64,000 bases of DNA. Origin: Candidatus Latescibacterota bacterium (GTDB lineage Bacteria; Latescibacterota; UBA2968; UBA8231). The notes below the pieces were generated by a model, which was not told the DNA's origin, did not search any database, and was given only the letters and a program-made list of their open reading frames with translations. The stretch covers positions 5,216,001 to 5,280,000 of the forward strand of contig OZ252098.1 of NCBI GenBank assembly GCA_965248355.1, in the 5' to 3' direction. Positions within the stretch are counted from its first letter, which is position 1. Each line of letters opens with the position of its first letter. Made by a program: the position numbers and the translations under genes. This document shows, piece by piece, positions 1 through 64,000 of the stretch.

Positions 1-885
1 CGCCACGTGGGGGCCGAGATTCTGCACCGGCGCGACGAGCTCGCCGCACCCGCGCTTGTCGCCGAACTGAGAATCCGCGATGTCCCTGCCGTGGCAGTAG
101 GGATAGCCGAAGTGCTGTCCTTCCGCGCTCAGTCTGTTCAGTTCGTCCGGTGGGGAATCGTCACCCAGCCAGTCTCGGCCGTTGTCGGTGAACCACAGTT
201 CCCCGGTTTCCGGGTGCCAGTCGAAGCCGACGGTATTGCGAACCCCCCGCGCCAGGATGGTGAAGCTTCCACCGGAGTCCAACCTTCCGATGGACGCGTA
301 GGGATCGCCAGCATCGCAGATGTTGCACGGCGCCCCGACCGGAACGTAGAGCAGGTCGTCGGGTCCGAAGCGGATGAACTTCCAGCCGTGATGGCCATCC
401 GTGGGGAAACCGTCGTTGACGATCTCAGGCCGGGGTGGGTCGTCGAGGTTCGCTTCGATGTCGGGATAGCGCAGGATGCGGCTGATCTCGGCTACGTACA
501 GGTCGCCGTCCTTGAAGGCGACCCCGTTGGGTGAGTTCAGGCCGCTGGCCAGGGTGATGACCCGCTCCGCCTTGTGGTCGCCGTCCTCGTCGCGCAGCGC
601 GTACACCCGGCCCCTGGAGCGGGTGCCGACGAACAGGGTGCCGTCCGCTCCCAGGCTCAGGGAACGGGCGCCGTCTACCCCCGCGGCGTAGACGCGAATG
701 TGGAATCCCTGCGGCAGCTCAATGCGGGCCAGGCGCGGGTCGCCGAGTGGCGGCGGCGGCTGCTGCGGCGGCGCCACTCCATCCGGCCCCACCCCGTCCC
801 CGGTTCCCGAGGGCCCCTGGCAGGCGCAGATGACCGCCGCCAACCCGGCGAGAGAGGGGATCAATGACCTGACGCGGACATTCAT
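1..885 (-). CDS. PQQ-dependent glucose/sorbosone dehydrogenase family lipoprotein (3' end beyond window start)
   Basis: Not in the ORF track because it lacks a stop inside the window. Manual translation from ATG 885: MNVRVRSLIPSLAGLAAVICAC (lipobox-like)...IELPQGFHIRVYAAGVDGARSLSLGADGTLFVGTR...HFGYPYCHGRDIADSQFG...QNLGPHVA, typical of the sorbosone dehydrogenase propeller family. Confidence 0.85.
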   Translation of the reverse strand, partial: MNVRVRSLIPSLAGLAAVICACQGPSGTGDGVGPDGVAPPQQPPPPLGDPRLARIELPQGFHIRVYAAGVDGARSLSLGADGTLFVGTRSRGRVYALRDEDGDHKAERVITLASGLNSPNGVAFKDGDLYVAEISRILRYPDIEANLDDPPRPEIVNDGFPTDGHHGWKFIRFGPDDLLYVPVGAPCNICDAGDPYASIGRLDSGGSFTILARGVRNTVGFDWHPETGELWFTDNGRDWLGDDSPPDELNRLSAEGQHFGYPYCHGRDIADSQFGDKRGCGELVAPVQNLGPHVA

Positions 886-967
886 AACGGAAGCTCGACC
901 GTCTGTCCCGGCGGCCCGAGCCGAGAGTATAGGACGTGGTTCACTATTCTGCCTATTGTTCTGCACC

Positions 968-2287
968 ATGAAGAATCTGAATCTACGTGTCCGCTACTTC
1001 CAGGACAGCACACCCGCTGATGTGCCGTGCCGCGAGACCGCGTTCATCCGTCGCGAGTTCGATATGCCGCTGGCGATCTCGGAGACCGCGCTGGTACTCG
1101 TCGACGTCTGGAACGTGCACTTCATCGAGAGCTGGATCGAACGCGCGGCGCGGATAACGACCGACGGCATTGTGCCGGTGCTGGACGCGGCCCGGCGGGT
1201 AGGCCTGACGATCGTGCATGCCCCCTCGCCGCCCGTAGCGGAGCGGTATCCGCAGCTCCAACGGCACAAGCCGCCCGAACCGTCGGCCCCCTCGACGTGG
1301 CCGCCTTCCGCTTTCCGAAGCCGGGAGGGCGACTATGCCGTCTATCGCGGTCCTCGCAGTCAACCACCGGGGATCGGCGTGCATTGGGACGAGCTCGCGC
1401 CGCAGCTCTCCGTCTCCCCTGCGATCGATGTGAAGCCCGAGGAGTTCGTGGTCGCCACAGGGCAGCAGTTGCATGAACTGCTGGAGGAGCGGCGCATCCT
1501 GCATCTGCTTTATGCTGGTTTCGCGACGAACTGGTGCGTGCTGGGAAGGGATTACGGCATTCGGGCCATGAAGCGGTATGGCTACAACATCGTGCTCCTC
1601 CGCGATGCCACAACGGGCGTGGAGTTTCCCGACACTTGCGATGACCTGCTCACAACGGAGATCTCCATTCGGGAAGTGGAGCAGCAGTACGGCTTCAGCG
1701 TATCGAACGCCGATTTCCTCGCAGCCATCGAGGCAGCACACCTGCCCATGGAAGCGCTGACGGCGGGACTGGCCAACATTCGTCAGTCGCCCAAGGCCAA
1801 GGGAGTATTGGAACTCATCGTGCGCAGGCCGCAGACGGAGACGCGGGAGGTCCTGGACGAGGGGGAACTCGATCCGGCCGAAGGACTGGTCGGCGACAAC
1901 TGGAAGCAGCGCGGCAGCTCGCAGACCGCAGATGGATCGGCGCACCCGGACATGCAACTCACGCTGACCAGTGTACGCCTGATGGCCCTGGTGGCGCCGG
2001 AAAGGCAGCGTTGGCCTCTGGCAGGGGATCAGCTGTACGTCGACCTGGACCTGAGTGTCGACAACGTGCCCCCCGGGACGCGTCTGTCCGTCGGCGAGGC
2101 CGTGATCCAGATCACGGAGCCGCCCCACACGGGCTGCAAGAAGTACGCCGCTCGCTTTGGGCTGGAGGCCCTGAGATTCATCAGCTCCCCGGAGGCCAAA
2201 CGGCTTCAGCTTCGCGGCGTCAACGCCAGGGTCATCCGCCCGGGGGCGATACGGGTTGGAGACGTCGTAAGGAAGCTGTCGAATTGA
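968..2287 (+). CDS. Isochorismatase/cysteine hydrolase domain fused to a C-terminal MOSC domain
   Basis: N-part TALVLVDVW...LLYAGFATNWCV...VLLRDAT (cysteine hydrolase). C-part GVLELIVRRP...GLVGDNW...LAGDQLYVDLDLS...PHTGCKK...LRGVNARVIRPGAIRVGD (MOSC). No stop between them. Start taken at ATG 968. Confidence 0.8.
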   Translation: MKNLNLRVRYFQDSTPADVPCRETAFIRREFDMPLAISETALVLVDVWNVHFIESWIERAARITTDGIVPVLDAARRVGLTIVHAPSPPVAERYPQLQRHKPPEPSAPSTWPPSAFRSREGDYAVYRGPRSQPPGIGVHWDELAPQLSVSPAIDVKPEEFVVATGQQLHELLEERRILHLLYAGFATNWCVLGRDYGIRAMKRYGYNIVLLRDATTGVEFPDTCDDLLTTEISIREVEQQYGFSVSNADFLAAIEAAHLPMEALTAGLANIRQSPKAKGVLELIVRRPQTETREVLDEGELDPAEGLVGDNWKQRGSSQTADGSAHPDMQLTLTSVRLMALVAPERQRWPLAGDQLYVDLDLSVDNVPPGTRLSVGEAVIQITEPPHTGCKKYAARFGLEALRFISSPEAKRLQLRGVNARVIRPGAIRVGDVVRKLSN

Positions 2288-2317
2288 GAGCGGCCGGGGT
2301 CAAGGTGTCGGGGGCGA

Positions 2318-2582
2318 CTCTGCTGCTCGCGCATTTCCTGGCGCATGGCCTGAAAATCACCCGCGCCACTGAACAATTCCGCCATCATCTGGCGCTGCTC
2401 GACGTATAGCGGCTTGAGCACCTCCCGCAGCGCGAGTATCTGCTTGTCGGTCACCTTGAGACCTGCTCCGGGGCCACGCCGACCCCCATGCCGCCACGCC
2501 GGCCTCCTGGCTGGGCCTCGAGCACCGCGACGCCTGACAAGCAGAGGGCGACAGTCCATACAGCCATCGTGCGAATGCGCAT
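2318..2582 (-). pseudogene. Frameshifted/internally deleted small secreted helical protein (Spy/CpxP-like)
   Basis: AAGGAG RBS, then ATG 2582 MRIRTMAVWTVALCLSGVAVLEAQPGGRRGGMG (signal peptide). This frame stops near 2452, while another frame continues LKVTDKQILALREVLK...GDFQAMRQEMREQQ. Confidence 0.45.
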
Positions 2583-2761
2583 CCTGTGGTTCTCCTTGCT
2601 GGGAGCTTGAGGGAGACTGCAGCGAATTGGACACTCCGTTCCCGCCTTTCATTCCACTGCCGTACCCTGGTCCGGGCGGAGCGCCTGGACTAATGTACTT
2701 CCTGTGTACTTCCTGCCGCTCACACCGACCTTCAGGACACCCGATCGTTCCTACCCCTCCG

Positions 2762-3301
2762 ATGGCACCGCTCCGACTTCTCTATCCGCTCGATGCCGCC
2801 TACAAGCACGCCGGCATCGATCCGCCGAGTGCGCGCGCTGTGGCAGCGGACGAGATTCCGCTGCCATACCGGTCGCTGCTGGTCCACGAGAACGACATGA
2901 CGGTCACCCTGGAGCGCCACCTCGGCGGGCGGATCGTGCTCCGGCCGCTCGGCGTCTTCACGCGGGGACGTTCCTACTTTCGGCGCGTCCTGCTGGTGCA
3001 TGAGGAGGCGGGGCAACCGGTGGAGATGGGGGCGATCCGGATGGAGCTCGACGCGTTCAACGCGACGCTCCGCAGGAAGATCCTCCAGAACGAGATTCCG
3101 CTCGGTCGGATCCTGCGGGACGGGGATGTCGACTACCGGAGCGTGCCGAAGGCGTTTCTGGCGATTACGCCGAACCCTGAAATAATGGGCGTATTCTGGA
3201 TGCGGCAGCCACGCCTGCTGTACGGCCGGCGGACCGAGATGCTCCGGGACGGCCGGAAGGTCGGTGACATCGTTGAAGTACTGCCGCAGGTGATCCGCTG
3301 A
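2762..3301 (+). CDS. Chorismate pyruvate-lyase (UbiC/DUF98)-like protein
   Basis: LLVHENDMTVTLERH...RRVLL...IPLGRILRD...LLYGRR...IVEVLP matches the chorismate-lyase fold pattern. Confidence 0.65.
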   Translation: MAPLRLLYPLDAAYKHAGIDPPSARAVAADEIPLPYRSLLVHENDMTVTLERHLGGRIVLRPLGVFTRGRSYFRRVLLVHEEAGQPVEMGAIRMELDAFNATLRRKILQNEIPLGRILRDGDVDYRSVPKAFLAITPNPEIMGVFWMRQPRLLYGRRTEMLRDGRKVGDIVEVLPQVIR

Positions 3302-3368
3302 TGGCCGGCGCGATGGTGCGCTACGCGCGCTGGAGACGCGGTCGTTGCTCTCTGCGAGGAATCTTCCA

Positions 3369-4307
3369 TTGGCCTGCACAGTAGATGAGAACTATCAAAG
3401 CAAGGCGCGCAAGCCTGACGACTTCGACGCCTTCTGGGATGACGTAAGAGCCCAGGTCGCCCGCGTCGAGCTCAACCCCAGGGTCGAGCCGGAACCGACG
3501 CGCTCGGACGACGAGGTCGAGGTGTTCCAGGCTTTCTACGACAGCATTGACAGCGTGAGAATAGCGGCCTGGTACTGCGTGCCGAGAGGAGAGCGAGGGC
3601 CGCTGCCAGCGATCATTGTAGTCCCCGGCTACCAGAGCGACCCGGGCATTCCCAAGGAGTGGGCGCGGCGGGGCTACGCCGTGCTGGGTGTGGCGCCACG
3701 GGGCAAGCTGCGCTCCAAAGGGCAGTTCGACCCCGGATATCCGGGTCTTCTGACCTATGGGATTGTGGACCGCAACGTGTATTCCTATCGGGGCTTCTAC
3801 GTGGACGCATGGCGCGGCGTCGACTTCCTGCTCTCCAGGGACGAGGTGGACTCCGGCAGGATCGGGGTCAGGGGAGGCAGCCAGGGTGGCGGGCTGACCC
3901 TGTGCACCGCCGCCATGCGCGACGAGATACGAGCCGCCGCCGCGGGAGCTCCGTACCTGACCGGGTTCATGGACGCCATCGAGCTTACCAGCACCTATCC
4001 GTACCAGGAGATCAACGACTATCTCAGGTTGCACCCATCCAGCCGGGAGCGGGTCGAGCGGACGCTGAACTACTTCGACTGCATCAACTTCGCGGATGGG
4101 ATCACCTGCCCCATCATCGTCAACATCGGGCTTCAGGACAACGTCTGCCCCCCTGAGACCGGCTATGCCCTCTTCCGAGGGATCGCGAGCCAGGACAAGC
4201 GACTCTACGCCTACGACGGAGAGGGACACAGCGCGGGTGGGCACGAACACGGGGCGATCGAGAGCGATTTCTTCGCCCGTCATCTTGGCCAGGGGGGATT
4301 CCAGTGA
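3369..4307 (+). CDS. Acetylxylan esterase / cephalosporin-C deacetylase (CE7)
   Basis: KPDDFDAFW N-terminus, GGSQGG nucleophile elbow, GLQDNVCPP (Asp) and GEGHS (His). TTG start at 3369 follows GAGGA. Confidence 0.85.
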   Translation: MACTVDENYQSKARKPDDFDAFWDDVRAQVARVELNPRVEPEPTRSDDEVEVFQAFYDSIDSVRIAAWYCVPRGERGPLPAIIVVPGYQSDPGIPKEWARRGYAVLGVAPRGKLRSKGQFDPGYPGLLTYGIVDRNVYSYRGFYVDAWRGVDFLLSRDEVDSGRIGVRGGSQGGGLTLCTAAMRDEIRAAAAGAPYLTGFMDAIELTSTYPYQEINDYLRLHPSSRERVERTLNYFDCINFADGITCPIIVNIGLQDNVCPPETGYALFRGIASQDKRLYAYDGEGHSAGGHEHGAIESDFFARHLGQGGFQ

Positions 4308-5191
4308 CTGAATCCACATATTGGGAGGAGGTTGTGGCGGAACTGGACTCTACGCCAGCGGAGCCTGAAATCGAGGCGATACCGCTGAGGGAGACCGATT
4401 TCGCCACCTTGAGCGGCGTCCGCCTGACCAGCGTCGGCCCCTATCGGCTGTTCGGATACCTGAGCGTTCCGAAAGGAGACGGGCCGTTCCCGGCGATCTA
4501 CTGGCCGCCAAGGTACGCGAGCGTACTGGAGATCATCCCGCAGGGAACGGCGAACGCCGTCCGAGGCCGGTTCGTGACCTTCTCCTTGGCCGGCAGGGGC
4601 CAGCGCAACTCGGACAAGCCCTTCGCGGCGATGTTCCCTGGACTGCTTACCGAGGGGATCGGATCGCCGGCAACCTACGTATTCAGGGGGATAGCCGCCG
4701 ACGCGGTGCGCGGCCTGGAGTTCCTGAACTCGCTCGAGTTCGTTGACAAGACGCGGGTCGTCGCAATCGGCAACGATGTGGCCATGCAGACCCTCGCCCT
4801 GCGGCCGTGGGCCACCCACTTGGTGTGCACGCCCGCCCTGTTCCTCGATCCCCTCAATCTCGCGGAACGCACGCGGGGCTACCCTCTGGAAGAGTACAAC
4901 GACTTTCTGAGAAGCAATCCGTCAGAACGGAATTCAGTGGCGGGAACGCTGTCCCACTTCGACTTGCGCGCCTTCGCGCCCAGGGTAGGGGCGACCACCC
5001 TCATCATGGCGGGCGCTGAAGGCTCGATACTGGCACCGGAAGCGATTCGCCCCCTTGCCGAGACCATCAAAGGCGAGACGACGGTCTACGCCTCTCGGCA
5101 CTCCGGCTACAAGAACGGCCTGTACATGGAGAACTGGGTCGCGGAGAAGCTCGGACTCGACGCTCCGATCCTGCCGGAGCACTGGCGGTAG
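4304..5191 (+). CDS. CE7 esterase-like paralogue lacking the catalytic serine motif
   Basis: Collinear with the upstream gene (GRGQRNSD, FPGLLTEGI, YVFRGIAADAVRG, YPLEEYND), but GxSxG is replaced by AIGNDVA. GTGA overlap with the upstream stop. Confidence 0.75.
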   Translation: MTESTYWEEVVAELDSTPAEPEIEAIPLRETDFATLSGVRLTSVGPYRLFGYLSVPKGDGPFPAIYWPPRYASVLEIIPQGTANAVRGRFVTFSLAGRGQRNSDKPFAAMFPGLLTEGIGSPATYVFRGIAADAVRGLEFLNSLEFVDKTRVVAIGNDVAMQTLALRPWATHLVCTPALFLDPLNLAERTRGYPLEEYNDFLRSNPSERNSVAGTLSHFDLRAFAPRVGATTLIMAGAEGSILAPEAIRPLAETIKGETTVYASRHSGYKNGLYMENWVAEKLGLDAPILPEHWR

Positions 5192-5212
5192 GCCCACCGA
5201 CCGGCCGGCCCC

Positions 5213-6784
5213 TCAATAGGGGTTGGAGGGCATCAGCTCCCAGGCGTTGGCGCTGGCCACGCGAGCCTCGCCGCCTTCGGCGAACACCCGCACCCCGCGG
5301 CCGCCGAGCGTGGGATACACGGCCCGCGCCAGGGCCTGGCGTTCGTTGGCGTAGACCTCGACGATGGAGCGGTCCACGAAGATCCGCAGGCGCAGGGGCT
5401 CGCCCGCCGGCAGCTCCAGGGGACCGGCCTCCACCACCTTGCGGCCGAAGCCGAGGCTGCTGCGGGTGGTGTCGCACTGAAGCTCGCCGGCCTCGGCGTC
5501 GTAGAGCAGGGTGGTCTGCTCGCGGCCGTCCTCCGAGCAGCAGACGCGCACGCCGCAGCGCTTCGCCGATCCCGCCTCCATGGTGATCTCCAGTTCCATC
5601 AGCTCCCGGCCGAAGTCCTCCAGCTCGATCTCCCCGCCGGCGCTTACCGTGAAGGATCCCCTCGAGCGGTGCCGCTGGCGCAGCAGGGCCAGCTCCTCCA
5701 CCGGGGCCATGCGCAGGCCGCCGTCGTCGCCGAGCCACAGGGAGCGGGGCAGCCCGTACATGCCGTTCCAGCCGCTGGGACGCCACACCTCCTCGGGCCG
5801 GTCGTCGAAGATCCAGGCCCACATGATCTGGCGGCCCTGCCCGTCGATGAGGGCCTCGGGGGCGAAGTAGGCGTTGTCGCACCAGGTCATGCGGCCGTGG
5901 CGCTGCGGCCGGAAGCGGTCGCCGGAGGTGTCGTAGGTGCCGATGTAGTACTGGCATCCCTTGTTGTGGGAGATGAACAGCAGCAGGTGCCGGCCGCTCG
6001 CCTCGCCGCCGCTCTCGTTCGACGGCAGGGGCAGGAAGCTGGGGCACATGTTGTCCTCGCTGCGGTCCGTCCACTCCCGCCGCGACTCGTAGAAGGGGTG
6101 CAGGTACTCCCAGCGCTCCAGGTCGTCGGAGACGAACAGGTAGAGGCGGTCCCCCTGCTGCTCCGGCGGGGAGTCGTCGGCGCGGCCGAGCTTGTCGAGG
6201 ACCTGCAGGTTGCCGGTGAGCAGGTACCAGCGGCCGTTCTTCCTCCAGATCTGCGAGGGATCGGAGGAGCCGTAGACCAGCGGCCGCCCTTGGGCGTCCA
6301 CGGTCTCGGTCAGCCCCCGGCCGGTGGAGGCGATCACCGGGTTGGCGGCGCTCTTGGTCCAGGTGTCGTAGTGCTCGTCGTCGGAGAAGGCCAGGCAGAT
6401 GCCGCGCTCCTCCCAGAGCCCCCAGTAGGAGAGGACGGCGCGGCCGTCGCCGTCGACGAAGGCGCCGCCGCTGAAGCAGCCCACGTCGCCCTCGCCGGGG
6501 CCGATGGCGTACGGGTGGTGGCGCCAGTGCAGCAGGTCGGCGCTCGAGACGTGCCCCCAGACGTAGCCGAGATCGGCGTGGTTGTAGAGGTACATCAGGT
6601 GGTAGCGGCCGTTGGCGTAGAAGGCGCCGTTCGGGTCCCCGGGGTGGCCGTTGTCCTCGGGGATGGTGAAGTGGTACCCGGGCCGGTGCGGGTCGGCGAG
6701 CATGCGGTAGCGCAGCTCCCGCGCCGCGTGCAGGACGCGGTCGTCGGCCGGCTGGTCGGCGGTGTAGCGGCTGGGCTCGGTCAT
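5213..6784 (-). CDS. Glycoside hydrolase family 32-like protein (5-blade propeller + beta-sandwich)
   Basis: HRPGYHF, GDPNG, YHLMYLYN, WGHVSSADLLHW, CFSGGA, YFAPE, LRIFVDRSIVEVYAN. Start ATG 6784. Confidence 0.85.
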   Translation of the reverse strand: MTEPSRYTADQPADDRVLHAARELRYRMLADPHRPGYHFTIPEDNGHPGDPNGAFYANGRYHLMYLYNHADLGYVWGHVSSADLLHWRHHPYAIGPGEGDVGCFSGGAFVDGDGRAVLSYWGLWEERGICLAFSDDEHYDTWTKSAANPVIASTGRGLTETVDAQGRPLVYGSSDPSQIWRKNGRWYLLTGNLQVLDKLGRADDSPPEQQGDRLYLFVSDDLERWEYLHPFYESRREWTDRSEDNMCPSFLPLPSNESGGEASGRHLLLFISHNKGCQYYIGTYDTSGDRFRPQRHGRMTWCDNAYFAPEALIDGQGRQIMWAWIFDDRPEEVWRPSGWNGMYGLPRSLWLGDDGGLRMAPVEELALLRQRHRSRGSFTVSAGGEIELEDFGRELMELEITMEAGSAKRCGVRVCCSEDGREQTTLLYDAEAGELQCDTTRSSLGFGRKVVEAGPLELPAGEPLRLRIFVDRSIVEVYANERQALARAVYPTLGGRGVRVFAEGGEARVASANAWELMPSNPY

Positions 6785-7046
6785 CGGCGGTCCTCCGGCC
6801 GAAAAGCTGGCGTCCGCGCCGGGCGGCGTCCACGTGGCGCCGCTGCCCGGGGGAGCCGCGCACCTGGACGCGTCCACCGGGGCGCCGCTCCTCCGCGGCC
6901 CGGGAGCGGTGGCCCGGGCAGGTCCACAGGCGCGCCATCGCTGCGTCCCAGGGGCGGACGGTCTCTCCGCCGTCCGGAGGTTGCCCCGGGCGGGCCTCTT
7001 TCCGCTTGATTCATCCGGCGCCTCCAGACAACGCGGAGAAAATCAG

Positions 7047-8699
7047 ATGAGAAGCGTCCCCCCGAGCCAGACCACCTTCGTGGCCCGCGACCCGGGCCTG
7101 TGGCAGGGCTTCGCCGGCCTGTGCCTGACCCCGGGCGGCCGGCTCGTGCTCGGCGTCAAGCAGGCCTACGGCCACGGCGCCTCGCGCTGGCAGCGGGTCG
7201 TGGCCATGACCAGCGGCGACCGCGGCCGCACCTGGTCGGCGCCGGATACGCTGGCCGAGGGCGACTTCGACCGCGGCCTGCCCTTCGTCGCCACCGGCGG
7301 CCTCTACCTGACCGCCCTGCGCGACGGCCGCGCGCTCATGCACTACTTCTCCGAGGGCTGGCCGGAGCGCCGGCCCACCGCACCCCTTCTCCGCACCAGC
7401 GACGACGGCGGCGAGACCTGGTCGCCGGAACGGCCCATGGGCCGCGGCCTGGAGTGCCGTCAGGACGGCGCCGTCCTCGAGCGCCGCAGCGGCGAGCTGC
7501 TGGTCTACACCGGCCTCAACCGGCTGCTGCGCTCCCTCGACGGCGGGCAGACCTGGGAGCTCTTCGGAGACCCGGTGGTGCCGGAGGGCTGTCCCCTGCA
7601 GCTGGGCGAGGTCTGCCTGGCCGAGGCGGCCGACGGCCGCCTGGTCATCCTCATGCGCGAGAACCACTACGCCAACTTCCCCATGTTCGCCGCCGCCTCC
7701 GAGGACGGCGGGCGCACCTGGAGCCGGCCGCGCCCGTCCCCCTTCATCGGCCACTGGCCGGCGGCCTTCGATCTCGGCGACGGGACCCACCTGCTGGCCT
7801 ACCGCAACGTCGGCGGCCGGGCCAACAGCCTCGTGTGGCGCGGCGACCTCGGCGACCTGCCGGGGTACCAGGTGTCGTCGTGCCGCTATCCGGCCGGGGG
7901 CTCTCCGGCGCGGCTCGTCGACGACGGCCTGTTGCTGCAGACCGACGACGCCCCCGGCGCCTTCGCCCAGTTCTACCTGATGCCGGCCGACGATCCGGCG
8001 GCCCACGTGGTCCTCGAGGCCGAGGTCCGCTGCCTGGGCAACGCCGGGCAGGCCTGCAGCCTCGGCCTGAGGGGCGCCGGCTGGCTGCGCATCTTCCCCG
8101 ACCACATCGACCTGGAGCACATCCCGGGGCACAGCCGCGTGACCGTGACCGGCGACCGCTGGCACCGCTACCGCCTGGAGCTGGAGCGGGGGGTCCTGCG
8201 CGTCTCGGTGGACGGCCGGCAGGTCCTCGGCTATCCGGCCATCGACCTGGCGCCGGTCGGCCACGCTCCGTGCAACGCCTTCGGCTGCAAGTTCGACCAC
8301 CGGGAGCTGCCCCGGCCCGAGCTCTACCCGATGCGGGTCCGCCTGCCCCGGTACGTCCGGGCCGGCAACGCCGGCCGCAGCCTGTGGCGCTCGGTGAGCC
8401 TGGACATCACCGGCAACCGCTGGCTGCCCGACCACCACTACCGCTGGCGCCACGACCGCGACGGGCTCCCCGACGCCTGGCAGGAGGACCGCCTGCTCGA
8501 GCTGGAGCACTGCGTCGACGCCGGCGACTGGGGCAAGCCGGTGCCGGTGGCCTTCGCCGACGGCGAGTGTTTCGTCGTCGACTACTTCGGCAACGGCATG
8601 CCCGTGGGGTTCCCGTCCCTGGCGTGGCTGCAGCCGGACCGCGGCCACAACTGCTACGTGAGGGGCTACCGCTTCCGGCTGGAGGAGGTGGCCGGCTGA
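7047..8699 (+). CDS. BNR/Asp-box sialidase-family propeller protein with inserted beta-sandwich domain
   Basis: Asp-boxes SGDRGRTW, SDDGGETW, SLDGGQTW and SEDGGRTW. LamG-like WHRYRLELERGVLRVSVDG segment. GGAG RBS before ATG 7047. Confidence 0.7.
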   Translation: MRSVPPSQTTFVARDPGLWQGFAGLCLTPGGRLVLGVKQAYGHGASRWQRVVAMTSGDRGRTWSAPDTLAEGDFDRGLPFVATGGLYLTALRDGRALMHYFSEGWPERRPTAPLLRTSDDGGETWSPERPMGRGLECRQDGAVLERRSGELLVYTGLNRLLRSLDGGQTWELFGDPVVPEGCPLQLGEVCLAEAADGRLVILMRENHYANFPMFAAASEDGGRTWSRPRPSPFIGHWPAAFDLGDGTHLLAYRNVGGRANSLVWRGDLGDLPGYQVSSCRYPAGGSPARLVDDGLLLQTDDAPGAFAQFYLMPADDPAAHVVLEAEVRCLGNAGQACSLGLRGAGWLRIFPDHIDLEHIPGHSRVTVTGDRWHRYRLELERGVLRVSVDGRQVLGYPAIDLAPVGHAPCNAFGCKFDHRELPRPELYPMRVRLPRYVRAGNAGRSLWRSVSLDITGNRWLPDHHYRWRHDRDGLPDAWQEDRLLELEHCVDAGDWGKPVPVAFADGECFVVDYFGNGMPVGFPSLAWLQPDRGHNCYVRGYRFRLEEVAG

Positions 8700-8980
8700 G
8701 CAGCAGGCGCGCCGAAAAAGCTTGCCGTCCGGCCCCTGAGGTACCATCATTCTGGCGGCCCCGATCTCCGGGGGCCGCCTCGACGGCCGGTCTTCTCCAC
8801 CCGGCGCACGGAGCGGGCCCCCGGGCCAGGGGTCGTGATTCGACGGTGCAAGGGCACGTGAAAACCGATTCTCCGAGACGATTCTTGCCACGGGTGTAAC
8901 GTTCCGGTGGCTCTGCTTTCGGTGACCGTCACTGGAGGTCGAGGCGCTGGGCGCGACACCGACTTCTCAGGGAGGAAGAA

Positions 8981-9307
8981 ATGGCAACTCGAATCATCAT
9001 AGCCCTGATCATACTCGCGGCCCTCGTCCAGGGCTTGGCTCCCGACGCGGTCGGAGGCGGCATCCTGCCCCTTCTCCTCGTCATTCTGGGCCTGGTGTAC
9101 GGGTGGATGGCGGTCGATGCGGAGGACGCCACCGCCTACCTGGTCGTCACCCTCGCCGTGGGCGGGGCGACAAGCATGGACGTGCTGAGCAGCATCCCCG
9201 CCATCGGTGAGTCCCTGGACGCCATCTTCGACCAGGTGGCCATGGCCTTGTTTGCCGGGGTCATCACCATCCTCTGCCAGAGGACGCTCACCCGGCTCAA
9301 AGGGTAG
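8981..9307 (+). CDS. Small integral membrane protein (about 4 TM)
   Basis: Hydrophobic 108-aa ORF with GGAGG RBS. Confidence 0.7.
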   Translation: MATRIIIALIILAALVQGLAPDAVGGGILPLLLVILGLVYGWMAVDAEDATAYLVVTLAVGGATSMDVLSSIPAIGESLDAIFDQVAMALFAGVITILCQRTLTRLKG

Positions 9308-9391
9308 AGACCTCGGGCGCGCAGGCGGGGCCGCCGCGGAGATCCGATCGGATTCCCGCCCGGGTCGCCGCTTCCCCTTCATGAGAGATAG

Positions 9392-9425
9392 AAAGGCCGC
9401 CGGGCGCGGAACCCGGCGGCCTTTT
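9392..9425. terminator. Intrinsic terminator hairpin (possibly bidirectional)
   Basis: AAAGGCCGCCGGG-cgcggaa-CCCGGCGGCCTTT(T), a perfect 13-bp stem downstream of the 8981-9307 gene. Confidence 0.7.
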
Positions 9426-9454
9426 GCGTGATGACCGCGACGGGAGCCAGGAAG

Positions 9455-9733
9455 ATGCCGCAGCGCAGACAGAAGGTGATGATCCTCTACCTGTCCTACT
9501 CGGCCCTCGACAGCCCCGTCAAGGGATGGACCTTCTACGACGGCACCGGCCGGGAGCACCACACCACCGGCGACAGCACCGAGCCCCCGTACGCCACCGG
9601 CCTCGAGGCCCTGCGCGACGGCTGGCGGGTGATTCAGTTCCCGCAGCTGAACCCGCCCTATCCGGGCACCGAGTACACCACCTCGTTCCAGAAGAACGAG
9701 TTCATCTTCGAGAAGCTGGAGGAGATCGACTGA
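9455..9733 (+). CDS. Small hypothetical protein coupled to the downstream dioxygenase
   Basis: Good GC3 bias; TGATG overlap with the next gene. Confidence 0.75.
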   Translation: MPQRRQKVMILYLSYSALDSPVKGWTFYDGTGREHHTTGDSTEPPYATGLEALRDGWRVIQFPQLNPPYPGTEYTTSFQKNEFIFEKLEEID

Positions 9734-10599
9734 TGGTGGACAAACGATACCTGCTCGGCTCGAAACAGATGGCCGAGTTCGTGGCCCGCGGCGTTCTGCA
9801 GTTCGACGAGATCGTGCCGGAGGAGATCAACCAGGCCGTGATCGCCGAGATCGACGGCGACGGCATCGCCAGCCAGCCGGCGGGCACGCCGCTGTCGAAG
9901 TGCTATCCCCAGCCATCCCCCATCGGGCGCATGCTCAGGATGCCCCAGATCCACGGGATCGTCCACAGCCTGGTCGGCCCCGACCCCCTCTTCGACCACC
10001 AGGCCGTCCACGTCCGTCAGCCCAGGGAGGGCCACGCCCAGGGCCTGCACGGCGACTCGATCATCGACACGCGCATGCACTTCGACATCCAGCTCATGTA
10101 CTTCCCGCACGACGTGCCCCTGGAGATGGGCGGCACCATGCTGCTGCCGGGAAGCCACTTCCGTCGCGTCAACGAGCTCGACGTGGGCCGCTACCAGAAC
10201 TTCCTCGGCCAGCTGCCGATGGTCTGCAAGGCCGGGACCCTGGCCGTCGTCCACCACGGCATCTGGCACTGCGGCCGGCAGAACAAGACCGACCGCGTCC
10301 GCTACATGTTCAAGATCCGCCTCAACCCCGCGGTGCGGCAGCTGCGGCTGTGGAACACCAACGACCTGGAGCAGGGCGGCGGCCCCGAGATCATCTACGG
10401 CGGGTCGAGCCACGGCGACGCGGGGGTCGCCACGATCCTCAACAGCCAGGAGCCCTGGTTCGAGGCCGCCGACGGACGCCTGGAGATCGTCAACCGGATC
10501 AAGCTCTGGCGCTTCCTCACGGGGGACGACAACTTCGACGCCCACTACTGGCTGACCAGGCTCGAGAACATGCCGGAGAACCGGGTCGAAGCGGCCTGA
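9733..10599 (+). CDS. Phytanoyl-CoA dioxygenase (PhyH) family Fe(II)/2OG oxygenase
   Basis: LHGD (HxD), GGTMLLPGSH, IWHCG (distal His), R-Y-M-F-K. Confidence 0.85.
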   Translation: MVDKRYLLGSKQMAEFVARGVLQFDEIVPEEINQAVIAEIDGDGIASQPAGTPLSKCYPQPSPIGRMLRMPQIHGIVHSLVGPDPLFDHQAVHVRQPREGHAQGLHGDSIIDTRMHFDIQLMYFPHDVPLEMGGTMLLPGSHFRRVNELDVGRYQNFLGQLPMVCKAGTLAVVHHGIWHCGRQNKTDRVRYMFKIRLNPAVRQLRLWNTNDLEQGGGPEIIYGGSSHGDAGVATILNSQEPWFEAADGRLEIVNRIKLWRFLTGDDNFDAHYWLTRLENMPENRVEAA

Positions 10600-10654
10600 G
10601 GACTTCACCCGCGACCGGGGTCCGCCTCGGTCCCGCCCAGGCGCGCAGGGCTTC

Positions 10655-11857
10655 TTGAAGAAGTCCACGCTCGTCATCCTGGTCAGCGCGGTCATCGTCG
10701 CCGTCTCCATGGGGGCGCGGCAGTCCTTCGGCCTGTTCCTGCAGCCGGTGACGGAAGCGCTGTCGACGGGCCGGGAGACCTTCAGCCTCGCCATGGCCCT
10801 GCAGAACATCCTCTTCGGGCTGCCGATCGCCGGGATCCTCGCCGACCGCATCGGCCCGCGCCGGGTGGTGGCCGGGGGAGCCCTCCTGTACGCCGCCGGC
10901 TTCGCCCTCCTCGCCGTCGCCAGCACCCCCTGGCTCACCTTCCTCTCCCTCGGGGCCCTGGTCGGTCTCGCTCTCAGCGCCACGTCCTACGTCGTCCTTC
11001 TCGGCGCCGTGGCCCGCGTCGTACCTGCGAAGAAGAGAGCCGCCTCCTTCGGCATCGTGACCGCGGCCGGCTCCTTCGGCACCTTCGCCATCGTCCCGTT
11101 GATCCAGTGGCTGATCAACACCCTGTCCTGGCAGGCTACCTTGTTGTACGGCGCCGCCGTCGTCGCGGCCATCGCCCCCTTCGCCCTCGGATTCCCGCCG
11201 GCATCGGAAGCTCCCGAGGGCACCCGCGCCTCCGACCTGGAGAATGACTTCTCCCGACTCCTGTCACGGGCGAGCCGGCATTCGGGCTACCTGCTGCTCA
11301 ACGCCGGATTCTTCGTCTGCGGCTTCCACGTCGCCTTCATAGCCACCCACCTGCCGGCCTACCTCGGCGACCACGGGCTCCCCGAGATGGTCGCGGCCAC
11401 GGCCCTCGCCCTGGTCGGGCTGTTCAACATGGGGGGATCCTGGCTCTTCGGCCGGCTCGGCGACCGCTACCGCAAGAAGTACCTGCTCAGCTTCCTCTAC
11501 ATCGCGCGGGCCCTCGTCATCAGCGGTTTCCTGGTCGTGCCCGTCACCACCGCCACCGCCCTAATCTTCGCCTGCGCCATCGGCTTCCTCTGGCTGGCGA
11601 CCGTGCCCCTCACCAGCGGCATGGTGGCCCAGATCTTCGGACCGGCCAGGCTCTCGTCTCTCTACGGGATCGTCTTCTTCAGCCACCAGGTCGGCGGCTT
11701 CCTCGGGGTCTGGCTCGGGGGCCGCATCTACGACGCCACCGGGTCGTACGATGCCGTCTGGGTCGGGGCCATCGTTCTGGGGGTCGCAGCCGCGGTCGTC
11801 CACCTGCCGATCAAGGACATGGCTCTGGGGGAGGTGCCGGAACCTGCCTCGGCCTGA
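10655..11857 (+). CDS. MFS transporter (OFA/MCT-like)
   Basis: About 12 TM segments; GILADRIGPRR and GRLGDRYRKK motif-A copies; TTG start. Confidence 0.9.
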   Translation: MKKSTLVILVSAVIVAVSMGARQSFGLFLQPVTEALSTGRETFSLAMALQNILFGLPIAGILADRIGPRRVVAGGALLYAAGFALLAVASTPWLTFLSLGALVGLALSATSYVVLLGAVARVVPAKKRAASFGIVTAAGSFGTFAIVPLIQWLINTLSWQATLLYGAAVVAAIAPFALGFPPASEAPEGTRASDLENDFSRLLSRASRHSGYLLLNAGFFVCGFHVAFIATHLPAYLGDHGLPEMVAATALALVGLFNMGGSWLFGRLGDRYRKKYLLSFLYIARALVISGFLVVPVTTATALIFACAIGFLWLATVPLTSGMVAQIFGPARLSSLYGIVFFSHQVGGFLGVWLGGRIYDATGSYDAVWVGAIVLGVAAAVVHLPIKDMALGEVPEPASA

Positions 11858-11860
11858 GCA

Positions 11861-11955
11861 GCCGGAAGTGTGCCCGGCCCGGCCTCTACCCTGCCCCCGT
11901 GTCCGTCTCCGTCGCGCCCAGCCGCTCCGCGACCCGCGTGAACTGCTCCAGCGCC
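11861..11955. repeat. Diverged direct-repeat copy of the hsdM 3' end and downstream flank
   Basis: gccggaag...ggcctctaccct...gcccagccgctccgcga.ccgcgtgaactgctccagcgcc matches 12426-12521. On the - strand it reads ALEQFTRVAERLGATETDTGAG* versus HsdM ALEQFTRIAERLGEAEAEPGRG*. Confidence 0.85.
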
Positions 11956-12004
11956 TCCAGAGCCTCACAGATTGCCAGACAGCCCACAGGGGCGACAGAG
12001 ATGG

Positions 12005-12325
12005 TCATTCGCTTCTCCCCTGTTCGCTTATCCCCATATCAGCCCATTCCTTAACGGAGAATTGGTCCGTTCTCGGAGGAGTCCGCAGTAGCCGCCTTCT
12101 TGATATTCCCCTTACGGCTTCTTCTACAGCCTCTACGCTATGCCCGGTATCCGCTGCTATCTTCTTCTTGTGAGGAAAGGGCTTTCCCTCAGCGTCCTGC
12201 TGCTTGAGAAGCTCCAGAACCTTTTCCGTCAAATCCTCTGCTTCCGTCATATCCTGTGCGTCTCCCTCCTTCTCCTCTGCGTCCTGCTGCTTGAAGAGCC
12301 GCAAGAATCTCTCAATCAAACCCAT
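12005..12325 (-). CDS. Low-GC hypothetical protein, possible winged-HTH C-terminus
   Basis: GGAGG RBS; visibly AT-richer than its flanks; internal repeat LFKQQDAE/LLKQQDAE; KIAADTGHSVEAVEEAVRGI is HTH-like. Confidence 0.6.
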   Translation of the reverse strand: MGLIERFLRLFKQQDAEEKEGDAQDMTEAEDLTEKVLELLKQQDAEGKPFPHKKKIAADTGHSVEAVEEAVRGISRRRLLRTPPRTDQFSVKEWADMGISEQGRSE

Positions 12326-12425
12326 TGGGTAAGCCTCCCTTTCCGTTTACGAAGCTACTTCAAACTCCTCTAAGGCTTCGGTAGCCGCCTCCAGCCGTGC
12401 CTGCCAGTTGCTGGTGACGCGCAAG

Positions 12426-12521
12426 GCCGGAAGCGGGCCCGGGCCCGGCCTCTACCCTCGCCCCGGTTCCGCCTCCGCCTCGCCCAGCCGCTCCGCGATC
12501 CGCGTGAACTGCTCCAGCGCC
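12426..12521. repeat. Direct-repeat copy at the functional hsdM 3' end
   Basis: Homologous to 11861-11955. Confidence 0.85.
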
Positions 12522-13957
12522 GCCTCGAGGTCGTCGGCGATCTCGGCGGCGATGACGTCGGGGGCCGGCAGCGAGTCGGTGTCGGTCAGGCTCTCGTCCC
12601 TGATCCAGAACAGGTCGAGGCTCAGCTTGTCCCGCTTCTGCAGCTCGTCGTAGTCGTAGCAGCGCCAGCGGCCGTCCGGGTTGTCCTCGCTCCAGGTCTC
12701 GGCGCGCTCGTGCAGGCGGCCGGGCTTGTAGCACTCGACGAAGTCGTCGAAGTCCTCCCGCCGGATCGGCTTCTGCTTCAGCGTGAAGTGCAGGTTGGTG
12801 CGCAGGTCGTAGATCCACAGGCGGTCGGTCCAGGCCTCGGCCCGGCCCTCCTTCTTGTCGAAGAACACCACGTTGGCCTTGACGCCGGGCGAGTACCAGA
12901 TGCCGGTGGGCAGGCGCAGCAGGGTGTGGACGCGGCACTTCTCCAGCAGGTTGCGCCGCACCCTTTCTCCCGCACCGCCCTCGAAGAGCACGTTGTCCGG
13001 CAGCACCACGGCGGCGCGGCCGTCGATCGTCAGCAGACTGTAGATGTGCTGCACGAAGTTGAGTTGCTTGTTGCTGGTGGAGGTCCAGAAATCCTCGCGC
13101 ACGACGACCGAGTCCTCCTTCTCCGTGTCGCCCTCCTCGTTCACGAAGAGCAGGCTCTGCTTCTTACCGAAGGGCGGATTGGCGAGGACCATCGAGTACT
13201 CGCGGCCCCACGGTGCGGAGAGGCTGTCGTGGCCGGTATGCACGACCACTTCCTCGCCGCCGATGCCGTGCAGGTAGAGGTTCATGGCGCACATGCGGCC
13301 GACCTTGGCCGAGATCTCCATGCCCTCCACCAGATCGGTCTGGAGAGCCCGCTTCTCGTCGCCGTCGAGGCCGCTCTCGTACCGGTCCAACACGTACTGG
13401 TAGGCGTTGCACAGGAAGCCGCCGGTGCCCGCCGCCGGATCGCAGATACGGTCCCCGGGCGCCGGCTGCATGACCTCGCACATGGCCTGGATGACCGGGC
13501 GCGGGGTGAAGTACTGGCCGGCGCCGCGCGAGGACTCCTGCGCCGAACGGGAGAGCAGTTCCTCGTAGATCGTGCCCTTCACATCCACCGGCAGCGACAG
13601 CCAGTCCACCTGATCGAGGAGGTTGGCGATTAGCTGCTTCAGGCGCGCCGGGTTGCGGATCTCGCAGCGCGCGCCCCTGAAGATGACCCCGAGCATTCCG
13701 CGCTCGGCCCCCAGCGTCTCCAGGCTCTTGCGGTACTGGTCCTCCAAGGCCGCGCCGTCGAGCGGCAGCAGCGCCTTCCACCCAAGCTCCGGGGGAACGA
13801 GCGTTTCGCGCTCGTAGGGCGGCTCGGTGAGCTGGTCCGCCATCTTGAGGAAGAGCAGCAGGGTGAGCTGCTCGACGTACTCGAAGCAGGAGAGCCCGTC
13901 GTCCCGCAGGACGCCGGCGTAGTTCCAGGCCCGCTTGCCGATCTGGGAGGCGTCCAT
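12452..13957 (-). CDS. hsdM: Type I restriction-modification methyltransferase subunit M (N6-adenine)
   Basis: GQYFTPR, DPAAGTGGFL (motif I), ANPPFG (motif IV), LLRLPTGIW, YDLRTN. Confidence 0.95.
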   Translation of the reverse strand: MDASQIGKRAWNYAGVLRDDGLSCFEYVEQLTLLLFLKMADQLTEPPYERETLVPPELGWKALLPLDGAALEDQYRKSLETLGAERGMLGVIFRGARCEIRNPARLKQLIANLLDQVDWLSLPVDVKGTIYEELLSRSAQESSRGAGQYFTPRPVIQAMCEVMQPAPGDRICDPAAGTGGFLCNAYQYVLDRYESGLDGDEKRALQTDLVEGMEISAKVGRMCAMNLYLHGIGGEEVVVHTGHDSLSAPWGREYSMVLANPPFGKKQSLLFVNEEGDTEKEDSVVVREDFWTSTSNKQLNFVQHIYSLLTIDGRAAVVLPDNVLFEGGAGERVRRNLLEKCRVHTLLRLPTGIWYSPGVKANVVFFDKKEGRAEAWTDRLWIYDLRTNLHFTLKQKPIRREDFDDFVECYKPGRLHERAETWSEDNPDGRWRCYDYDELQKRDKLSLDLFWIRDESLTDTDSLPAPDVIAAEIADDLEAALEQFTRIAERLGEAEAEPGRG

Positions 13958-13964
13958 GCAGTGC

Positions 13965-14360
13965 TCAGGCCGTGAGGGCCAGTGGATGCCCGATGAGCTG
14001 CCGGTCCGTGGTGAGGAGCCTGAGATTCTCTTCCTGGGCCTGCACGAGGAGCAGCTCGTCGAAGGGATCTCTATGGGAGAGAGGGGTCTGCAGCTCGCAG
14101 GCGGCGTGACGCTCGGTCAGGGGCAGGAAGGTTATGTCCAGCCCCTCGAGAGCGGCGACCACCTCGCCGGGATCGAAGGGACTCTTGCGCTCCCCGGACG
14201 CCCGCAGAGCCCGGTACTTCAGCCGCATCTCCCAGATCGACACGGCGCTCACGTGCAGTTGCACCCCGTGCTCATCGAAGAACTGTCGCAGCTCATCCGA
14301 GAACCGTCCCTGGGCTTCCATAAGGCCATACAGGTAGAAAGTATCGAGGAGGACACGCAC
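13965..14360 (-). CDS. vapC: VapC/PIN-domain toxin
   Basis: MRVLLDT, SAVSIWE, HRDPFD, LLTTD: acidic PIN residues present. Confidence 0.9.
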   Translation of the reverse strand: MRVLLDTFYLYGLMEAQGRFSDELRQFFDEHGVQLHVSAVSIWEMRLKYRALRASGERKSPFDPGEVVAALEGLDITFLPLTERHAACELQTPLSHRDPFDELLLVQAQEENLRLLTTDRQLIGHPLALTA

Positions 14361-14374
14361 CGGCCGTCTCCCGC

Positions 14375-14656
14375 CTATTCCTCGTCCTCAAGTCCCAGCA
14401 CGCGGCGGCTGAGGGCAGAGTCGTGAAAGGCCGCCATCATCGCCTCCACTTCCTCCGGCGGCGCGTCCTTGATCCCGAGGCGGCGACGGTTGGCGTTCAG
14501 CCGGTCCCAGTCAAAACCGCGGCGCTGCTTCCGTTCACAGCGCACGAGTTGAACGGCCGGCTCGCCCTTCTTGGTTATGACCACCCGTTCGCCGTTCTCG
14601 GCTGCGGTGACCAACTCGGCGAGGCGGTCCTCCGCCTCGTGCAAGGCTAGTTCCAT
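14375..14656 (-). CDS. Phd/YefM family antitoxin, copy A (directly upstream of vapC)
   Basis: EA..RL.ELV.AAENGERVVITKKGEPAVQLV Phd signature; AGGAGG RBS. Confidence 0.9.
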   Translation of the reverse strand: MELALHEAEDRLAELVTAAENGERVVITKKGEPAVQLVRCERKQRRGFDWDRLNANRRRLGIKDAPPEEVEAMMAAFHDSALSRRVLGLEDEE

Positions 14657-14718
14657 GGTCCATCCTCCTGGATGTGTGATGGTGCAGTCGGGCCCTCGGA
14701 ATGCGCATGTCCGGCCGC

Positions 14719-15000
14719 CTATTCCTCGGCCTCAAGTCCCAGCACCCGGCGGCTGAGGGCGGAGTCGTGAAAGGCGGCTATCATCGCCTCGGCTTCTTCC
14801 GGAGGGGCGTCCTTGATCCCGAGTTCGCGACGGATGTCGTTCAGCCGGTCCCAGTCAAGACCACGGCGCTGGATTCGTTCACAGCGCACGAGTTGAACGG
14901 CCGGCTCGCCCTTCTTGGTTATGACCACCCGTTCGCCGTTCTCGGCTGCGGTGACCAACTCGGGGAGGCGGGTCTTCGCCTCGTGCAAGGGTAGTTCCAT
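14719..15000 (-). CDS. Phd/YefM family antitoxin, copy B (toxin lost)
   Basis: Tandem paralogue of copy A offset by 344 bp; HEAKTRLPELV. Confidence 0.9.
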   Translation of the reverse strand: MELPLHEAKTRLPELVTAAENGERVVITKKGEPAVQLVRCERIQRRGLDWDRLNDIRRELGIKDAPPEEAEAMIAAFHDSALSRRVLGLEAEE

Positions 15001-15042
15001 GGTCCATGTTCCTGAATGTGATGTCGGGTGCTGGTACGCTGC

Positions 15043-16737
15043 CTATTCCTCTTCCTCGAGTCCCAGCACTTGGCGGCTGAACGTCGGATCGTCGAATTCC
15101 TTGGGCCACCTCTCTTCGTCTCCCTTGGTTCCGAGACGACGGCGGTCGGTCTCCAGCTTCTCGAAGTCGATGCCGCCACGCCGTTGCGAAGTCCGGGAGC
15201 GACCCCGCCGCCGCGTCTTGCCGCCGGCCCTTGCTGACCGCTTGGCCGCGGCCGCGCTTCTTTCGCGTGCTTGCCGTTCCGAGGCGATGCGCTCCAGGAG
15301 GGTTGAGGCGGGTTCGTCGTTCGGATCCTGAGGCACGAGCTTGCCGCTGAAGGCGTGCTTCAGGATGGCTTGGCGGAGGGACTGGGCTCCATGCAGCTTG
15401 GCTTCGATGTCGGCTTCGAGGCGGTCTATGTTGGAGAACTGGCCTTCCACGGCTTCGACGATGGCAAGCTGTTCGGCAAAGGACGGCAGTGGTAGAGCCA
15501 GTGTGCGAAGGATTCGGTTGTTGATGTTCTTCTGGGCGGTTGCAGGTGCATAGACAGAAATCTGATCTCTCGCACTCTGGACAAAGAGTTCCACGTACTG
15601 CACTGAGACGAGCGATGGGTCAAAGAGGACCCCAACGATGCTGTCAGGAAAGCATGCTGGGTAGGCTAGAATGGCTGTCTCCGCAATGTTAGCTGCAATG
15701 GTTATGCACAACGTCTCTGTCGGCCAGAGGCGACTCTGCTTCAGGCCTTCCTCACTATAAGTCTGAGTATGCTGCCGAAGATACCGGTCGGCACCCCTTA
15801 TGTCTCCTGTCTGGACGAAAGGATAGGGTCCGCCATAGAGGAACTCTGCGTTCCGAGGTCGATGTCGCGACCGTCCACGGTCGAGCTTCCCCAGTTGATC
15901 CAAGGAGCCCCAGCACCACCCTTCCGGCAGCGGCGGGAGATCGGCGGTGTCAGGTGCGACCGGTTCCTTGTATCTGGTTTTCCAATTCTTCGGCGGCGTC
16001 TTCCCCTTCTCCTTGAACTTGCGGATCTGATCTTTCTCCCAGCGCCGGCGGCGCTCGACGAGAATCCGCTTCAGAAACTCCTCGGCGGGCTCGGCCGGTG
16101 GATTCCGCCGCCGCACCTCAGCGGTGAGCGATCCTTCGACCGCGGCCTTCAGCACCGAGGCGCGATAGAGTTTCAGCTGTTCTTGTGTCCGTTCCAGGGC
16201 CGCGACGCCGGCGTCGAGATCGGAGAACAACTCTTCAAGAGTATCTGCGATCCGAGTTTGTTCGCTTGCTGGGGCAAGCGGAAACCTGAAGTGGCGAAAC
16301 GTCTCTGCCCGGACGCGCATGAGAGAACCACCAACCCCGGAAGCATTGCCGGCGGCATAATCACGGACGATGTCCTGGCGTAGAAACCAAGCGAGGTAGC
16401 GTGGTTCGATCTGTGAGAGGGGGAAGAAAGGAATCCATTCGGTGGAGGCGACTTTGGGATAGTCAGAGTGAGCCCCTGTCACCCAGACTCGGTTGATGCG
16501 AGGGTTGATCTTGCATAGCAAGACCGTTCCGGACTCCACAGTTCGCTTGTTCGATCCAATAGTACTTCCCGGCGTGATTTCCGGCATGCCGTGCTCGTGG
16601 CTCGGGACACTGTAGAGTTCGAACATGGCATCAGGCGTCAGAGCAGGATTAACGCCTCGGGCAAGGTCCATCTGGACGGCGCCAAGTGTCGTTTCTGCCC
16701 AGCCCGGTGGGAGTTCTGACGTGTCCCATTCGTTCAC
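15043..16737 (-). CDS. hsdS: Type I RM specificity subunit S with C-terminal antitoxin-derived extension
   Basis: LPPGW-TRD1-EQTRIA...VLKAAVEGSLT...LPEGWCW-TRD2-EQLAIV...LRQAILKHAFSGKLVPQDPNDEPASTLLERI. The last 47 aa are homologous to the Phd C-terminal halves. GTG 16737 is the likely start; the ORF is open from 16785. Confidence 0.92.
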   Translation of the reverse strand: MNEWDTSELPPGWAETTLGAVQMDLARGVNPALTPDAMFELYSVPSHEHGMPEITPGSTIGSNKRTVESGTVLLCKINPRINRVWVTGAHSDYPKVASTEWIPFFPLSQIEPRYLAWFLRQDIVRDYAAGNASGVGGSLMRVRAETFRHFRFPLAPASEQTRIADTLEELFSDLDAGVAALERTQEQLKLYRASVLKAAVEGSLTAEVRRRNPPAEPAEEFLKRILVERRRRWEKDQIRKFKEKGKTPPKNWKTRYKEPVAPDTADLPPLPEGWCWGSLDQLGKLDRGRSRHRPRNAEFLYGGPYPFVQTGDIRGADRYLRQHTQTYSEEGLKQSRLWPTETLCITIAANIAETAILAYPACFPDSIVGVLFDPSLVSVQYVELFVQSARDQISVYAPATAQKNINNRILRTLALPLPSFAEQLAIVEAVEGQFSNIDRLEADIEAKLHGAQSLRQAILKHAFSGKLVPQDPNDEPASTLLERIASERQARERSAAAAKRSARAGGKTRRRGRSRTSQRRGGIDFEKLETDRRRLGTKGDEERWPKEFDDPTFSRQVLGLEEEE

Positions 16738-16821
16738 GCCGTCAACCTTTCCTTCAATCTCCTCACCAATCAGCTGACAACGCATATCGATCTGTCCGAA
16801 CCATGTGATCGGCGGTCAACT

Positions 16822-17442
16822 TCACGAAGCCGGTGGCAGATCGTCAAACCCGACTACGGAGGATGATATGGAGGCCCGTTCTCTGCCCGGGAGCGCCTGG
16901 CGGCGGCGCCCGCGGCGCGGATAGGCTTCGGCATACAGCGGCGCAGCCCTGATCTGCTTCTCGGTCAGCATCGGGTAGGCCGCCTGGATCTCGGCAACCG
17001 GGTCGCCGTTGGCGAGCATGGCGGCGATGTCGTGGATCGGGATGCGCGTGCCCATGAAGCAGGGCGCGCCTCCAAGCACACGGTCGTCGACCTCGGCCAT
17101 CTGCCTGGCCCGCGCCAGCCTGGCGACGCCGCGACGCACGTCCTCCGCCAGCGCCCGCACATCGAGCGAAAGGGCTTCGTCACGCACGGCCTCCGCTGCC
17201 GGCTCGTCGAGCAGACACCGGATGAGGCGGCGGCGCCCTTCCCGCGTCAGGACAGGCCCCATCTGATAGGCCAGCTTCAGCCCCACGAGGCCGGCGCCGA
17301 GAACGACGCGCGCGCCGTTGCGGGTCTCGACCGCATCCGCCAGCAGACCCGCGTCGATGATGCGGTGCACCTGCTTCAGGGGGACACCGGTGACGCAGGC
17401 CGCCTCGTTCGCGGACCAAGAGTGCTTATATGTTTCCACCAT
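16822..17442 (-). CDS. HTH + DUF433 domain protein (VapB45-type antitoxin), toxin partner absent
   Basis: VLGGAPCFMGTRIPIHDIAAMLANGDPVAEIQAAYPMLTEKQIRAA is the DUF433 signature; MerR-like N-terminus EAACVTGVPLKQVHRIID. Confidence 0.85.
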   Translation of the reverse strand: MVETYKHSWSANEAACVTGVPLKQVHRIIDAGLLADAVETRNGARVVLGAGLVGLKLAYQMGPVLTREGRRRLIRCLLDEPAAEAVRDEALSLDVRALAEDVRRGVARLARARQMAEVDDRVLGGAPCFMGTRIPIHDIAAMLANGDPVAEIQAAYPMLTEKQIRAAPLYAEAYPRRGRRRQALPGRERASISSSVVGFDDLPPAS

Positions 17443-17451
17443 AGTGGAAGG

Positions 17452-17480
17452 ATTATACCCCGCCGGAAGGCAGCCGGCAA
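17452..17480 (-). promoter_or_regulatory. Sigma70-type promoter for the DUF433-hsdS-phd-phd-vapC-hsdM unit
   Basis: On - strand TTGCCG-N17-TATAAT. The -10 box ends 9 nt before ATG 17442, implying a near-leaderless transcript. Confidence 0.7.
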
Positions 17481-17522
17481 GGTGCCATCACCCGTGGACC
17501 TGCGGTGCGCTTGACCGGGCCC

Positions 17523-20378
17523 TCACGCCGCCAACCTCTCGTTCAGTTCCGCCATCAATGGCTTCAGTTCCTCGCGAAATAGCGCGTGAGCCCGCCCCAG
17601 GCTGCCCTGCTGTCCGAACCATCCAGCCTCGAAGTCTTCCCGCTCGATGGCGAGGCTGGTGGCGATATGCTCGGCCATGCGATCGAGCCATTCCCGCTGT
17701 TCGGCGGTGAAGGCGTTGTCCGCGTCCCGTGCCCGCAGCCAGGCCTGGTAGCGCTCGTGTAACTCCTTCCGATATGGGGCAAGTCTCCCGCTCGGGATCA
17801 GGGCGTGGCGCACGAGGTTGACGAGATCCGCGAGTTGGAATCCGCCTTGCCCCTCGACCTTGTCCGCCTCCACCGCCTCGAAGGCGCGCCACAATTGGAC
17901 GGGGGTGGCGGAGATGGGCGGCCGGACCAAGGCATCCTTCAGATCCCGCAGGTCCTTGAGCGACAGGTTGAGCGGCCGGGTTCCGGCGTAGAGCACCTGG
18001 AGCGCGGTCAGCTCATCCTTGTGTTCCTCGATCCAGGCGCGGAAGTCCTGCACCTTGGCCCGCGCCTTGTCGACGGCGGCGGCGTCGAAGCCGGAGTAGA
18101 GCACGTCGTCGATGGTGTGGCGGTCGATGGTCTGCTCGTTCTGTTGGCGGATCTCCAGGATGCGGCGGCGGAAGGCGGCGTTGAGGAAGGGGGTCGCCGC
18201 TTCCCGGGCGAGCTGCTTGCCGGCCTGCTCGATCTCCTCCTCGGTGGGGTGTTCTGTCCCGTGCTGCTCCTGGGCAGCCTTGAGCTGGGCCTCGGGGTCA
18301 CAGGCGTTGAGCAGATCGCGGGCGAGGTCGGGGAAGGTCTTGCCATCCGCCAGGCCCTTCAGCTCGGTGAGTTGTTGCGGCGTGAACTCCCTCTGCAGGC
18401 GGGCGAGCCGGCCGGCGAGCGTGCTCAGGGCGTCGGGATCGATGCCGCCCCGTGCGATGTAGCTGAGCACCTGCTCCAGGGTTCTCGACGGCTGGCGGTT
18501 CAGGGTCCGGGAATCGGTCTTGTCCTGCTCGCACACTCCCACCGCGTCCACGACGATGAAGCGGTCCTTGCCCTTGGCGCTCGGGGTGACGGCGCGGAGC
18601 TTGTCGGTCGAGATGACGCGGACTCCCCGGCCCTTCATCTGCTCGAAGAAGCCGGCCGACCTCACGTTGCGCATGAAGAACACGCACTCGATGGGCCGCA
18701 CGTCGGTGCCGGTGGAGATCATGTCCACGGTGACGGCGATGCGCGGGAAGAAGCTGTTGCGGAAGTTGGCGAGGATCTCGTCCGGGGTGAGGCTGGCGGT
18801 CTTCACCCATTCCGTCACCTCGGTCTCGGTGCCGTCCTCGTCGGTCACCGTCTTTGTGACCTGGGTGAAGCCGGTACGGTAGGTGATCTTCTGGCAGAAG
18901 TCGTTGCCCTCGCCGAACTCCTCGCGTGCGACGCGGACGATGTCGTCGGCGTGGGAATCGTCCTTGGCGAAGATCAGGGTCTTCGGCACCTCGTCGCGGT
19001 CCGGGAAGGCCTCCGGCAGCACCCCGTCTCGGAACTGCCGCAGCACCGTGCGGATCTGGCTCTCCGAGACCACGTCGCGGTCGAGCTGGTTGGCGGTGTA
19101 GGTGAGATCCTGGTTGAGCAGTTGCAGCCGTTCTCTGCGTGTCAGCCGGTTGCGCATGTCTACGTAGAGGCCGGTCTCATCGGCGGCGATGGTGGCGCCC
19201 TGCTCGGTGACCGCTGTCTGGATACGGTACACGTCGAAGTCCACGTTCACCCCGTCGACCACCGCCTCGTCATGGCCGTACTGCATGACGAGGTTCTGGT
19301 TGAAGAAGGCGATGGTGCGCCCGGTGGGGGTGGCGGTCAGGCCGATGAGGAAGGAATCGAAGTAGAGGAGCACCCGGCTCCAGAGGTCATATATCGAGCG
19401 GTGGCACTCGTCGACGATGATGAAGTCGAAGAACTCCGGCGGCACGGTAGCGTTGTAGGCCACGTCGGGGGGTTCGCCGCGCCAGGGCCCCGCGGACTCG
19501 AAGCCCGAGCCTTCCTCGTTGTCTGAGTCGTAGTCGGGTTCGCCTCGCAGCATCGAGTAGAGCCGCTGGATGGTGGTGATGACCACGTTGGCCGCGGGGT
19601 TGATCGAGTTGGCGGTGAGGCGGTGGACGGTATACAGCTCCGGGAATCTGCGCGGGTCGTCAGGCGGCGTGAAGTTGGCGAACTCGTCCTCGGCCTGCTT
19701 GCCGAGATTGGTGCGGTCCACCAGAAACAGGATGCGCTTGGCGCCGCCGTGCTTGAGCAGGCGATAGACGACGTTGACCGCGGCAAAGGTCTTGCCCGAC
19801 CCGGTGGCCATCTGCCCGGTGGCCATCTGGATGAGGGCCCGCTGATCGGCCTTGGCAAAGGACCGTTCGAGGTTGCGGATGGCGCGGGCCTGGACCGCCC
19901 ACAGGCGGGACTCGTCCAGGGGCGGCAATTCTCTCAGCTGCGCGCGCAAGGACGCGGGCTGCGTCATCCACGCCTGCAGCGTCTGGGGCCTCGGGAAGTT
20001 GAAGACCGGGCGGCTCCTCGGCACCGGGTCGAGCCCGTTCGTGAAGTAGGCTACGGACCCGTTGGCCTCGAACAGGAAGGGCAGGGGGATGCGATACACG
20101 GGGAGAGCTTCCGAAACGCCCGCGGCATACTTCGCCGACTGCGCCTCCACGCCGGTCAGGGTTCCCTCTGGCTTGGCTTCGATGGCGCCGGCGATCGTGC
20201 GGTCCACGTAGAGCAGGTAGTCGGCGGTGCCGAACCCGGGCTTCATCGGGAACTCGCGCACGGCGACGCCGGGGCCCGCGGAGAGGTCGAGCTCCTCCTG
20301 GTCCTGGACCAGCCAGCCCGCCGCCTCGAGGTTCGCGTCGATATCGCGGCGGGCGCGTTGCTCGGGAGTATCGCTCAT
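17523..20378 (-). CDS. hsdR: Type I restriction endonuclease subunit R (EcoAI/EcoEI-like)
   Basis: ADYLL...IEAK nuclease motif, MATGSGKT Walker A, DECH, GLTATP, TVDMISTGTD, QMKGRG. Confidence 0.95.
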   Translation of the reverse strand: MSDTPEQRARRDIDANLEAAGWLVQDQEELDLSAGPGVAVREFPMKPGFGTADYLLYVDRTIAGAIEAKPEGTLTGVEAQSAKYAAGVSEALPVYRIPLPFLFEANGSVAYFTNGLDPVPRSRPVFNFPRPQTLQAWMTQPASLRAQLRELPPLDESRLWAVQARAIRNLERSFAKADQRALIQMATGQMATGSGKTFAAVNVVYRLLKHGGAKRILFLVDRTNLGKQAEDEFANFTPPDDPRRFPELYTVHRLTANSINPAANVVITTIQRLYSMLRGEPDYDSDNEEGSGFESAGPWRGEPPDVAYNATVPPEFFDFIIVDECHRSIYDLWSRVLLYFDSFLIGLTATPTGRTIAFFNQNLVMQYGHDEAVVDGVNVDFDVYRIQTAVTEQGATIAADETGLYVDMRNRLTRRERLQLLNQDLTYTANQLDRDVVSESQIRTVLRQFRDGVLPEAFPDRDEVPKTLIFAKDDSHADDIVRVAREEFGEGNDFCQKITYRTGFTQVTKTVTDEDGTETEVTEWVKTASLTPDEILANFRNSFFPRIAVTVDMISTGTDVRPIECVFFMRNVRSAGFFEQMKGRGVRVISTDKLRAVTPSAKGKDRFIVVDAVGVCEQDKTDSRTLNRQPSRTLEQVLSYIARGGIDPDALSTLAGRLARLQREFTPQQLTELKGLADGKTFPDLARDLLNACDPEAQLKAAQEQHGTEHPTEEEIEQAGKQLAREAATPFLNAAFRRRILEIRQQNEQTIDRHTIDDVLYSGFDAAAVDKARAKVQDFRAWIEEHKDELTALQVLYAGTRPLNLSLKDLRDLKDALVRPPISATPVQLWRAFEAVEADKVEGQGGFQLADLVNLVRHALIPSGRLAPYRKELHERYQAWLRARDADNAFTAEQREWLDRMAEHIATSLAIEREDFEAGWFGQQGSLGRAHALFREELKPLMAELNERLAA
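19800..19829. repeat. Perfect 15-bp tandem duplication in hsdR motif I
   Basis: cccggtggccatctg x2, giving QMATG-QMATG-SGKT. Confidence 0.9.
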
Positions 20379-20507
20379 GTCACTTTGGGCCAGGGCCTGC
20401 GCAAGGGCTCGGATATCGTTGAGGATCTGCTTCGGACACCTGATCTATAATGGTCCACCGATACACTTGGTCAACCCGGGTCGGCCCCTGAGCCCGGACC
20501 CCCGCCC

Positions 20508-20536
20508 TTGCATGGCCGTCCTCCCCGGGGTAGTCT
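20508..20536 (+). promoter_or_regulatory. Putative sigma70 promoter for the 20568-23804 genes
   Basis: TTGCAT-N17-TAGTCT, about 30 bp upstream of ATG 20568. Confidence 0.5.
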
Positions 20537-20567
20537 TGCCCGCCCGGAATCCAAACGGAGAAGAAGG

Positions 20568-21560
20568 ATGAACAGAGTGCGCATGGCCCAGCTGGGCACC
20601 GGCCACGGCCACGCGGCGGGCAAGATGCGCTCCATGAGGAGCAGCCCTCAGGTCGAGGTCGCCGGAGTCTGCGAGCCCGACGAGGAGGAGCGGCGCGGGG
20701 CCGAGAGCAACCCCGTGTACCAGGGCCTGCGCTGGTACGAGAGCGCCGAGGAGATGCTCGGCGACGACAGCATCGACGCCGTCGCCTCGGAGGGGCGCAA
20801 CTCCCAGAGCCTCGATCAGACCGGGCAGATCGTCGCCGCGGGCCGGCACGTGTGGTACGACAAGCCCGCCGGAGACGACTACGGGCAGTGGCAGCGCGTC
20901 CTCGACCACGCCCGCGAGCAGGGCCTGCACGTGCAGATGGGGTACATGCTGCGCTACAACCCGATCTTCGCGCAGGTGACGGAATGGGCTCGCTCGGGGT
21001 TCCTCGGGGACGTCTTCGCCGTGCGCGCCCACATGTCGACCAGCGTCCCCGCCGAGGCCCGCGAGCGCATCTCCGAGGCCCATGCCGGCGGCGTCCACTA
21101 CGATCTCGCCGGCCACATGCTCGACCTGATCGTCTGGATGCTGGGCCGCCCGACGCGTGTGACCGCCTTCCTGCGCAACGACACGGGACAGGTCCCCGCC
21201 TTCAGCGACAACACCCTCGGGGTCTACGAGTTCGACCGGGCCATGGCCATCGTCGACATCGCCGCCATGGAGACGGCGCCCATGGCGCGCCGCTTCGAGG
21301 TCTACGGCACCCGGGGCAGCGCCATCATCCTGGAGCCCTTCGAGCCGGGCCACGCCGTGCGGCTCTGCCTCGACGAGGATCGCGGCGGCTACCGCAAGGG
21401 CGAGCAGATCGTCGAGCTCGAGGGCCGTGATCGCCAGAGCTGCTACGACCAGGAGCTGGCGGCCTTCCTGGCGACGATCGCCGGCGACCAGGAGCCGGAC
21501 CGGCCCTGGGAGCACGAGCTGCTGGTGCAGGAGACGCTCCTGAGAGGGACCCGCGGCTGA
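20568..21560 (+). CDS. Gfo/Idh/MocA family oxidoreductase
   Basis: LGTGHGH N-terminal Rossmann region, HVWYDKP, GYMLRYNP, GGVHYDLAGHMLD. Confidence 0.9.
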   Translation: MNRVRMAQLGTGHGHAAGKMRSMRSSPQVEVAGVCEPDEEERRGAESNPVYQGLRWYESAEEMLGDDSIDAVASEGRNSQSLDQTGQIVAAGRHVWYDKPAGDDYGQWQRVLDHAREQGLHVQMGYMLRYNPIFAQVTEWARSGFLGDVFAVRAHMSTSVPAEARERISEAHAGGVHYDLAGHMLDLIVWMLGRPTRVTAFLRNDTGQVPAFSDNTLGVYEFDRAMAIVDIAAMETAPMARRFEVYGTRGSAIILEPFEPGHAVRLCLDEDRGGYRKGEQIVELEGRDRQSCYDQELAAFLATIAGDQEPDRPWEHELLVQETLLRGTRG

Positions 21561-21618
21561 CCGCGGGTCCGCTTCCCGGCGCCCGCCGGGAGATCCACAC
21601 GCGACAGGGAGGACGCAG

Positions 21619-22557
21619 ATGTCGAGCCGCCGGGTCTACTTCAACGGGGAGTTCGTCGCCGAGGACGAAGCCCGCATCTCCATCTTCGACTCGGCCCTGA
21701 TGTTCGGCGACATGGTCTTCGAGATGACGCGCACCTTCGGGCAGGAGCCCTACCGGCTGCGCGATCATCTCGAGCGCCTCTACGCCTCCATCGACTACGC
21801 CGAAATCGACCTGGAGATGACCATCGACGAGATGGAGGAGGCCACGTACGCCACCATCGAGCGCAACCGCGAGGCCCTCGGCGAATACGACTTCCAGATC
21901 ATGCACGACGTGACGCGCGGCGTCCTCGGGCTCTACGCCGAGCTGGTGCCCGAGGGGGACAGCCCCCTCGTGACGATCAACGTCATCCCCCTGGTCCGAC
22001 ACATCGGGGGCATGGCGGAGAAGTACGAGTCGGGAGCCCACTTCATCATCCCCCAGCAACAGTCGGTGCCGGCGCGCTACATCGACCCGAAGGTGAAGAG
22101 CCGCAGCCGCATCTTCTACAAGCGCGCCGAGCTGCAGGTGGGCCGCATGGAGGAGGGGGCCATGGCCCTGCTCACCGACGAGCGCGGCTTCGTCACCGAG
22201 GGCACGGGCAACAACTTCTTCATGGTCAAGGACGGGCAGATCCTGACGCCCCGGCCCCACGACATCCTGCGCGGCATCTCCCGCGGCGTCTGCATGGAGC
22301 TGGCGGAAAAGCTCGGCCGTCCCGTGGTCGAGGCCGACCTGGAGCCCTACGACGTGCGCGCCGCCGAGGAGGCCTGGTTCACGAGCACCACCATCTGCAT
22401 GGTGCCGGTGACGCGCTTCGACTTCCGCCCCGTGGGGGACGGCCGTCCCGGGCCCGTGTACCGGCAGCTCCTCGACGCCTGGTCGGCCGAGGTGGGCGTC
22501 GACATCTCCGGCCAGGCGCGGGAGTACGCCGAGCGGGCCCGGACCTGGATCCCCTGA
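21619..22557 (+). CDS. Class IV PLP aminotransferase (BCAT/D-AAT-like)
   Basis: ISIFDSALMFGDMVFE, HLERL, TEGTGNNFF, ILRGISR, EAWFTST. Confidence 0.9.
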   Translation: MSSRRVYFNGEFVAEDEARISIFDSALMFGDMVFEMTRTFGQEPYRLRDHLERLYASIDYAEIDLEMTIDEMEEATYATIERNREALGEYDFQIMHDVTRGVLGLYAELVPEGDSPLVTINVIPLVRHIGGMAEKYESGAHFIIPQQQSVPARYIDPKVKSRSRIFYKRAELQVGRMEEGAMALLTDERGFVTEGTGNNFFMVKDGQILTPRPHDILRGISRGVCMELAEKLGRPVVEADLEPYDVRAAEEAWFTSTTICMVPVTRFDFRPVGDGRPGPVYRQLLDAWSAEVGVDISGQAREYAERARTWIP

Positions 22558-22583
22558 CCCGTCAGGCAGAGAGGGGCGGCCCC

Positions 22584-23804
22584 GTGGGGGAGTCCCGCTA
22601 CGAGTTCGAGCCCTTCCGCCCCGGCGCCTTCGAGGTCCCCGTGACGCGGGTGACGCCGAGGGACGGTCCGTATGTCCACACCTACTACGACATCTGCCCT
22701 TTCAGCCCCTCCCAGCGCTACCTGGCCGCAACGCGACTGCCTTTCCAGGACCGAGTGCCCGTCCTCGGTGACGAGGCGCAGATCTGCGTCATCGACCTGC
22801 GGGAGCAGTCCATCCGCACCGTCGCCACCACCCGCTGCTGGGGCTTCCAGACCGGGGCGCTGCTGAACTGGGGAGCCACCGACCGCCGCCTCTACACCAA
22901 CGACGTCGTCGACGGCGAGGCCCGTTGCGTGCGCCTCGATCTCGCCTCCGGGGAGAGGACGGTCTTCGCCGGGCCCATGTACCACATCGCCCCGGACGAG
23001 TCCTGCGTCATCGGGTTTCCCCTGGAGCTGCTGGACGCCACCCAGCCGGGGTACGGCGTGCCCTGCGCCGATCCCCTCCACCCCCGGCGGCTGCCCCCCG
23101 GGGCGGCCTCCGACGAGGGCCTCTGGCGCACCGACCTGGCCACGGGCGAGCGCACCCTGCTGGTGAGCCTGGCGGAGGTGGCCGCGCGGCTGCCGCGTCC
23201 GCTGCCCCGGGAGGACGGCACCTTCTACTTCTGGCACTCCAAGTTCAACCGCCAGGGCACGGGCATCATGCAGGTCCTGCGCTGCCTCTTCCCGGACGGC
23301 TCGGGGGGGAGGAACCCGGCCACCTTCGCCATGGACGCCGACGGCGGCAACCTCCGCTTTCTGCCCTTCGACTCTCCCTGGAACGCCGGCGGAGGGCATC
23401 CGAACTGGCACGGGGACGGAGAGCACGTGGTCCGCAACGTGGAGGAGGGGGGCGCCATCCGCTACTGCCAGGTGCGCCGCGACGGCACCGGCCGCCGGCT
23501 GCTGAGCGATACCCTGGAGGGGGGCGGCCATCCGAGCGTGGAGCCCTCGGGCCGCTACTTGATCACGGACTACCTCGCCGGCAAGGTTGGGCAGGAGGTG
23601 GTGCTGCGTCTCGCGGATCTCCACGCGCAGGAGCAGCGCGGCCTGTGCTCCCTGCCGACGATCGACCAGCGCTCCCTGGAGCAGCGGCCCCTGCGCCTGG
23701 ACGGCCACCCGGTCTGGAGCCGGGACTACCGGAAGGTCTGCTTCCAGGCGGCTCCGGAGGGGGTGCGTCAGCTCTTCGTGGCGGATCTGTCCGGGATTTT
23801 CTGA
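22584..23804 (+). CDS. TolB/oligogalacturonate-lyase-like beta-propeller protein
   Basis: YYDICPFSP, CWGFQTGA, GGHPNW, GGHPS, RLDGHPVWSRD repeats. Confidence 0.6.
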   Translation: MGESRYEFEPFRPGAFEVPVTRVTPRDGPYVHTYYDICPFSPSQRYLAATRLPFQDRVPVLGDEAQICVIDLREQSIRTVATTRCWGFQTGALLNWGATDRRLYTNDVVDGEARCVRLDLASGERTVFAGPMYHIAPDESCVIGFPLELLDATQPGYGVPCADPLHPRRLPPGAASDEGLWRTDLATGERTLLVSLAEVAARLPRPLPREDGTFYFWHSKFNRQGTGIMQVLRCLFPDGSGGRNPATFAMDADGGNLRFLPFDSPWNAGGGHPNWHGDGEHVVRNVEEGGAIRYCQVRRDGTGRRLLSDTLEGGGHPSVEPSGRYLITDYLAGKVGQEVVLRLADLHAQEQRGLCSLPTIDQRSLEQRPLRLDGHPVWSRDYRKVCFQAAPEGVRQLFVADLSGIF

Positions 23805-23891
23805 ACGCTACCGCGGCGCTCGGCCGCCATGAGGGGGATGCGCCAACTCTGTCCGCCGACGGTAGCGCGACGGCAGACCGCGCGCGGGCCC

Positions 23892-26603
23892 TCAGCGGCT
23901 GTGCTGCACCCGCACCTCGCGCACCCGGGGGGTGCAGCCGCCATTGACCGCCCCCAACGCCAGCCGGTACTGGATCCACCGCCCCCGCGTGGCCCCCTCA
24001 GGCACCCCCTCCCCTCGTTCCAGCCACTCCTCCTGCCGGCCGCTGGTCCACGGCGCCGTCTCCAGCCCCTCGGGTGAGGAGGCGCTGCGCAGCTGGGCCC
24101 GCACCCAGGTCTTCGGCGGCAGCTCCGCCTCCCAGTCCAGGCGCCGCACCCGCGCCCCCTCGGGCAGGTGGTACGGCTCGGAGACGTAGTACTCCTGCTC
24201 GGAGTTGTCCGTCATGTTGCGGGTCTGGGCGAAGGCGAGGTCGTGGGGTCCCGAGGTGGGCAGGCGGGTGCAGCGTTCCTCGGAGAACCCCTGCGGGCCG
24301 TTCCAGTAGACGAAGGATTCGCCCACGTGATCGCCGAAGGTCTTGTGGTTGGCGATGGCGATGTCCACGTAGCCGTTGCCGTTGAAGTCGGCGGCCAGGC
24401 AGCCGGCCGAGGAGTGGGCCCGGAGCCGCGTGAAGTCGCCGGGGCGGAAGCCGGTCTCGCGGTTGCCCCAGTAGATGAGGGCGTCCACGTCGCGCTCGAC
24501 GGTGCTCGTGTACCCGCAGCAGAGCAGGTCGGGGACGCCGTCGCCGTTGAAGTCGGCCACCGCCACCCGGTGCCCGGTGTTGCAGGGCAGCTGCGTCTGG
24601 CGGTCGGCGCGCAGGCCCTCCGGACCGTTCCAGAAGATGTGGTTGAAGGAGTCGTGGGGCTGGCCGAAGGTCGGCTTGCCGCCGCCGAGCAGGAGGTCGG
24701 GCCAGCCGTTGCCGGTGAGGTCGTGGGCCACGGGGTAGCCGGAGATGTTGGAGGTGGGCAGCGTCCACCTCCGCTCGGTGCTGAACCCGTCGGGGCCGCC
24801 GCGCAGGATCACCAGGCGGTTCAGGCCGGTGCCGGAGATGACCAGGTCCAGCCAGCCGTCGAGGTCGAAGTCGGCCAGGGCCAGCCGCCGCGGCGGGATG
24901 TAGTCGCCGGGCCCCTCCAGCACCGTCAGCACCTGCGGCGAGTCCAGGTCGAAGCCGCCCGGAGCGCCGCGGTAGATGTGGATCTCCGGCCTGTGGAAGT
25001 GGGAGATCACCAGGTCGAGGTAGCCGTCGCGGTCGAGGTCGGCCATGGCGGCGAACCAGCCGTAGCGCGTGGGGATGACCAGGTCGGGATCGTTGCGGAA
25101 GCCGTCCGGCCCGCCGCGGTAGAGGTAGGAGCCGGCGTCGAGGTGGATGGCGTTCTCCCAGCTGTTGATGAACAGGAGGTCCGCCCAGCCGTCGTCGTCC
25201 ACGTCGCAGGCCAGGGCCCCGGCGGTGCCGGGGCTGCGCAGCTCGGCGCGGCGTTCGGGCGAGAACCCGTCCGGCCCGCCGTAGTAGAGGTAGCTGTCCA
25301 CGGCCTGGTCGGCGCGCCGGCCCTCGGCGTTGGCGAATACCACCTGGGGCAGGGGATCGTCGGAGAACCGGGCGGCCAGCACCCGCCGGGCGCCGTGGAC
25401 GGGCAGCCGCACCGGCTCGCCGAGCCTGCGGGCGCCCCCGGCGAAGGCCAGGGAATCGACGCTGAAGAGCCGGGCCGTCCGCTGCTGGCAGATCACCAGA
25501 TCGCTGGCGCCGTCGCCGCTCAGGTCGGCCAGCACCGCGTCGCAGGCGCGGTGGCTGGGCACCGCCAGGCGGGCGTCTTCGGAGAACCCGCCCTCGCCGC
25601 CGAAGTAGAGCCAGCTGCACTCGCTGCCGCCGTCGATGTCGCGGCAGGCGAAGGCCAGGTCGGGCCGCCCGTCGCCGTCGAAGTCGCCGGCGGCCACGGA
25701 CAGGGCGTTCCGGCAGGCGAAGGCCAGGGGCCGGCCGAAGGCGCGGTCCTCGACCACGGGCACCAGGAACTGGGACGGGCCGCCCGCCACGAAGAGCAGC
25801 CGCTCGCCGGCGATCTGGAGCGTGATCGCCACCGGCGCCACCGGCCCCACCCGCTCCTCCTCGGAGAGCAGCTCGGTCTCGGCCAGGCCGGGCGGCTCCC
25901 AGCCCTCCGGCGCCGGCACCTCCGTGCAGCGGTCCGGATCGATCCCGTTCTCGCCGCCCCAGTAGATGCGGGGCGGCCGGTCGCCGGCGGTGACGATCAG
26001 TTCCGCGAAGCCGTCGCCGTCCAGGTCGGCGGCCCCGAGCTGCACGCCCTCGATCCCGGTGTCGACGTACCTCTTGGCCTCGATGCCCAGCTCGGTCTGA
26101 TGGAACAGGCGCACTTGGCCCTCGGTCATGAAGGCCAGGTCGATCCGTCCGTCGCCGTCGAAGTCGCCGGCGGCCACGGAGGTGCACTTGTGGGCGGGCA
26201 CCAGCGTCTGGTAGCGCTCGCTCAACCCCTCGGGCGAGCCGAAATAGATGTTGGCGTTCAGGCGCCCGGCGTTGCCGCTCTTCTCGTTGCCGATGACCAG
26301 GTCGGCGTAGCCGTCGCCGCTGATGTCGGCCACCGCCGCCGTGGGGCTGCCGCCGGCGGGCAGTTCCGTGAGGCGGCATTCCCCGAAAACGTCGTGATAC
26401 ACGAAGGCCGGCGGCGCCTCCATGTGCACCTGGGCGTTGCAGAACAGCAGGTCCACGTAGCCGTCGCGGTTGAAGTCCAGATGGTGGATGCGCTGCAGAA
26501 CGCCGGCGCGCGAGACGTAGAGGTTCTGTCCGGCGTTGCCGAAGGTCCCGCGCCGGAAGGCCTCGAAGCCGCGGGTGACCCAGACGTCGTCGTGTGGTGG
26601 CAT
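23892..26603 (-). CDS. FG-GAP/VCBS repeat beta-propeller protein
   Basis: Many DxDGDGxxDL motifs (DFNRDGYVDL, DFDGDGRIDL, DLDGDGFAEL, DLDRDGYLDL, DFNGNGYVDI) alternating with (I/L)YWG/YFG segments. Confidence 0.85.
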   Translation of the reverse strand: MPPHDDVWVTRGFEAFRRGTFGNAGQNLYVSRAGVLQRIHHLDFNRDGYVDLLFCNAQVHMEAPPAFVYHDVFGECRLTELPAGGSPTAAVADISGDGYADLVIGNEKSGNAGRLNANIYFGSPEGLSERYQTLVPAHKCTSVAAGDFDGDGRIDLAFMTEGQVRLFHQTELGIEAKRYVDTGIEGVQLGAADLDGDGFAELIVTAGDRPPRIYWGGENGIDPDRCTEVPAPEGWEPPGLAETELLSEEERVGPVAPVAITLQIAGERLLFVAGGPSQFLVPVVEDRAFGRPLAFACRNALSVAAGDFDGDGRPDLAFACRDIDGGSECSWLYFGGEGGFSEDARLAVPSHRACDAVLADLSGDGASDLVICQQRTARLFSVDSLAFAGGARRLGEPVRLPVHGARRVLAARFSDDPLPQVVFANAEGRRADQAVDSYLYYGGPDGFSPERRAELRSPGTAGALACDVDDDGWADLLFINSWENAIHLDAGSYLYRGGPDGFRNDPDLVIPTRYGWFAAMADLDRDGYLDLVISHFHRPEIHIYRGAPGGFDLDSPQVLTVLEGPGDYIPPRRLALADFDLDGWLDLVISGTGLNRLVILRGGPDGFSTERRWTLPTSNISGYPVAHDLTGNGWPDLLLGGGKPTFGQPHDSFNHIFWNGPEGLRADRQTQLPCNTGHRVAVADFNGDGVPDLLCCGYTSTVERDVDALIYWGNRETGFRPGDFTRLRAHSSAGCLAADFNGNGYVDIAIANHKTFGDHVGESFVYWNGPQGFSEERCTRLPTSGPHDLAFAQTRNMTDNSEQEYYVSEPYHLPEGARVRRLDWEAELPPKTWVRAQLRSASSPEGLETAPWTSGRQEEWLERGEGVPEGATRGRWIQYRLALGAVNGGCTPRVREVRVQHSR

Positions 26604-26612
26604 GAAGGTCCT

Positions 26613-27971
26613 CTAGCCGATGGCGAAGGAGTAGAGACGGGCCGATCGCAGGTAGAGTTTGAGGCGCACCGGCCGGCCCTTCAGTGCGTCGAGCTGCTGA
26701 TGGGCGCGCCAGGTGACGCGGTGGCGCACCGAGTCGCCGTCCACGGGGGCGCAGTCGATCTTGCGGTAGCCGGCCAGCTCCCGGCCCTCCGGGTCGAGCA
26801 CGGCCACCGCCGCCTCGCCGCCGCGGGCGTCGATGTTGAGGAGCAGCGGCCCCCCGGCGCAGAGGAAGGGCCGGGTGAGCACGGTGCCGCCGGACTCGCC
26901 GGCGTCGACGGAGACGAAGCCGTCCTGGCGCAGGCGGGCCAGGCAGATCGTCCCCACGCCTCTCCCCGTTCCGTGCTCGGCGTCGTAGGCGCCGTAGTAG
27001 AACCACAACTCGTCGCCTACCGTGACGGGGTCCTTGGCCGTGAACACCATCCCGCGGTCGACGCTGCCCGGCGGGCCCAGGGGGAGGAAGGGCCGACGGT
27101 CGCCGAGGCGCTCCCACCGGCGGCCGTCGCGGCTGGCCGCCAGTTGCACGTCGATGCGGCCGCCCTTGCGGCTCGGCGCTTCCTCCGGATAGGCGTGGAA
27201 GGCCCAGGGCAGGCCCAGGTAGAGCCCCTCGTGGAGGAAGACGGACATGCCGTAGATCTCCAGGCCCGGCGGATCCTCCCCATCCGGGGCGAGGACCACC
27301 TCCGGCGCCGACCAGCTCACGAAGTCCTCGCTCACCGACCGGCCGATCACCCGGACGACGCCCTCGCCGGAGCGCTCCACGGCGCGGGGATAGGCCACGT
27401 AGCGGCCCAGCGCCTCGTCCCAGCCCAGCAGGTTGTGGGTGTCGCCCGTCTCCCGGATCACCGGGTTGCCGCCGTACCGGGTCCAGTGGAGGCCGTCGGG
27501 GGAGAACGCCACCGACACGTGGGCCACCCCCCGCTCCCGCTTTACCGTCCGGTCCCAGTAGAGCATCTTGTAGCGCCGCTCCGGGTCCGGATCCCGCGGG
27601 TCCTCCATCACGTTGGGCAGGCAGACCTCGTCCAGCACCACGTTGTTGTCCTTGTTCCCGCCGACGTCGACGATCCCCAGGGCCGGCTTCTCCCAGAAGA
27701 CCCCGTCTCGCGAGGTGGCGTACGAGGCGACGTAGGGCGTGGGGCCACGGCCCTGGTACCACATGCGGAAGAGGCTCTCCCCGGGATCGAAGAGGACGGC
27801 GCCGTAGATGGTGACGGCGCGCTCCATGGGGAAGGTGGGATGGATGACCGGGTTGCCCACGTACTTCGCCGGCTGGTGCATGACCCGCTCGACGCCGCCG
27901 CTCTCCTCCACCACCTGGTCATCGATGAAGAGCTGGCGGCGGCCCTCCAGATCGAGCGGGGCGCCGGTCAT
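26613..27971 (-). CDS. Five-bladed beta-propeller glycosidase-like protein (GH32/43/130 clan-like)
   Basis: RQLFIDD, FRMWY, YATSRDGVFWEKP, SPDGLHW, QLAASRDGRRW, LRQDGFVS. Confidence 0.7.
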   Translation of the reverse strand: MTGAPLDLEGRRQLFIDDQVVEESGGVERVMHQPAKYVGNPVIHPTFPMERAVTIYGAVLFDPGESLFRMWYQGRGPTPYVASYATSRDGVFWEKPALGIVDVGGNKDNNVVLDEVCLPNVMEDPRDPDPERRYKMLYWDRTVKRERGVAHVSVAFSPDGLHWTRYGGNPVIRETGDTHNLLGWDEALGRYVAYPRAVERSGEGVVRVIGRSVSEDFVSWSAPEVVLAPDGEDPPGLEIYGMSVFLHEGLYLGLPWAFHAYPEEAPSRKGGRIDVQLAASRDGRRWERLGDRRPFLPLGPPGSVDRGMVFTAKDPVTVGDELWFYYGAYDAEHGTGRGVGTICLARLRQDGFVSVDAGESGGTVLTRPFLCAGGPLLLNIDARGGEAAVAVLDPEGRELAGYRKIDCAPVDGDSVRHRVTWRAHQQLDALKGRPVRLKLYLRSARLYSFAIG

Positions 27972-28011
27972 GTCGTTGGCCGGTGCGTCCGCCGGCCGGG
28001 CGCCGGACGAC

Positions 28012-28776
28012 TCAAGCCTGCACCGAGTCGGGCCGCCGTCCCACGGAGGGCGGGGCCATGATGCGGACCTGCTGCTCCGTGGCCCCGGGATAGTCGGCGG
28101 GGTCGTAGTAGGTGTCGCTCCAGGAGGAGTGGCCGGGGCTGTACTTGTAGAGCAGGGCCCGGCGCTCGTGGCCGGCCGTCCAAGGAAGCGTGCCGTGGAT
28201 CAGGGCCTCGGTGAAGATGATGACGTCGCCCGCCTTCGCCGGCGGCTGCCGCACGTAGTGGGCGGGGCGCTCGAAGCGCATCACCTCCCGCGGCACGCCG
28301 GAGCGCAGGTTGGTCTTGTGACTCCCCGGGATGCAGGCGAAGCCGCCGTCCCCGGGACCGCAGTCGCTCAGGTTCCAGGTGAAGACGGTGAGGCCGGTGC
28401 GGATCGTGCCGTCGGGGTAGTACCGGTACCAGTGATCGCCCTCCCCGGACTGGGGCGCCGGACCCCCGTGCAGGTTGCCGCGGGAGGCGCCGGGGCGCAT
28501 GAAGATGCAGTAGTCGTGATCGATGCGGAACTTCGGCCCCAGGAATTCCACCAGGTACGGGAGGATGCGGGGATGGTCGATGAGGTCGCGGAAGGCGGGC
28601 CCCCATTGCGAGACCTTGCTGGTGCGCCGCAGGCCGGCCTCGTCGGGCTCGCCGGTCCAGACCTCGTCGGCCAGCTCGTTCAGCCGCTCCACCTCCCGGC
28701 GGCCGAGCAGGCCGGGCACCACGAGGTATCCTTCGAGATCGAACTGGAACTTCTCCTCCAGGGTCACGCCTGCCAC
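28012..28776 (-). CDS. Phytanoyl-CoA dioxygenase (PhyH) family protein
   Basis: EEKFQFDLEGYLVV, LIDHP, LHGG, GGFACIPGSHK, EALIHGT, RRALLYKY. GTG start at 28776 or 28767. Confidence 0.85.
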   Translation of the reverse strand: MAGVTLEEKFQFDLEGYLVVPGLLGRREVERLNELADEVWTGEPDEAGLRRTSKVSQWGPAFRDLIDHPRILPYLVEFLGPKFRIDHDYCIFMRPGASRGNLHGGPAPQSGEGDHWYRYYPDGTIRTGLTVFTWNLSDCGPGDGGFACIPGSHKTNLRSGVPREVMRFERPAHYVRQPPAKAGDVIIFTEALIHGTLPWTAGHERRALLYKYSPGHSSWSDTYYDPADYPGATEQQVRIMAPPSVGRRPDSVQA

Positions 28777-28815
28777 TAGCCACCGTCCGCCCCGCGCGGC
28801 GCGGGAGATGAAGAG

Positions 28816-31164
28816 ATGACGAAAGAGATCACCGAGGCCGACCTGCAGGCCGCCCTGCCCGATGTGACGTCGCCCCTGTCCCTGCCCGGACTGCGAGAGC
28901 CGGTGCAGGTCTTTCGAGATGCCTGGGGCATCCCCCACATCCGCGCCTCCAACGAGTGGGACCTGTTCTTCGCGCAGGGATTCGTCACCGCCCAGGACCG
29001 CCTCTGGCACATGGACGCCGACCGCCACCAGGCCCTCGGCCGCTGGTCGGAAATCGCCGGCGCCGCCGGCCTCGAGCGCGACCGGCTGCTGCGCGCCGCC
29101 GGCATGGGACGAGCGGCCCGGCGCGATCTCGAGGCCTGCAGTCCGCAGGCCCGCGACATGGTCCGCGCGTACGCCGAAGGCGTCAACGCCTTCATCGCCA
29201 CAACGGATTCCCTGCCGGTGGAATACGCCCTGCTGGAGAGAGAGCCGGAGCCGTGGGAGGACTGGCACTGCGCGGCGGTGTACAAGATCCGCAACACCCT
29301 GCTCGGGACGTTTGAGGCGAAGCTGTTCCGCACGCGGCTGGCGGCCCTGGGCCTGGCGGAACCACTGGCCAAGCTAATGAAGGGGTATCCGCCCGGCAAT
29401 CTGCTCACCGTCCCTCCCGGGGCGGAGTACGAGGGGCCCCTCCTGGACGGCCTGGAGAGTCTCGACGCCGCCGTGCGGGAGGCCAACTGGCTCGGCGAGA
29501 TCGAGCCCGGTTCCAACGGCTGGTCCATCTCCGGCGGGCTCACGGCCTCGGGCGCGCCCCTGGTGGCCGGCGATTCCCACCGCGGCCTGGACGTGCCCTC
29601 CGTCTACTACCAGGTGCACCTGGCATGTCCCACGATTCACGTCATCGGCCACTCGGTGCCGGGCATGCCGGGGGCCCTCCACTTCTGCCACAACGAGCGC
29701 GTCGCCTGGGGCATGACCCACGGCGGCGCCGATACACAAGATCTGTTCATCGAGCGTTTCCGCGAAATCGCCGGGGGCCTGGAATACGAGTTCAAGGGTG
29801 AGTGGCTGCCCGCCGAGGTCCGGCGCGAATCGATCGAGGTCCGCGGCGCTCCGTCCGAGCCCATGGAAGTCACCACGACCCATCACGGACCCGTGATCGC
29901 CGGGGACCCGGCCGCCGGGTACGGCATCGCCATCGGCGACCCGGGCCTGCGGGAAGGCACCGCGTGGCTGGACGCCGCCCGCGACGCCATGAGGGCGGAG
30001 AGCGTCGCCGATCTGCACCACGCCTTCCGCAACTGGACCGACCGCGTCAACAACTACGCCGTGGGCGACGTGGAGGGGAACTTCGGCTACCTGCACGAGG
30101 GGCTGATCCCCGTCCGGGGCGAGGCCAACGGCTGGCGGGCCGTGCCGGGCTGGAGCGGCGACCACGAGTGGGACGGCTACATACCCCACGACGAGCTGCC
30201 CAAGGCGCTCAACCCTGAGTGCGGGTACACCGTCACCTGCAACCAGCGCGTCGCCGGCCACGACTATCCCTACTACGTGGGCCTGAACTTCTCCCACGAC
30301 TTCCGGGCCCGCCGGGTGCAGGCCCATCTGCTCGCCCTGCAGCCCGGTGGCGCTACCATCGACGACATGGCGGCCATCCACGCCGACATGATCTCCAACC
30401 CCGCGCGGGTGCTCTGCGGGGTGGTGGGCTCCGTCGAAGGACTGGAAGGCCGCACCGCCGAGGCCGCGCAGGTCCTGATAAACTGGGACGGCCGCGTCGA
30501 CCGCGATCAGGTGGCGCCCACCATCCACGCGGAAGTGAGAAAGCAGATGATTCTGCGCGTGGTGGAGGAGCTGTTCGGCGAGGCGGCGGCGGAGGTGCTC
30601 TCCGGCGCCGCCGGATCCGACTCCGTTCTGCGTGAGACGGTGCTGGCCCTGCACCAGGCGATGGAACGGAACGACCCGTGCGCGCTCCCCGTCTCCGTTG
30701 GCGACTGGAGCAGCCTCGTCGTCCCGGCGCTGGAGAGAGCCGTCGACGCCCTCGCCGAAGAGCTGGGAGAGGAGATCTCCACCTGGACCTGGGGCCGCCT
30801 GCACCGCACCCGGCCGCGCCATCCCTTGTCCGACGCGTATCCCCAGTGCGCCGAGTGGCTAGATCCGCCGTCCCTGGCCGTCCACGGCGACTCCGACACC
30901 CCCTTGGCGGGAAGCTTCCCGCCCAAGGGCCCCTTCACCGTCACCGGTCTCTCCGTCAACCGCTACATCCACGATCCCTCCGACTGGAGCCGCTCCCTCT
31001 GGATCGTGCCCCTGGGGGCCTCCGGCCACCCGGGCAGCCCCCACTACGCCGACCAGGCGAGAAAGTGGGCGGACCTGGAGTACATCCCGCAGCTGTGGGA
31101 GTGGGCGCGGATCGAGGCCGAGGCGGAGTCGGTGCAGGTGCTCAGGCCGGGGGCTCGCGGGTAG
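28816..31164 (+). CDS. Penicillin acylase family Ntn hydrolase (S45)
   Basis: RDAWGIPHI, QGFVTAQDRLW, GSNGW (beta-chain Ser), GDSH, GASGHPGSPHYADQ. Confidence 0.92.
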   Translation: MTKEITEADLQAALPDVTSPLSLPGLREPVQVFRDAWGIPHIRASNEWDLFFAQGFVTAQDRLWHMDADRHQALGRWSEIAGAAGLERDRLLRAAGMGRAARRDLEACSPQARDMVRAYAEGVNAFIATTDSLPVEYALLEREPEPWEDWHCAAVYKIRNTLLGTFEAKLFRTRLAALGLAEPLAKLMKGYPPGNLLTVPPGAEYEGPLLDGLESLDAAVREANWLGEIEPGSNGWSISGGLTASGAPLVAGDSHRGLDVPSVYYQVHLACPTIHVIGHSVPGMPGALHFCHNERVAWGMTHGGADTQDLFIERFREIAGGLEYEFKGEWLPAEVRRESIEVRGAPSEPMEVTTTHHGPVIAGDPAAGYGIAIGDPGLREGTAWLDAARDAMRAESVADLHHAFRNWTDRVNNYAVGDVEGNFGYLHEGLIPVRGEANGWRAVPGWSGDHEWDGYIPHDELPKALNPECGYTVTCNQRVAGHDYPYYVGLNFSHDFRARRVQAHLLALQPGGATIDDMAAIHADMISNPARVLCGVVGSVEGLEGRTAEAAQVLINWDGRVDRDQVAPTIHAEVRKQMILRVVEELFGEAAAEVLSGAAGSDSVLRETVLALHQAMERNDPCALPVSVGDWSSLVVPALERAVDALAEELGEEISTWTWGRLHRTRPRHPLSDAYPQCAEWLDPPSLAVHGDSDTPLAGSFPPKGPFTVTGLSVNRYIHDPSDWSRSLWIVPLGASGHPGSPHYADQARKWADLEYIPQLWEWARIEAEAESVQVLRPGARG

Positions 31165-31314
31165 CCGCGCCTTCCAAGGGATTGGCGGGATGGATGCCCC
31201 GCTGGGGCAGCACAAAGTGGTCGTCTTCAGCCGCCCCTTGGGTATATTCCCGTGTGAACGAGAACCTGTCTCAGATTATGGCACCGGACCCGCATAGCAT
31301 CTGAGGCGCCCCTG

Positions 31315-33094
31315 ATGCCACTGCCGATCCTTCCAGCCATCCTCCTGGGCCTGACGGCGCTCGGGATTCCCGCAACGGCGGAGGAGACCGAGTTCCCCTT
31401 CGCCGCAGGAACCGACCGCGCCGGCCGGGCTCAGGCGGTGAGCGATGCCGCCGGCCGGGTGATGATCGAGTCGCCGGAGTTTCCTCGCGGCGTATGGGTG
31501 CATCTCGCAGACGAAGCGGGGCAGGCGCTGGCCGGCATCCAGGTGGAGTTTCAGGGCCGGGCCGACAGCCTGGTGGCCATCTGGTGCGTCGACCCGTCCG
31601 GCCTGCGGCAGGAAACCGTTCTCTGGACCCGCCCCGGGGCCGACACTCGGCGCCTGGCCCTCCAGGACGCGGACCCAGCTGGCCTGACACCGGAGCTCAC
31701 CTCCATCGACTGGCGCATCGACCCGGGCGCCGAAGAGTTGCTGGACCGGGTGGAAGGGCCGGAGCTCGTCGGGTGGGAGGCGGCGACGGCCTTCCTGCAG
31801 GAGCGTTGGCGGGGGCGCACGGGGCGAGTGGTGGTGCAGGTCGACAGCAGTACCGCCCTGGCGGTGGACTTGGCTCACCCTGAGGCTGTAACCCGGCTGG
31901 TCGATCACCTCCAGGGCCAGGTCCAGTCAACGCTGGGAGGTGCGAGACCCTTTGTCGGACAAGTACTCCTGCGTCCATACGCGTTTGGCGGGGACCTGGC
32001 TCTCCCTGGGGACCTGATCCTCCTCACCACTTCCTTCGTCCTGATCCCGGGATCCGAGTTTGAAAGGTGGGTATTGAAGGGACTGAGAAGGTCCAGTGGC
32101 CCGGTTACCTGGTCGGAAGCCTCCGCCCTGAGAGAGCTCAATCTCGGTCGCCAGCAAATCGTCGACGTGAGTCCCCTGGCCGCCCTGACCGGGTTGGAAC
32201 GCCTGATTCTGAATGACAACGAGATACCCGATGTGAGCTCTCTTGCGCACTTGGCCGGCTTGCGAGTCCTGGAGCTGAACAAGAACCGGATCGTCGATGT
32301 GAGCCCTCTCTCCGGCCTGACCCGCCTGGTAGAGTTGCGGCTGGGTGCGAACCAGGTCGTCGATGTGAGCCCCTTGTCCGGCCTGTCCAACCTGGAACAG
32401 CTGGATCTGTGGCACAACGAGATCATCGATGTGACCTCTCTGGGCGTCTTGGCCAGCTTGCGGTCGCTGCACCTGGGCTACAACGAGATCGTCGATCCAA
32501 GCCCCCTGGCGGCGTTGACCAACCTGGAAAATCTGGCGATATGGAACAACGAAATTGCCGATGCGGGCCCTCTGGCCGCCTTGAACAACCTCACATTCCT
32601 GGGTCTGAGCGGGAACCCGGTCGTCGATGTGAGCGCTCTGTCTGCCTTGACCCAACCTGACGGATCTTGACCTGGTCCGGAACGAGATCGTCGACGTGAG
32701 TCCCTTGGCCTCCCTGACCGGCTTGAGAACGCTGTTCCTGACTGACAACGAGATCGTTGATGTGAGTCCCCTGGCCTCCCTGACCGACTTGGAAGAGCTG
32801 GGGCTGTCCAGGAACCGGATCGTCGATATGAGTCCCCTGGCCTCCCTGACCGGCTTGATAACCCTGTTCCTGAATTACAACGAGATCACCGATGTGAGCC
32901 CACTGGCCTCCCTGACCAACCTGGCCTGGCTGTGGCTGCGTGGCAACGAGATTGAGGACATCAGTCCCCTGGTAGCCAACACCGGACTGCGAAAAGGCGA
33001 CGAGTTGGACTTGCGAGACAACCCCCTCAGCGGCCTCGCCATCAAGGAGCAGGTCCGCGCCTTGAGAGACCGGGGCGTCATGGTCTCCTGGTGA
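31315..33094 (+). pseudogene. Secreted internalin-like LRR protein, split by a +1 frameshift at about 32651-32653
   Basis: Signal peptide, an N-domain of about 250 aa, then 22-aa LRRs. ACCCAAC in place of ACCAAC joins ORFs 31315-32670 and 32696-33094 into one gene ending in the LVANTGL...LDLRDNPLS...RGV cap. Confidence 0.8.
32128..32990 (+). repeat. About 13 tandem 66-bp LRR-coding repeats
   Basis: Recurrent aacgagatcgtcgatgtgag(c/t)cc(c/t)ctggcc...ctgacc; consensus LxxLxLxxNxIVDVSPLASLTxL. Confidence 0.85.
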
Positions 33095-34141
33095 GTGGAC
33101 CTCCGACCCGGCCTGTCCCGCCCCTCGTCCGAGCCGGAGTTTTTCTGTCCCTGACCGCCACCGCCACGGCGGCGCAGACGGAGTTCCCCTATGCCGCCGG
33201 CACCGACAGCACCGGCCGCGCGCAGGCGGTGAGCGATGCCGCCGGCCGGGTGCTGATCGAGTCGCCGGAGTTCCCCCGCGGCCTGTGGCTGGACCTGGCG
33301 GACGAGGCGGGACAGGCGGTGGCCGGCATGCAGGTTGAGTACCAGGGCCGGGCGGACAGCCTGATAGCCCTTCGCTGCGTCGATCCGTCCGGTTTGCTCC
33401 AGGAGACGCTGCTGTGGGCGCGCCCCGGAGGGGACCCCCTGCGCCTCGCGCTGAGGACCAGTGAGCCCGCAGACCTGCCGGCGGGACTGGCCGCCATCGA
33501 CTGGCGGGTCCAGCCGGGCGCTGAGATGCTGGTGCAGGAGGAAGGGCAGGAGCTCACGGGCTGGGAGGCGGTAACCGCCTTTCTGCAAGAGCGCTGGCGG
33601 GGCCGCACGGGGCGGGTGGCGGTACAGATCGACAGCAACACCGCACTGGCTCTTGACCTGGCGCACGCGGAGCCTGCCGCCCGGTTGGTCGACTACCTCC
33701 AAGACCAATACCGGAGATCACTGGGAGAAGTGAGCGGCTTTCTTGTAGGTACTCCTGAGTCCCTACGCACTGGGCGAAAACCTGGCTCTCCTCGAGGACT
33801 CGATTGCTCTCACCACGTCCTTCGTTCTGGTCCCGGGATCGGACTTGGAAAAGTGGGTATTGACGAGACTGCGCAGATCCAGGGGTCCGGTTACCTTGTC
33901 GGAAGCCTCTGCCTTGACAAGACTCGATCTCACATGGCATCAGATCGTGGACGTGAGCCCTCTGGTCTTTCTGACCAGCTTGGAGAGTCTGGGGCTGTCC
34001 GAAAACCGGATCGTCGATGTGAGTCCTCTGGCCTCCCTGACCCGCCTGAAATGGCTGCGCCTTGGCAACAACGAGATCGCAGAGTTGAGCCCTCTGGCTT
34101 CCTTGACCCGCCTGGAATGGCTGATCCTGAGGGAGAACCGG
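33091..34141 (+). pseudogene. Second LRR paralogue (frameshift at about 33748, truncated after about 3.5 LRRs, fused in frame to the AAA ATPase)
   Basis: N-domain nearly collinear with the 31315 gene (TEFPYAAGTD...GRAQAVSDAAGRV.IESPEFPRG). Alignment with the paralogue shows 2 nt missing at GTA-G-GTA-CTC-CTG. Confidence 0.75.
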
Positions 34142-36160
34142 CGCCTGCACCACACCAGTCCGGGAGCGAAGAGTCTCGCCGAGTGGGTCGGCGAGAACGG
34201 GGAGCTTCTCGAACTCGAGGATGATGGAGAAGAGGAGGAGGATGACCCGCAGGTGTACGAGAGAAAGCTGTCCGCGAGGGAATGGCGGCGCCTGAGGGAG
34301 ACTCTCGAGGGGGCCCACTCCGTCTGCGAAGGGGCTCCGCCCGACCGCACGGCGCAGCGGCTCCGGCTTCTCGGACGGGAGATGGACCTGGCGACGGAGG
34401 ACGTGGCCATCCTCGAGTTGCTGTTGCGCTACCGCGCCCAGCCGGCCCTGGAGTCGCTGATCGATGCCGTCGGTGATGGTCTCCGGCGCCACAGGTTGAC
34501 TCTCAACGTCACCAACCCCTACTTGGTCTGCCTTCTCGGCCTGTCGTCCGGCGCCTTCCTGTCCCGTTTCACGGCGGACGCGCCGCTCATGAAGGCCGGG
34601 CTCGTCTCCGTCGACTACGATGGCGACCTGGAGCCCGTCAAGAGGCTGTACCGGCTGGTCCACCTCCCCGACGAAGACGGCCTCGATGTGCGGGGCCTGC
34701 TGCTCGACGCGGCGGCGCCGGGAGAGCTGGAGTGGTCGGACTTCGATCACCTGGCGGAGGAGCGGGACCACATCGAAAAGGTCGTGAAGGGCGCTCTGCG
34801 CTCCGGCGCCAGGGGGGTGAACGTCCTGGTATACGGCCCGCCGGGGACGGGCAAGACCGAGTTCTGCAAGAGCCTGGCCGCCCGGCTCGGGACGAACCTC
34901 TACAGCGTCGGCGAGGTGGACGAAGAGGGCGACGAGCCGGCCCGGCGCGAGCGGCTCCAGGACCTCCGGTTCGCCCAGCGCCTGCTGGCCGGGGGCCGCG
35001 GGTCGGTGCTGCTCTTCGACGAGATGGAGGACCTGCTCTCGGACCCGGGCCCGGGCTGGATGCCGTTCGCTCCCTTCGGCTCTTCCAAGCTGCGGTCCGG
35101 CGGCTCCAAGGTGTTCCTGAACCGCCTCCTCGAACGCGCGCCCGTGCCCACCCTGTGGACCTCGAACTCCGCCCGCGAGACCTGTCCCACCGTCCTGCGC
35201 CGCATGACCTTCGCCCTGGAGCTTCGGCCGCCGCCGTGCCGGACCCGGGCGCGCATCTGGAGCCGGGAGCTGGCCCGCCACGGGATCGAGGCGGCCGAGG
35301 AGGACGCGCACTCGCTGGCCCGGGAGTTCGAGGTGGCGCCGGGACTGGCCTCCGGGGCCGTGGCCGCGGCCCGTCTCTGCGGCGGCGACCTGGCCGCGGT
35401 GCGCCGCGGCGTGCGCAGCCTGTCCCGGGTGATCTCGGGCGAGAAGCCGCCCGTGGGGCAGGGGGCGCCTGAAAGGTTCGACCCCGCCCTGATCCGGGCC
35501 GACGTCGACCCGGTCCGGCTCGCCGAGCGCCTCGAAGGGACCGGCAAGAAACGCTTCTCCCTCTGCCTGCAGGGGCCGCCCGGCACCGGCAAGAGCGCCT
35601 TCGTCCGCTATCTGGCCGAACGCCTCGGCCTGCAGGTCACCCAGAAGCGGGCCTCCGACCTGATGTCCATGTGGGTGGGACAGACCGAGCAGCAGATCGC
35701 CGCCGCCTTCGCCGAGGCCCGCGCCGAGGAGTCCATCCTCGTCTTCGACGAGGCCGACTCGCTGCTGGCCGACCGCCGCGGCGCCGTCCGCTCCTGGGAG
35801 GTCAGCCAGGTCAACGAGATGCTGACCTGGATGGAGAACCACCCCCTGCCCTTCGCGTGCACCACCAACTTCGGCGAGCACCTCGACCCCGCCACCCTGC
35901 GGCGCTTCACCTTCAAGATCGCCCTGGGCTACCTCACGTCCGCCCAGTCGGGAGCCGCCTTCCGCGCCTATTTCGAGGTCGAGGCCCCGCCCGAAGTCGA
36001 GGAGCTCACCACCCTGACCCCGGGCGATTTCGCGGTGGTGCGCCGCAAGGCGGAGATCCTCGACCACCTGCAGGAGCCGAAGGCCCTGGCCGGATTGCTG
36101 CGCGCCGAGTGCGAGGCCAAGCCGGGCCACCGCGGCAAGATCGGATTCCGGAACCTCTGA
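34142..36160 (+). CDS. Tandem (two-module) AAA+ ATPase, N-terminus replaced by LRR sequence (ORF 33845-36160)
   Basis: VNVLVYGPPGTGKT/LLFDEMED and LCLQGPPGTGKS/LVFDEADS, ACTTN, LDPATLRRF; C-terminal KIGF. Confidence 0.88.
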   Translation, partial: RLHHTSPGAKSLAEWVGENGELLELEDDGEEEEDDPQVYERKLSAREWRRLRETLEGAHSVCEGAPPDRTAQRLRLLGREMDLATEDVAILELLLRYRAQPALESLIDAVGDGLRRHRLTLNVTNPYLVCLLGLSSGAFLSRFTADAPLMKAGLVSVDYDGDLEPVKRLYRLVHLPDEDGLDVRGLLLDAAAPGELEWSDFDHLAEERDHIEKVVKGALRSGARGVNVLVYGPPGTGKTEFCKSLAARLGTNLYSVGEVDEEGDEPARRERLQDLRFAQRLLAGGRGSVLLFDEMEDLLSDPGPGWMPFAPFGSSKLRSGGSKVFLNRLLERAPVPTLWTSNSARETCPTVLRRMTFALELRPPPCRTRARIWSRELARHGIEAAEEDAHSLAREFEVAPGLASGAVAAARLCGGDLAAVRRGVRSLSRVISGEKPPVGQGAPERFDPALIRADVDPVRLAERLEGTGKKRFSLCLQGPPGTGKSAFVRYLAERLGLQVTQKRASDLMSMWVGQTEQQIAAAFAEARAEESILVFDEADSLLADRRGAVRSWEVSQVNEMLTWMENHPLPFACTTNFGEHLDPATLRRFTFKIALGYLTSAQSGAAFRAYFEVEAPPEVEELTTLTPGDFAVVRRKAEILDHLQEPKALAGLLRAECEAKPGHRGKIGFRNL

Positions 36161-36259
36161 GCGGCTGATGGGTATATTCTGAGATAGAGCGGCAGCGTCT
36201 GCCCCGATCCACGCGTGCCCACGTAGGCGGCCGCAGGCACCGCAACGAGGAGGCTTCCC

Positions 36260-37054
36260 ATGCCCACCCGATACATCGCATCTCTCCTCCTGCCGGCCCT
36301 GATCCTGGCCGGCTGCGACCGTTCCACGGACCCCGACGAAGGATACCTCGAGATACGGGAGGTGACCGTCGGCCCCGCCCTGGCCAAGTGCTACGGCGTG
36401 GGCCTGCAGTCCTGCATGGTGGTGGACGGCGGGTTCTTCTACGATGGCATCGAAGGCTTCGAGTACGAGCCCGGCTACGACTATCGCCTGCGCATCGGGA
36501 AATACGATCCCTGGGACGGGAAGGAGCCGCCCCAGGATGCCGGCCAGTACGCCTACCGCCTGCTGGAGCAACTGCAGAAGACCCCGGCACCATCCACCCC
36601 CGCGACCTTGTCCGTGGGCCCGGCGCGGGTGACATGCGCCGGCAGCGACGACTTCTGCATGGTGGTGGACGGCGTCCCGTACGACGACATGATCACCAGC
36701 TTCGAGTACGAAGCCGGCTACCACTACATCCTCGAGGTCAACAGGTATGCCGACGGCCGCTACCTGCTGAGTGAGATCACCTCGAGGAGCGAAGCGTCGG
36801 GTGCGGAGGAGGAGATCACAGTGGATGCCCACAGGGTCGAGTGCGGCGACGGCTATCCCGGGTACTGCAAGGTCGTCAACGGCGCCCCCTTCCGCGGCGA
36901 GATCGTGGGCTTCCACCCCTGGCACGACTACGGCTACCGTCTCCGCGTCGAGAGGTTCAGCATGTTCGTGGACGGCGCGGAAGCCTCGTCGGCCCATGTC
37001 CCGGCCCACGGCTACCGCTGGCTGGAGACCCTGGAGCGCACTCCCAGGGAGTGA
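36260..37054 (+). CDS. Lipoprotein with three DUF4377-like repeats
   Basis: LILAGC lipobox; three units VGP..C.G....C.VVDG..(F/Y)...I.GF.YE.GY.Y.L; GAGGAGG RBS. Confidence 0.8.
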   Translation: MPTRYIASLLLPALILAGCDRSTDPDEGYLEIREVTVGPALAKCYGVGLQSCMVVDGGFFYDGIEGFEYEPGYDYRLRIGKYDPWDGKEPPQDAGQYAYRLLEQLQKTPAPSTPATLSVGPARVTCAGSDDFCMVVDGVPYDDMITSFEYEAGYHYILEVNRYADGRYLLSEITSRSEASGAEEEITVDAHRVECGDGYPGYCKVVNGAPFRGEIVGFHPWHDYGYRLRVERFSMFVDGAEASSAHVPAHGYRWLETLERTPRE

Positions 37055-37143
37055 TTCGCCCCTGACCTGCCACAGGTGAGCACCGGCTGGCTCGAGTCGA
37101 CTCGGGCCGGCCGATTGTCGTTCTGGTGCAGGCCGGGCGAATC
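37053..37143. repeat. About 90-bp imperfect palindrome immediately after the stop codon
   Basis: gattcgccc..cctgc...cggctggctcgagtc | gactcgggccggccg...gcagg..gggcgaatc. Confidence 0.65.
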
Positions 37144-37170
37144 GCCCTCCCGCTGAGAAAGCTGCTGACC

Positions 37171-37204
37171 TGCGACGCGATCTGTCGCACCTCCTGCGCA
37201 GGTT
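37171..37204 (+). promoter_or_regulatory. Palindromic operator/promoter element, copy 1
   Basis: TGCGAC-gcgatct-GTCGCA-cctcctgcg-CAGGTT, upstream of the 37237 gene. Confidence 0.7.
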
Positions 37205-37236
37205 CATCCATGAACCCGAAAAAAGGAGGTGTCCAG

Positions 37237-37645
37237 ATGCGCAGCAGAACTACCTCGACGCTCGTTGTTTCCGCCCTCGTCCTTCTCGCCTGCCAGGGTC
37301 CGGAGGGACCGATGGGGCCGGCGGGGCCCCCGGGGAAGGGGTCACCATTGAGCGGCGGCTGACCGGTTCCCTCTACGACGAGGATGGCTACATCCTCATC
37401 GAGGATGACCGCATCACCCCGACGAGCTTCCGGGCTCTCTACCTCAAGGCCACCGACCTGGAATCCGACTTCGTCATTTACATGCCCCTCGACTATCTGC
37501 ATCGGAGGAGCTGGAGACACCGATCCTCGCCGTCGCCGAGGGCGCGCTCCTGATACAGGATCGCAACAGGGATCTGCTGAGGGTAGCGCTGGAGTCCTTT
37601 CTCGACGAGACGGTCATCCACCTGGCGGTTCTGGTGGCGCGGTGA
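37237..37645 (+). pseudogene. Lipoprotein with short collagen-like G-X-Y tract, two frameshifts
   Basis: AAGGAGGT RBS; MRSRTTSTLVVSALVLLAC-QGPEGPMGPAGPPG. After one missing G (about 37333) it continues EGVTIERRLTGSLYDEDGYILIEDDRIT...YMPLDYL, then in another frame SEELETPILAVAEGALLIQD...VLVAR*. Confidence 0.65.
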
Positions 37646-37652
37646 AGGTCCC

Positions 37653-40616
37653 TCAGAACCGCAGCCCCACCTGCCCGAAGACCAACCGCCCCACCTCCGG
37701 GGCCCCGACGAAGGACTGGTAGGGCTGGTCCAGCACGTTGCTCGCGTCGATCTGCAGCACGATGTCCTGCTCCAGGGGAAGCTCGCAGCTCAGGTTGAGG
37801 TCCAGCACCGTGTAGGTATCCACCACGCCCGCGTACACCCCCGAGCTCATGCGGAAGGCATCGGTGTAGCGCATGCGGCCTCCCACCGTCAGTCCCAGGT
37901 CGGCGAAGTCGTAGTCGAGCCCCAGCTTGGTCTTGTGCCGGGGCGCGTTGAGGGCGACGTCGGCGCCGCCCTCGGCGCCTGCGTATTGCAGGTTCTCGAA
38001 CCAGTTGTCGTCCACGAAGGAGTAGTTTCCCGTGAGCCGCAACGGGTCGGTGGGGTACCAGGCCAGGCTCAGGTCGATCCCGCGGATGGTGACGGCCTCG
38101 AAGTTGCGGTAGCTCATGACCATCGCATGGGGATCGGAGGCCTGCTCGGGTGAGACCGTGCCGTAGGGAATGGCCGCCGCCCCCGCGGTGAGGAGGCCGG
38201 CCATCTCGTCCACCGGCGTGCCGTTGTTGTTGCCCTGCACCACCCCCGGCACCTGCGCCGAGTCGAGGGCCGCAAGGGCCGCGGCCAGCTCGGCGTTGTC
38301 CGGGTCGGCCAGGGCCTGTGCGATGCCCTCGCCAAGGGCCTTCCCCAAGCTCTCGGGATCGAGGAAGACGTTGGGCGTCACCACCGACACGGAGCCCACG
38401 AAGTTCTCGACCCGTGACTGGTACACGTCGGCGGCCACCACCACTTTGTCGGCCACGACCCCTTTGTAGCCCAACTCGAAGGTCTGGGTGACGGCCGACT
38501 GGATGCGCGGCACGTCGTGGGCGGTGACCGGCGTGGTGCCGTCGGCCTCCACGAAGAAGAAGGACTGTCGATTCGGGTCGGGCTCCTCGCCGAGGGGCTC
38601 GGTCTCGATGTTCAGCCGGCCCAGCCGGTTGCGCAGCCCGGGCAGCTGCTCGGGCACGATGCCGGGCAGGTCGGCGGCCAACTGGCCGGCCGCCGCCTGG
38701 GCCTCCTCGGCCCCCATGCCCCGGTCCATCAGGGCTCCGGCGGCCAGTTGCTGGAAGGCGGGTCCGAGCTGGGCGAACACCGCCTGCCGGCCGATCCCCC
38801 ACATGACGTTGGTGAACAGCGGATCGTGCAGAGGCAGGTACTGGTCGGCGGGCAGACCGGCCATCGGCGCGAAGGGGGAGCGGAACAGGGGACGGCCGTT
38901 CTCGTCCCGCCGGAAGGTGAAGCCGTACTCGCCGCTTCTGTAGTTCCCCTGGGTCCACACATCGATTGGACGGAACTCCCCCAGGCCGAGGGCCGCGAAG
39001 ACCGGCGAGAAGGTCGGGCCCAGGCCGAAGGGATCCCGGCTCGTCGGCAGGTCGAGGTAGAGGTTGTTCGACGTGGGCGTGCTGAAGGCCCGGTTGTAGG
39101 TCAGCCGCAGCGTCTGGGTCTCCCGCGGTTTGTACACCAGGGCGGCCCGGGGCGACAGCTCGGGATCGGCGAGGCGGCTGTGGTGGTCGTAGCGCAGGGC
39201 CAGGACCAGGTCGAGGGGATCGCCGAGGGCGGTCTCGCTCTGCACGTAGCCGCCGACCTCGTTCAGGTCGTCGTCGTCTTCGTTGCGGCCCATGATCGTG
39301 CCCTCGGTGTCGGGCCGCGTCAGCAGGGCGTCGACGCCGTAGGTGAAACGCTGTCGCGGACCCAGCCGGGAGGTGTGCTGCGCCTGGAGCACGGTAAGCG
39401 ACGACCGGTCGACGACGGGCACGCCCGTGCGCAGCAGGTACGTGCCGCCGGCGTCGCTCCAGTTGCGGAAGGCCTGGACGAACCAGTCGCCCCAGAGCAG
39501 CCGCAGCTGCGTGTAGTTGTACTGCCAGTCCACGGTCTGGGAGGCCCCCACGCCGGTGAGCCCGAGGATGTTCGCGTTGTTGTGCCCCGCCGACAGAATG
39601 GCCGTCAGGTCGTCGGAGGCCCGCCAGTCCAGGCGCGCCTCGAGGCTCTGGTTGCGGGTGTCGGGATCGCGCTCCTTCAGGGACGGCAAGTCGGCGCCGG
39701 CGGTGATCTCCGCCTGCCGCCGCTGCCGCGCCTCCACCTCCTCCCGGTCGGTGTACTCCCACTCCGTCCCGGTGTAGTATCGCGCCGAGAGCTTGTAGCC
39801 CAGGTCGTCCCCCATCTTGCCGGCGTGGCGCATCTCGGTCTTGCGCAGATCGCGCTCGCCCAGCCCCAGGTAGACATTCGTGCCCTGCGAGGTGAGGGGC
39901 GAACGGGTGATGACGTGCATGACCCCGTCGGCGCTGTTGGGACCGTACAAAGCAGACCCAGGCCCCAGGACCACCTCGATGCGCTCCACGTCCTCGTTGG
40001 TGAGAGGGATGAAGTTCATGGCGTTGACCCGCAGGGAGGGCACGCGCGCGATGCGGTTGTCCGTCAACGTGAGCAGGGAACCGGAGAAGATGTTGTTGAA
40101 GCCGCGCACCACCACCATGTTGGTCGCCAGTCCCGTGCGGGCGAAGTCCACCGCCGGCAGGTCCTTGACGTGGTCGGCCACGGTCAGGGCCGGCTTGTTG
40201 CGCACATCGCGGCCATCGACCACGGAGACCGAGGCCGGGGCGTCCAGGATCTTCTCCTGCCGGCGCGAGGCGGTGACCACCTTCTGCCCGAGATAGAGCA
40301 CCTGCTCCACAAGGACCGCCTTCAGCCGCGTGGTCTCGCCGGCCCGCACGCGCACCGCTTCCCGTTTCTCGGTCCTGTAGCCGACAAAGGTGATCTCCAC
40401 CTCGTAGGTGCCCGCGGGCAGGGCGATGCGGAACCGCCCCTCCTCGCTGGAGATGCCACCGCTGCCATCCGGCAGGGCCGGTCCCCGTACGGCGATGCCG
40501 GCGCCGTACAGGGCCCCCCCATCCTCCCCGGTGACCGTGCCTTCGATGTAGCCCCTCGGCTGGGCCCAGGCGGCCCCGCAGGCCAGGATCAGCAACAGAA
40601 ACGGGAACTTGCTCAT
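37653..40616 (-). CDS. TonB-dependent outer-membrane receptor with N-terminal carboxypeptidase-regulatory-like domain
   Basis: Signal peptide MSKFPFLLLILACGAAWA; VVTASRR, VRGF, ERIEVVLGPGSALYG plug motifs; NVLD...GRLVFGQVGLRF with C-terminal Phe. Confidence 0.93.
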   Translation of the reverse strand: MSKFPFLLLILACGAAWAQPRGYIEGTVTGEDGGALYGAGIAVRGPALPDGSGGISSEEGRFRIALPAGTYEVEITFVGYRTEKREAVRVRAGETTRLKAVLVEQVLYLGQKVVTASRRQEKILDAPASVSVVDGRDVRNKPALTVADHVKDLPAVDFARTGLATNMVVVRGFNNIFSGSLLTLTDNRIARVPSLRVNAMNFIPLTNEDVERIEVVLGPGSALYGPNSADGVMHVITRSPLTSQGTNVYLGLGERDLRKTEMRHAGKMGDDLGYKLSARYYTGTEWEYTDREEVEARQRRQAEITAGADLPSLKERDPDTRNQSLEARLDWRASDDLTAILSAGHNNANILGLTGVGASQTVDWQYNYTQLRLLWGDWFVQAFRNWSDAGGTYLLRTGVPVVDRSSLTVLQAQHTSRLGPRQRFTYGVDALLTRPDTEGTIMGRNEDDDDLNEVGGYVQSETALGDPLDLVLALRYDHHSRLADPELSPRAALVYKPRETQTLRLTYNRAFSTPTSNNLYLDLPTSRDPFGLGPTFSPVFAALGLGEFRPIDVWTQGNYRSGEYGFTFRRDENGRPLFRSPFAPMAGLPADQYLPLHDPLFTNVMWGIGRQAVFAQLGPAFQQLAAGALMDRGMGAEEAQAAAGQLAADLPGIVPEQLPGLRNRLGRLNIETEPLGEEPDPNRQSFFFVEADGTTPVTAHDVPRIQSAVTQTFELGYKGVVADKVVVAADVYQSRVENFVGSVSVVTPNVFLDPESLGKALGEGIAQALADPDNAELAAALAALDSAQVPGVVQGNNNGTPVDEMAGLLTAGAAAIPYGTVSPEQASDPHAMVMSYRNFEAVTIRGIDLSLAWYPTDPLRLTGNYSFVDDNWFENLQYAGAEGGADVALNAPRHKTKLGLDYDFADLGLTVGGRMRYTDAFRMSSGVYAGVVDTYTVLDLNLSCELPLEQDIVLQIDASNVLDQPYQSFVGAPEVGRLVFGQVGLRF

Positions 40617-40818
40617 CTTGTGTTCCCTCCGTGAAAAGGCGGGTCGGGTGTCTCCTGCCCGCCAGAACCCGCTCGGCCGGCCGCGCTCCGGATGCACTTC
40701 CAGGCCGGTTGGCGCCAAGTCAAGACAGGCCCATCGAGCCCGTCAACGCTCAGCCAGCGGCCACTGTGAAAAGCGGCGAGTTCCCGGCCGCGCCCCGATG
40801 CCCTGGGCACCCCCTCCT

Positions 40819-40852
40819 TGCGACATGATCTGTCGCACCCCCGGGGCAGGTT
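40819..40852 (+). promoter_or_regulatory. Palindromic operator/promoter element, copy 2
   Basis: TGCGACA-tgatc-TGTCGCA-cccccgggg-CAGGTT, a perfect 7-bp inverted repeat upstream of the 40902 gene. Confidence 0.75.
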
Positions 40853-40901
40853 TCCATTTCCGCAGAGTCGCTTTCGGAATTCAACGAAAGGAGGGGACAC
40901 C

Positions 40902-41354
40902 ATGAGAGTCCTTGCCAGGGGAGTGCTTGTACTTGCCGTGTTGTGGCTGCCGGTTGGATGCGGCGTCGGGAAACTGCTGGAGCTGGAGGCCCCGGGGGGG
41001 ACGCCGGCCCTGATGACGAGGGTGCTCATCGTCAAGGAGGGAGGCGGATACAAGATCCAGTACTCCCTTCAGGACGGGGACCTCGCCGATACCTCGGCCG
41101 ACGGCACGCTGAGGGTGACCTTCGTCGACTATGGCAACGAAGGCAGAGTCTTCTTTGCGGAGACGTACGAGGTGGAGAAATCGGACTTCAAGAAGTACGA
41201 GACGCTGCTGGGCGGAGAAGTGTGGGGGCACGTGATCATCGTCGGTGCGTCGGAAGTAAGGCAGTACGGCAGCGACATCTTCGCCAGGATGAAGCTGCGG
41301 TTCGAGACCGCGAAGGGTGCGGTCTTCGAGGACGAGGACACGTTTTTCTTGTAG
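40902..41354 (+). CDS. Hypothetical lipoprotein
   Basis: AAGGAGG RBS; LWLPVGC lipobox; beta-rich mature part. Confidence 0.75.
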   Translation: MRVLARGVLVLAVLWLPVGCGVGKLLELEAPGGTPALMTRVLIVKEGGGYKIQYSLQDGDLADTSADGTLRVTFVDYGNEGRVFFAETYEVEKSDFKKYETLLGGEVWGHVIIVGASEVRQYGSDIFARMKLRFETAKGAVFEDEDTFFL

Positions 41355-41356
41355 AC

Positions 41357-41387
41357 CGACACGATCTGTCGCACCCCCGGATAGGTT
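41357..41387 (+). promoter_or_regulatory. Palindromic operator/promoter element, copy 3
   Basis: CGACA-cgatc-TGTCG-cacccccgga-TAGGTT, 2 bp after the 41354 stop and upstream of the clpP-like/AAA unit. Confidence 0.75.
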
Positions 41388-41429
41388 CAGACTGCGCAAC
41401 GTAGACGAATCCCAATTCCGAGGAGTGAC

Positions 41430-41721
41430 ATGCCTACCAAGAAGGAATCCAGCCGTCCTCTCCCACCGGTTCAGCGCCTTGAGCTTCGGCAACCACTCGG
41501 AGCTGGTGGCGCGCCGCAAGGAGGAAGACCTCCTGCACCGGCGCCTCGTGGATCACTACCTCGCCTTCTCCAACCTGACGACCGAGGAGGAGGTCGCCGA
41601 GCGGCTGCTGCGCGACGTGGACACCTGGCTGACGCCGGAGGAGGCGGTCGAGGTGGGGATCGCAGACAAGGTGCAGGAGGACCGGCCCGCCCGGCGGGGC
41701 GGGGTGGAGGTGCGGCGATGA
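41430..41721 (+). pseudogene. Internally deleted ClpP-like (S14) protease; only the start and the C-terminal half remain
   Basis: GAGGAG RBS and ATG 41430 (MPTKKE). A different frame gives AVLSHRFSA...LLRDVDTWLTPEEAVEVGIADKV, matching the ClpP His and Asp regions (xxHQP; RDxWxxxxEAxxxGxxDxV). The Ser-containing half is missing. ATGA overlap with the next gene. Confidence 0.7.
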
Positions 41722-43892
41722 CGGCGCGCGAGCAGGCCCTCCCGGTGGACGGCTACGAGACGAATGCGGAGTTCCTGAAGGCGAAATACGACGAGGTGGC
41801 CCTGCAGCTGGAGTGCGCCGGGCTGCGAGGCCAATTGCGGCAGTGGGACCGGCCTTGGTCAACTGGGTCGTATGGCACCTCGCAGGAGACGATGAGGATG
41901 CCGGCGAACCACCTTCGGCAACGGCTGGAAACCTCGGAGTTGGCCCTGCGGCGCCATCAGGCGGTCGTCGAGGAGCGACTGACGGCGAGCGATGTCTCGG
42001 AGGTGCCCTTCCTGGACCTGCTGGAGCGTTGTGGCCTGCCCGTCTTCGACGGGGAGGTGCTCTGGCTGCTGTTCTTCATGGCCGTGTCGCCGGAGTTCCG
42101 GGACCTGTACGAGCAACTGAAGCTCGGCGAGTGGGACGGCCACGATGGGCACGGGATGTGCATCGGTGATCTGCTGAGGGTGCTGTGCTCGAAGGGGATC
42201 GGCGATTCCATGGAGGCGCGCTCGCGGTTCGGGGTCGACGCGCCGCTCATGGCGCACCACCTCGTCCGCATGGACCGATCCGGTGGGAAGCCGTCGATAC
42301 TGGACGTTGAGCTGGAACTGCCCCAGCGGGTGGTCTCGTGGATGAGCGGGGACACGCATCGCTACACGGACGACAGTCCGTGCCGGGTGGAGTGGCCCAC
42401 GGAGGAGGTCGATCAGGTCGTGATGGAGGACGGCGTGGTCGGCCGGCTGCTGAGGATGGTGGACCACTACGAGGAGTTCCGCGCCCGCCGCCTGGATCTG
42501 GGGCTGGCGGACGCGGCCTCCTACGGGAGCGGCCTCGTCATCCTGGAGCACGGGCCGCCGGGGACGGGGAAGACCCTGCTGGCGCGGGCCCTGGCCCGCC
42601 GCACCGGGAAACCCCTCGTGAGTCTGATGGACCTGAGCAGGCGCCATCTCGAAGCCGAGGATCTGGAGTGTCTGTTCCGCGAGGCTCGTCTCCAGGACGG
42701 CATCCTGTTCATCGACGAATGCGAGGGCCTGTGCTCCGAACACAGCTTTGAACTGCCGGTCCTGCTGCGCGAGCTGGAGCACTTCGAGGGCATCGTCGTC
42801 ATGGCGACCAACCACCCGAAAAAACTGGCGACGCAGATCGACAGGCGATGTACGGTGAAGGTGCCCTTTGATCTGCCCTCGGAGCCGGCGCGGCTGCGGA
42901 TCTGGCAACTGCACCTGGGGAAGGCTCCCCTGGCGGCGGACGTGGACCTGGCGCGGCTGGCGCGGGAGTATCCCATGGCCGGGGGCTACATCAAGAACGC
43001 GGCCCAGACGGCGGTGAACGAAGCCCTGGCGCGCGAAGGGGAGTTGGTCTTGCGGCAGGGCGATCTCGAGGCCGCCTGCCGGCTGCAGGAGGACCGGGTC
43101 TGTGAGGAGCCGAGGGTTGGCCGGCGTTACCGGCCGCAACAACCAGTGGAAGACCTGATGGCCGGCGAGAAGCTTCGGGAGCGCCTGCGGAGCTTGGCGC
43201 TGGCCCTTGCCCGGAAGGGCGATATCCTGCGCTCCTGGCTGGGTGCGGAGGGCTCGGACACCGGTGGAGTGCGCGTGCTGTTCCACGGCGGGGACTTCGA
43301 GGCGGCCATGGAGGCAGCGGACGCCTTGGCTGCGGAGATGGATCGCGCCGTGCTGAGAGTGAGGATGCGGGAGTTGTGTCGGGGACCGGATGTTTCCGAG
43401 AGAAGGTCGAAGTGGGTGCAGGACTGGCCCTTCGGGCTGATCGAGGCCGCGGCCCAGGCGGGGCAGATCGTTGCCATCGCGGATCCCCTTGGGCAGCTCG
43501 GGGACGATCAGGAGAGTGAGGGGAAGACCGCCAGAGGTGTTCTGTCAGAATGTGCGCGGTCACCGGCGGATCTGTTCGTCGTCAGCGGCCGGAGGTTCCG
43601 CACCATGAAGGGTTGGGGGGATCTGTTCCACGAGAGCGTGGATGTGACGCCGGCAGAGGTGGAGGTACGGGCCGACCAGTGGCGGCGCCTGCTCGGCAGT
43701 CGGGCCGGAGCCATCGACCTGGACAGGCTGGCGGAGGCTTTCCCGGCGACCGGCGCGCAGATGCGCATGGCGCTGGAGAGGGCGGCCCTCCGGGCGGGGG
43801 CGGCGGGGGAGGAAGACCTGGCCGAGGAGGAGTTGTGGGAGGCGGTGCGCGGTGTGATGGGCAGGCGGTGGGAGGAGGGACTGTTCGGGTGA
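41718..43892 (+). CDS. AAA+ ATPase with long N-terminal region, one intact and one degenerate AAA module
   Basis: HGPPGTGKT, ILFIDECE, VVMATN, IDRRC, RLRIWQLHL, AGGYIKNA. The second module VRVLFHGGDFEAA lacks the Walker A lysine. GGAGG RBS before ATG 41718. Confidence 0.85.
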   Translation: MTAREQALPVDGYETNAEFLKAKYDEVALQLECAGLRGQLRQWDRPWSTGSYGTSQETMRMPANHLRQRLETSELALRRHQAVVEERLTASDVSEVPFLDLLERCGLPVFDGEVLWLLFFMAVSPEFRDLYEQLKLGEWDGHDGHGMCIGDLLRVLCSKGIGDSMEARSRFGVDAPLMAHHLVRMDRSGGKPSILDVELELPQRVVSWMSGDTHRYTDDSPCRVEWPTEEVDQVVMEDGVVGRLLRMVDHYEEFRARRLDLGLADAASYGSGLVILEHGPPGTGKTLLARALARRTGKPLVSLMDLSRRHLEAEDLECLFREARLQDGILFIDECEGLCSEHSFELPVLLRELEHFEGIVVMATNHPKKLATQIDRRCTVKVPFDLPSEPARLRIWQLHLGKAPLAADVDLARLAREYPMAGGYIKNAAQTAVNEALAREGELVLRQGDLEAACRLQEDRVCEEPRVGRRYRPQQPVEDLMAGEKLRERLRSLALALARKGDILRSWLGAEGSDTGGVRVLFHGGDFEAAMEAADALAAEMDRAVLRVRMRELCRGPDVSERRSKWVQDWPFGLIEAAAQAGQIVAIADPLGQLGDDQESEGKTARGVLSECARSPADLFVVSGRRFRTMKGWGDLFHESVDVTPAEVEVRADQWRRLLGSRAGAIDLDRLAEAFPATGAQMRMALERAALRAGAAGEEDLAEEELWEAVRGVMGRRWEEGLFG

Positions 43893-43978
43893 TGAGAGGT
43901 TCGGGTGCCGAACCAGTTGGGCAAGGCGCGACCCTCACCGAGCGTTACCATCACCGAGGTTCAGGGGTCCATACAGGC

Positions 43979-45658
43979 ATGGAGACCGCAGGAACCGGCG
44001 ACGGCTCCCTGGCCCGGGCCGCGGCGGCTGGGGACCTGGCCGCCTTCGAGGCCCTCGTCCGGCGCCATCAGCACCAGCTCTACCGCGACGCCCTCGGATA
44101 TCTGGGCTCGCACGACGAGGCCCTCGACGCGGTGCAGGAGGCCCTGATCGGGGCGCTGAAGCGCTTCCACCAGCTGCGAGAGCCGGTCCGGGTAGGCTCC
44201 TGGCTGCGCACGGCGGTGCGGCATCGGAGTCTCAACATGCTGCGCGACCGCAGGCGCCGGGTCGAGGCCCACGCCCGCTACGGAGAGGCCCTGGTGGATG
44301 ACGAATGGTCGGAAAGCGGGGCACCCGGCCCCGCCGCCCGCCTGCTGGACCGCCTGCCCCAGGAAACCGCCGCCGCCTTTCTGCTCCACTACATCGACGG
44401 GCGGACGCTGGAGGCGGTGGCTCGCGAGCTCGACGCGACTCCGTCAAGCGTCAAGCAGCGGCTCTACCGTGCCCGCCGCCACCTTAGAGAGGAAGCCCTC
44501 GCCATGGCCAGGAAACACGGAGACGCCCTGCCCGACGACTTCGCCGCCCGCGTCGTCGCCCATCTGCTGAAGAGCGGGCGGGACGACCGGCTCCACATGC
44601 GCTACGAGGCGGCCCGGGCCCACTTCCGGGAGATCCTGGATCTGCAGCCCGGGCATTCGACAGCCCTGCTCGAGTGGGGCCGCACCTATGGTCCCTTTGA
44701 CTTGCCCGGCGAGGATCAGGTCGGCGCCCTGGAGAGGGCGGCCAGGGCCGCCCCCGACTCCCTCGAGGTGATGGCCGAGCTGGAGTTGGCCTGCCGCCGG
44801 CCCGGCTCCGAGGAACGGAGCAGGGAGCTGAGACCGCGAGTGCTGGCCCTGGCGGACCGGCGCTTGGCGGCGGATGAAGCCGATTTGGAGGCCCTCTACT
44901 GCAAGGCGAGGCTGATCCGGGGAGCCGGGGAATTCGCACAGGCCCTGCCTCTGCTGGCGGTCCTCGTGGAACGGGCACCGGAGGACCAGGCCTTTCTCTA
45001 CGAGTACGGGCTGTGCCTGTCGCGGCTCGACCGCCACGGCGAGGCGGCGCCCGTGTACGAGAGCGTGCTGCGCGGAGACCGGATAACCTTCTGGGCCTTC
45101 TCGGCCCACCGCCAGCTGGCCACCCACCATGCGTACCGGACCGGCGAAATGGCCGAAGCGGTCCGCCACATGGAAGCGGCGTGGCGGCAGATGCCGTCAG
45201 CCGGCGAAGCGGGCAACCTCATCTACTTCCACAGCGGCGTTGGAAGGCCCGACCGGGGGCTGGAGCTGTACGAGGACAACCAGGAGCACCCCCATCCCCC
45301 GCGCGTTCACGCAACGGCCGGCGTGGGTTACCTGTTGGCCGGCCGTCGAGAGGAGGCGGAGGCGGCCTTCCAGCAGGCCCTGGAAGGGGCCTCAGACGAT
45401 GATTTCGTGGCGGAGATTCACCTCCATCTGGCGCGGATCTCGCAGGAAGCGGATCGGCCCGGGCGGGTGGGTTCTCACCTGCGCCGGGGCCTCTCCCTGG
45501 ACTTGGCAGGCCGCCGCCAACTGGCCGGCCCGCCGGGCAGTCCCTTCCGGCGATGGTGGACGCGGTGGCTCGCCGAGTCGCTTCAGGCCGTGGGCGTGGA
45601 GCGCGGCAGTGTGAAGGGCTTGTTGACCGCGGTGAAGCGGGAGCTGGACTCCCCTTAA
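43979..45658 (+). CDS. ECF sigma-70 factor with C-terminal TPR extension
   Basis: GDLAAFEALVRRH, DAVQEA, SWL (region 2); LEAVARELDATPSSVKQRLYRARRHL (region 4); then about 360 aa of TPR-like helices. Confidence 0.85.
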   Translation: METAGTGDGSLARAAAAGDLAAFEALVRRHQHQLYRDALGYLGSHDEALDAVQEALIGALKRFHQLREPVRVGSWLRTAVRHRSLNMLRDRRRRVEAHARYGEALVDDEWSESGAPGPAARLLDRLPQETAAAFLLHYIDGRTLEAVARELDATPSSVKQRLYRARRHLREEALAMARKHGDALPDDFAARVVAHLLKSGRDDRLHMRYEAARAHFREILDLQPGHSTALLEWGRTYGPFDLPGEDQVGALERAARAAPDSLEVMAELELACRRPGSEERSRELRPRVLALADRRLAADEADLEALYCKARLIRGAGEFAQALPLLAVLVERAPEDQAFLYEYGLCLSRLDRHGEAAPVYESVLRGDRITFWAFSAHRQLATHHAYRTGEMAEAVRHMEAAWRQMPSAGEAGNLIYFHSGVGRPDRGLELYEDNQEHPHPPRVHATAGVGYLLAGRREEAEAAFQQALEGASDDDFVAEIHLHLARISQEADRPGRVGSHLRRGLSLDLAGRRQLAGPPGSPFRRWWTRWLAESLQAVGVERGSVKGLLTAVKRELDSP

Positions 45659-45692
45659 ACGCCTCTCCGGCGAAGGAGGGCAAGGAGTATTG

Positions 45693-46544
45693 TCACCCCG
45701 TCTCCTCGTCGTCCCGCCGCACCAGCAGGTAGACAACGAGGGCCATGACGTTGCCCAGGAGGCCGAAGAGGCCCCACACCCCCGCCCGTTCCCTCCGCTT
45801 GTGGGCGTCCAGGCTCATCCACGAGGGGATGCTGATCCAGAAGGCGATCAGGCTGGCCAGAAACAGGTAGTGGATGCTGGTCCCCAGCAACCTCAGGCGT
45901 TCGCTTCTCCGCAAGTAAGGATCGTCCGGTAGAGAGACTACGGCGGCGATCAGGCCGTCCCTCAGCCGGCTCATTTCGACCCGTGTACCTTTCACGCTGG
46001 TATGACGGGAATGGACGAGGTGCTCTGGGAACATCTGACTGAGTGGCCCGAGAGGCGAGGTTTCGTAGCCGCCTATGACCGAGATCAGCAGGATCCCGGT
46101 TCGCTGCATGGGCTGGAGCAGGCCTTCGGGAAGACTGTCCAGCCGTCGATGCAGGGTGGGAAGAGGGTAGTTCTCGACATTACGCAACGGGGGGCTGTGC
46201 CTGCCGTAGTACACGATGTGGCCCTCAGAATCGGTCACCCACACCTCGCCGATGGCTTTCTCCCGGGCCACGGCGTTCCCTAGGGCCTCCTGGGTCTGGC
46301 GGTTGCCGTCGAGCGTATTGATGACGCTGGCGACTCGGTCCAGGGCGGCCCTGAGCTCTCCTTCCCTCGCCTTCAAGGCCTCCTTCTTGAGCCGTTGTGC
46401 TTCATAGTAGCCTTCCATCTCGACGCCCTTCCTGGGTCCCACATAGTACGCGTAGAAAAGCCTGGAGGAGAGGAAAACCAGCAGGCTCAGGACGGCCACT
46501 CTGGGCAGCCACCGGTGAAGCTTCTCTTGCATGCGCCTGTTCAT
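45693..46544 (-). CDS. Membrane protein with periplasmic domain and C-terminal DA.KR...W..FGL TM hairpin (ECF-associated)
   Basis: N-terminal TM, soluble middle, C-terminal WMSLDAHKRRERAGVWGLFGLLGNVMALVVYLLVR; overlaps the upstream gene (ATGA). Confidence 0.7.
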   Translation of the reverse strand: MNRRMQEKLHRWLPRVAVLSLLVFLSSRLFYAYYVGPRKGVEMEGYYEAQRLKKEALKAREGELRAALDRVASVINTLDGNRQTQEALGNAVAREKAIGEVWVTDSEGHIVYYGRHSPPLRNVENYPLPTLHRRLDSLPEGLLQPMQRTGILLISVIGGYETSPLGPLSQMFPEHLVHSRHTSVKGTRVEMSRLRDGLIAAVVSLPDDPYLRRSERLRLLGTSIHYLFLASLIAFWISIPSWMSLDAHKRRERAGVWGLFGLLGNVMALVVYLLVRRDDEETG

Positions 46545-46885
46545 GGGGTCCTCTCCCGTCTTCGGCAGTTGAGTAGGATGACCGGGCTTGCCAGCAGGGT
46601 TGCCAAGTTCAGACCGGCCAGGCCGAGGAGGACACCCCGCAGGAGCTGGTCCGCATCGAGCCTCGCACCAGCAGTCCACAGCAGGGCGACCAGCTCCAGC
46701 CCGATCAGCCCTGCCGCGATCCTCTCGGGCCACGGCACGTGGATCGCCCCCACGCCGGTCCGTTTCCGGGACCAGCCCAGGGCCGCCGCCCTCACCCCCT
46801 CCTCCACCCCGCGGGGCACCGGCACCTCGGGCGCGGGTCCCAGCAGCGCCCGGATCTCCTCTACGGCGCGGTCCTCCGGATTCAT
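46541..46885 (-). CDS. Putative membrane anti-sigma factor
   Basis: Directly downstream of the ECF gene (ATGA overlap); short cytoplasmic N-terminus plus 2 TM. Confidence 0.6.
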   Translation of the reverse strand: MNPEDRAVEEIRALLGPAPEVPVPRGVEEGVRAAALGWSRKRTGVGAIHVPWPERIAAGLIGLELVALLWTAGARLDADQLLRGVLLGLAGLNLATLLASPVILLNCRRRERTP

Positions 46886-47409
46886 GACTCGCCCGCCATC
46901 CGGCGCAGTTGCTTCAGGGCGTGGTGCAGGCGGCTCTTCACCGTCCCCACCGGCACCCCGACGATCCCTGCCGTCTCCTCCTGCGAGTACCCGTGCAGGA
47001 CGCGGAGCACGACGACCGCGCGCAGCTCCGGCCTCAGCCCCCCGAGCAGCCGGTGCGCGGACTCGCTTTCCACCAGCCGGTCGTGGGGGTCCGTCGCCGG
47101 CGGCGGCCCTGGCAGTTCGCCCGCGGGGATGCTCATCCTCCGGCGGCGCCGGCGCAGCTCATCCATGCACAGGTTGTGGGCCACGGTGTAGAGCCAGGTC
47201 CTGAACCGGGACCGGGGATCGAAGCGGCCGGCGTTCTTCAACACCCGCATGCAGGTCTCCTGGAAGACGTCCTCGGCCAGGCTCTCGTCCCGCAGTACCC
47301 GGCGGATGAAGTTGAACAGGGGCCGGGCATGGCGTTCGTACAGCGCGTCGAAGGCCTGCATCTCCCCCCGCTGGAGATCCTGCATCAGCTCTTCGTCGCT
47401 GCATCCCAT
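46882..47409 (-). CDS. ECF RNA polymerase sigma factor
   Basis: SDEELM, AFDALYERH, AEDVFQE, FRTWLYTVAHN, GYSQEETAGIVGVPVGTVKSRLHHA. Confidence 0.93.
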   Translation of the reverse strand: MGCSDEELMQDLQRGEMQAFDALYERHARPLFNFIRRVLRDESLAEDVFQETCMRVLKNAGRFDPRSRFRTWLYTVAHNLCMDELRRRRRRMSIPAGELPGPPPATDPHDRLVESESAHRLLGGLRPELRAVVVLRVLHGYSQEETAGIVGVPVGTVKSRLHHALKQLRRMAGES

Positions 47410-47440
47410 CGGTCCTGGAATTCCACCACCTCCAACTGTC

Positions 47441-47467
47441 TATACGGCTGAGGCAGGGATTTCGTTC
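47441..47467 (-). promoter_or_regulatory. Putative autoregulatory ECF promoter
   Basis: On - strand GAAC-N17-CGTATA, about 30 bp upstream of the sigma ATG; fits the AAC/CGT ECF pattern. Confidence 0.6.
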
Positions 47468-47779
47468 GCGTCGACCGGGGTCCAGGTGCCGCCAGGGCCC
47501 GGATGAAGGCGGACAGTGGGCCGCGGGCCCGGGCAGCGCCGTGAGCGGAGGTCGGTCCGAGGGAGATGGGGGTCGGGGTACCGGTGATGCGTCCGCAAGG
47601 CAGTTCGTCGGAGTGCGAGCTGCTGACCGGCTTGCGGCCCCTGTGGTTTGACGGGGGCCGCAGGGCCAGTGGCGAAGGCCGCGGCGCCAAGTGAGAACCG
47701 CAGCCTCCGGGGATCTTCCTGGTCTGGGAGGTGATCGAACCGCGAGCCGGTGCGGTCTCGGCGCCCAGCTATCTCCCCC

Positions 47780-48586
47780 TTACAGCCCCACTTCCGCCGC
47801 CATCTCGCGGCACCACTTGTAGTTGGTCCGGTGGAAATCGGGCGGGAACCACGGATAGGTGACCGGCTCGATGTAGCCGGTGTAGCCGACCTCCTTCAGG
47901 GCGGTGAAGACCGCCTTCCAGTCGACGATGTCGCCCGGTGCTCCCGGGGCGCACTGCGTGGCGTAGGGGTAGTGGAGCAGCATGCCCTTGATGCGGACGT
48001 AGCGGATGTTGTCGGCGAAGTCGTGGATGGCGCGGCAGGGATCCTCCATGAGGATCGCCATGTTGGAGACGTCGAGGGTGGCCTGAAGGCGCTCCGACCC
48101 GACGTGGTGGCGCAGCAGGGCGAAGCAGTTGGAGGTGTCGATGAGCTGGTTCTCGTGGTTCTGCATCAGCAGGTCCACGCCCACCTGCTCGGCGTGGTGG
48201 CAGAGCCGCTTGCAGACCTTGACCATCGCCTTCCAGCCGTCGTTCTCGCCGGCGGGGAAGCCACCGGCCAGGAACTTCACGCTGCCGGCCTCGAACTCGG
48301 CGGCCAGGTCGAGGGCCCGCCGGAAGAACCGCTCCGTCTCGCCGGTCTCCACCTTGGTGGCGAAGCCGCCGATCTTCCAGGGATTCAGCGTGCTGATGTC
48401 CAGGTTGCGATCGGCGGCCAGCCGCTTGTAGCTCTCGATCTCGCTGCTGGTGATGGTCTCCGGATCGACGTGGCCCCCGGGGGCGAGGATCGGTCCGCAG
48501 GCGTCGTAGCCGATGTCGGCCAGCTCGTTGATCGCGTCCTCCAGGGACCACCATTCGAGGCCGCAGGTGTGGAAGCTGAGTTTCAC
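47780..48586 (-). CDS. Sugar phosphate isomerase/epimerase (xylose isomerase-like TIM barrel)
   Basis: On the - strand from GTG 48586: VKLSFHT...ADIGYD...QNHE...TLDVSN...GDIVDWKAVFTALKEVGYTGYI; GGAGG RBS. Confidence 0.8.
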   Translation of the reverse strand: MKLSFHTCGLEWWSLEDAINELADIGYDACGPILAPGGHVDPETITSSEIESYKRLAADRNLDISTLNPWKIGGFATKVETGETERFFRRALDLAAEFEAGSVKFLAGGFPAGENDGWKAMVKVCKRLCHHAEQVGVDLLMQNHENQLIDTSNCFALLRHHVGSERLQATLDVSNMAILMEDPCRAIHDFADNIRYVRIKGMLLHYPYATQCAPGAPGDIVDWKAVFTALKEVGYTGYIEPVTYPWFPPDFHRTNYKWCREMAAEVGL

Positions 48587-50007
48587 GCTGTTCCTCCCGT
48601 CTGTTGGGTCTGTTGTGATTGCTGCTCGGCGAACTCGGGCCGGCCGAGGGCGTCGGTGCCCTGGTGCTCGTAGCGCGGCAGGGCCCCCCCGGCGTCGGCC
48701 AGGATGCGCTCTTGGGCGAGGGCGATCCGCTCGGGGCACCGGGCGGCGATGTTCTGCCGGCACTCCGGGTCCGCCTCCAGGTCGAAGAGCCGCGGCTGCT
48801 GGAAGTCGACGCCGGCGAAGTACCAGCTCTTCGGGTCCTTGTACCACACGAAGTTGCCGTAGCGGCAGGTGAGGTACTCGCGGGGGCTGAATCCGGGCTC
48901 GCCCTCCACGAGGGGCAGCAGGCTCCGCCCCTCGATCTCGCCAGCCGGCTGGGCCCCGCTCGCGGCGATCACGGTGGCGGGGACGTCGAGTGTGTAGACC
49001 AGCTCGTCGCAAACCGTTCCGGCGTTGGCGCCGGAGGGATGGCGCGCGAGCAGGGGGATGTCCATGGTCCCCGGGTACATGTAGCCCGCCGGCTTTCCGG
49101 TGACGCGCTCGGCGTTGTCGGCGAAGTTGGTGCCGTGGTCGCTGAGGAAGAGGATCAGGGTGCTCTTCTTCAGCCCCAGCCGGTCGATGGTATCCACCAG
49201 CTTTCCGAACCAGGTGTCGACCAGCGTCACCAGGCCGGCGTAGTTGGCCTTGACGCTCTCCAGCCGCGCCTCGACGGCCGCGTCCTCGAGGGGGCGGTAG
49301 GGCAGGTTGAGGAGGATGGGCTCGCGCTCCTCGCGGCGGCCGTAGAGGTCGTAGTAGTGCAGCGGCGCCTCCCACGTCTCGTGGGGCGTGAATCCGTCCA
49401 CGTACAGGTAGAAAGGCGTGTTTCTCGCGTTGTGCTCCACGAACTCGATGGCCGAGCGGAAGAGCCGCGCCGTGGGCCACGTCTCCTCGGGGCGATGGGG
49501 CTGCACGTTGACGAGGTGGGCCCGGATCCGCGGCGGGTTGCCCTGGTAGCGGGAGACCAGCGCCTCGTCGGCGCGGGCCGTGGCCCGGTAGCGGTCCTCG
49601 GCCTGGCCCCGAACGAACTCCCACTGCCGGAAGCCGCGGGTGAAGTTCATCCCCGGGACGAAGTAGTGGGGCACGTCGGCGAAGAAGCCGGTATGGTAGC
49701 CGCCGCCCACCAGCGCCTCGGCGATGGCCGGCTCGTCGGCCGACATGGGCTGCCAGCCGGGGATGTAGACGTTGTCCCAGGGCACGGGGGCATAGCTGGA
49801 GAAGGGGAAGGCCCGGCGGCCCGTGTGCAGGGTGCGTCGCGTCGGGATGGTGGGCAGGCATTCGGGATGGGCGTTGGTGAAGCGAACGCCCTGAGCAGCG
49901 AAGCGGTCCAGGTTGGGCGTGTGGACCCAGTCGTTGCCGTAGGCGCCGAGATAGGCGGTGCGCAGCGTATCCGCCACGACGACGACGATGTTGCAGCCCT
50001 GGCTCAT
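48583..50007 (-). CDS. Sulfatase-like/alkaline-phosphatase superfamily hydrolase
   Basis: NIVVVVADTLR, TPNLDRFAAQGVRF, PTIPTRRTLHTG, TPHE, FLSDHG, LFDLEADP. Confidence 0.88.
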   Translation of the reverse strand: MSQGCNIVVVVADTLRTAYLGAYGNDWVHTPNLDRFAAQGVRFTNAHPECLPTIPTRRTLHTGRRAFPFSSYAPVPWDNVYIPGWQPMSADEPAIAEALVGGGYHTGFFADVPHYFVPGMNFTRGFRQWEFVRGQAEDRYRATARADEALVSRYQGNPPRIRAHLVNVQPHRPEETWPTARLFRSAIEFVEHNARNTPFYLYVDGFTPHETWEAPLHYYDLYGRREEREPILLNLPYRPLEDAAVEARLESVKANYAGLVTLVDTWFGKLVDTIDRLGLKKSTLILFLSDHGTNFADNAERVTGKPAGYMYPGTMDIPLLARHPSGANAGTVCDELVYTLDVPATVIAASGAQPAGEIEGRSLLPLVEGEPGFSPREYLTCRYGNFVWYKDPKSWYFAGVDFQQPRLFDLEADPECRQNIAARCPERIALAQERILADAGGALPRYEHQGTDALGRPEFAEQQSQQTQQTGGTA

Positions 50008-52019
50008 CGATTCGTCTCCAGTGTCACATGAAGGGCGAGCAGGTCGCAGTCGCCCGGGATATTCAGAGGGATCCGCGCCGTGCCGCCGGCGCCCGCCTCC
50101 ACGCGGCCGCTCCAGTCCTGCCCGGACCAGATCTCCCGCACCGCCCCCAGGGACTTGCCCTCCGGCGGCTCGATCACCAGCGACGTGCGGCAGCCCACCG
50201 GCGTGTAGGGGAAGAGGATGGCCAGCAGGGAGTCGTCGTTGGTCATGGGCAGCATCTCCATCGTGGGCACGGCGCGCCCGTCGGCGGGCCTCAGGGTGCG
50301 GTAGTCGTCCTCCGGCGGGAAGGGGTCCAGCCGCGTCAGGGGCCGGCGCCCCGAGGTCCACAGGATCAGCCGGCGCAGCAGTTCCACGTTGCTGGTCTCC
50401 TCCACGAGGGAGCTGGCGGGGATCCTCCCGGTCCAGGTGACCGCCGGCATGCCGGCGAGCCAGGCCTCCCGGCGGCCGCCCTCCTCCACCAGGACCAGCG
50501 CCGGACGGCCTTCGACCGTGCCGAGGACCTCGCCCTCCGGACCCGCGTCCACCCGCGTGGCGAGGATCACCGGGTCGTCCAGGCCATCGGTCAGCGGGTG
50601 ATCACCCAGCAGCTCCATCTCGAAGGCGCCGGAGTGGATCTCCTGCGGCAGCGGGCAGGGGCCGCGACCCTCCCACGGGCCGGCCGGCCGGTTGCCGATC
50701 CACAGCAGGCCTTCGCCCCCTTCGGCGAGAGCGTCGATGCGGTCGATCTGGCCGGCCGTGAGGCAGTGCGTCTCGGGCAGGATCAGCGGGCCCCGCAGGT
50801 GGTGGCCGGCGTCGTCGAGGCGCTCGTCCCAGAACCAGCCCCAGGGCAGGCCCGTGCGATAGAGCATGTCCACCATGCCGATGAGGGGGCCGTGCCCCCA
50901 GGCCGAGTCGTGATGGCCGTAGATCTCGGACTGCTGGGGCATGAGCATGGTGGCGAAGGCGTAGGGCCGGTGGGAGGCGAAGGCCGGCATCAGCCGCCGC
51001 GCTTCGTCGAAGGCCTCGAAGAACCCGGGGATGATCTTCATCTGCTCGTAGGTGTAGGGCATGACCAGGTCGGCGCCCAGGGCGAAGGGCACGACCGCGG
51101 CCAGCAGCCCGTCCTGCCGGCCCATGGGCACGGCCCGGGCCGGCGGCATGAAGCCCTGGGGATAGATGTCGACCTGCCGGTCCAGGCAGGCGCCCACCAG
51201 GCTGCGCGTCGTCTCCGAGAGGATGCGGCGGTGCGGCCGGTGCAGGATGAGATGGTGGTGGTTGAAGTGGTAGGGGTCGGTGGCGATGACGTCGTGGGCG
51301 AGGGCGTCGAGGCCCAGGCGGATGCCGGTCTGCCAGGCGTTGTAGTTGCGCTCGGGGACGACGGGGCTGTGCTGGATGCCCACGGTCACGTCGGGCCGGA
51401 CCTCCTTGATGGCGGCGCGCAGCTCCGAATGCACGGCCTGCCAGTTGTCGAACCGGGCCTCGAGCCACGCGTACCACAGGGGGTCGTCCCAATCGCGCGC
51501 AATGGGCGGATCCTGGCCCGTGCTGTTGCGGAACTCCGACCGGCAGAAGTCGCAGTAGCAGCCGATGCTGCCGTCCCCGAAGCCGAGGGAGGCCTCGTCG
51601 TTGAGGTGGATCTCCACCACCGCCGGCCACCGGCAGACCTCCATGAGCAGGGACAGGTACCAGTCCTTGTTCTCCGGCCGGAAGGGGCACAGCCACCGCA
51701 CCCGCAGCCCGTCGAGGTCCTGCACCGCGCCGTCGCCGGCCAGGTGCATGAGCCGGTGGGGCTCCTGCGCCAGCAGGGTTTCCTGGTACTTCATGTAACC
51801 GGTGAAGGCGATGAGGCCCAGGCCGCGGTCCCCGCACTGGCGGGCCAGCCACTCGCCCTGCTCCAGGGAGAAGCCGTGGTACTGCTTGGGCAGCACCACC
51901 AGGCCGGCGCCCACGTCGGAGAACTCCTCGCCCACGATCTGGTCGAGTGTCTCCTCGTTGAGCGACACCCTCGGAAAGCTGAGCAGCGCCGCGCGCCGGA
52001 GTGTCCTCTGCCCGGCCAT
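50004..52019 (-). CDS. Hypothetical glycoside hydrolase-like protein (TIM barrel with CYC..C loop plus GATase-like domain, GH42-like architecture)
   Basis: LCP, LNDE, GCYCDFCRSEF, IATDPY, LILPETHCL; ATG 52019. Confidence 0.55.
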   Translation of the reverse strand: MAGQRTLRRAALLSFPRVSLNEETLDQIVGEEFSDVGAGLVVLPKQYHGFSLEQGEWLARQCGDRGLGLIAFTGYMKYQETLLAQEPHRLMHLAGDGAVQDLDGLRVRWLCPFRPENKDWYLSLLMEVCRWPAVVEIHLNDEASLGFGDGSIGCYCDFCRSEFRNSTGQDPPIARDWDDPLWYAWLEARFDNWQAVHSELRAAIKEVRPDVTVGIQHSPVVPERNYNAWQTGIRLGLDALAHDVIATDPYHFNHHHLILHRPHRRILSETTRSLVGACLDRQVDIYPQGFMPPARAVPMGRQDGLLAAVVPFALGADLVMPYTYEQMKIIPGFFEAFDEARRLMPAFASHRPYAFATMLMPQQSEIYGHHDSAWGHGPLIGMVDMLYRTGLPWGWFWDERLDDAGHHLRGPLILPETHCLTAGQIDRIDALAEGGEGLLWIGNRPAGPWEGRGPCPLPQEIHSGAFEMELLGDHPLTDGLDDPVILATRVDAGPEGEVLGTVEGRPALVLVEEGGRREAWLAGMPAVTWTGRIPASSLVEETSNVELLRRLILWTSGRRPLTRLDPFPPEDDYRTLRPADGRAVPTMEMLPMTNDDSLLAILFPYTPVGCRTSLVIEPPEGKSLGAVREIWSGQDWSGRVEAGAGGTARIPLNIPGDCDLLALHVTLETNR

Positions 52020-52021
52020 GG

Positions 52022-53359
52022 CTACATGACCTCCCTTTCCGCGGCGGCGAGGGACGCCTCGGCGATGTCGAGGAGCGTGTCCAGCTCGGGCCGGGTGATG
52101 GTCAGGGGAGGGTAGAAGCGGAGGTCGTCGCCGTTGACGCCGTCGGCGCAGCCGGAGGTGGAGGCGGCGTTGAGGCCGCGCTCCCGCATGTGACCGGCCA
52201 CCCGGCGGCCGAAGCCGACGCCGGCGGGGAAGGGCTGGCGGCGCTCCCGGTCGCGCACCAGCTCGATGCCCAGGATCAGGCCGAAGGTGCGCACCTCCCC
52301 GACGCTGGGGTGGCCGCGGAAGCGCCGGGCCTCCGCCGCCAGGTGCGCGGCCATCCCGGTGACGTGGCCGAGGATGTCCTCGCGCTCGATGATGTCGAGG
52401 ACCTCCAGCCCCACGCGCATGGCCACGGGGTTGTTGACGTAGGTGAAGATGTGATGGAACTCCTGCCCGGCGTCGGCGAAGGCGCCGGCCACGGCCTGCC
52501 GCATGAGCACCCCCCCGAGAGGGATGTAGCCGCTGCTGGCGCCCTTGCCGAAGACGATCATGTCGGGCTGCACGTCCCAGTGCTCCATGGCGAAGAGGCG
52601 GCCGCTGCGGCCGAAGCCGGTGACGATCTCGTCGGCGATGAAGAGCACGTCGTGGCGGTCGCAGATCTCGCGCACCCGGGCGAAGTAGCCCTCGGGCGGC
52701 ACGCCGCAGACGAAGGCGGCGATGGGCACGGGCTCGCAGACGAAGGCGGCCACGTTTTCGGAGCCGCGGCGCCGGATCGTCGCATCGAGGTCGTCGGCGC
52801 AGGTGAGGTTGCAGGCGCCGTTGCAGCCCTCGAAGCGGCAGCGGTAGGGATAGCAGGGGGCGATGTGGGGGAAGTCGGCCAGCCACGGGGCGAAGGGGGC
52901 CCGCGGTCCCGGCACGCCGCTGAGGGACATGGCCCCCAGGGTGCCGCCGTGGTAGCCGCCCCGGCGGGAGATCACCAGCTGCTTGCCCTCGTTGCCCCGC
53001 AGCAGGTGGTACTGGCGGGCGATCTTCAGGGCCGACTCGATCGCCTCGGAGCCGCCGGAGACGAAGTAGACCTTGTCCAGGTCGCCCGGGGCCAGTGTCG
53101 TCAGCCTCTCCGCCAGGTCGCGGGCCGGCTTGTTCTCGAAGTGGACGGAGAAGGCGTAGGCCAGGGTCGCGGCCTGCTCGCCCATGACGCCGGCGATGTC
53201 GCGCCGCCCGTGGCCCAGGGTCACGTTGCTGGCGCCGGCGGTGCCGTCGATGTAGCGCCGCCCCTCGTCGTCGTAGAGATGGATGCCCTCGCCGCGGACG
53301 ATGGTGGGGTAGCCGCCGGCCGGGTTCTTGAGAAAGAGGGCGTTCTCCTTCGTCGCCAT
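52022..53359 (-). CDS. Class III PLP aminotransferase
   Basis: GEGIHLYD..GRRYID, SGGSEAIE, YHGGT, LFIADEIVTGFGRSG, PDMIVFGKG. Confidence 0.93.
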   Translation of the reverse strand: MATKENALFLKNPAGGYPTIVRGEGIHLYDDEGRRYIDGTAGASNVTLGHGRRDIAGVMGEQAATLAYAFSVHFENKPARDLAERLTTLAPGDLDKVYFVSGGSEAIESALKIARQYHLLRGNEGKQLVISRRGGYHGGTLGAMSLSGVPGPRAPFAPWLADFPHIAPCYPYRCRFEGCNGACNLTCADDLDATIRRRGSENVAAFVCEPVPIAAFVCGVPPEGYFARVREICDRHDVLFIADEIVTGFGRSGRLFAMEHWDVQPDMIVFGKGASSGYIPLGGVLMRQAVAGAFADAGQEFHHIFTYVNNPVAMRVGLEVLDIIEREDILGHVTGMAAHLAAEARRFRGHPSVGEVRTFGLILGIELVRDRERRQPFPAGVGFGRRVAGHMRERGLNAASTSGCADGVNGDDLRFYPPLTITRPELDTLLDIAEASLAAAEREVM

Positions 53360-53370
53360 GACAGCCGCTT

Positions 53371-54207
53371 TCAACCGATGCGCGCCAGGGTCCGGCGCAG
53401 GAACCTCAAGGAAGCGGGCACCTGCTCCTCGTCGAGGCTGTGGAGGATGAGGGCGCCGTCGAAGCCGGCCTCGCGCAGCCGGCGCAGGTAGCGCTCGTAG
53501 TCCAGCAGCCCCGTGCCCGCCGCCACGTGGCCGGCCTCGCCGTCGCGCACCAGGTCCTTGGCGTGGGCCATCTCGATATCGGGGCCGAGCAGGTCGAAGG
53601 CCTCGTCCAGGATCTCGGCCATGCGCGGCAGGTCCCCGGCCCCGAAGAGGTTGGCGCCGTCGATCACGACCTTGAGGAAGGGGGACCCGAAGTGGTCGAG
53701 CAGCCGCCGGGCCTTCTTCGCCGAATCGACGACGTTGGAGACCTCGGGCTCGAAGACCAGGGGCACGCCGTGAGCGGCGGCGATCTCGACGGCCTCGGAC
53801 ATGGCCTCGAGCATGTCGGCCCAGGCCGCGGGGGAGCCGTTGTCGGGATGCGACCCCCACATGTAGTCGGCGTTGCGGGTGCCGGTGGAGAACGTGATCC
53901 GCGGCGCCCCCATGAGCGGACAGGCGGCGGCCAGCTGGCGGAGGCTGCGGAAGTTGCGGGCGCGCTCCTCGAGATCGGGGTGGATGATGTTGAAGGTGCC
54001 GGAGACCGCGTCCAGGGTCAGCCCCCGAGCCGCCGCCTGGTCGCGGACCCGGCGGCACAGGTCGGGCTCGAGGCGGTCGGGCATCGGCGGCAGGCCGAGG
54101 GACTCGAGATTGAGCTGGAGGGCTTGCAGGCCGTGGCCGGCGGCGGCGTCGAGGACCTCTTCGAAGGAGGAGCGGTCGAAGATCCGGGTGAAGCCGCCGA
54201 TGCGCAT
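53371..54207 (-). CDS. Sugar phosphate isomerase/epimerase (TIM barrel)
   Basis: SGTFNIIHPD, FEPE, IDGAN, HAKD, GTGLLDY. Confidence 0.85.
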   Translation of the reverse strand: MRIGGFTRIFDRSSFEEVLDAAAGHGLQALQLNLESLGLPPMPDRLEPDLCRRVRDQAAARGLTLDAVSGTFNIIHPDLEERARNFRSLRQLAAACPLMGAPRITFSTGTRNADYMWGSHPDNGSPAAWADMLEAMSEAVEIAAAHGVPLVFEPEVSNVVDSAKKARRLLDHFGSPFLKVVIDGANLFGAGDLPRMAEILDEAFDLLGPDIEMAHAKDLVRDGEAGHVAAGTGLLDYERYLRRLREAGFDGALILHSLDEEQVPASLRFLRRTLARIG

Positions 54208-54364
54208 TCGGGGTCCGTCGTGGTGGGCGCGGGCCTGAGGTTTGCCGCCGCCGCCTCCTTCGCTATGCTAGGTTGAAGAAGCGGCTGAACGAGCCGCCAT
54301 AGTAGCGCCCCCGTACAACACGAGCAACGGACTCCGGCATGGAAGGCGAGACCCGCCGTCCCGC

Positions 54365-55324
54365 ATGAATGGCAAGGACGCCTACCGTTCCCTCATGCAG
54401 GAGAGCGGAGTCCACCTGCCCCTGTTCTGCCGGGACTGGTGGCTCGACGCCGTCTGCGGCCCCGGCGGCTGGGACGCGGCCGTCGTCGAGCAGGGCGGAG
54501 AGGTGGCCGCGGCCATGCCCTTCTACGTGCGCCGGCGCCTGGGGCTGACCCTGCTCGTGCAGCCGCCGCTGACGCAGACCCTCGGCCCCTGGGTGCGGGA
54601 GACGGGCGCCGGCCCAACGGGGACCCTGGAGCGCCAGAAGCGGGTCATGTCGAGCCTCATCGACCAGCTGCCCCCCTTCGCCCACTTCGAGCAGGCCTGG
54701 AACCACCGCGTCACCAACTGGCTCCCCTTCTTCTGGAGGGGGTTCTCGCAGACGACCCGCTATACCTACGTCCTGCCCGATCTTGGCGACGAGGGGGCTC
54801 TGTGGGCCAACCTGCGGGAGAACATCCGCCGCGAGATCCGCAAGGCCGAGGGCCGCCACGCCCTGACCGTGCGCAGCGCCGACTCGCCCGCGGAGCTGCA
54901 AGACCTCAACCGCAAGACCTTCGAGAGACAGGGCCGGGCCGTGCCCTATGCCCCCGAGATCGTCGAGCGCATCGACCGCGCCTGCGAGTCCCGCGGCTGC
55001 CGCCGCATCTGGATCGCCGAGGACGGCGAGGGGCGGCCCCACGCCGGCGCCTACGTCGTCTGGGACGAGGACAGCGCCTACTATCTGATCGGGGGAGGCG
55101 ATCCCGAGCTGCGCCGCAGCGGGGCCACCAGTCTCTGCCTGTGGCACGCCATCCGCCACGCGGCGACGGTGACCCGCGGCTTCGACTTCGAGGGTTCCAT
55201 GCTCGAGCCGGTCGAGCGGTTCTTCCGCGCCTTCGGCGCGCGCCAGGTCCCCTATCACCTGGTGAGCAAGACGCCGTCGCGCCTGTGGCGGCTGCGCCGC
55301 TTCATGCAGAGACCGGCCGGCTGA
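54365..55324 (+). CDS. GNAT/FemAB-like acyltransferase
   Basis: PLFCRDWWLD, NIRREIRKA, AYYLIGG, FDFEGSM, FFRAFGA. Confidence 0.8.
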   Translation: MNGKDAYRSLMQESGVHLPLFCRDWWLDAVCGPGGWDAAVVEQGGEVAAAMPFYVRRRLGLTLLVQPPLTQTLGPWVRETGAGPTGTLERQKRVMSSLIDQLPPFAHFEQAWNHRVTNWLPFFWRGFSQTTRYTYVLPDLGDEGALWANLRENIRREIRKAEGRHALTVRSADSPAELQDLNRKTFERQGRAVPYAPEIVERIDRACESRGCRRIWIAEDGEGRPHAGAYVVWDEDSAYYLIGGGDPELRRSGATSLCLWHAIRHAATVTRGFDFEGSMLEPVERFFRAFGARQVPYHLVSKTPSRLWRLRRFMQRPAG

Positions 55325-55348
55325 CCGCCGGGCAGAAAGGAGAGACGG

Positions 55349-56479
55349 GTGGACGTTCTCGTCATGGGAGGCACCGGGTACTTCGGACTGGCCGCCGTCG
55401 AGCAGATGCTCGAGGCCGGGCATCGCGTGTCGATCTTCAGCCGGGGCAACTCGCGCCCCTGGTTCTGGGACGACATCGAGCACATCGAGGGCGACCGCCA
55501 GGACGCCGACGGCCTGGCCGGGAGCCTGGCGGGACGGAGCTTCGACGGCGTCATCGACAACCAGTGCTTCAACCGCGAGGAGGCCGAGGGCGCCATCCGC
55601 GCCCTGCGGGGCCGCGTCGGACGCTATGTCGTGGCCAGCACCGTCTCGGTCTACGGCGAGGCCGGCCACTGCGACCGCCGGTCCACGGGGACCGAGCCCC
55701 TCACCGACGAGGAGCGCTTCGCCGTCGACTACCGTCCCCTCGAGCCGGTGCGCGAGGTCGATCCGGACGTGGCCGGCCAGTCCTGGGAGTACCGCCGGAA
55801 CCTCTCCGAGTACGGCGAGGGCAAGCGCATGATGGAGCGGGTCATGCTCGAATCGCCCGCCGACTGGCCCTGGATCGTGGTACGCGTGCCCGCCACCCTG
55901 GGCCCGGGGGATCCCTCCGGGCGGTTCGCCTGGTGGCTGACCCGGATCCTCGACGGCGGGCCGATCCTGCTGCCCGACGGCGGCGTCCACGCCGTGCAGG
56001 TGGGCTTCTCCGAGGACCTGGCCCGCTTCCTGGTGCGGCTGCTCGAGGTCGGTCCGCGGCGCCGGGTCTACAACTACGCTCAGGCGGAGATGCCGGCCCT
56101 GGTCAACTGGCTGCGGGTCATGGCCGCGGCCGCGGACCGGCCCCTGCGGACGGTGGCCGTCCCTTCCGAGGTCCTGGAGCGCCACTCGCGTCTGCCCTGG
56201 CGGGAGTGGTCCTTCGCCCCCTTCAGCTCCTGCCCCCTGCTGATGAGCCTCGACAGGGCCCAGGTCGACGTGGGCCTGGACTTCCGCGCCTCGGGCGTCC
56301 GGTGGACGCGCAAGACCGTCGACTGGTACGCCGCCGATCCCGGACGCCTGTCCACGGCCAGGCACGGGGAGGAGCGGACCACCGAGATCGAGTTCGCCGG
56401 CCGCTGGTCCCGGACCCTGGAGGATCTCGGCCGACAGCTGAACGTCCAAGGCGTGGCGGCGCCCCCGGCCGCGACCTGA
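55349..56479 (+). CDS. NAD-dependent epimerase/dehydratase family protein
   Basis: VLVMGGTGYFG, STVSVY, YGEGK. Confidence 0.88.
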   Translation: MDVLVMGGTGYFGLAAVEQMLEAGHRVSIFSRGNSRPWFWDDIEHIEGDRQDADGLAGSLAGRSFDGVIDNQCFNREEAEGAIRALRGRVGRYVVASTVSVYGEAGHCDRRSTGTEPLTDEERFAVDYRPLEPVREVDPDVAGQSWEYRRNLSEYGEGKRMMERVMLESPADWPWIVVRVPATLGPGDPSGRFAWWLTRILDGGPILLPDGGVHAVQVGFSEDLARFLVRLLEVGPRRRVYNYAQAEMPALVNWLRVMAAAADRPLRTVAVPSEVLERHSRLPWREWSFAPFSSCPLLMSLDRAQVDVGLDFRASGVRWTRKTVDWYAADPGRLSTARHGEERTTEIEFAGRWSRTLEDLGRQLNVQGVAAPPAAT

Positions 56480-56619
56480 CGCCCAGGAGTGGCGCGCCCC
56501 GGGGCCGGCGGCGTCCCGTCCCCAGCGGGGGCTCTTCCGGCTCACGCCCGGGCGGCGGGACCTTTCCCCTTGTGCGAGTCCGGGTTTCGGGGGTTCCTTG
56601 GCCCACCCGGAATACTGGC

Positions 56620-57510
56620 ATGAGAATCGAGATACAGGGGCTGACCAAGCGCTACCGCGGCGGCTTCCACGCCCTGAGGGACGTGGACCTGGAGATCGGC
56701 AGCGGCATGTTCGGCCTCCTCGGGCCCAACGGCGCCGGCAAGACCACCCTCATCCGCATCCTCGTCACCCTGCTCAAGGCGACCTCCGGCCGCGTCCTGG
56801 TGGACGGCATGGACATCGACCGCCACCGGGGGCAGGTGCGGCGCCTGGTCAGCTACCTGCCCCAGGAGTTCAGCCGCTTTCCGCGGCTGGCGGCGTGGGA
56901 GGTCCTCGACTACCAGGCCTGCCTGCGGGGGCTGGGCCGCCGGGAGCGGGCCGAGCGCATAGACCGGCTCCTGGAGCTGGTGGGCCTCTTCGAGGTGCGC
57001 GACCGCCAGGCGGGCAAGCTCTCGGGCGGCATGAAGCGCCGTCTGGGCATCGCCCAGACCCTGATCGGCGATCCCTCGATCCTGGTGGTGGACGAGCCCA
57101 CGGTGGGGCTCGATCCCCAGGAGCGGCTGCGCTTCCGCAACCTGCTGGCCGACCTCGCCAAGGGGGACATCGTCATCCTCCTCTCCACCCACATCGTGGG
57201 GGACATCTCCTCCACCTGCACCGACATGGCGCTGTTGAACCGGGGCCGCGTCGCCTGGCGGGGCCCGCCGGCGGGACTGATCGAATCGGCCCGGGGCCGG
57301 GTGTGGAAGGTGGCGGCCACCCACGCCGAGCTGGACGGGCTGAAGGAGCGCTTCGCCGTCGTCTCCACGGTACCGTCGGTGGAGGGATACGAGGTCCGCC
57401 TGGTGGCCGACGAGCCGCCGGCGGCCTCGGCGGCGGCGGCGGCCCCCGGCCTGGAGGACGCCTACCTCCATCACCTGCAGTCCATCGAGCGCGACGGCCG
57501 GGGACCATGA
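56620..57510 (+). CDS. ABC transporter ATP-binding protein
   Basis: GPNGAGKT, LSGGMKRR, VVDEPT, STH. Confidence 0.95.
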   Translation: MRIEIQGLTKRYRGGFHALRDVDLEIGSGMFGLLGPNGAGKTTLIRILVTLLKATSGRVLVDGMDIDRHRGQVRRLVSYLPQEFSRFPRLAAWEVLDYQACLRGLGRRERAERIDRLLELVGLFEVRDRQAGKLSGGMKRRLGIAQTLIGDPSILVVDEPTVGLDPQERLRFRNLLADLAKGDIVILLSTHIVGDISSTCTDMALLNRGRVAWRGPPAGLIESARGRVWKVAATHAELDGLKERFAVVSTVPSVEGYEVRLVADEPPAASAAAAAPGLEDAYLHHLQSIERDGRGP

Positions 57511-60500
57511 CCCTGTCCGGCCGATGGTGGACGGTGGCCCGCTACGAGTGCCGGCTGCTGTGGCGGTCCTGGGCCTTCCGCCTGTCGGCCCTGGCCGCGG
57601 TCGGGTTCCTGCTGCTCCTCCAGATCGTCTTCACCGCCCCTTTCAGCGGCGCCCCCTTCTCCTTCCGCTCCTTCTCCGGGGCCCTGCCCCTCACCGCCGT
57701 CCGCCTCCTCAACCTCTACCTCGGACTGGTGACGGCCCTGCTGGCCACCGAGTTCGTCAAGCGCGACCGCCAGCTCGACAGCTCCGAGGCGGTGCTCGCC
57801 AACTCCTTCACCAACCCCGGGTACGTGGCCGGCAAGATGCTGGGGATCGGCCTGGCCGTGGGCGGGCTGGTGGCGGCGGCCCTGGCGGTGGTGGCCGTGA
57901 ACCACCGGTTCTTCACCGACGCGCCCTTCGCCTGGCAGCCGTACCTGCTGCTGCCCCTGCTGGGCACCCTGCCGACCCTGGCCCTCACCAGCGGCCTGGC
58001 GTGCCTGCTGATCACCCTGCTGCGCAGCCAGGCGGTGGTGCTCATGCTGATGCTGGGCCTGTGGGCGGCGGCCGTCTTCGGGGGCCAGGGGCAGTTCCAG
58101 CTCTTCGACATCTTCGCGTTCTGGATCCCCATGGCCTGGTCGGACTTCGTCGGCTTCGGGAATGAGGAGCAGCTCGTGCGCGTGCGCGGCGCCCACCTGC
58201 TCGCGGGCCTGGGATGCATGGCGGCGGCGGCCCTGCTCATGGGCCGGCTGCGCCAGTCGCTGGCGGCCAACGCGGCGGCGGCGGTCCTGGCCGTGGCCTG
58301 CCTCGGGGGGGCCGTCTGGATGGGGCACACGTACCTGGAGGACCGCCTCGCCGGCCGCGAGCGCCGCGAGCACCTGGTCTCCCTGAGCCGCGCCGCGGCC
58401 ACGGCGCCGGCGGCCTCGGCCACCGCCTGCGAGATCGAGGTCGAGCACCGGGGCCGCGAGCTGGCCGTCACCGGCGTGGTCGACCTCCTCAACCCCCACG
58501 CCGAGCCCCTCGACTCGCTGCTGTTCACGCTCAATCCGGGGCTGCGGGTGGCGGCGGTCACCGTCGACGGTGTGGAGGTCCCCTTCCGGCGCGACGGCCA
58601 CCTGCTGCGGGTCGCCCCCGCCGCGCCCCTGGCTCCCGGCGACAGCGCCCGGGTGCGCATCGACTACCGCGGCGCCCCCGACGACGGCGCCGCCTACCTC
58701 GACGTGGACCGCGAGCGCTTGGAGGCCGGGTTCAGCTACTGGGTGATCGGCGTGCCCAAGGCCTACAGCTTCGTCACCCCCGGTTTCCTGCACCTGACGC
58801 CGGAGGCCGCCTGGTACCCCGTGAGCGGACTGCCGCCGGGGGCCGCCTTCCCGGCCGCCGGCCGGCGCGACTACCCCCGCTTCCGGCTGTCCGTGGAGGT
58901 GCCCCGCGGCTGGACGGCCTTCTCCCAGGGGCGGACCCAGGTGGACACCACCGAGGCCGGCCTGCGCTTCCGCTTCGAGAGCGGGCCCCTGCCGGGGATC
59001 TCGCTCACGGCGGGCGAGTACGAACGCCGGCAGGTCGAGGTGGACGGGGTCGCCTACAGCCTCGGCGTCCGGCCGGGGCACGCCTACTTCGACGCCCACC
59101 TGGATTCCCTCGGCGAGGCCCTGCCGGGGCTGATCCGGCGGCTGCGCGCCGACTACGAGGCGGCCCTGGGCCTCGAGTATCCGTACCCGCGCCTGTCGCT
59201 GGTGGAGGTGCCCCTGCAGGCCTGGTCCTACCGCCGGCTGTGGACCCTGGCCCAGGAGTCGGTGCAGCCGGAGATCGTCTTCCTGCCGGAGATGGGCACC
59301 CTCTGCGATGCCAGCGACTTCCGCCGGCTGAAACGGCGCTCGCGGCGCAGCCAGGAGCGGGCCAACCAGGCGGAGAGCGCCGAGGACCTGCAGTCCGGGT
59401 ACCTGCGCACCTTCTTCGAGGTCGACCTGATGGGCACGCGGTCCCTCGGGTGGTCGCCCCTGGGCAGCCCGGAGCTGCGAAGGCGTTACCACCTGCTGCC
59501 CAACTTCGTCTCCTTCGGCACCCACCTGTCGTCGCCCCGGTGGCCGGTGCTCAACGCCGCCTTCGAGACCTGGTTCGAGCTGGGTCTGGCGCCGGCGGGG
59601 AACCCCTGGTCCCGGCGATGGAGCGGGCTCACGGCAGCGGAGCGGGCCAACCTCACCCTGCAGGAGCACGGTCTGCGGGAGCTGCTGGCCTCCCCGGAAG
59701 AGGCCGGGGAGGAGGGCCTCGAGGCGGCGGTCCGGGCCAAGGCCCGGCAGCTGCTCCTGGGCTTCGCCGCCGCCGCCGGTCCCGAACGGTTCGACCGGGA
59801 GATGACCGCCTTCCTGCGGCGGCACCGCGGCCGGCCGGCGTCGGAGGCCGACCTGCTGGAGATGCTGGAAGGGCTCGGGGTGGAGGGGGTGGAGGCGCGG
59901 CTGGAGGCCTGGTTCGGCGGCACCGAGCTGCCCGGGTACGAGATCGAGGGCGCCGACGCCTGGCTGGTGCGCCAGGGGGAGCGGACGCGGACCCAGGTCG
60001 AGCTGACCATCTCCAACCCCACGGCGGTGGACGGCGTCGTCGAGGTGGGCCTCCGCTTCCGCGGGACCGAGCAGGAGGCCTGGTTCGACCGCGGCGCCGG
60101 CTCCGACCACCGGCGCATGGTGGCGTTGCCGGCGGCCTCGAGCAAGCGCGTCGGCCTCGTCGTCGACACCCCGGTGGCGGAGATGGTGGTCGACACCTAC
60201 GTCTCCCGGAACCTGCCGGCCCACATCCAGGTGCCCCTGCCGGAGGCCCGGCTGCGCCGCGGCGCCGAGCCCTTCGACGGCGAGCGCCTGGAGGCCCTGG
60301 CCGGGGACGGGGCGGAGGGCGAGTACGTCGTCGACAACGAGGACCCCGGCTTCGAGGTCATGGAGGCGGAGCGGCCCAACTGGCTGCGCCGGCAGATCGC
60401 CGACCTCTTCGACCTGGAGGCCGACGCCGTGCCGTACGTGGGCTTTCATTTCTGGAGCCCGCCGCGCACGTGGGAGGCGGCCACGGCCCCCGGGTTCTAC

Positions 60501-60863
60501 GGCCGCTTCGTGCTCTCCGGCTACTACAAGCGGGCCGGCGACGGCCGCAGCCGGGTCTCGTGGCGCACCGAGATCGGCGAGGCCGGCCGCTACGATCTCT
60601 TCTACTACCTGGGTTCCTTCGAGGAGCTGCGGTGGCGGGGACGGGGGCGGGGACAGGAGCTGAGCTTCCTCGTCTATCACGAGGACGGCGTCGAGTCGTC
60701 GAGCCTGGACATGGCCGGGGCCGAGGAAGGATGGAACCTGCTGGGAACCTATCCGCTGGCCGCCGGTCCGGCCCACGTGGAGCTGACCGACCGGGGACCG
60801 GAGCGCACCGTCGTGGCCGATGCCGTGAAGTGGGTGCGGCAGGACGCGCCCCGGCGCAACTGA
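57507..60863 (+). CDS. ABC-2 permease fused to an M1-aminopeptidase-like domain and a C-terminal golvesin-like beta-sandwich
   Basis: About 7 TM N-terminus; FTLNPGL, WYP, YPYPRLSLVEVP; C-terminal VVDNEDPGF...GWNLLGTY...VVADAVKWV. Confidence 0.75.
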   Translation: MTLSGRWWTVARYECRLLWRSWAFRLSALAAVGFLLLLQIVFTAPFSGAPFSFRSFSGALPLTAVRLLNLYLGLVTALLATEFVKRDRQLDSSEAVLANSFTNPGYVAGKMLGIGLAVGGLVAAALAVVAVNHRFFTDAPFAWQPYLLLPLLGTLPTLALTSGLACLLITLLRSQAVVLMLMLGLWAAAVFGGQGQFQLFDIFAFWIPMAWSDFVGFGNEEQLVRVRGAHLLAGLGCMAAAALLMGRLRQSLAANAAAAVLAVACLGGAVWMGHTYLEDRLAGRERREHLVSLSRAAATAPAASATACEIEVEHRGRELAVTGVVDLLNPHAEPLDSLLFTLNPGLRVAAVTVDGVEVPFRRDGHLLRVAPAAPLAPGDSARVRIDYRGAPDDGAAYLDVDRERLEAGFSYWVIGVPKAYSFVTPGFLHLTPEAAWYPVSGLPPGAAFPAAGRRDYPRFRLSVEVPRGWTAFSQGRTQVDTTEAGLRFRFESGPLPGISLTAGEYERRQVEVDGVAYSLGVRPGHAYFDAHLDSLGEALPGLIRRLRADYEAALGLEYPYPRLSLVEVPLQAWSYRRLWTLAQESVQPEIVFLPEMGTLCDASDFRRLKRRSRRSQERANQAESAEDLQSGYLRTFFEVDLMGTRSLGWSPLGSPELRRRYHLLPNFVSFGTHLSSPRWPVLNAAFETWFELGLAPAGNPWSRRWSGLTAAERANLTLQEHGLRELLASPEEAGEEGLEAAVRAKARQLLLGFAAAAGPERFDREMTAFLRRHRGRPASEADLLEMLEGLGVEGVEARLEAWFGGTELPGYEIEGADAWLVRQGERTRTQVELTISNPTAVDGVVEVGLRFRGTEQEAWFDRGAGSDHRRMVALPAASSKRVGLVVDTPVAEMVVDTYVSRNLPAHIQVPLPEARLRRGAEPFDGERLEALAGDGAEGEYVVDNEDPGFEVMEAERPNWLRRQIADLFDLEADAVPYVGFHFWSPPRTWEAATAPGFYGRFVLSGYYKRAGDGRSRVSWRTEIGEAGRYDLFYYLGSFEELRWRGRGRGQELSFLVYHEDGVESSSLDMAGAEEGWNLLGTYPLAAGPAHVELTDRGPERTVVADAVKWVRQDAPRRN

Positions 60864-60873
60864 AGGAGACCGC

Positions 60874-62331
60874 ATGAGGGGGGGGAGATTGATGCTGCCG
60901 CTGGTCCTGTGGGCCGCGGCGCCGGCGCCGGGCGAGGTGCTGCGGCTCGAGGACGCGCTGCGCATCGCCGGCGACCGCAGTCCGATCCTGGCCGAGGCGC
61001 GCCACGGCCTCGAGACCAGCCGCCACGAGCTGGAGGCGCAGCGGGCGGGGCTCAAGTCGAGGCTCGGCCTCACGGTGACGCCCTTCGAGCACAGCCGCGA
61101 CCGGACCTTCAACGAGCTGGTCTCCGGGTACAACACCCAGGAGCAGACCCACGCCGGGGCCCGGTTCACCATCCAGCAGACCATCGAGCCCACCGACGGC
61201 ACCCTCAGCCTGGTGCAGGCCTTCGACTGGCGCGACGCCTCCAGCTCCTTCGCCGGGGCCGGCTCGCGGCGCTCGTACAGCAATGCCCTGTTCCTGCGCT
61301 ACAGCCAGCCGCTGTTCACCTACAACCGGACCCGCCTGGAGCTCAAGCGCCTGGAGCTGGGCCTGGAGAACGCCCTCCTCGGCTTCGCCGTCCAGGAGCT
61401 GCAGATCGAGAGCCGGGTGACGCGCCAGTTCCTCAACCTCTACTACCTGCAGCGCAACCTGGCCATCGCCGTGGAGGAGATGCGCAACGCCGAGGAGAGC
61501 CTGGAGATCGTCGGCGCCAAGGTGGAGGCCGGCATCACCGCCCGCGAGGAGCTGCTCCAGGCGGGCCTGACCCGGGCCAACAGCCGCGCCGCTGTCGAGA
61601 ACGCGCGGCTCCAGTACGAGGACGGCCTGGACGACTTCAAGATCCTCCTGGGCCTGCCCCTGGACATGGAGCTGAAGGTCGAGGCCGATGTCCGCAAGCG
61701 CCTCGTGGAGGTCGATGCCCGGCTGGCCGAGCGCCACGGGCTGGACCACCGCATGGAGATCCGCCAGCGCCAGATCGAGGTGGACAACGCCCTCGACGAG
61801 TTGATCCAGACCGGGGCGCAGAACGAGTTCAAGGGCTCCGTGGACCTGACCTACGGCCTCACCGGCACCGACCCCGCCCTGGCCTATCTCTACGACTCGC
61901 CCACGCGCAACCAGGAGGTCGGCATCCGTTTCGAGGTGCCGATCTTCGACTGGGGCGAGAACGAGCACCGCCTGGCCGCGGCCCGCGAGCGGGTGGGCAG
62001 CCGCAAGCTGTCGGCGGCCGAGGAGGAGCGGCGCATCCTCAAGGAGATCCGCCAGGGCTGCCGCGGCCTGGGCAACCAGGCGGCGCAGATCGAGATCGCC
62101 GAGAAGAGCGTCGAGAGCGCCCGCCAGACCTACCGCCTCAACCTGGAGCGCTACCGCAACGGCGACCTGCCGTCGAAGGACATCGCCTTCTACCAGACCC
62201 AGCTGTCGCGGGAGCAGCTCAACGAGGTGCGGGCCCTGATCGACTACCGGCTGGCCCTGCTCGATCTGAAGGTGCGCACCTTGTGGGACTTCGCCGCCGG
62301 CGAGCCCGTCATCAACCTCGAACCACGCTAG
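60874..62331 (+). CDS. TolC family outer-membrane efflux protein
   Basis: LRLEDALRIA, YSQPLF, VPIFDWG, ERYRNG. Confidence 0.9.
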   Translation: MRGGRLMLPLVLWAAAPAPGEVLRLEDALRIAGDRSPILAEARHGLETSRHELEAQRAGLKSRLGLTVTPFEHSRDRTFNELVSGYNTQEQTHAGARFTIQQTIEPTDGTLSLVQAFDWRDASSSFAGAGSRRSYSNALFLRYSQPLFTYNRTRLELKRLELGLENALLGFAVQELQIESRVTRQFLNLYYLQRNLAIAVEEMRNAEESLEIVGAKVEAGITAREELLQAGLTRANSRAAVENARLQYEDGLDDFKILLGLPLDMELKVEADVRKRLVEVDARLAERHGLDHRMEIRQRQIEVDNALDELIQTGAQNEFKGSVDLTYGLTGTDPALAYLYDSPTRNQEVGIRFEVPIFDWGENEHRLAAARERVGSRKLSAAEEERRILKEIRQGCRGLGNQAAQIEIAEKSVESARQTYRLNLERYRNGDLPSKDIAFYQTQLSREQLNEVRALIDYRLALLDLKVRTLWDFAAGEPVINLEPR

Positions 62332-62339
62332 GAGGCGAC

Positions 62340-63407
62340 ATGCTGCGACATCGGATCCGCCGGCTCGCGGGACTCGCCGCCGGCGCCGGTCTGCTCGGCG
62401 GCGGCTGCGACCAGGAAGGACCGAGGATCGACGTGGAGTCGGCGATCCCGGTTCGGGTACAGCCGGTGGCCCGGGGGCCGATCGCCGAGTACGTGGCCGC
62501 CACCGGCACCGTGGAGGCGGCGCGGGAGGGCCTGCTGGCCTGCGAGCAGGCCGGCCGCTACCGGCTGCAGGACAACCCGCGCACCGGCGCCGCCTGGGCC
62601 ATGGGCGACCGGGTGGAGGCCGGCGACCTCATCGTGCGCCTCGACAACGCCGAGTTCGAGAACCAGGTGAGCATCGAGTCGAAGGTCCTGCAGCAAGCCT
62701 CGGCCCAGCGCGAGCACGACAAGCAGAAGGCCCTCTTCGAGCATGGCGGCATCACCCTGCGCGAGTTGACCGACGCCGAGCGCCAGGCCATCGACGCGCG
62801 CTACGACCTGGAGAACGCGCGCCTGCAGCTGGCCAAGCTCGAGGTGCGCGCCCCCTGCGCCGGGATCCTGGTCGACCTGGAGCACCACAACCCGGGGCAG
62901 CGGCTGCAGGCCGGGGACGCCCTCGGCAAGGTCATGGAGTACGCCGAGCTCTACGCCGAGACCTCCCTGCCGGGCAAGGAGATGGGCCGAGTCGCGCCGG
63001 GCCAGGAGGCGCTGGTGACCCACTACGGCGCCGCCGGGGACACCCTGCGAGGCCGGGTGACCCAGGTCTCGCCCGTGCTAGACGCCGACAGCCGCACCTT
63101 CAAGGCGGCCCTGACCATCGACAACCCCGGGCTGCGCCTGCGGCCGGGCATGTTCGTCAAGATCGAGCTGGTGGCGGCCTCCCGCGACTCGGCCCTGGTG
63201 ATCCCCCGGGACGTGATCGTCGACCGCGGCCACGAGAAGGTCGTCTTCGTCGTGGAGAAGGGGATCGCCGTGCGCCGCCGCCTGGAGACCGGTCTGGGGA
63301 ACCGCCACGAGGTCGAGGTGCTGAGCGGGCTCATGGACGGGGAGCGCCTGGTGGTGGAGGGCTTCGAGACCCTGCGCGACCACTCGCGGGTGAAGACCAC
63401 CAACTGA
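62340..63407 (+). CDS. RND efflux periplasmic adaptor (MFP)
   Basis: Lipobox-like LGGGC; GDRVEAGDLIVRLD, VRAPCAG, LRPGMFV, VEVLSGL..GE.LVVEG. Confidence 0.9.
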   Translation: MLRHRIRRLAGLAAGAGLLGGGCDQEGPRIDVESAIPVRVQPVARGPIAEYVAATGTVEAAREGLLACEQAGRYRLQDNPRTGAAWAMGDRVEAGDLIVRLDNAEFENQVSIESKVLQQASAQREHDKQKALFEHGGITLRELTDAERQAIDARYDLENARLQLAKLEVRAPCAGILVDLEHHNPGQRLQAGDALGKVMEYAELYAETSLPGKEMGRVAPGQEALVTHYGAAGDTLRGRVTQVSPVLDADSRTFKAALTIDNPGLRLRPGMFVKIELVAASRDSALVIPRDVIVDRGHEKVVFVVEKGIAVRRRLETGLGNRHEVEVLSGLMDGERLVVEGFETLRDHSRVKTTN

Positions 63408-64000
63408 TGGAATCCCTGGCGCGGTTCTCGGTCTCCCGCCCGGCGACGGTGCTCATGCTCGTCCTGGCCGTCCTGCTCCTGGGCGGCCTCTCCTTCGGGC
63501 GTCTGGGCGTGGAGCTGCTGCCGGACCTGGCCAACCCGAGGCTGTTCGTCGAGGTCGAGGCCGGGGACCTGCCGCCGGCCGAGGTGGAGGCGCGCATCGC
63601 GGCCCCCGTCGAGGCGGCCGCCTCCCTGACCCGCGGGGTCGTCGACGTCGCCTCGGTATCGCGCACCGGCGGCGCCCAGGTCACCGTCGAGTACGGCTGG
63701 CACGTCGACATGGACGAGGCCTTCCTCGACCTGCAGAAGGGCATGGCCGAGTTCGCCCGGCGTCCGGACGTGGGGGAGATCTCGGTGAGCCGGCACGACC
63801 CCAACGGCCGGCCCGTGGTGGTGGCCGCCTTCCGCCACCCGGAGGTGGAGGACCTCGACGCCCTGCGGCGCACGGCCGAGAGCATCGTGCGCAGCGAGCT
63901 GGTGCGCCTGCCCGGAGTGGCCGCCGTCGAGGTCGTCGGCGCCCGCCGCCGCGAGGTGGAGGTGCTCACCGACGCCTACACCCTCGAGGCCTACGGCCTC
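63407..64000 (+). CDS. AcrB/CzcA family RND permease (partial, continues beyond the window)
   Basis: TGATG overlap; MESLARFSVSRPATVLML...LGVELLPDLANP...EVEARIAAPVE. Confidence 0.9.
   Translation, partial: MESLARFSVSRPATVLMLVLAVLLLGGLSFGRLGVELLPDLANPRLFVEVEAGDLPPAEVEARIAAPVEAAASLTRGVVDVASVSRTGGAQVTVEYGWHVDMDEAFLDLQKGMAEFARRPDVGEISVSRHDPNGRPVVVAAFRHPEVEDLDALRRTAESIVRSELVRLPGVAAVEVVGARRREVEVLTDAYTLEAYGL

Follow-up and report, generated by a model that had tools for sequence, protein, structure and literature searches.

A type I restriction specificity subunit fused in frame to half an antitoxin: probably a young, nearly neutral deletion scar

Introduction

Does a restriction-modification (RM) specificity subunit that ends in a piece of an antitoxin hold a toxin in check, or is the piece a remnant of a deletion? 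The question is raised by an hsdS gene on contig OZ252098.1 of a Candidatus Latescibacterota bacterium, within a stretch of 64,000 nucleotides that was analyzed at its full length and is called the window here. The initial annotation had reported that the hsdS reading frame continues in frame into a sequence resembling the neighboring Phd antitoxins, and had proposed an RM-guarded toxin, with a neutral deletion scar as its alternative. We examined the fusion, its relatives, the selection acting on it and the toxin next to it. The fusion is probably a young, nearly neutral in-frame deletion scar, which may retain VapC-binding activity in this genome.

Results

The RM operon contains a phd-phd-vapC module

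The locus is a tightly packed row of genes on the minus strand in the order hsdR-DUF433-hsdS-phd-phd-vapC-hsdM, all of which appear to be co-transcribed. The type I restriction subunit HsdR (17523..20378; 951 aa; Pfam ResIII, EcoEI_R_C and SWI2_SNF2) is 91% identical to its orthologue in a congener, genome G006. Between hsdR and hsdS lies a gene for a 206-aa DUF433 protein (16822..17442; PF04255, E = 3.6e-17), found in the same place in G006 with 84% identity; a promoter scan located a sigma-70-like site just upstream of it (17480-17452), the sole one in 13800-17600. The whole hsdS open reading frame (15043..16785) encodes 580 aa. Its product was identified as a type I specificity subunit by two Methylase_S stretches, a PADLOC Specificity_I match (E = 8.6e-91) and the presence of hsdR and hsdM in the same operon.

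Downstream of hsdS follow two genes for full-length Phd/YefM antitoxins of 93 aa each: phd1 (14719..15000; PF02604, E = 3.4e-9; NCBIfam phd_fam) and phd2 (14375..14656; PF02604, E = 8.4e-7, with a score of 29.1 bits, just under the 29.8-bit gathering cut-off). The two are 87% identical and form a tandem duplicate, which TRF reports as a repeat over 14371-15020 with a 344-bp period, 1.9 copies and 90% matches. The end of phd2 is separated by 14 nt from vapC (13965..14360), which encodes an apparently intact PIN-domain toxin of 131 aa (PF01850), and 7 nt lie between the vapC stop and the start of hsdM (12452..13957), the gene for a 501-aa type I methyltransferase (Pfam N6_Mtase and HsdM_N).

HsdS ends in the C-terminal half of an antitoxin

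The HsdS reading frame ends ...RRRGRSRTSQRRGGIDFEKLETDRRRLGTKGDEERWPKEFDDPTFSRQVLGLEEEE, as originally quoted, and can be divided into three parts. HsdS proper, residues 1-504 (15274..16785), comprises two target-recognition domains (TRDs) and the central and C-terminal conserved helices, and is matched by the two stretches of Methylase_S, the sole Pfam family found in the reading frame. Residues 505-533 (15187..15273) form a basic low-complexity linker, QARERSAAAAKRSARAGGKTRRRGRSRTS. The remainder is the tail, residues 534-580 plus the stop codon (15043..15186), whose 47 codons (15046-15186) correspond to the C-terminal half of an antitoxin of the type named below, fused in frame. PADLOC type I S-subunit models stop at residues ~515-527, so that these models leave the last ~55-65 residues of the protein uncovered.

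At the DNA level, the tail can be aligned to the 3' halves of both phd1 and phd2, stop codon and following bases included; one 12-nt gap is needed. Across these three paralogous copies the last ~45 nt are near-invariant, and the near-invariant stretch around the stop reads TCAGCCGCC..GTGCTGGGACT.GAGG..GAGGAATAGGC. In a one-genome protein search, the tail showed 47-48% identity to the two adjacent paralogues (E = 1.1e-5 and 7.9e-4). A search against 5.8 billion sequences identified the free-standing Phd protein P0009 (88 aa; PF02604), which is 90% identical to the tail over the searched region (E = 6.3e-22) and whose C-terminal half differs from it by one residue within the shared motif. This likeness is far beyond chance. 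The DNA alignment and the P0009 match thus confirm both that an in-frame antitoxin half stands at the HsdS end and that its resemblance to the adjacent Phd genes extends to the DNA around the stop.

The place at which HsdS ends was moved, however. Genome G035 (same family, other genus) has an untailed hsdS fragment in which the linker is present and which ends ...GGKTRRRPRTSQHEEHQPWS*. Judged from this relative, the natural HsdS end lies ~8 residues past ...RTSQ, which makes the basic linker part of HsdS. The antitoxin-derived sequence begins at R535 or Q534, with the junction within 15181-15189. The reading frame therefore does continue into an antitoxin part, as first reported, but only beyond a linker native to HsdS. 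Pfam found no PF02604 match in HsdS, where the alignment to the antitoxins covers the C-terminal half alone, beginning with RRGGIDF. Because the N-terminal Phd/YefM domain that defines PF02604 is missing from the tail, HsdS is not a member of that family. The AF2 model of whole HsdS, built from an alignment of 9 sequences, was poor, with a mean pLDDT of 41.

The tail matches a module found in free-standing antitoxins

We refer to this C-terminal element as the T-type module, a name coined here, with a consensus derived from 31 free-standing proteins (RGGIDFxKLxxxRxRLGIxGDxExWPxxFxDPxFSRQVLGL at the C-terminus). The tail of this genome agrees with these 31 proteins at 28 of the 29 positions showing at least 90% conservation among them and, by this motif and the match to P0009, is of the T type. 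A search of short proteins found the module in 42 of 43 candidates, mostly of 86-89 aa and with PF02604; free-standing T-type proteins are, like phd1 and phd2, members of the Phd/YefM family. In P0177 the module follows an HTH_3 domain and in P0185 a ParD-type RHH domain, which is the pattern of modular antitoxins. In genome G039, a T-like phd adjoins a vapC homologue 70% identical to the one studied here, with no RM genes near. Since a near-identical C-terminal half occurs in a free-standing 88-aa antitoxin, these comparisons indicate that the tail is probably a true neutralizing module, and that the module itself is a genuine toxin-neutralizing antitoxin part.

The fusion is shared by related HsdS proteins with different TRDs

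The initial annotation had suggested looking for HsdS homologues with the same tail. The fusion is present in the congener G006, and protein searches recovered it in 11 further HsdS sequences (P0001-P0008, P0010, P0012 and P0174), so it is not unique to this assembly. The junction is identical on differing TRDs, with 51-67% identity over the whole proteins and 80-98% in the tail. A full-length open tail is present in 12 of the 13 tailed sequences; that of P0174 lacks the ...QVLGLEEEE end. Counting this genome, tailed HsdS was found in 2 of 76 family genomes and in 2 of 168 across the phylum. In another protein, P0046, an HsdR N-terminal fragment is joined to the last 35 tail residues, and this looks to be a second deletion product.

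Relatives also show how unstable the module is. The G035 hsdS fragment ends ...RTSQHEEHQPWS*, and its stop overlaps the ATG of an apparently frameshifted first phd copy. Next in order are a free-standing T-type Phd of 88 aa, with a C-terminal half 80% identical to the tail, a third phd, a frameshifted vapC and hsdM. In G006, a 1.4-kb insertion lies between the two phd genes and vapC is deleted, with phdB ending ...GEETA* and keeping the last two VapC residues; among other PIN matches to VapC in the G006 genome the best was 32% identical, and there was no close copy. Orphan T-type antitoxins, with vapC truncated or absent, were found in G039 and G167. Even for the present locus, contigs of other sequencing runs show joints at 14370>14719 and 14681>15041, each removing one phd unit. 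The TA insertion is lineage-specific, since 160 loci of generic HsdS relatives contained no phd or vapC within their flanks and none covered the tail; these loci came from metagenome and genome contig scans with the last 120 HsdS residues, in which the generic HsdS C-terminus dominated.

The evidence fits one origin of the fusion in this genus-level lineage, a view that relies mainly on the identical junction. In a tree of the 47-residue module, which offers too few columns, the tails needed 2 changes, a single clade was not rejected (p-AU 0.28) and the free-standing P0009 nested among the tails; given that the tailed proteins share one and the same junction, we set multiple independent fusions aside as less likely.

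A recent deletion would account for the fusion

In G035, hsdS and the phd genes are unfused, whereas here ...RTSQ runs straight into RRGGIDF..., the middle of a T-type protein, which argues for an in-frame deletion. We propose that a phd(xN)-vapC module was embedded between hsdS and hsdM of a type I RM operon, and that a recent in-frame deletion took the last ~8 hsdS codons and the stop together with the N-terminal DNA-binding and dimerization half of a T-type phd, possibly along with a whole preceding copy. The product would be HsdS with its native basic linker followed by a 46-47-residue neutralizing half, terminated by the stop codon of the antitoxin itself. The fusion would then have spread to alleles with other TRDs, carried by the constant C-terminus of hsdS, the tail drifting almost neutrally thereafter.

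Constraint on the tail appears relaxed

To gauge selection, this genome (G000) was compared with G006. The 141 nt of the tail contain 0 synonymous and 4 non-synonymous differences. For hsdR and hsdM, dS was 0.26-0.27 and omega 0.14-0.17; for the conserved parts of hsdS, dS was 0.5-0.7 and omega 0.2-0.3; and the linker was the fastest-evolving part (dN 0.25, omega 0.64). About 6.9 synonymous differences were expected in the tail against the 0 observed (P(0) = 0.001). For all four differences to be non-synonymous, the probability is 0.37 under neutrality (omega = 1) and 0.03 if omega = 0.2. The free-standing T-type genes of G039 and G167 differ, by comparison, at 6 synonymous and 3 non-synonymous sites (omega 0.12), and the two sets of counts are distinguished with a one-sided Fisher p of 0.049, a test that rests on small numbers (4 and 9 substitutions).

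The proteins show the same tendency. At the 29 conserved positions, 12 tails carry 2.67 deviations per sequence versus 0.74 in free-standing proteins (~3.6x); the tails are related, however, and so non-independent, and the comparison favors the free-standing set, from which the consensus was derived. The deviations include R3C, K10E, R15H/P, R17P, G19A, W27R, F31C and L41P, with radical changes in P0007 and P0008 (W27R and L41P) and in G006 (R17P). As we read the alignment, ~14 events fall on the 29 conserved positions, compared with ~11 on the 18 variable positions, and both classes thus change at similar rates. Together, these patterns point to relaxed constraint on the tail since the fusion, and the evidence leans against its maintenance by selection. 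The initial annotation had suggested testing the dN/dS of the tail and its conservation: the tail proved to be shared beyond this assembly, and its 0 synonymous and 4 non-synonymous differences belong to the patterns of relaxed constraint.

Between G000 and G006 the tail has also diverged less than the sequence on either side of it: 4 or fewer differences are seen in only 136 of 4563 (3%) 141-nt windows drawn from hsdR, DUF433 and hsdM. We read this low divergence as a young fusion allele or recent recombination, the allele having spread together with the constant C-terminus of hsdS; the sweep of a useful allele or a constraint at the nucleotide level would give a similar result.

VapC looks functional, but a guarded toxin is unlikely

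The initial annotation had placed the tail beside VapC, and vapC is indeed adjacent and intact. Its product qualifies as a VapC/PIN toxin by PF01850, by its acidic active-site residues and by the adjacent antitoxin gene. VapC keeps every column that is invariant in 81 homologues, including E44, D98, D101 and D119, and also has D6, near-invariant across the same 81. The AF2 model is a confident PIN fold (pLDDT 95.4), and its best PDB matches in Foldseek were VapC chains of VapBC complexes, with TM scores of 0.55-0.65; when solved structures were searched by sequence, the VapC profile and the Phd profile each gave 0 matches. Thus VapC of this genome looks functional and, since all but one of the 29 conserved positions are retained in the tail, HsdS may still bind it.

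One alternative reading is a selected tether or guard. Here the tail would hold VapC, or VapC-Phd, on HsdS, M2S or R2M2S, and RM loss, proteolysis or inhibition by a phage would free the RNase; or the tail would serve as an extra, HsdS-linked neutralizer. Besides an intact VapC and what appears to be a bona fide neutralizing module, near-identical to that of a free-standing antitoxin, the idea draws on the apparent co-transcription of the genes, with hsdM starting 7 nt after vapC, on a fusion common to at least 13 HsdS sequences with differing TRDs, and on a tract so unusually alike in G000 and G006, as a spreading advantageous allele would also leave it. There are precedents, too, both for a carrier-fused Phd-C element that neutralizes its toxin (PMC10440598) and, in PrrC, for a toxin held by an RM system (bioRxiv 10.1101/2024.01.29.577857).

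Against it stand the substitutions in the tail, which are all non-synonymous, the replacements at family-invariant positions in several tails and the broken tail of P0174, as well as the rarity of the fusion, found in just two of the 168 genomes of the phylum. G006 has the tail without a cognate vapC, so that co-occurrence of tail and toxin, an indirect check of the guarded-toxin idea, fails there; still, the loss of vapC is no proof of a useless tail, as the orphan antitoxins of G039 and G167 have an omega of 0.12. Finally, two full-length phd genes lie between the tail and vapC, and VapC is therefore not left dependent on HsdS: the products of phd1 and phd2 are likely the actual neutralizers and autoregulators, which would make the tail dispensable. 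We thus regard a selected tether or guard as unlikely. Its most specific form, in which the fused peptide docks VapC on the type I RM complex, the RM enzyme acts as the antitoxin of the PIN RNase and VapC is freed by an anti-restriction protein, proteolysis or operon loss, is likewise unlikely. A maintained guard, as first proposed, is not borne out by the relaxed constraint, the tail without vapC in G006 and the lost end of the P0174 tail; the neutral deletion scar initially offered as its alternative is better supported by the same substitutions, vapC loss and broken tail.

A nucleotide-level role is improbable and the junction is real

The tail might instead be kept for its nucleotides, as an operator, an RNA hairpin or a device of translational coupling for phd-phd-vapC-hsdM, inherited from the lost phd 3' end. 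No synonymous change separates the tails of G000 and G006 (0 versus 6.9 expected), the last ~45 nt are near-invariant in all three paralogous copies, and a 10-bp inverted repeat (15028-15037 and 15060-15069) brackets the stop just upstream of phd1. However, free-standing genes gather synonymous changes freely in the same region (6 between G039 and G167; 7.5 between G000 and G035), and the promoter scan found no promoter-like site in or near the tail; both observations weaken this reading. Moreover, the inverted repeat is a single match whose second arm is altered in G006, and the four G000/G006 differences all fall in the 5' 60 nt of the tail, which leaves only ~95 nt identical between the two. 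A role at the nucleotide level is accordingly improbable.

An assembly or annotation artefact, either a missed stop or a chimeric join, found no support and is ruled out for practical purposes by the same fusion in the independent genome G006 and 11 more HsdS sequences and by the contigs that bridge the junction in runs of three different studies: X5 (15085-15421) and X7 (15085-15555) without differences, and X11 (15041-15397) with 9. A stop before 15186 in the reads had been named initially as an observation that would count against the fusion, and these contigs read through the junction. An RNA run, X19, yielded two short contigs (14216-14253 and 14848-15023), neither over the tail.

Discussion

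Our results favor a young, nearly neutral deletion scar as the origin of the HsdS tail. On any of the readings, the locus is a dated snapshot of TA modules decaying and recombining in defence operons: it displays an antitoxin amplified in tandem, a toxin lost repeatedly and a linear neutralizing motif captured by an unrelated host protein. Accidental fusions of this kind are thought to be a source of modular antitoxins and guard systems. If the tail binds VapC, it provides a natural test of whether a neutralizing motif works on any stable carrier and a way into the question of whether toxins can be kept by RM complexes; should the docking model hold, the locus would represent a TA backup wired covalently to an RM system, and the first case of a TA toxin linked physically and directly to an RM complex. 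If the tail is a scar only, it is a caution that in-frame antitoxin remnants can mimic designed domain fusions and that conservation among close relatives is no evidence of function.

A full-text literature search found no description of an HsdS-antitoxin fusion, while the surroundings are familiar. A published catalogue lists PIN/VapC TA modules whose transcription is coupled to that of type I RM subunits; its authors noted arrangements that are unstable between relatives, and that a direct interaction of TA and RM had not been demonstrated (Matelska 2017, PMC5499597). The present locus resembles those in having a PIN toxin gene inside an hsdR/S/M operon, with a DUF433 gene also present, and in a layout that differs between close relatives, pointing to recent rearrangements; it departs from the loci described there in that an antitoxin part is covalently fused to HsdS.

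Among genes embedded in type I RM systems, PrrC is the classic latent nuclease, an anticodon nuclease kept latent by the type I RM enzyme EcoprrI (Payne et al., bioRxiv 10.1101/2024.01.29.577857). The guarded-toxin model of the initial annotation was of that kind, and both loci have the gene of a toxic RNase embedded in a type I RM operon. PrrC, however, is an ABC-ATPase/anticodon nuclease without an antitoxin, whereas here a PIN toxin is accompanied by two ordinary antitoxin genes. A putative association of this toxin with the RM complex is suggested by the fused peptide, and nothing in the evolutionary data shows the fusion to be maintained.

The tail itself is homologous to the C-terminal half of the Phd/YefM family (PF02604, TIGR01552) and differs from its members in lacking the N-terminal domain. 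Short C-terminal neutralizing elements work on different carriers, Panacea and SUMO, and a Phd-C element fused to SUMO neutralizes its toxin while the isolated element does not (Ernits 2023, PNAS, PMC10440598); a carrier-fused tail can thus be active. As in those modules, the T-type element occurs behind different domains, namely Phd/YefM, HTH_3 and ParD-RHH domains and now HsdS. The Phd-C element of that report neutralizes Doc kinases, whereas the T-type element is paired with a PIN/VapC toxin; the carrier here is an RM specificity subunit rather than an antitoxin domain, and the fusion looks accidental. The fusion is, in sum, a new arrangement of known parts.

Divergence of the HsdS tail and state of vapC

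The antitoxin-like tail of HsdS was compared between the window's genome and the congener G006, which carries the same fusion. Over the tail (15046–15186, corresponding to 8147–8287 of the G006 locus L209), 4 of 141 nucleotides differ, none of the differences being synonymous. The tail is thus far less diverged than the neighbouring linker, the conserved regions of hsdS and phd1, for which dS between the two genomes ranges from 0.28 to 0.69. This low divergence may stem from a tract exchanged recently by recombination, from a sweep, or from constraint at the DNA level.

The condition of vapC was compared among the relatives that carry the T-type module, the tail-like Phd C-terminal element. 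The toxin gene was broken or missing in all of them: deleted in G006 (L209 10058–10352), where the final two codons of VapC alone remain; frameshifted in G035, a member of the same family but of another genus with an unfused layout (L210 7548–7927); truncated to 115 aa in G039 (L211 5841–6188); and absent in G167 (L213 1375–1770), the latter two genomes having a free-standing T-type phd. An intact vapC was found in only one of the five species genomes of the phylum that carry the module, namely the window's genome.

Rearrangement of the locus and of the module

The phd tandem array (14370–15041) occurs as copy-number variants in metagenome contigs from runs X5, X7, and X11. At each of the joints 14370>14719 and 14681>15041, one phd unit of 344–360 bp is missing. 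Another joint, 15182>14882, matches a T-type phd that is both complete and free-standing and is present in the same communities. In G006, the two phd genes are separated by an insertion of approximately 1.4 kb (L209, about 8615–10058). This insertion encodes a 105-aa ORF with CxxC...CxxC motifs and a second ORF of at least 260 aa without obvious kinship to RM or TA genes. In G035, hsdS lies in two fragments (residues 170–316 and 407–534), between which approximately 2.4 kb of unrelated DNA is located (L210, about 9330–11690); an ORF within this DNA is, by its appearance, presumably transposase-like.

Among the protein search matches, P0046 (92 aa) is a chimeric ORF in which HsdR residues ~62–118, with 79% identity to HsdR of the window, run without a break into the final 35 residues of the tail. 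Its sequence implies a second large deletion with an endpoint inside the T-type module or, alternatively, a chimeric contig. Three further matches carry the module behind other domains: an Xre-type HTH (HTH_3) in P0177, a ParD-type RHH domain in P0185, and a weak HTH_3/MqsA-like domain in P0208. The three proteins are a clear case of a single, putatively toxin-binding element shuffled between DNA-binding domains.

Sequences flanking hsdS

A 10-bp inverted repeat (15028–15037 and 15060–15069; 90% complementary, arms 22 nt apart) flanks the hsdS stop codon immediately upstream of phd1. Its second arm is changed in G006, and the repeat may be a chance occurrence, a hairpin, or an operator remnant.

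On the other side of hsdS, between it and hsdR, lies a minus-strand gene for a 206-aa DUF433 protein (16822–17442). Its position is kept in G006, and the two proteins are 84% identical. The first ~115 residues were without a Pfam match, and no PIN_10 partner adjoins the window's gene. In PIN_10 toxin systems, DUF433 is the antitoxin partner, according to Matelska (2017; PMC5499597).
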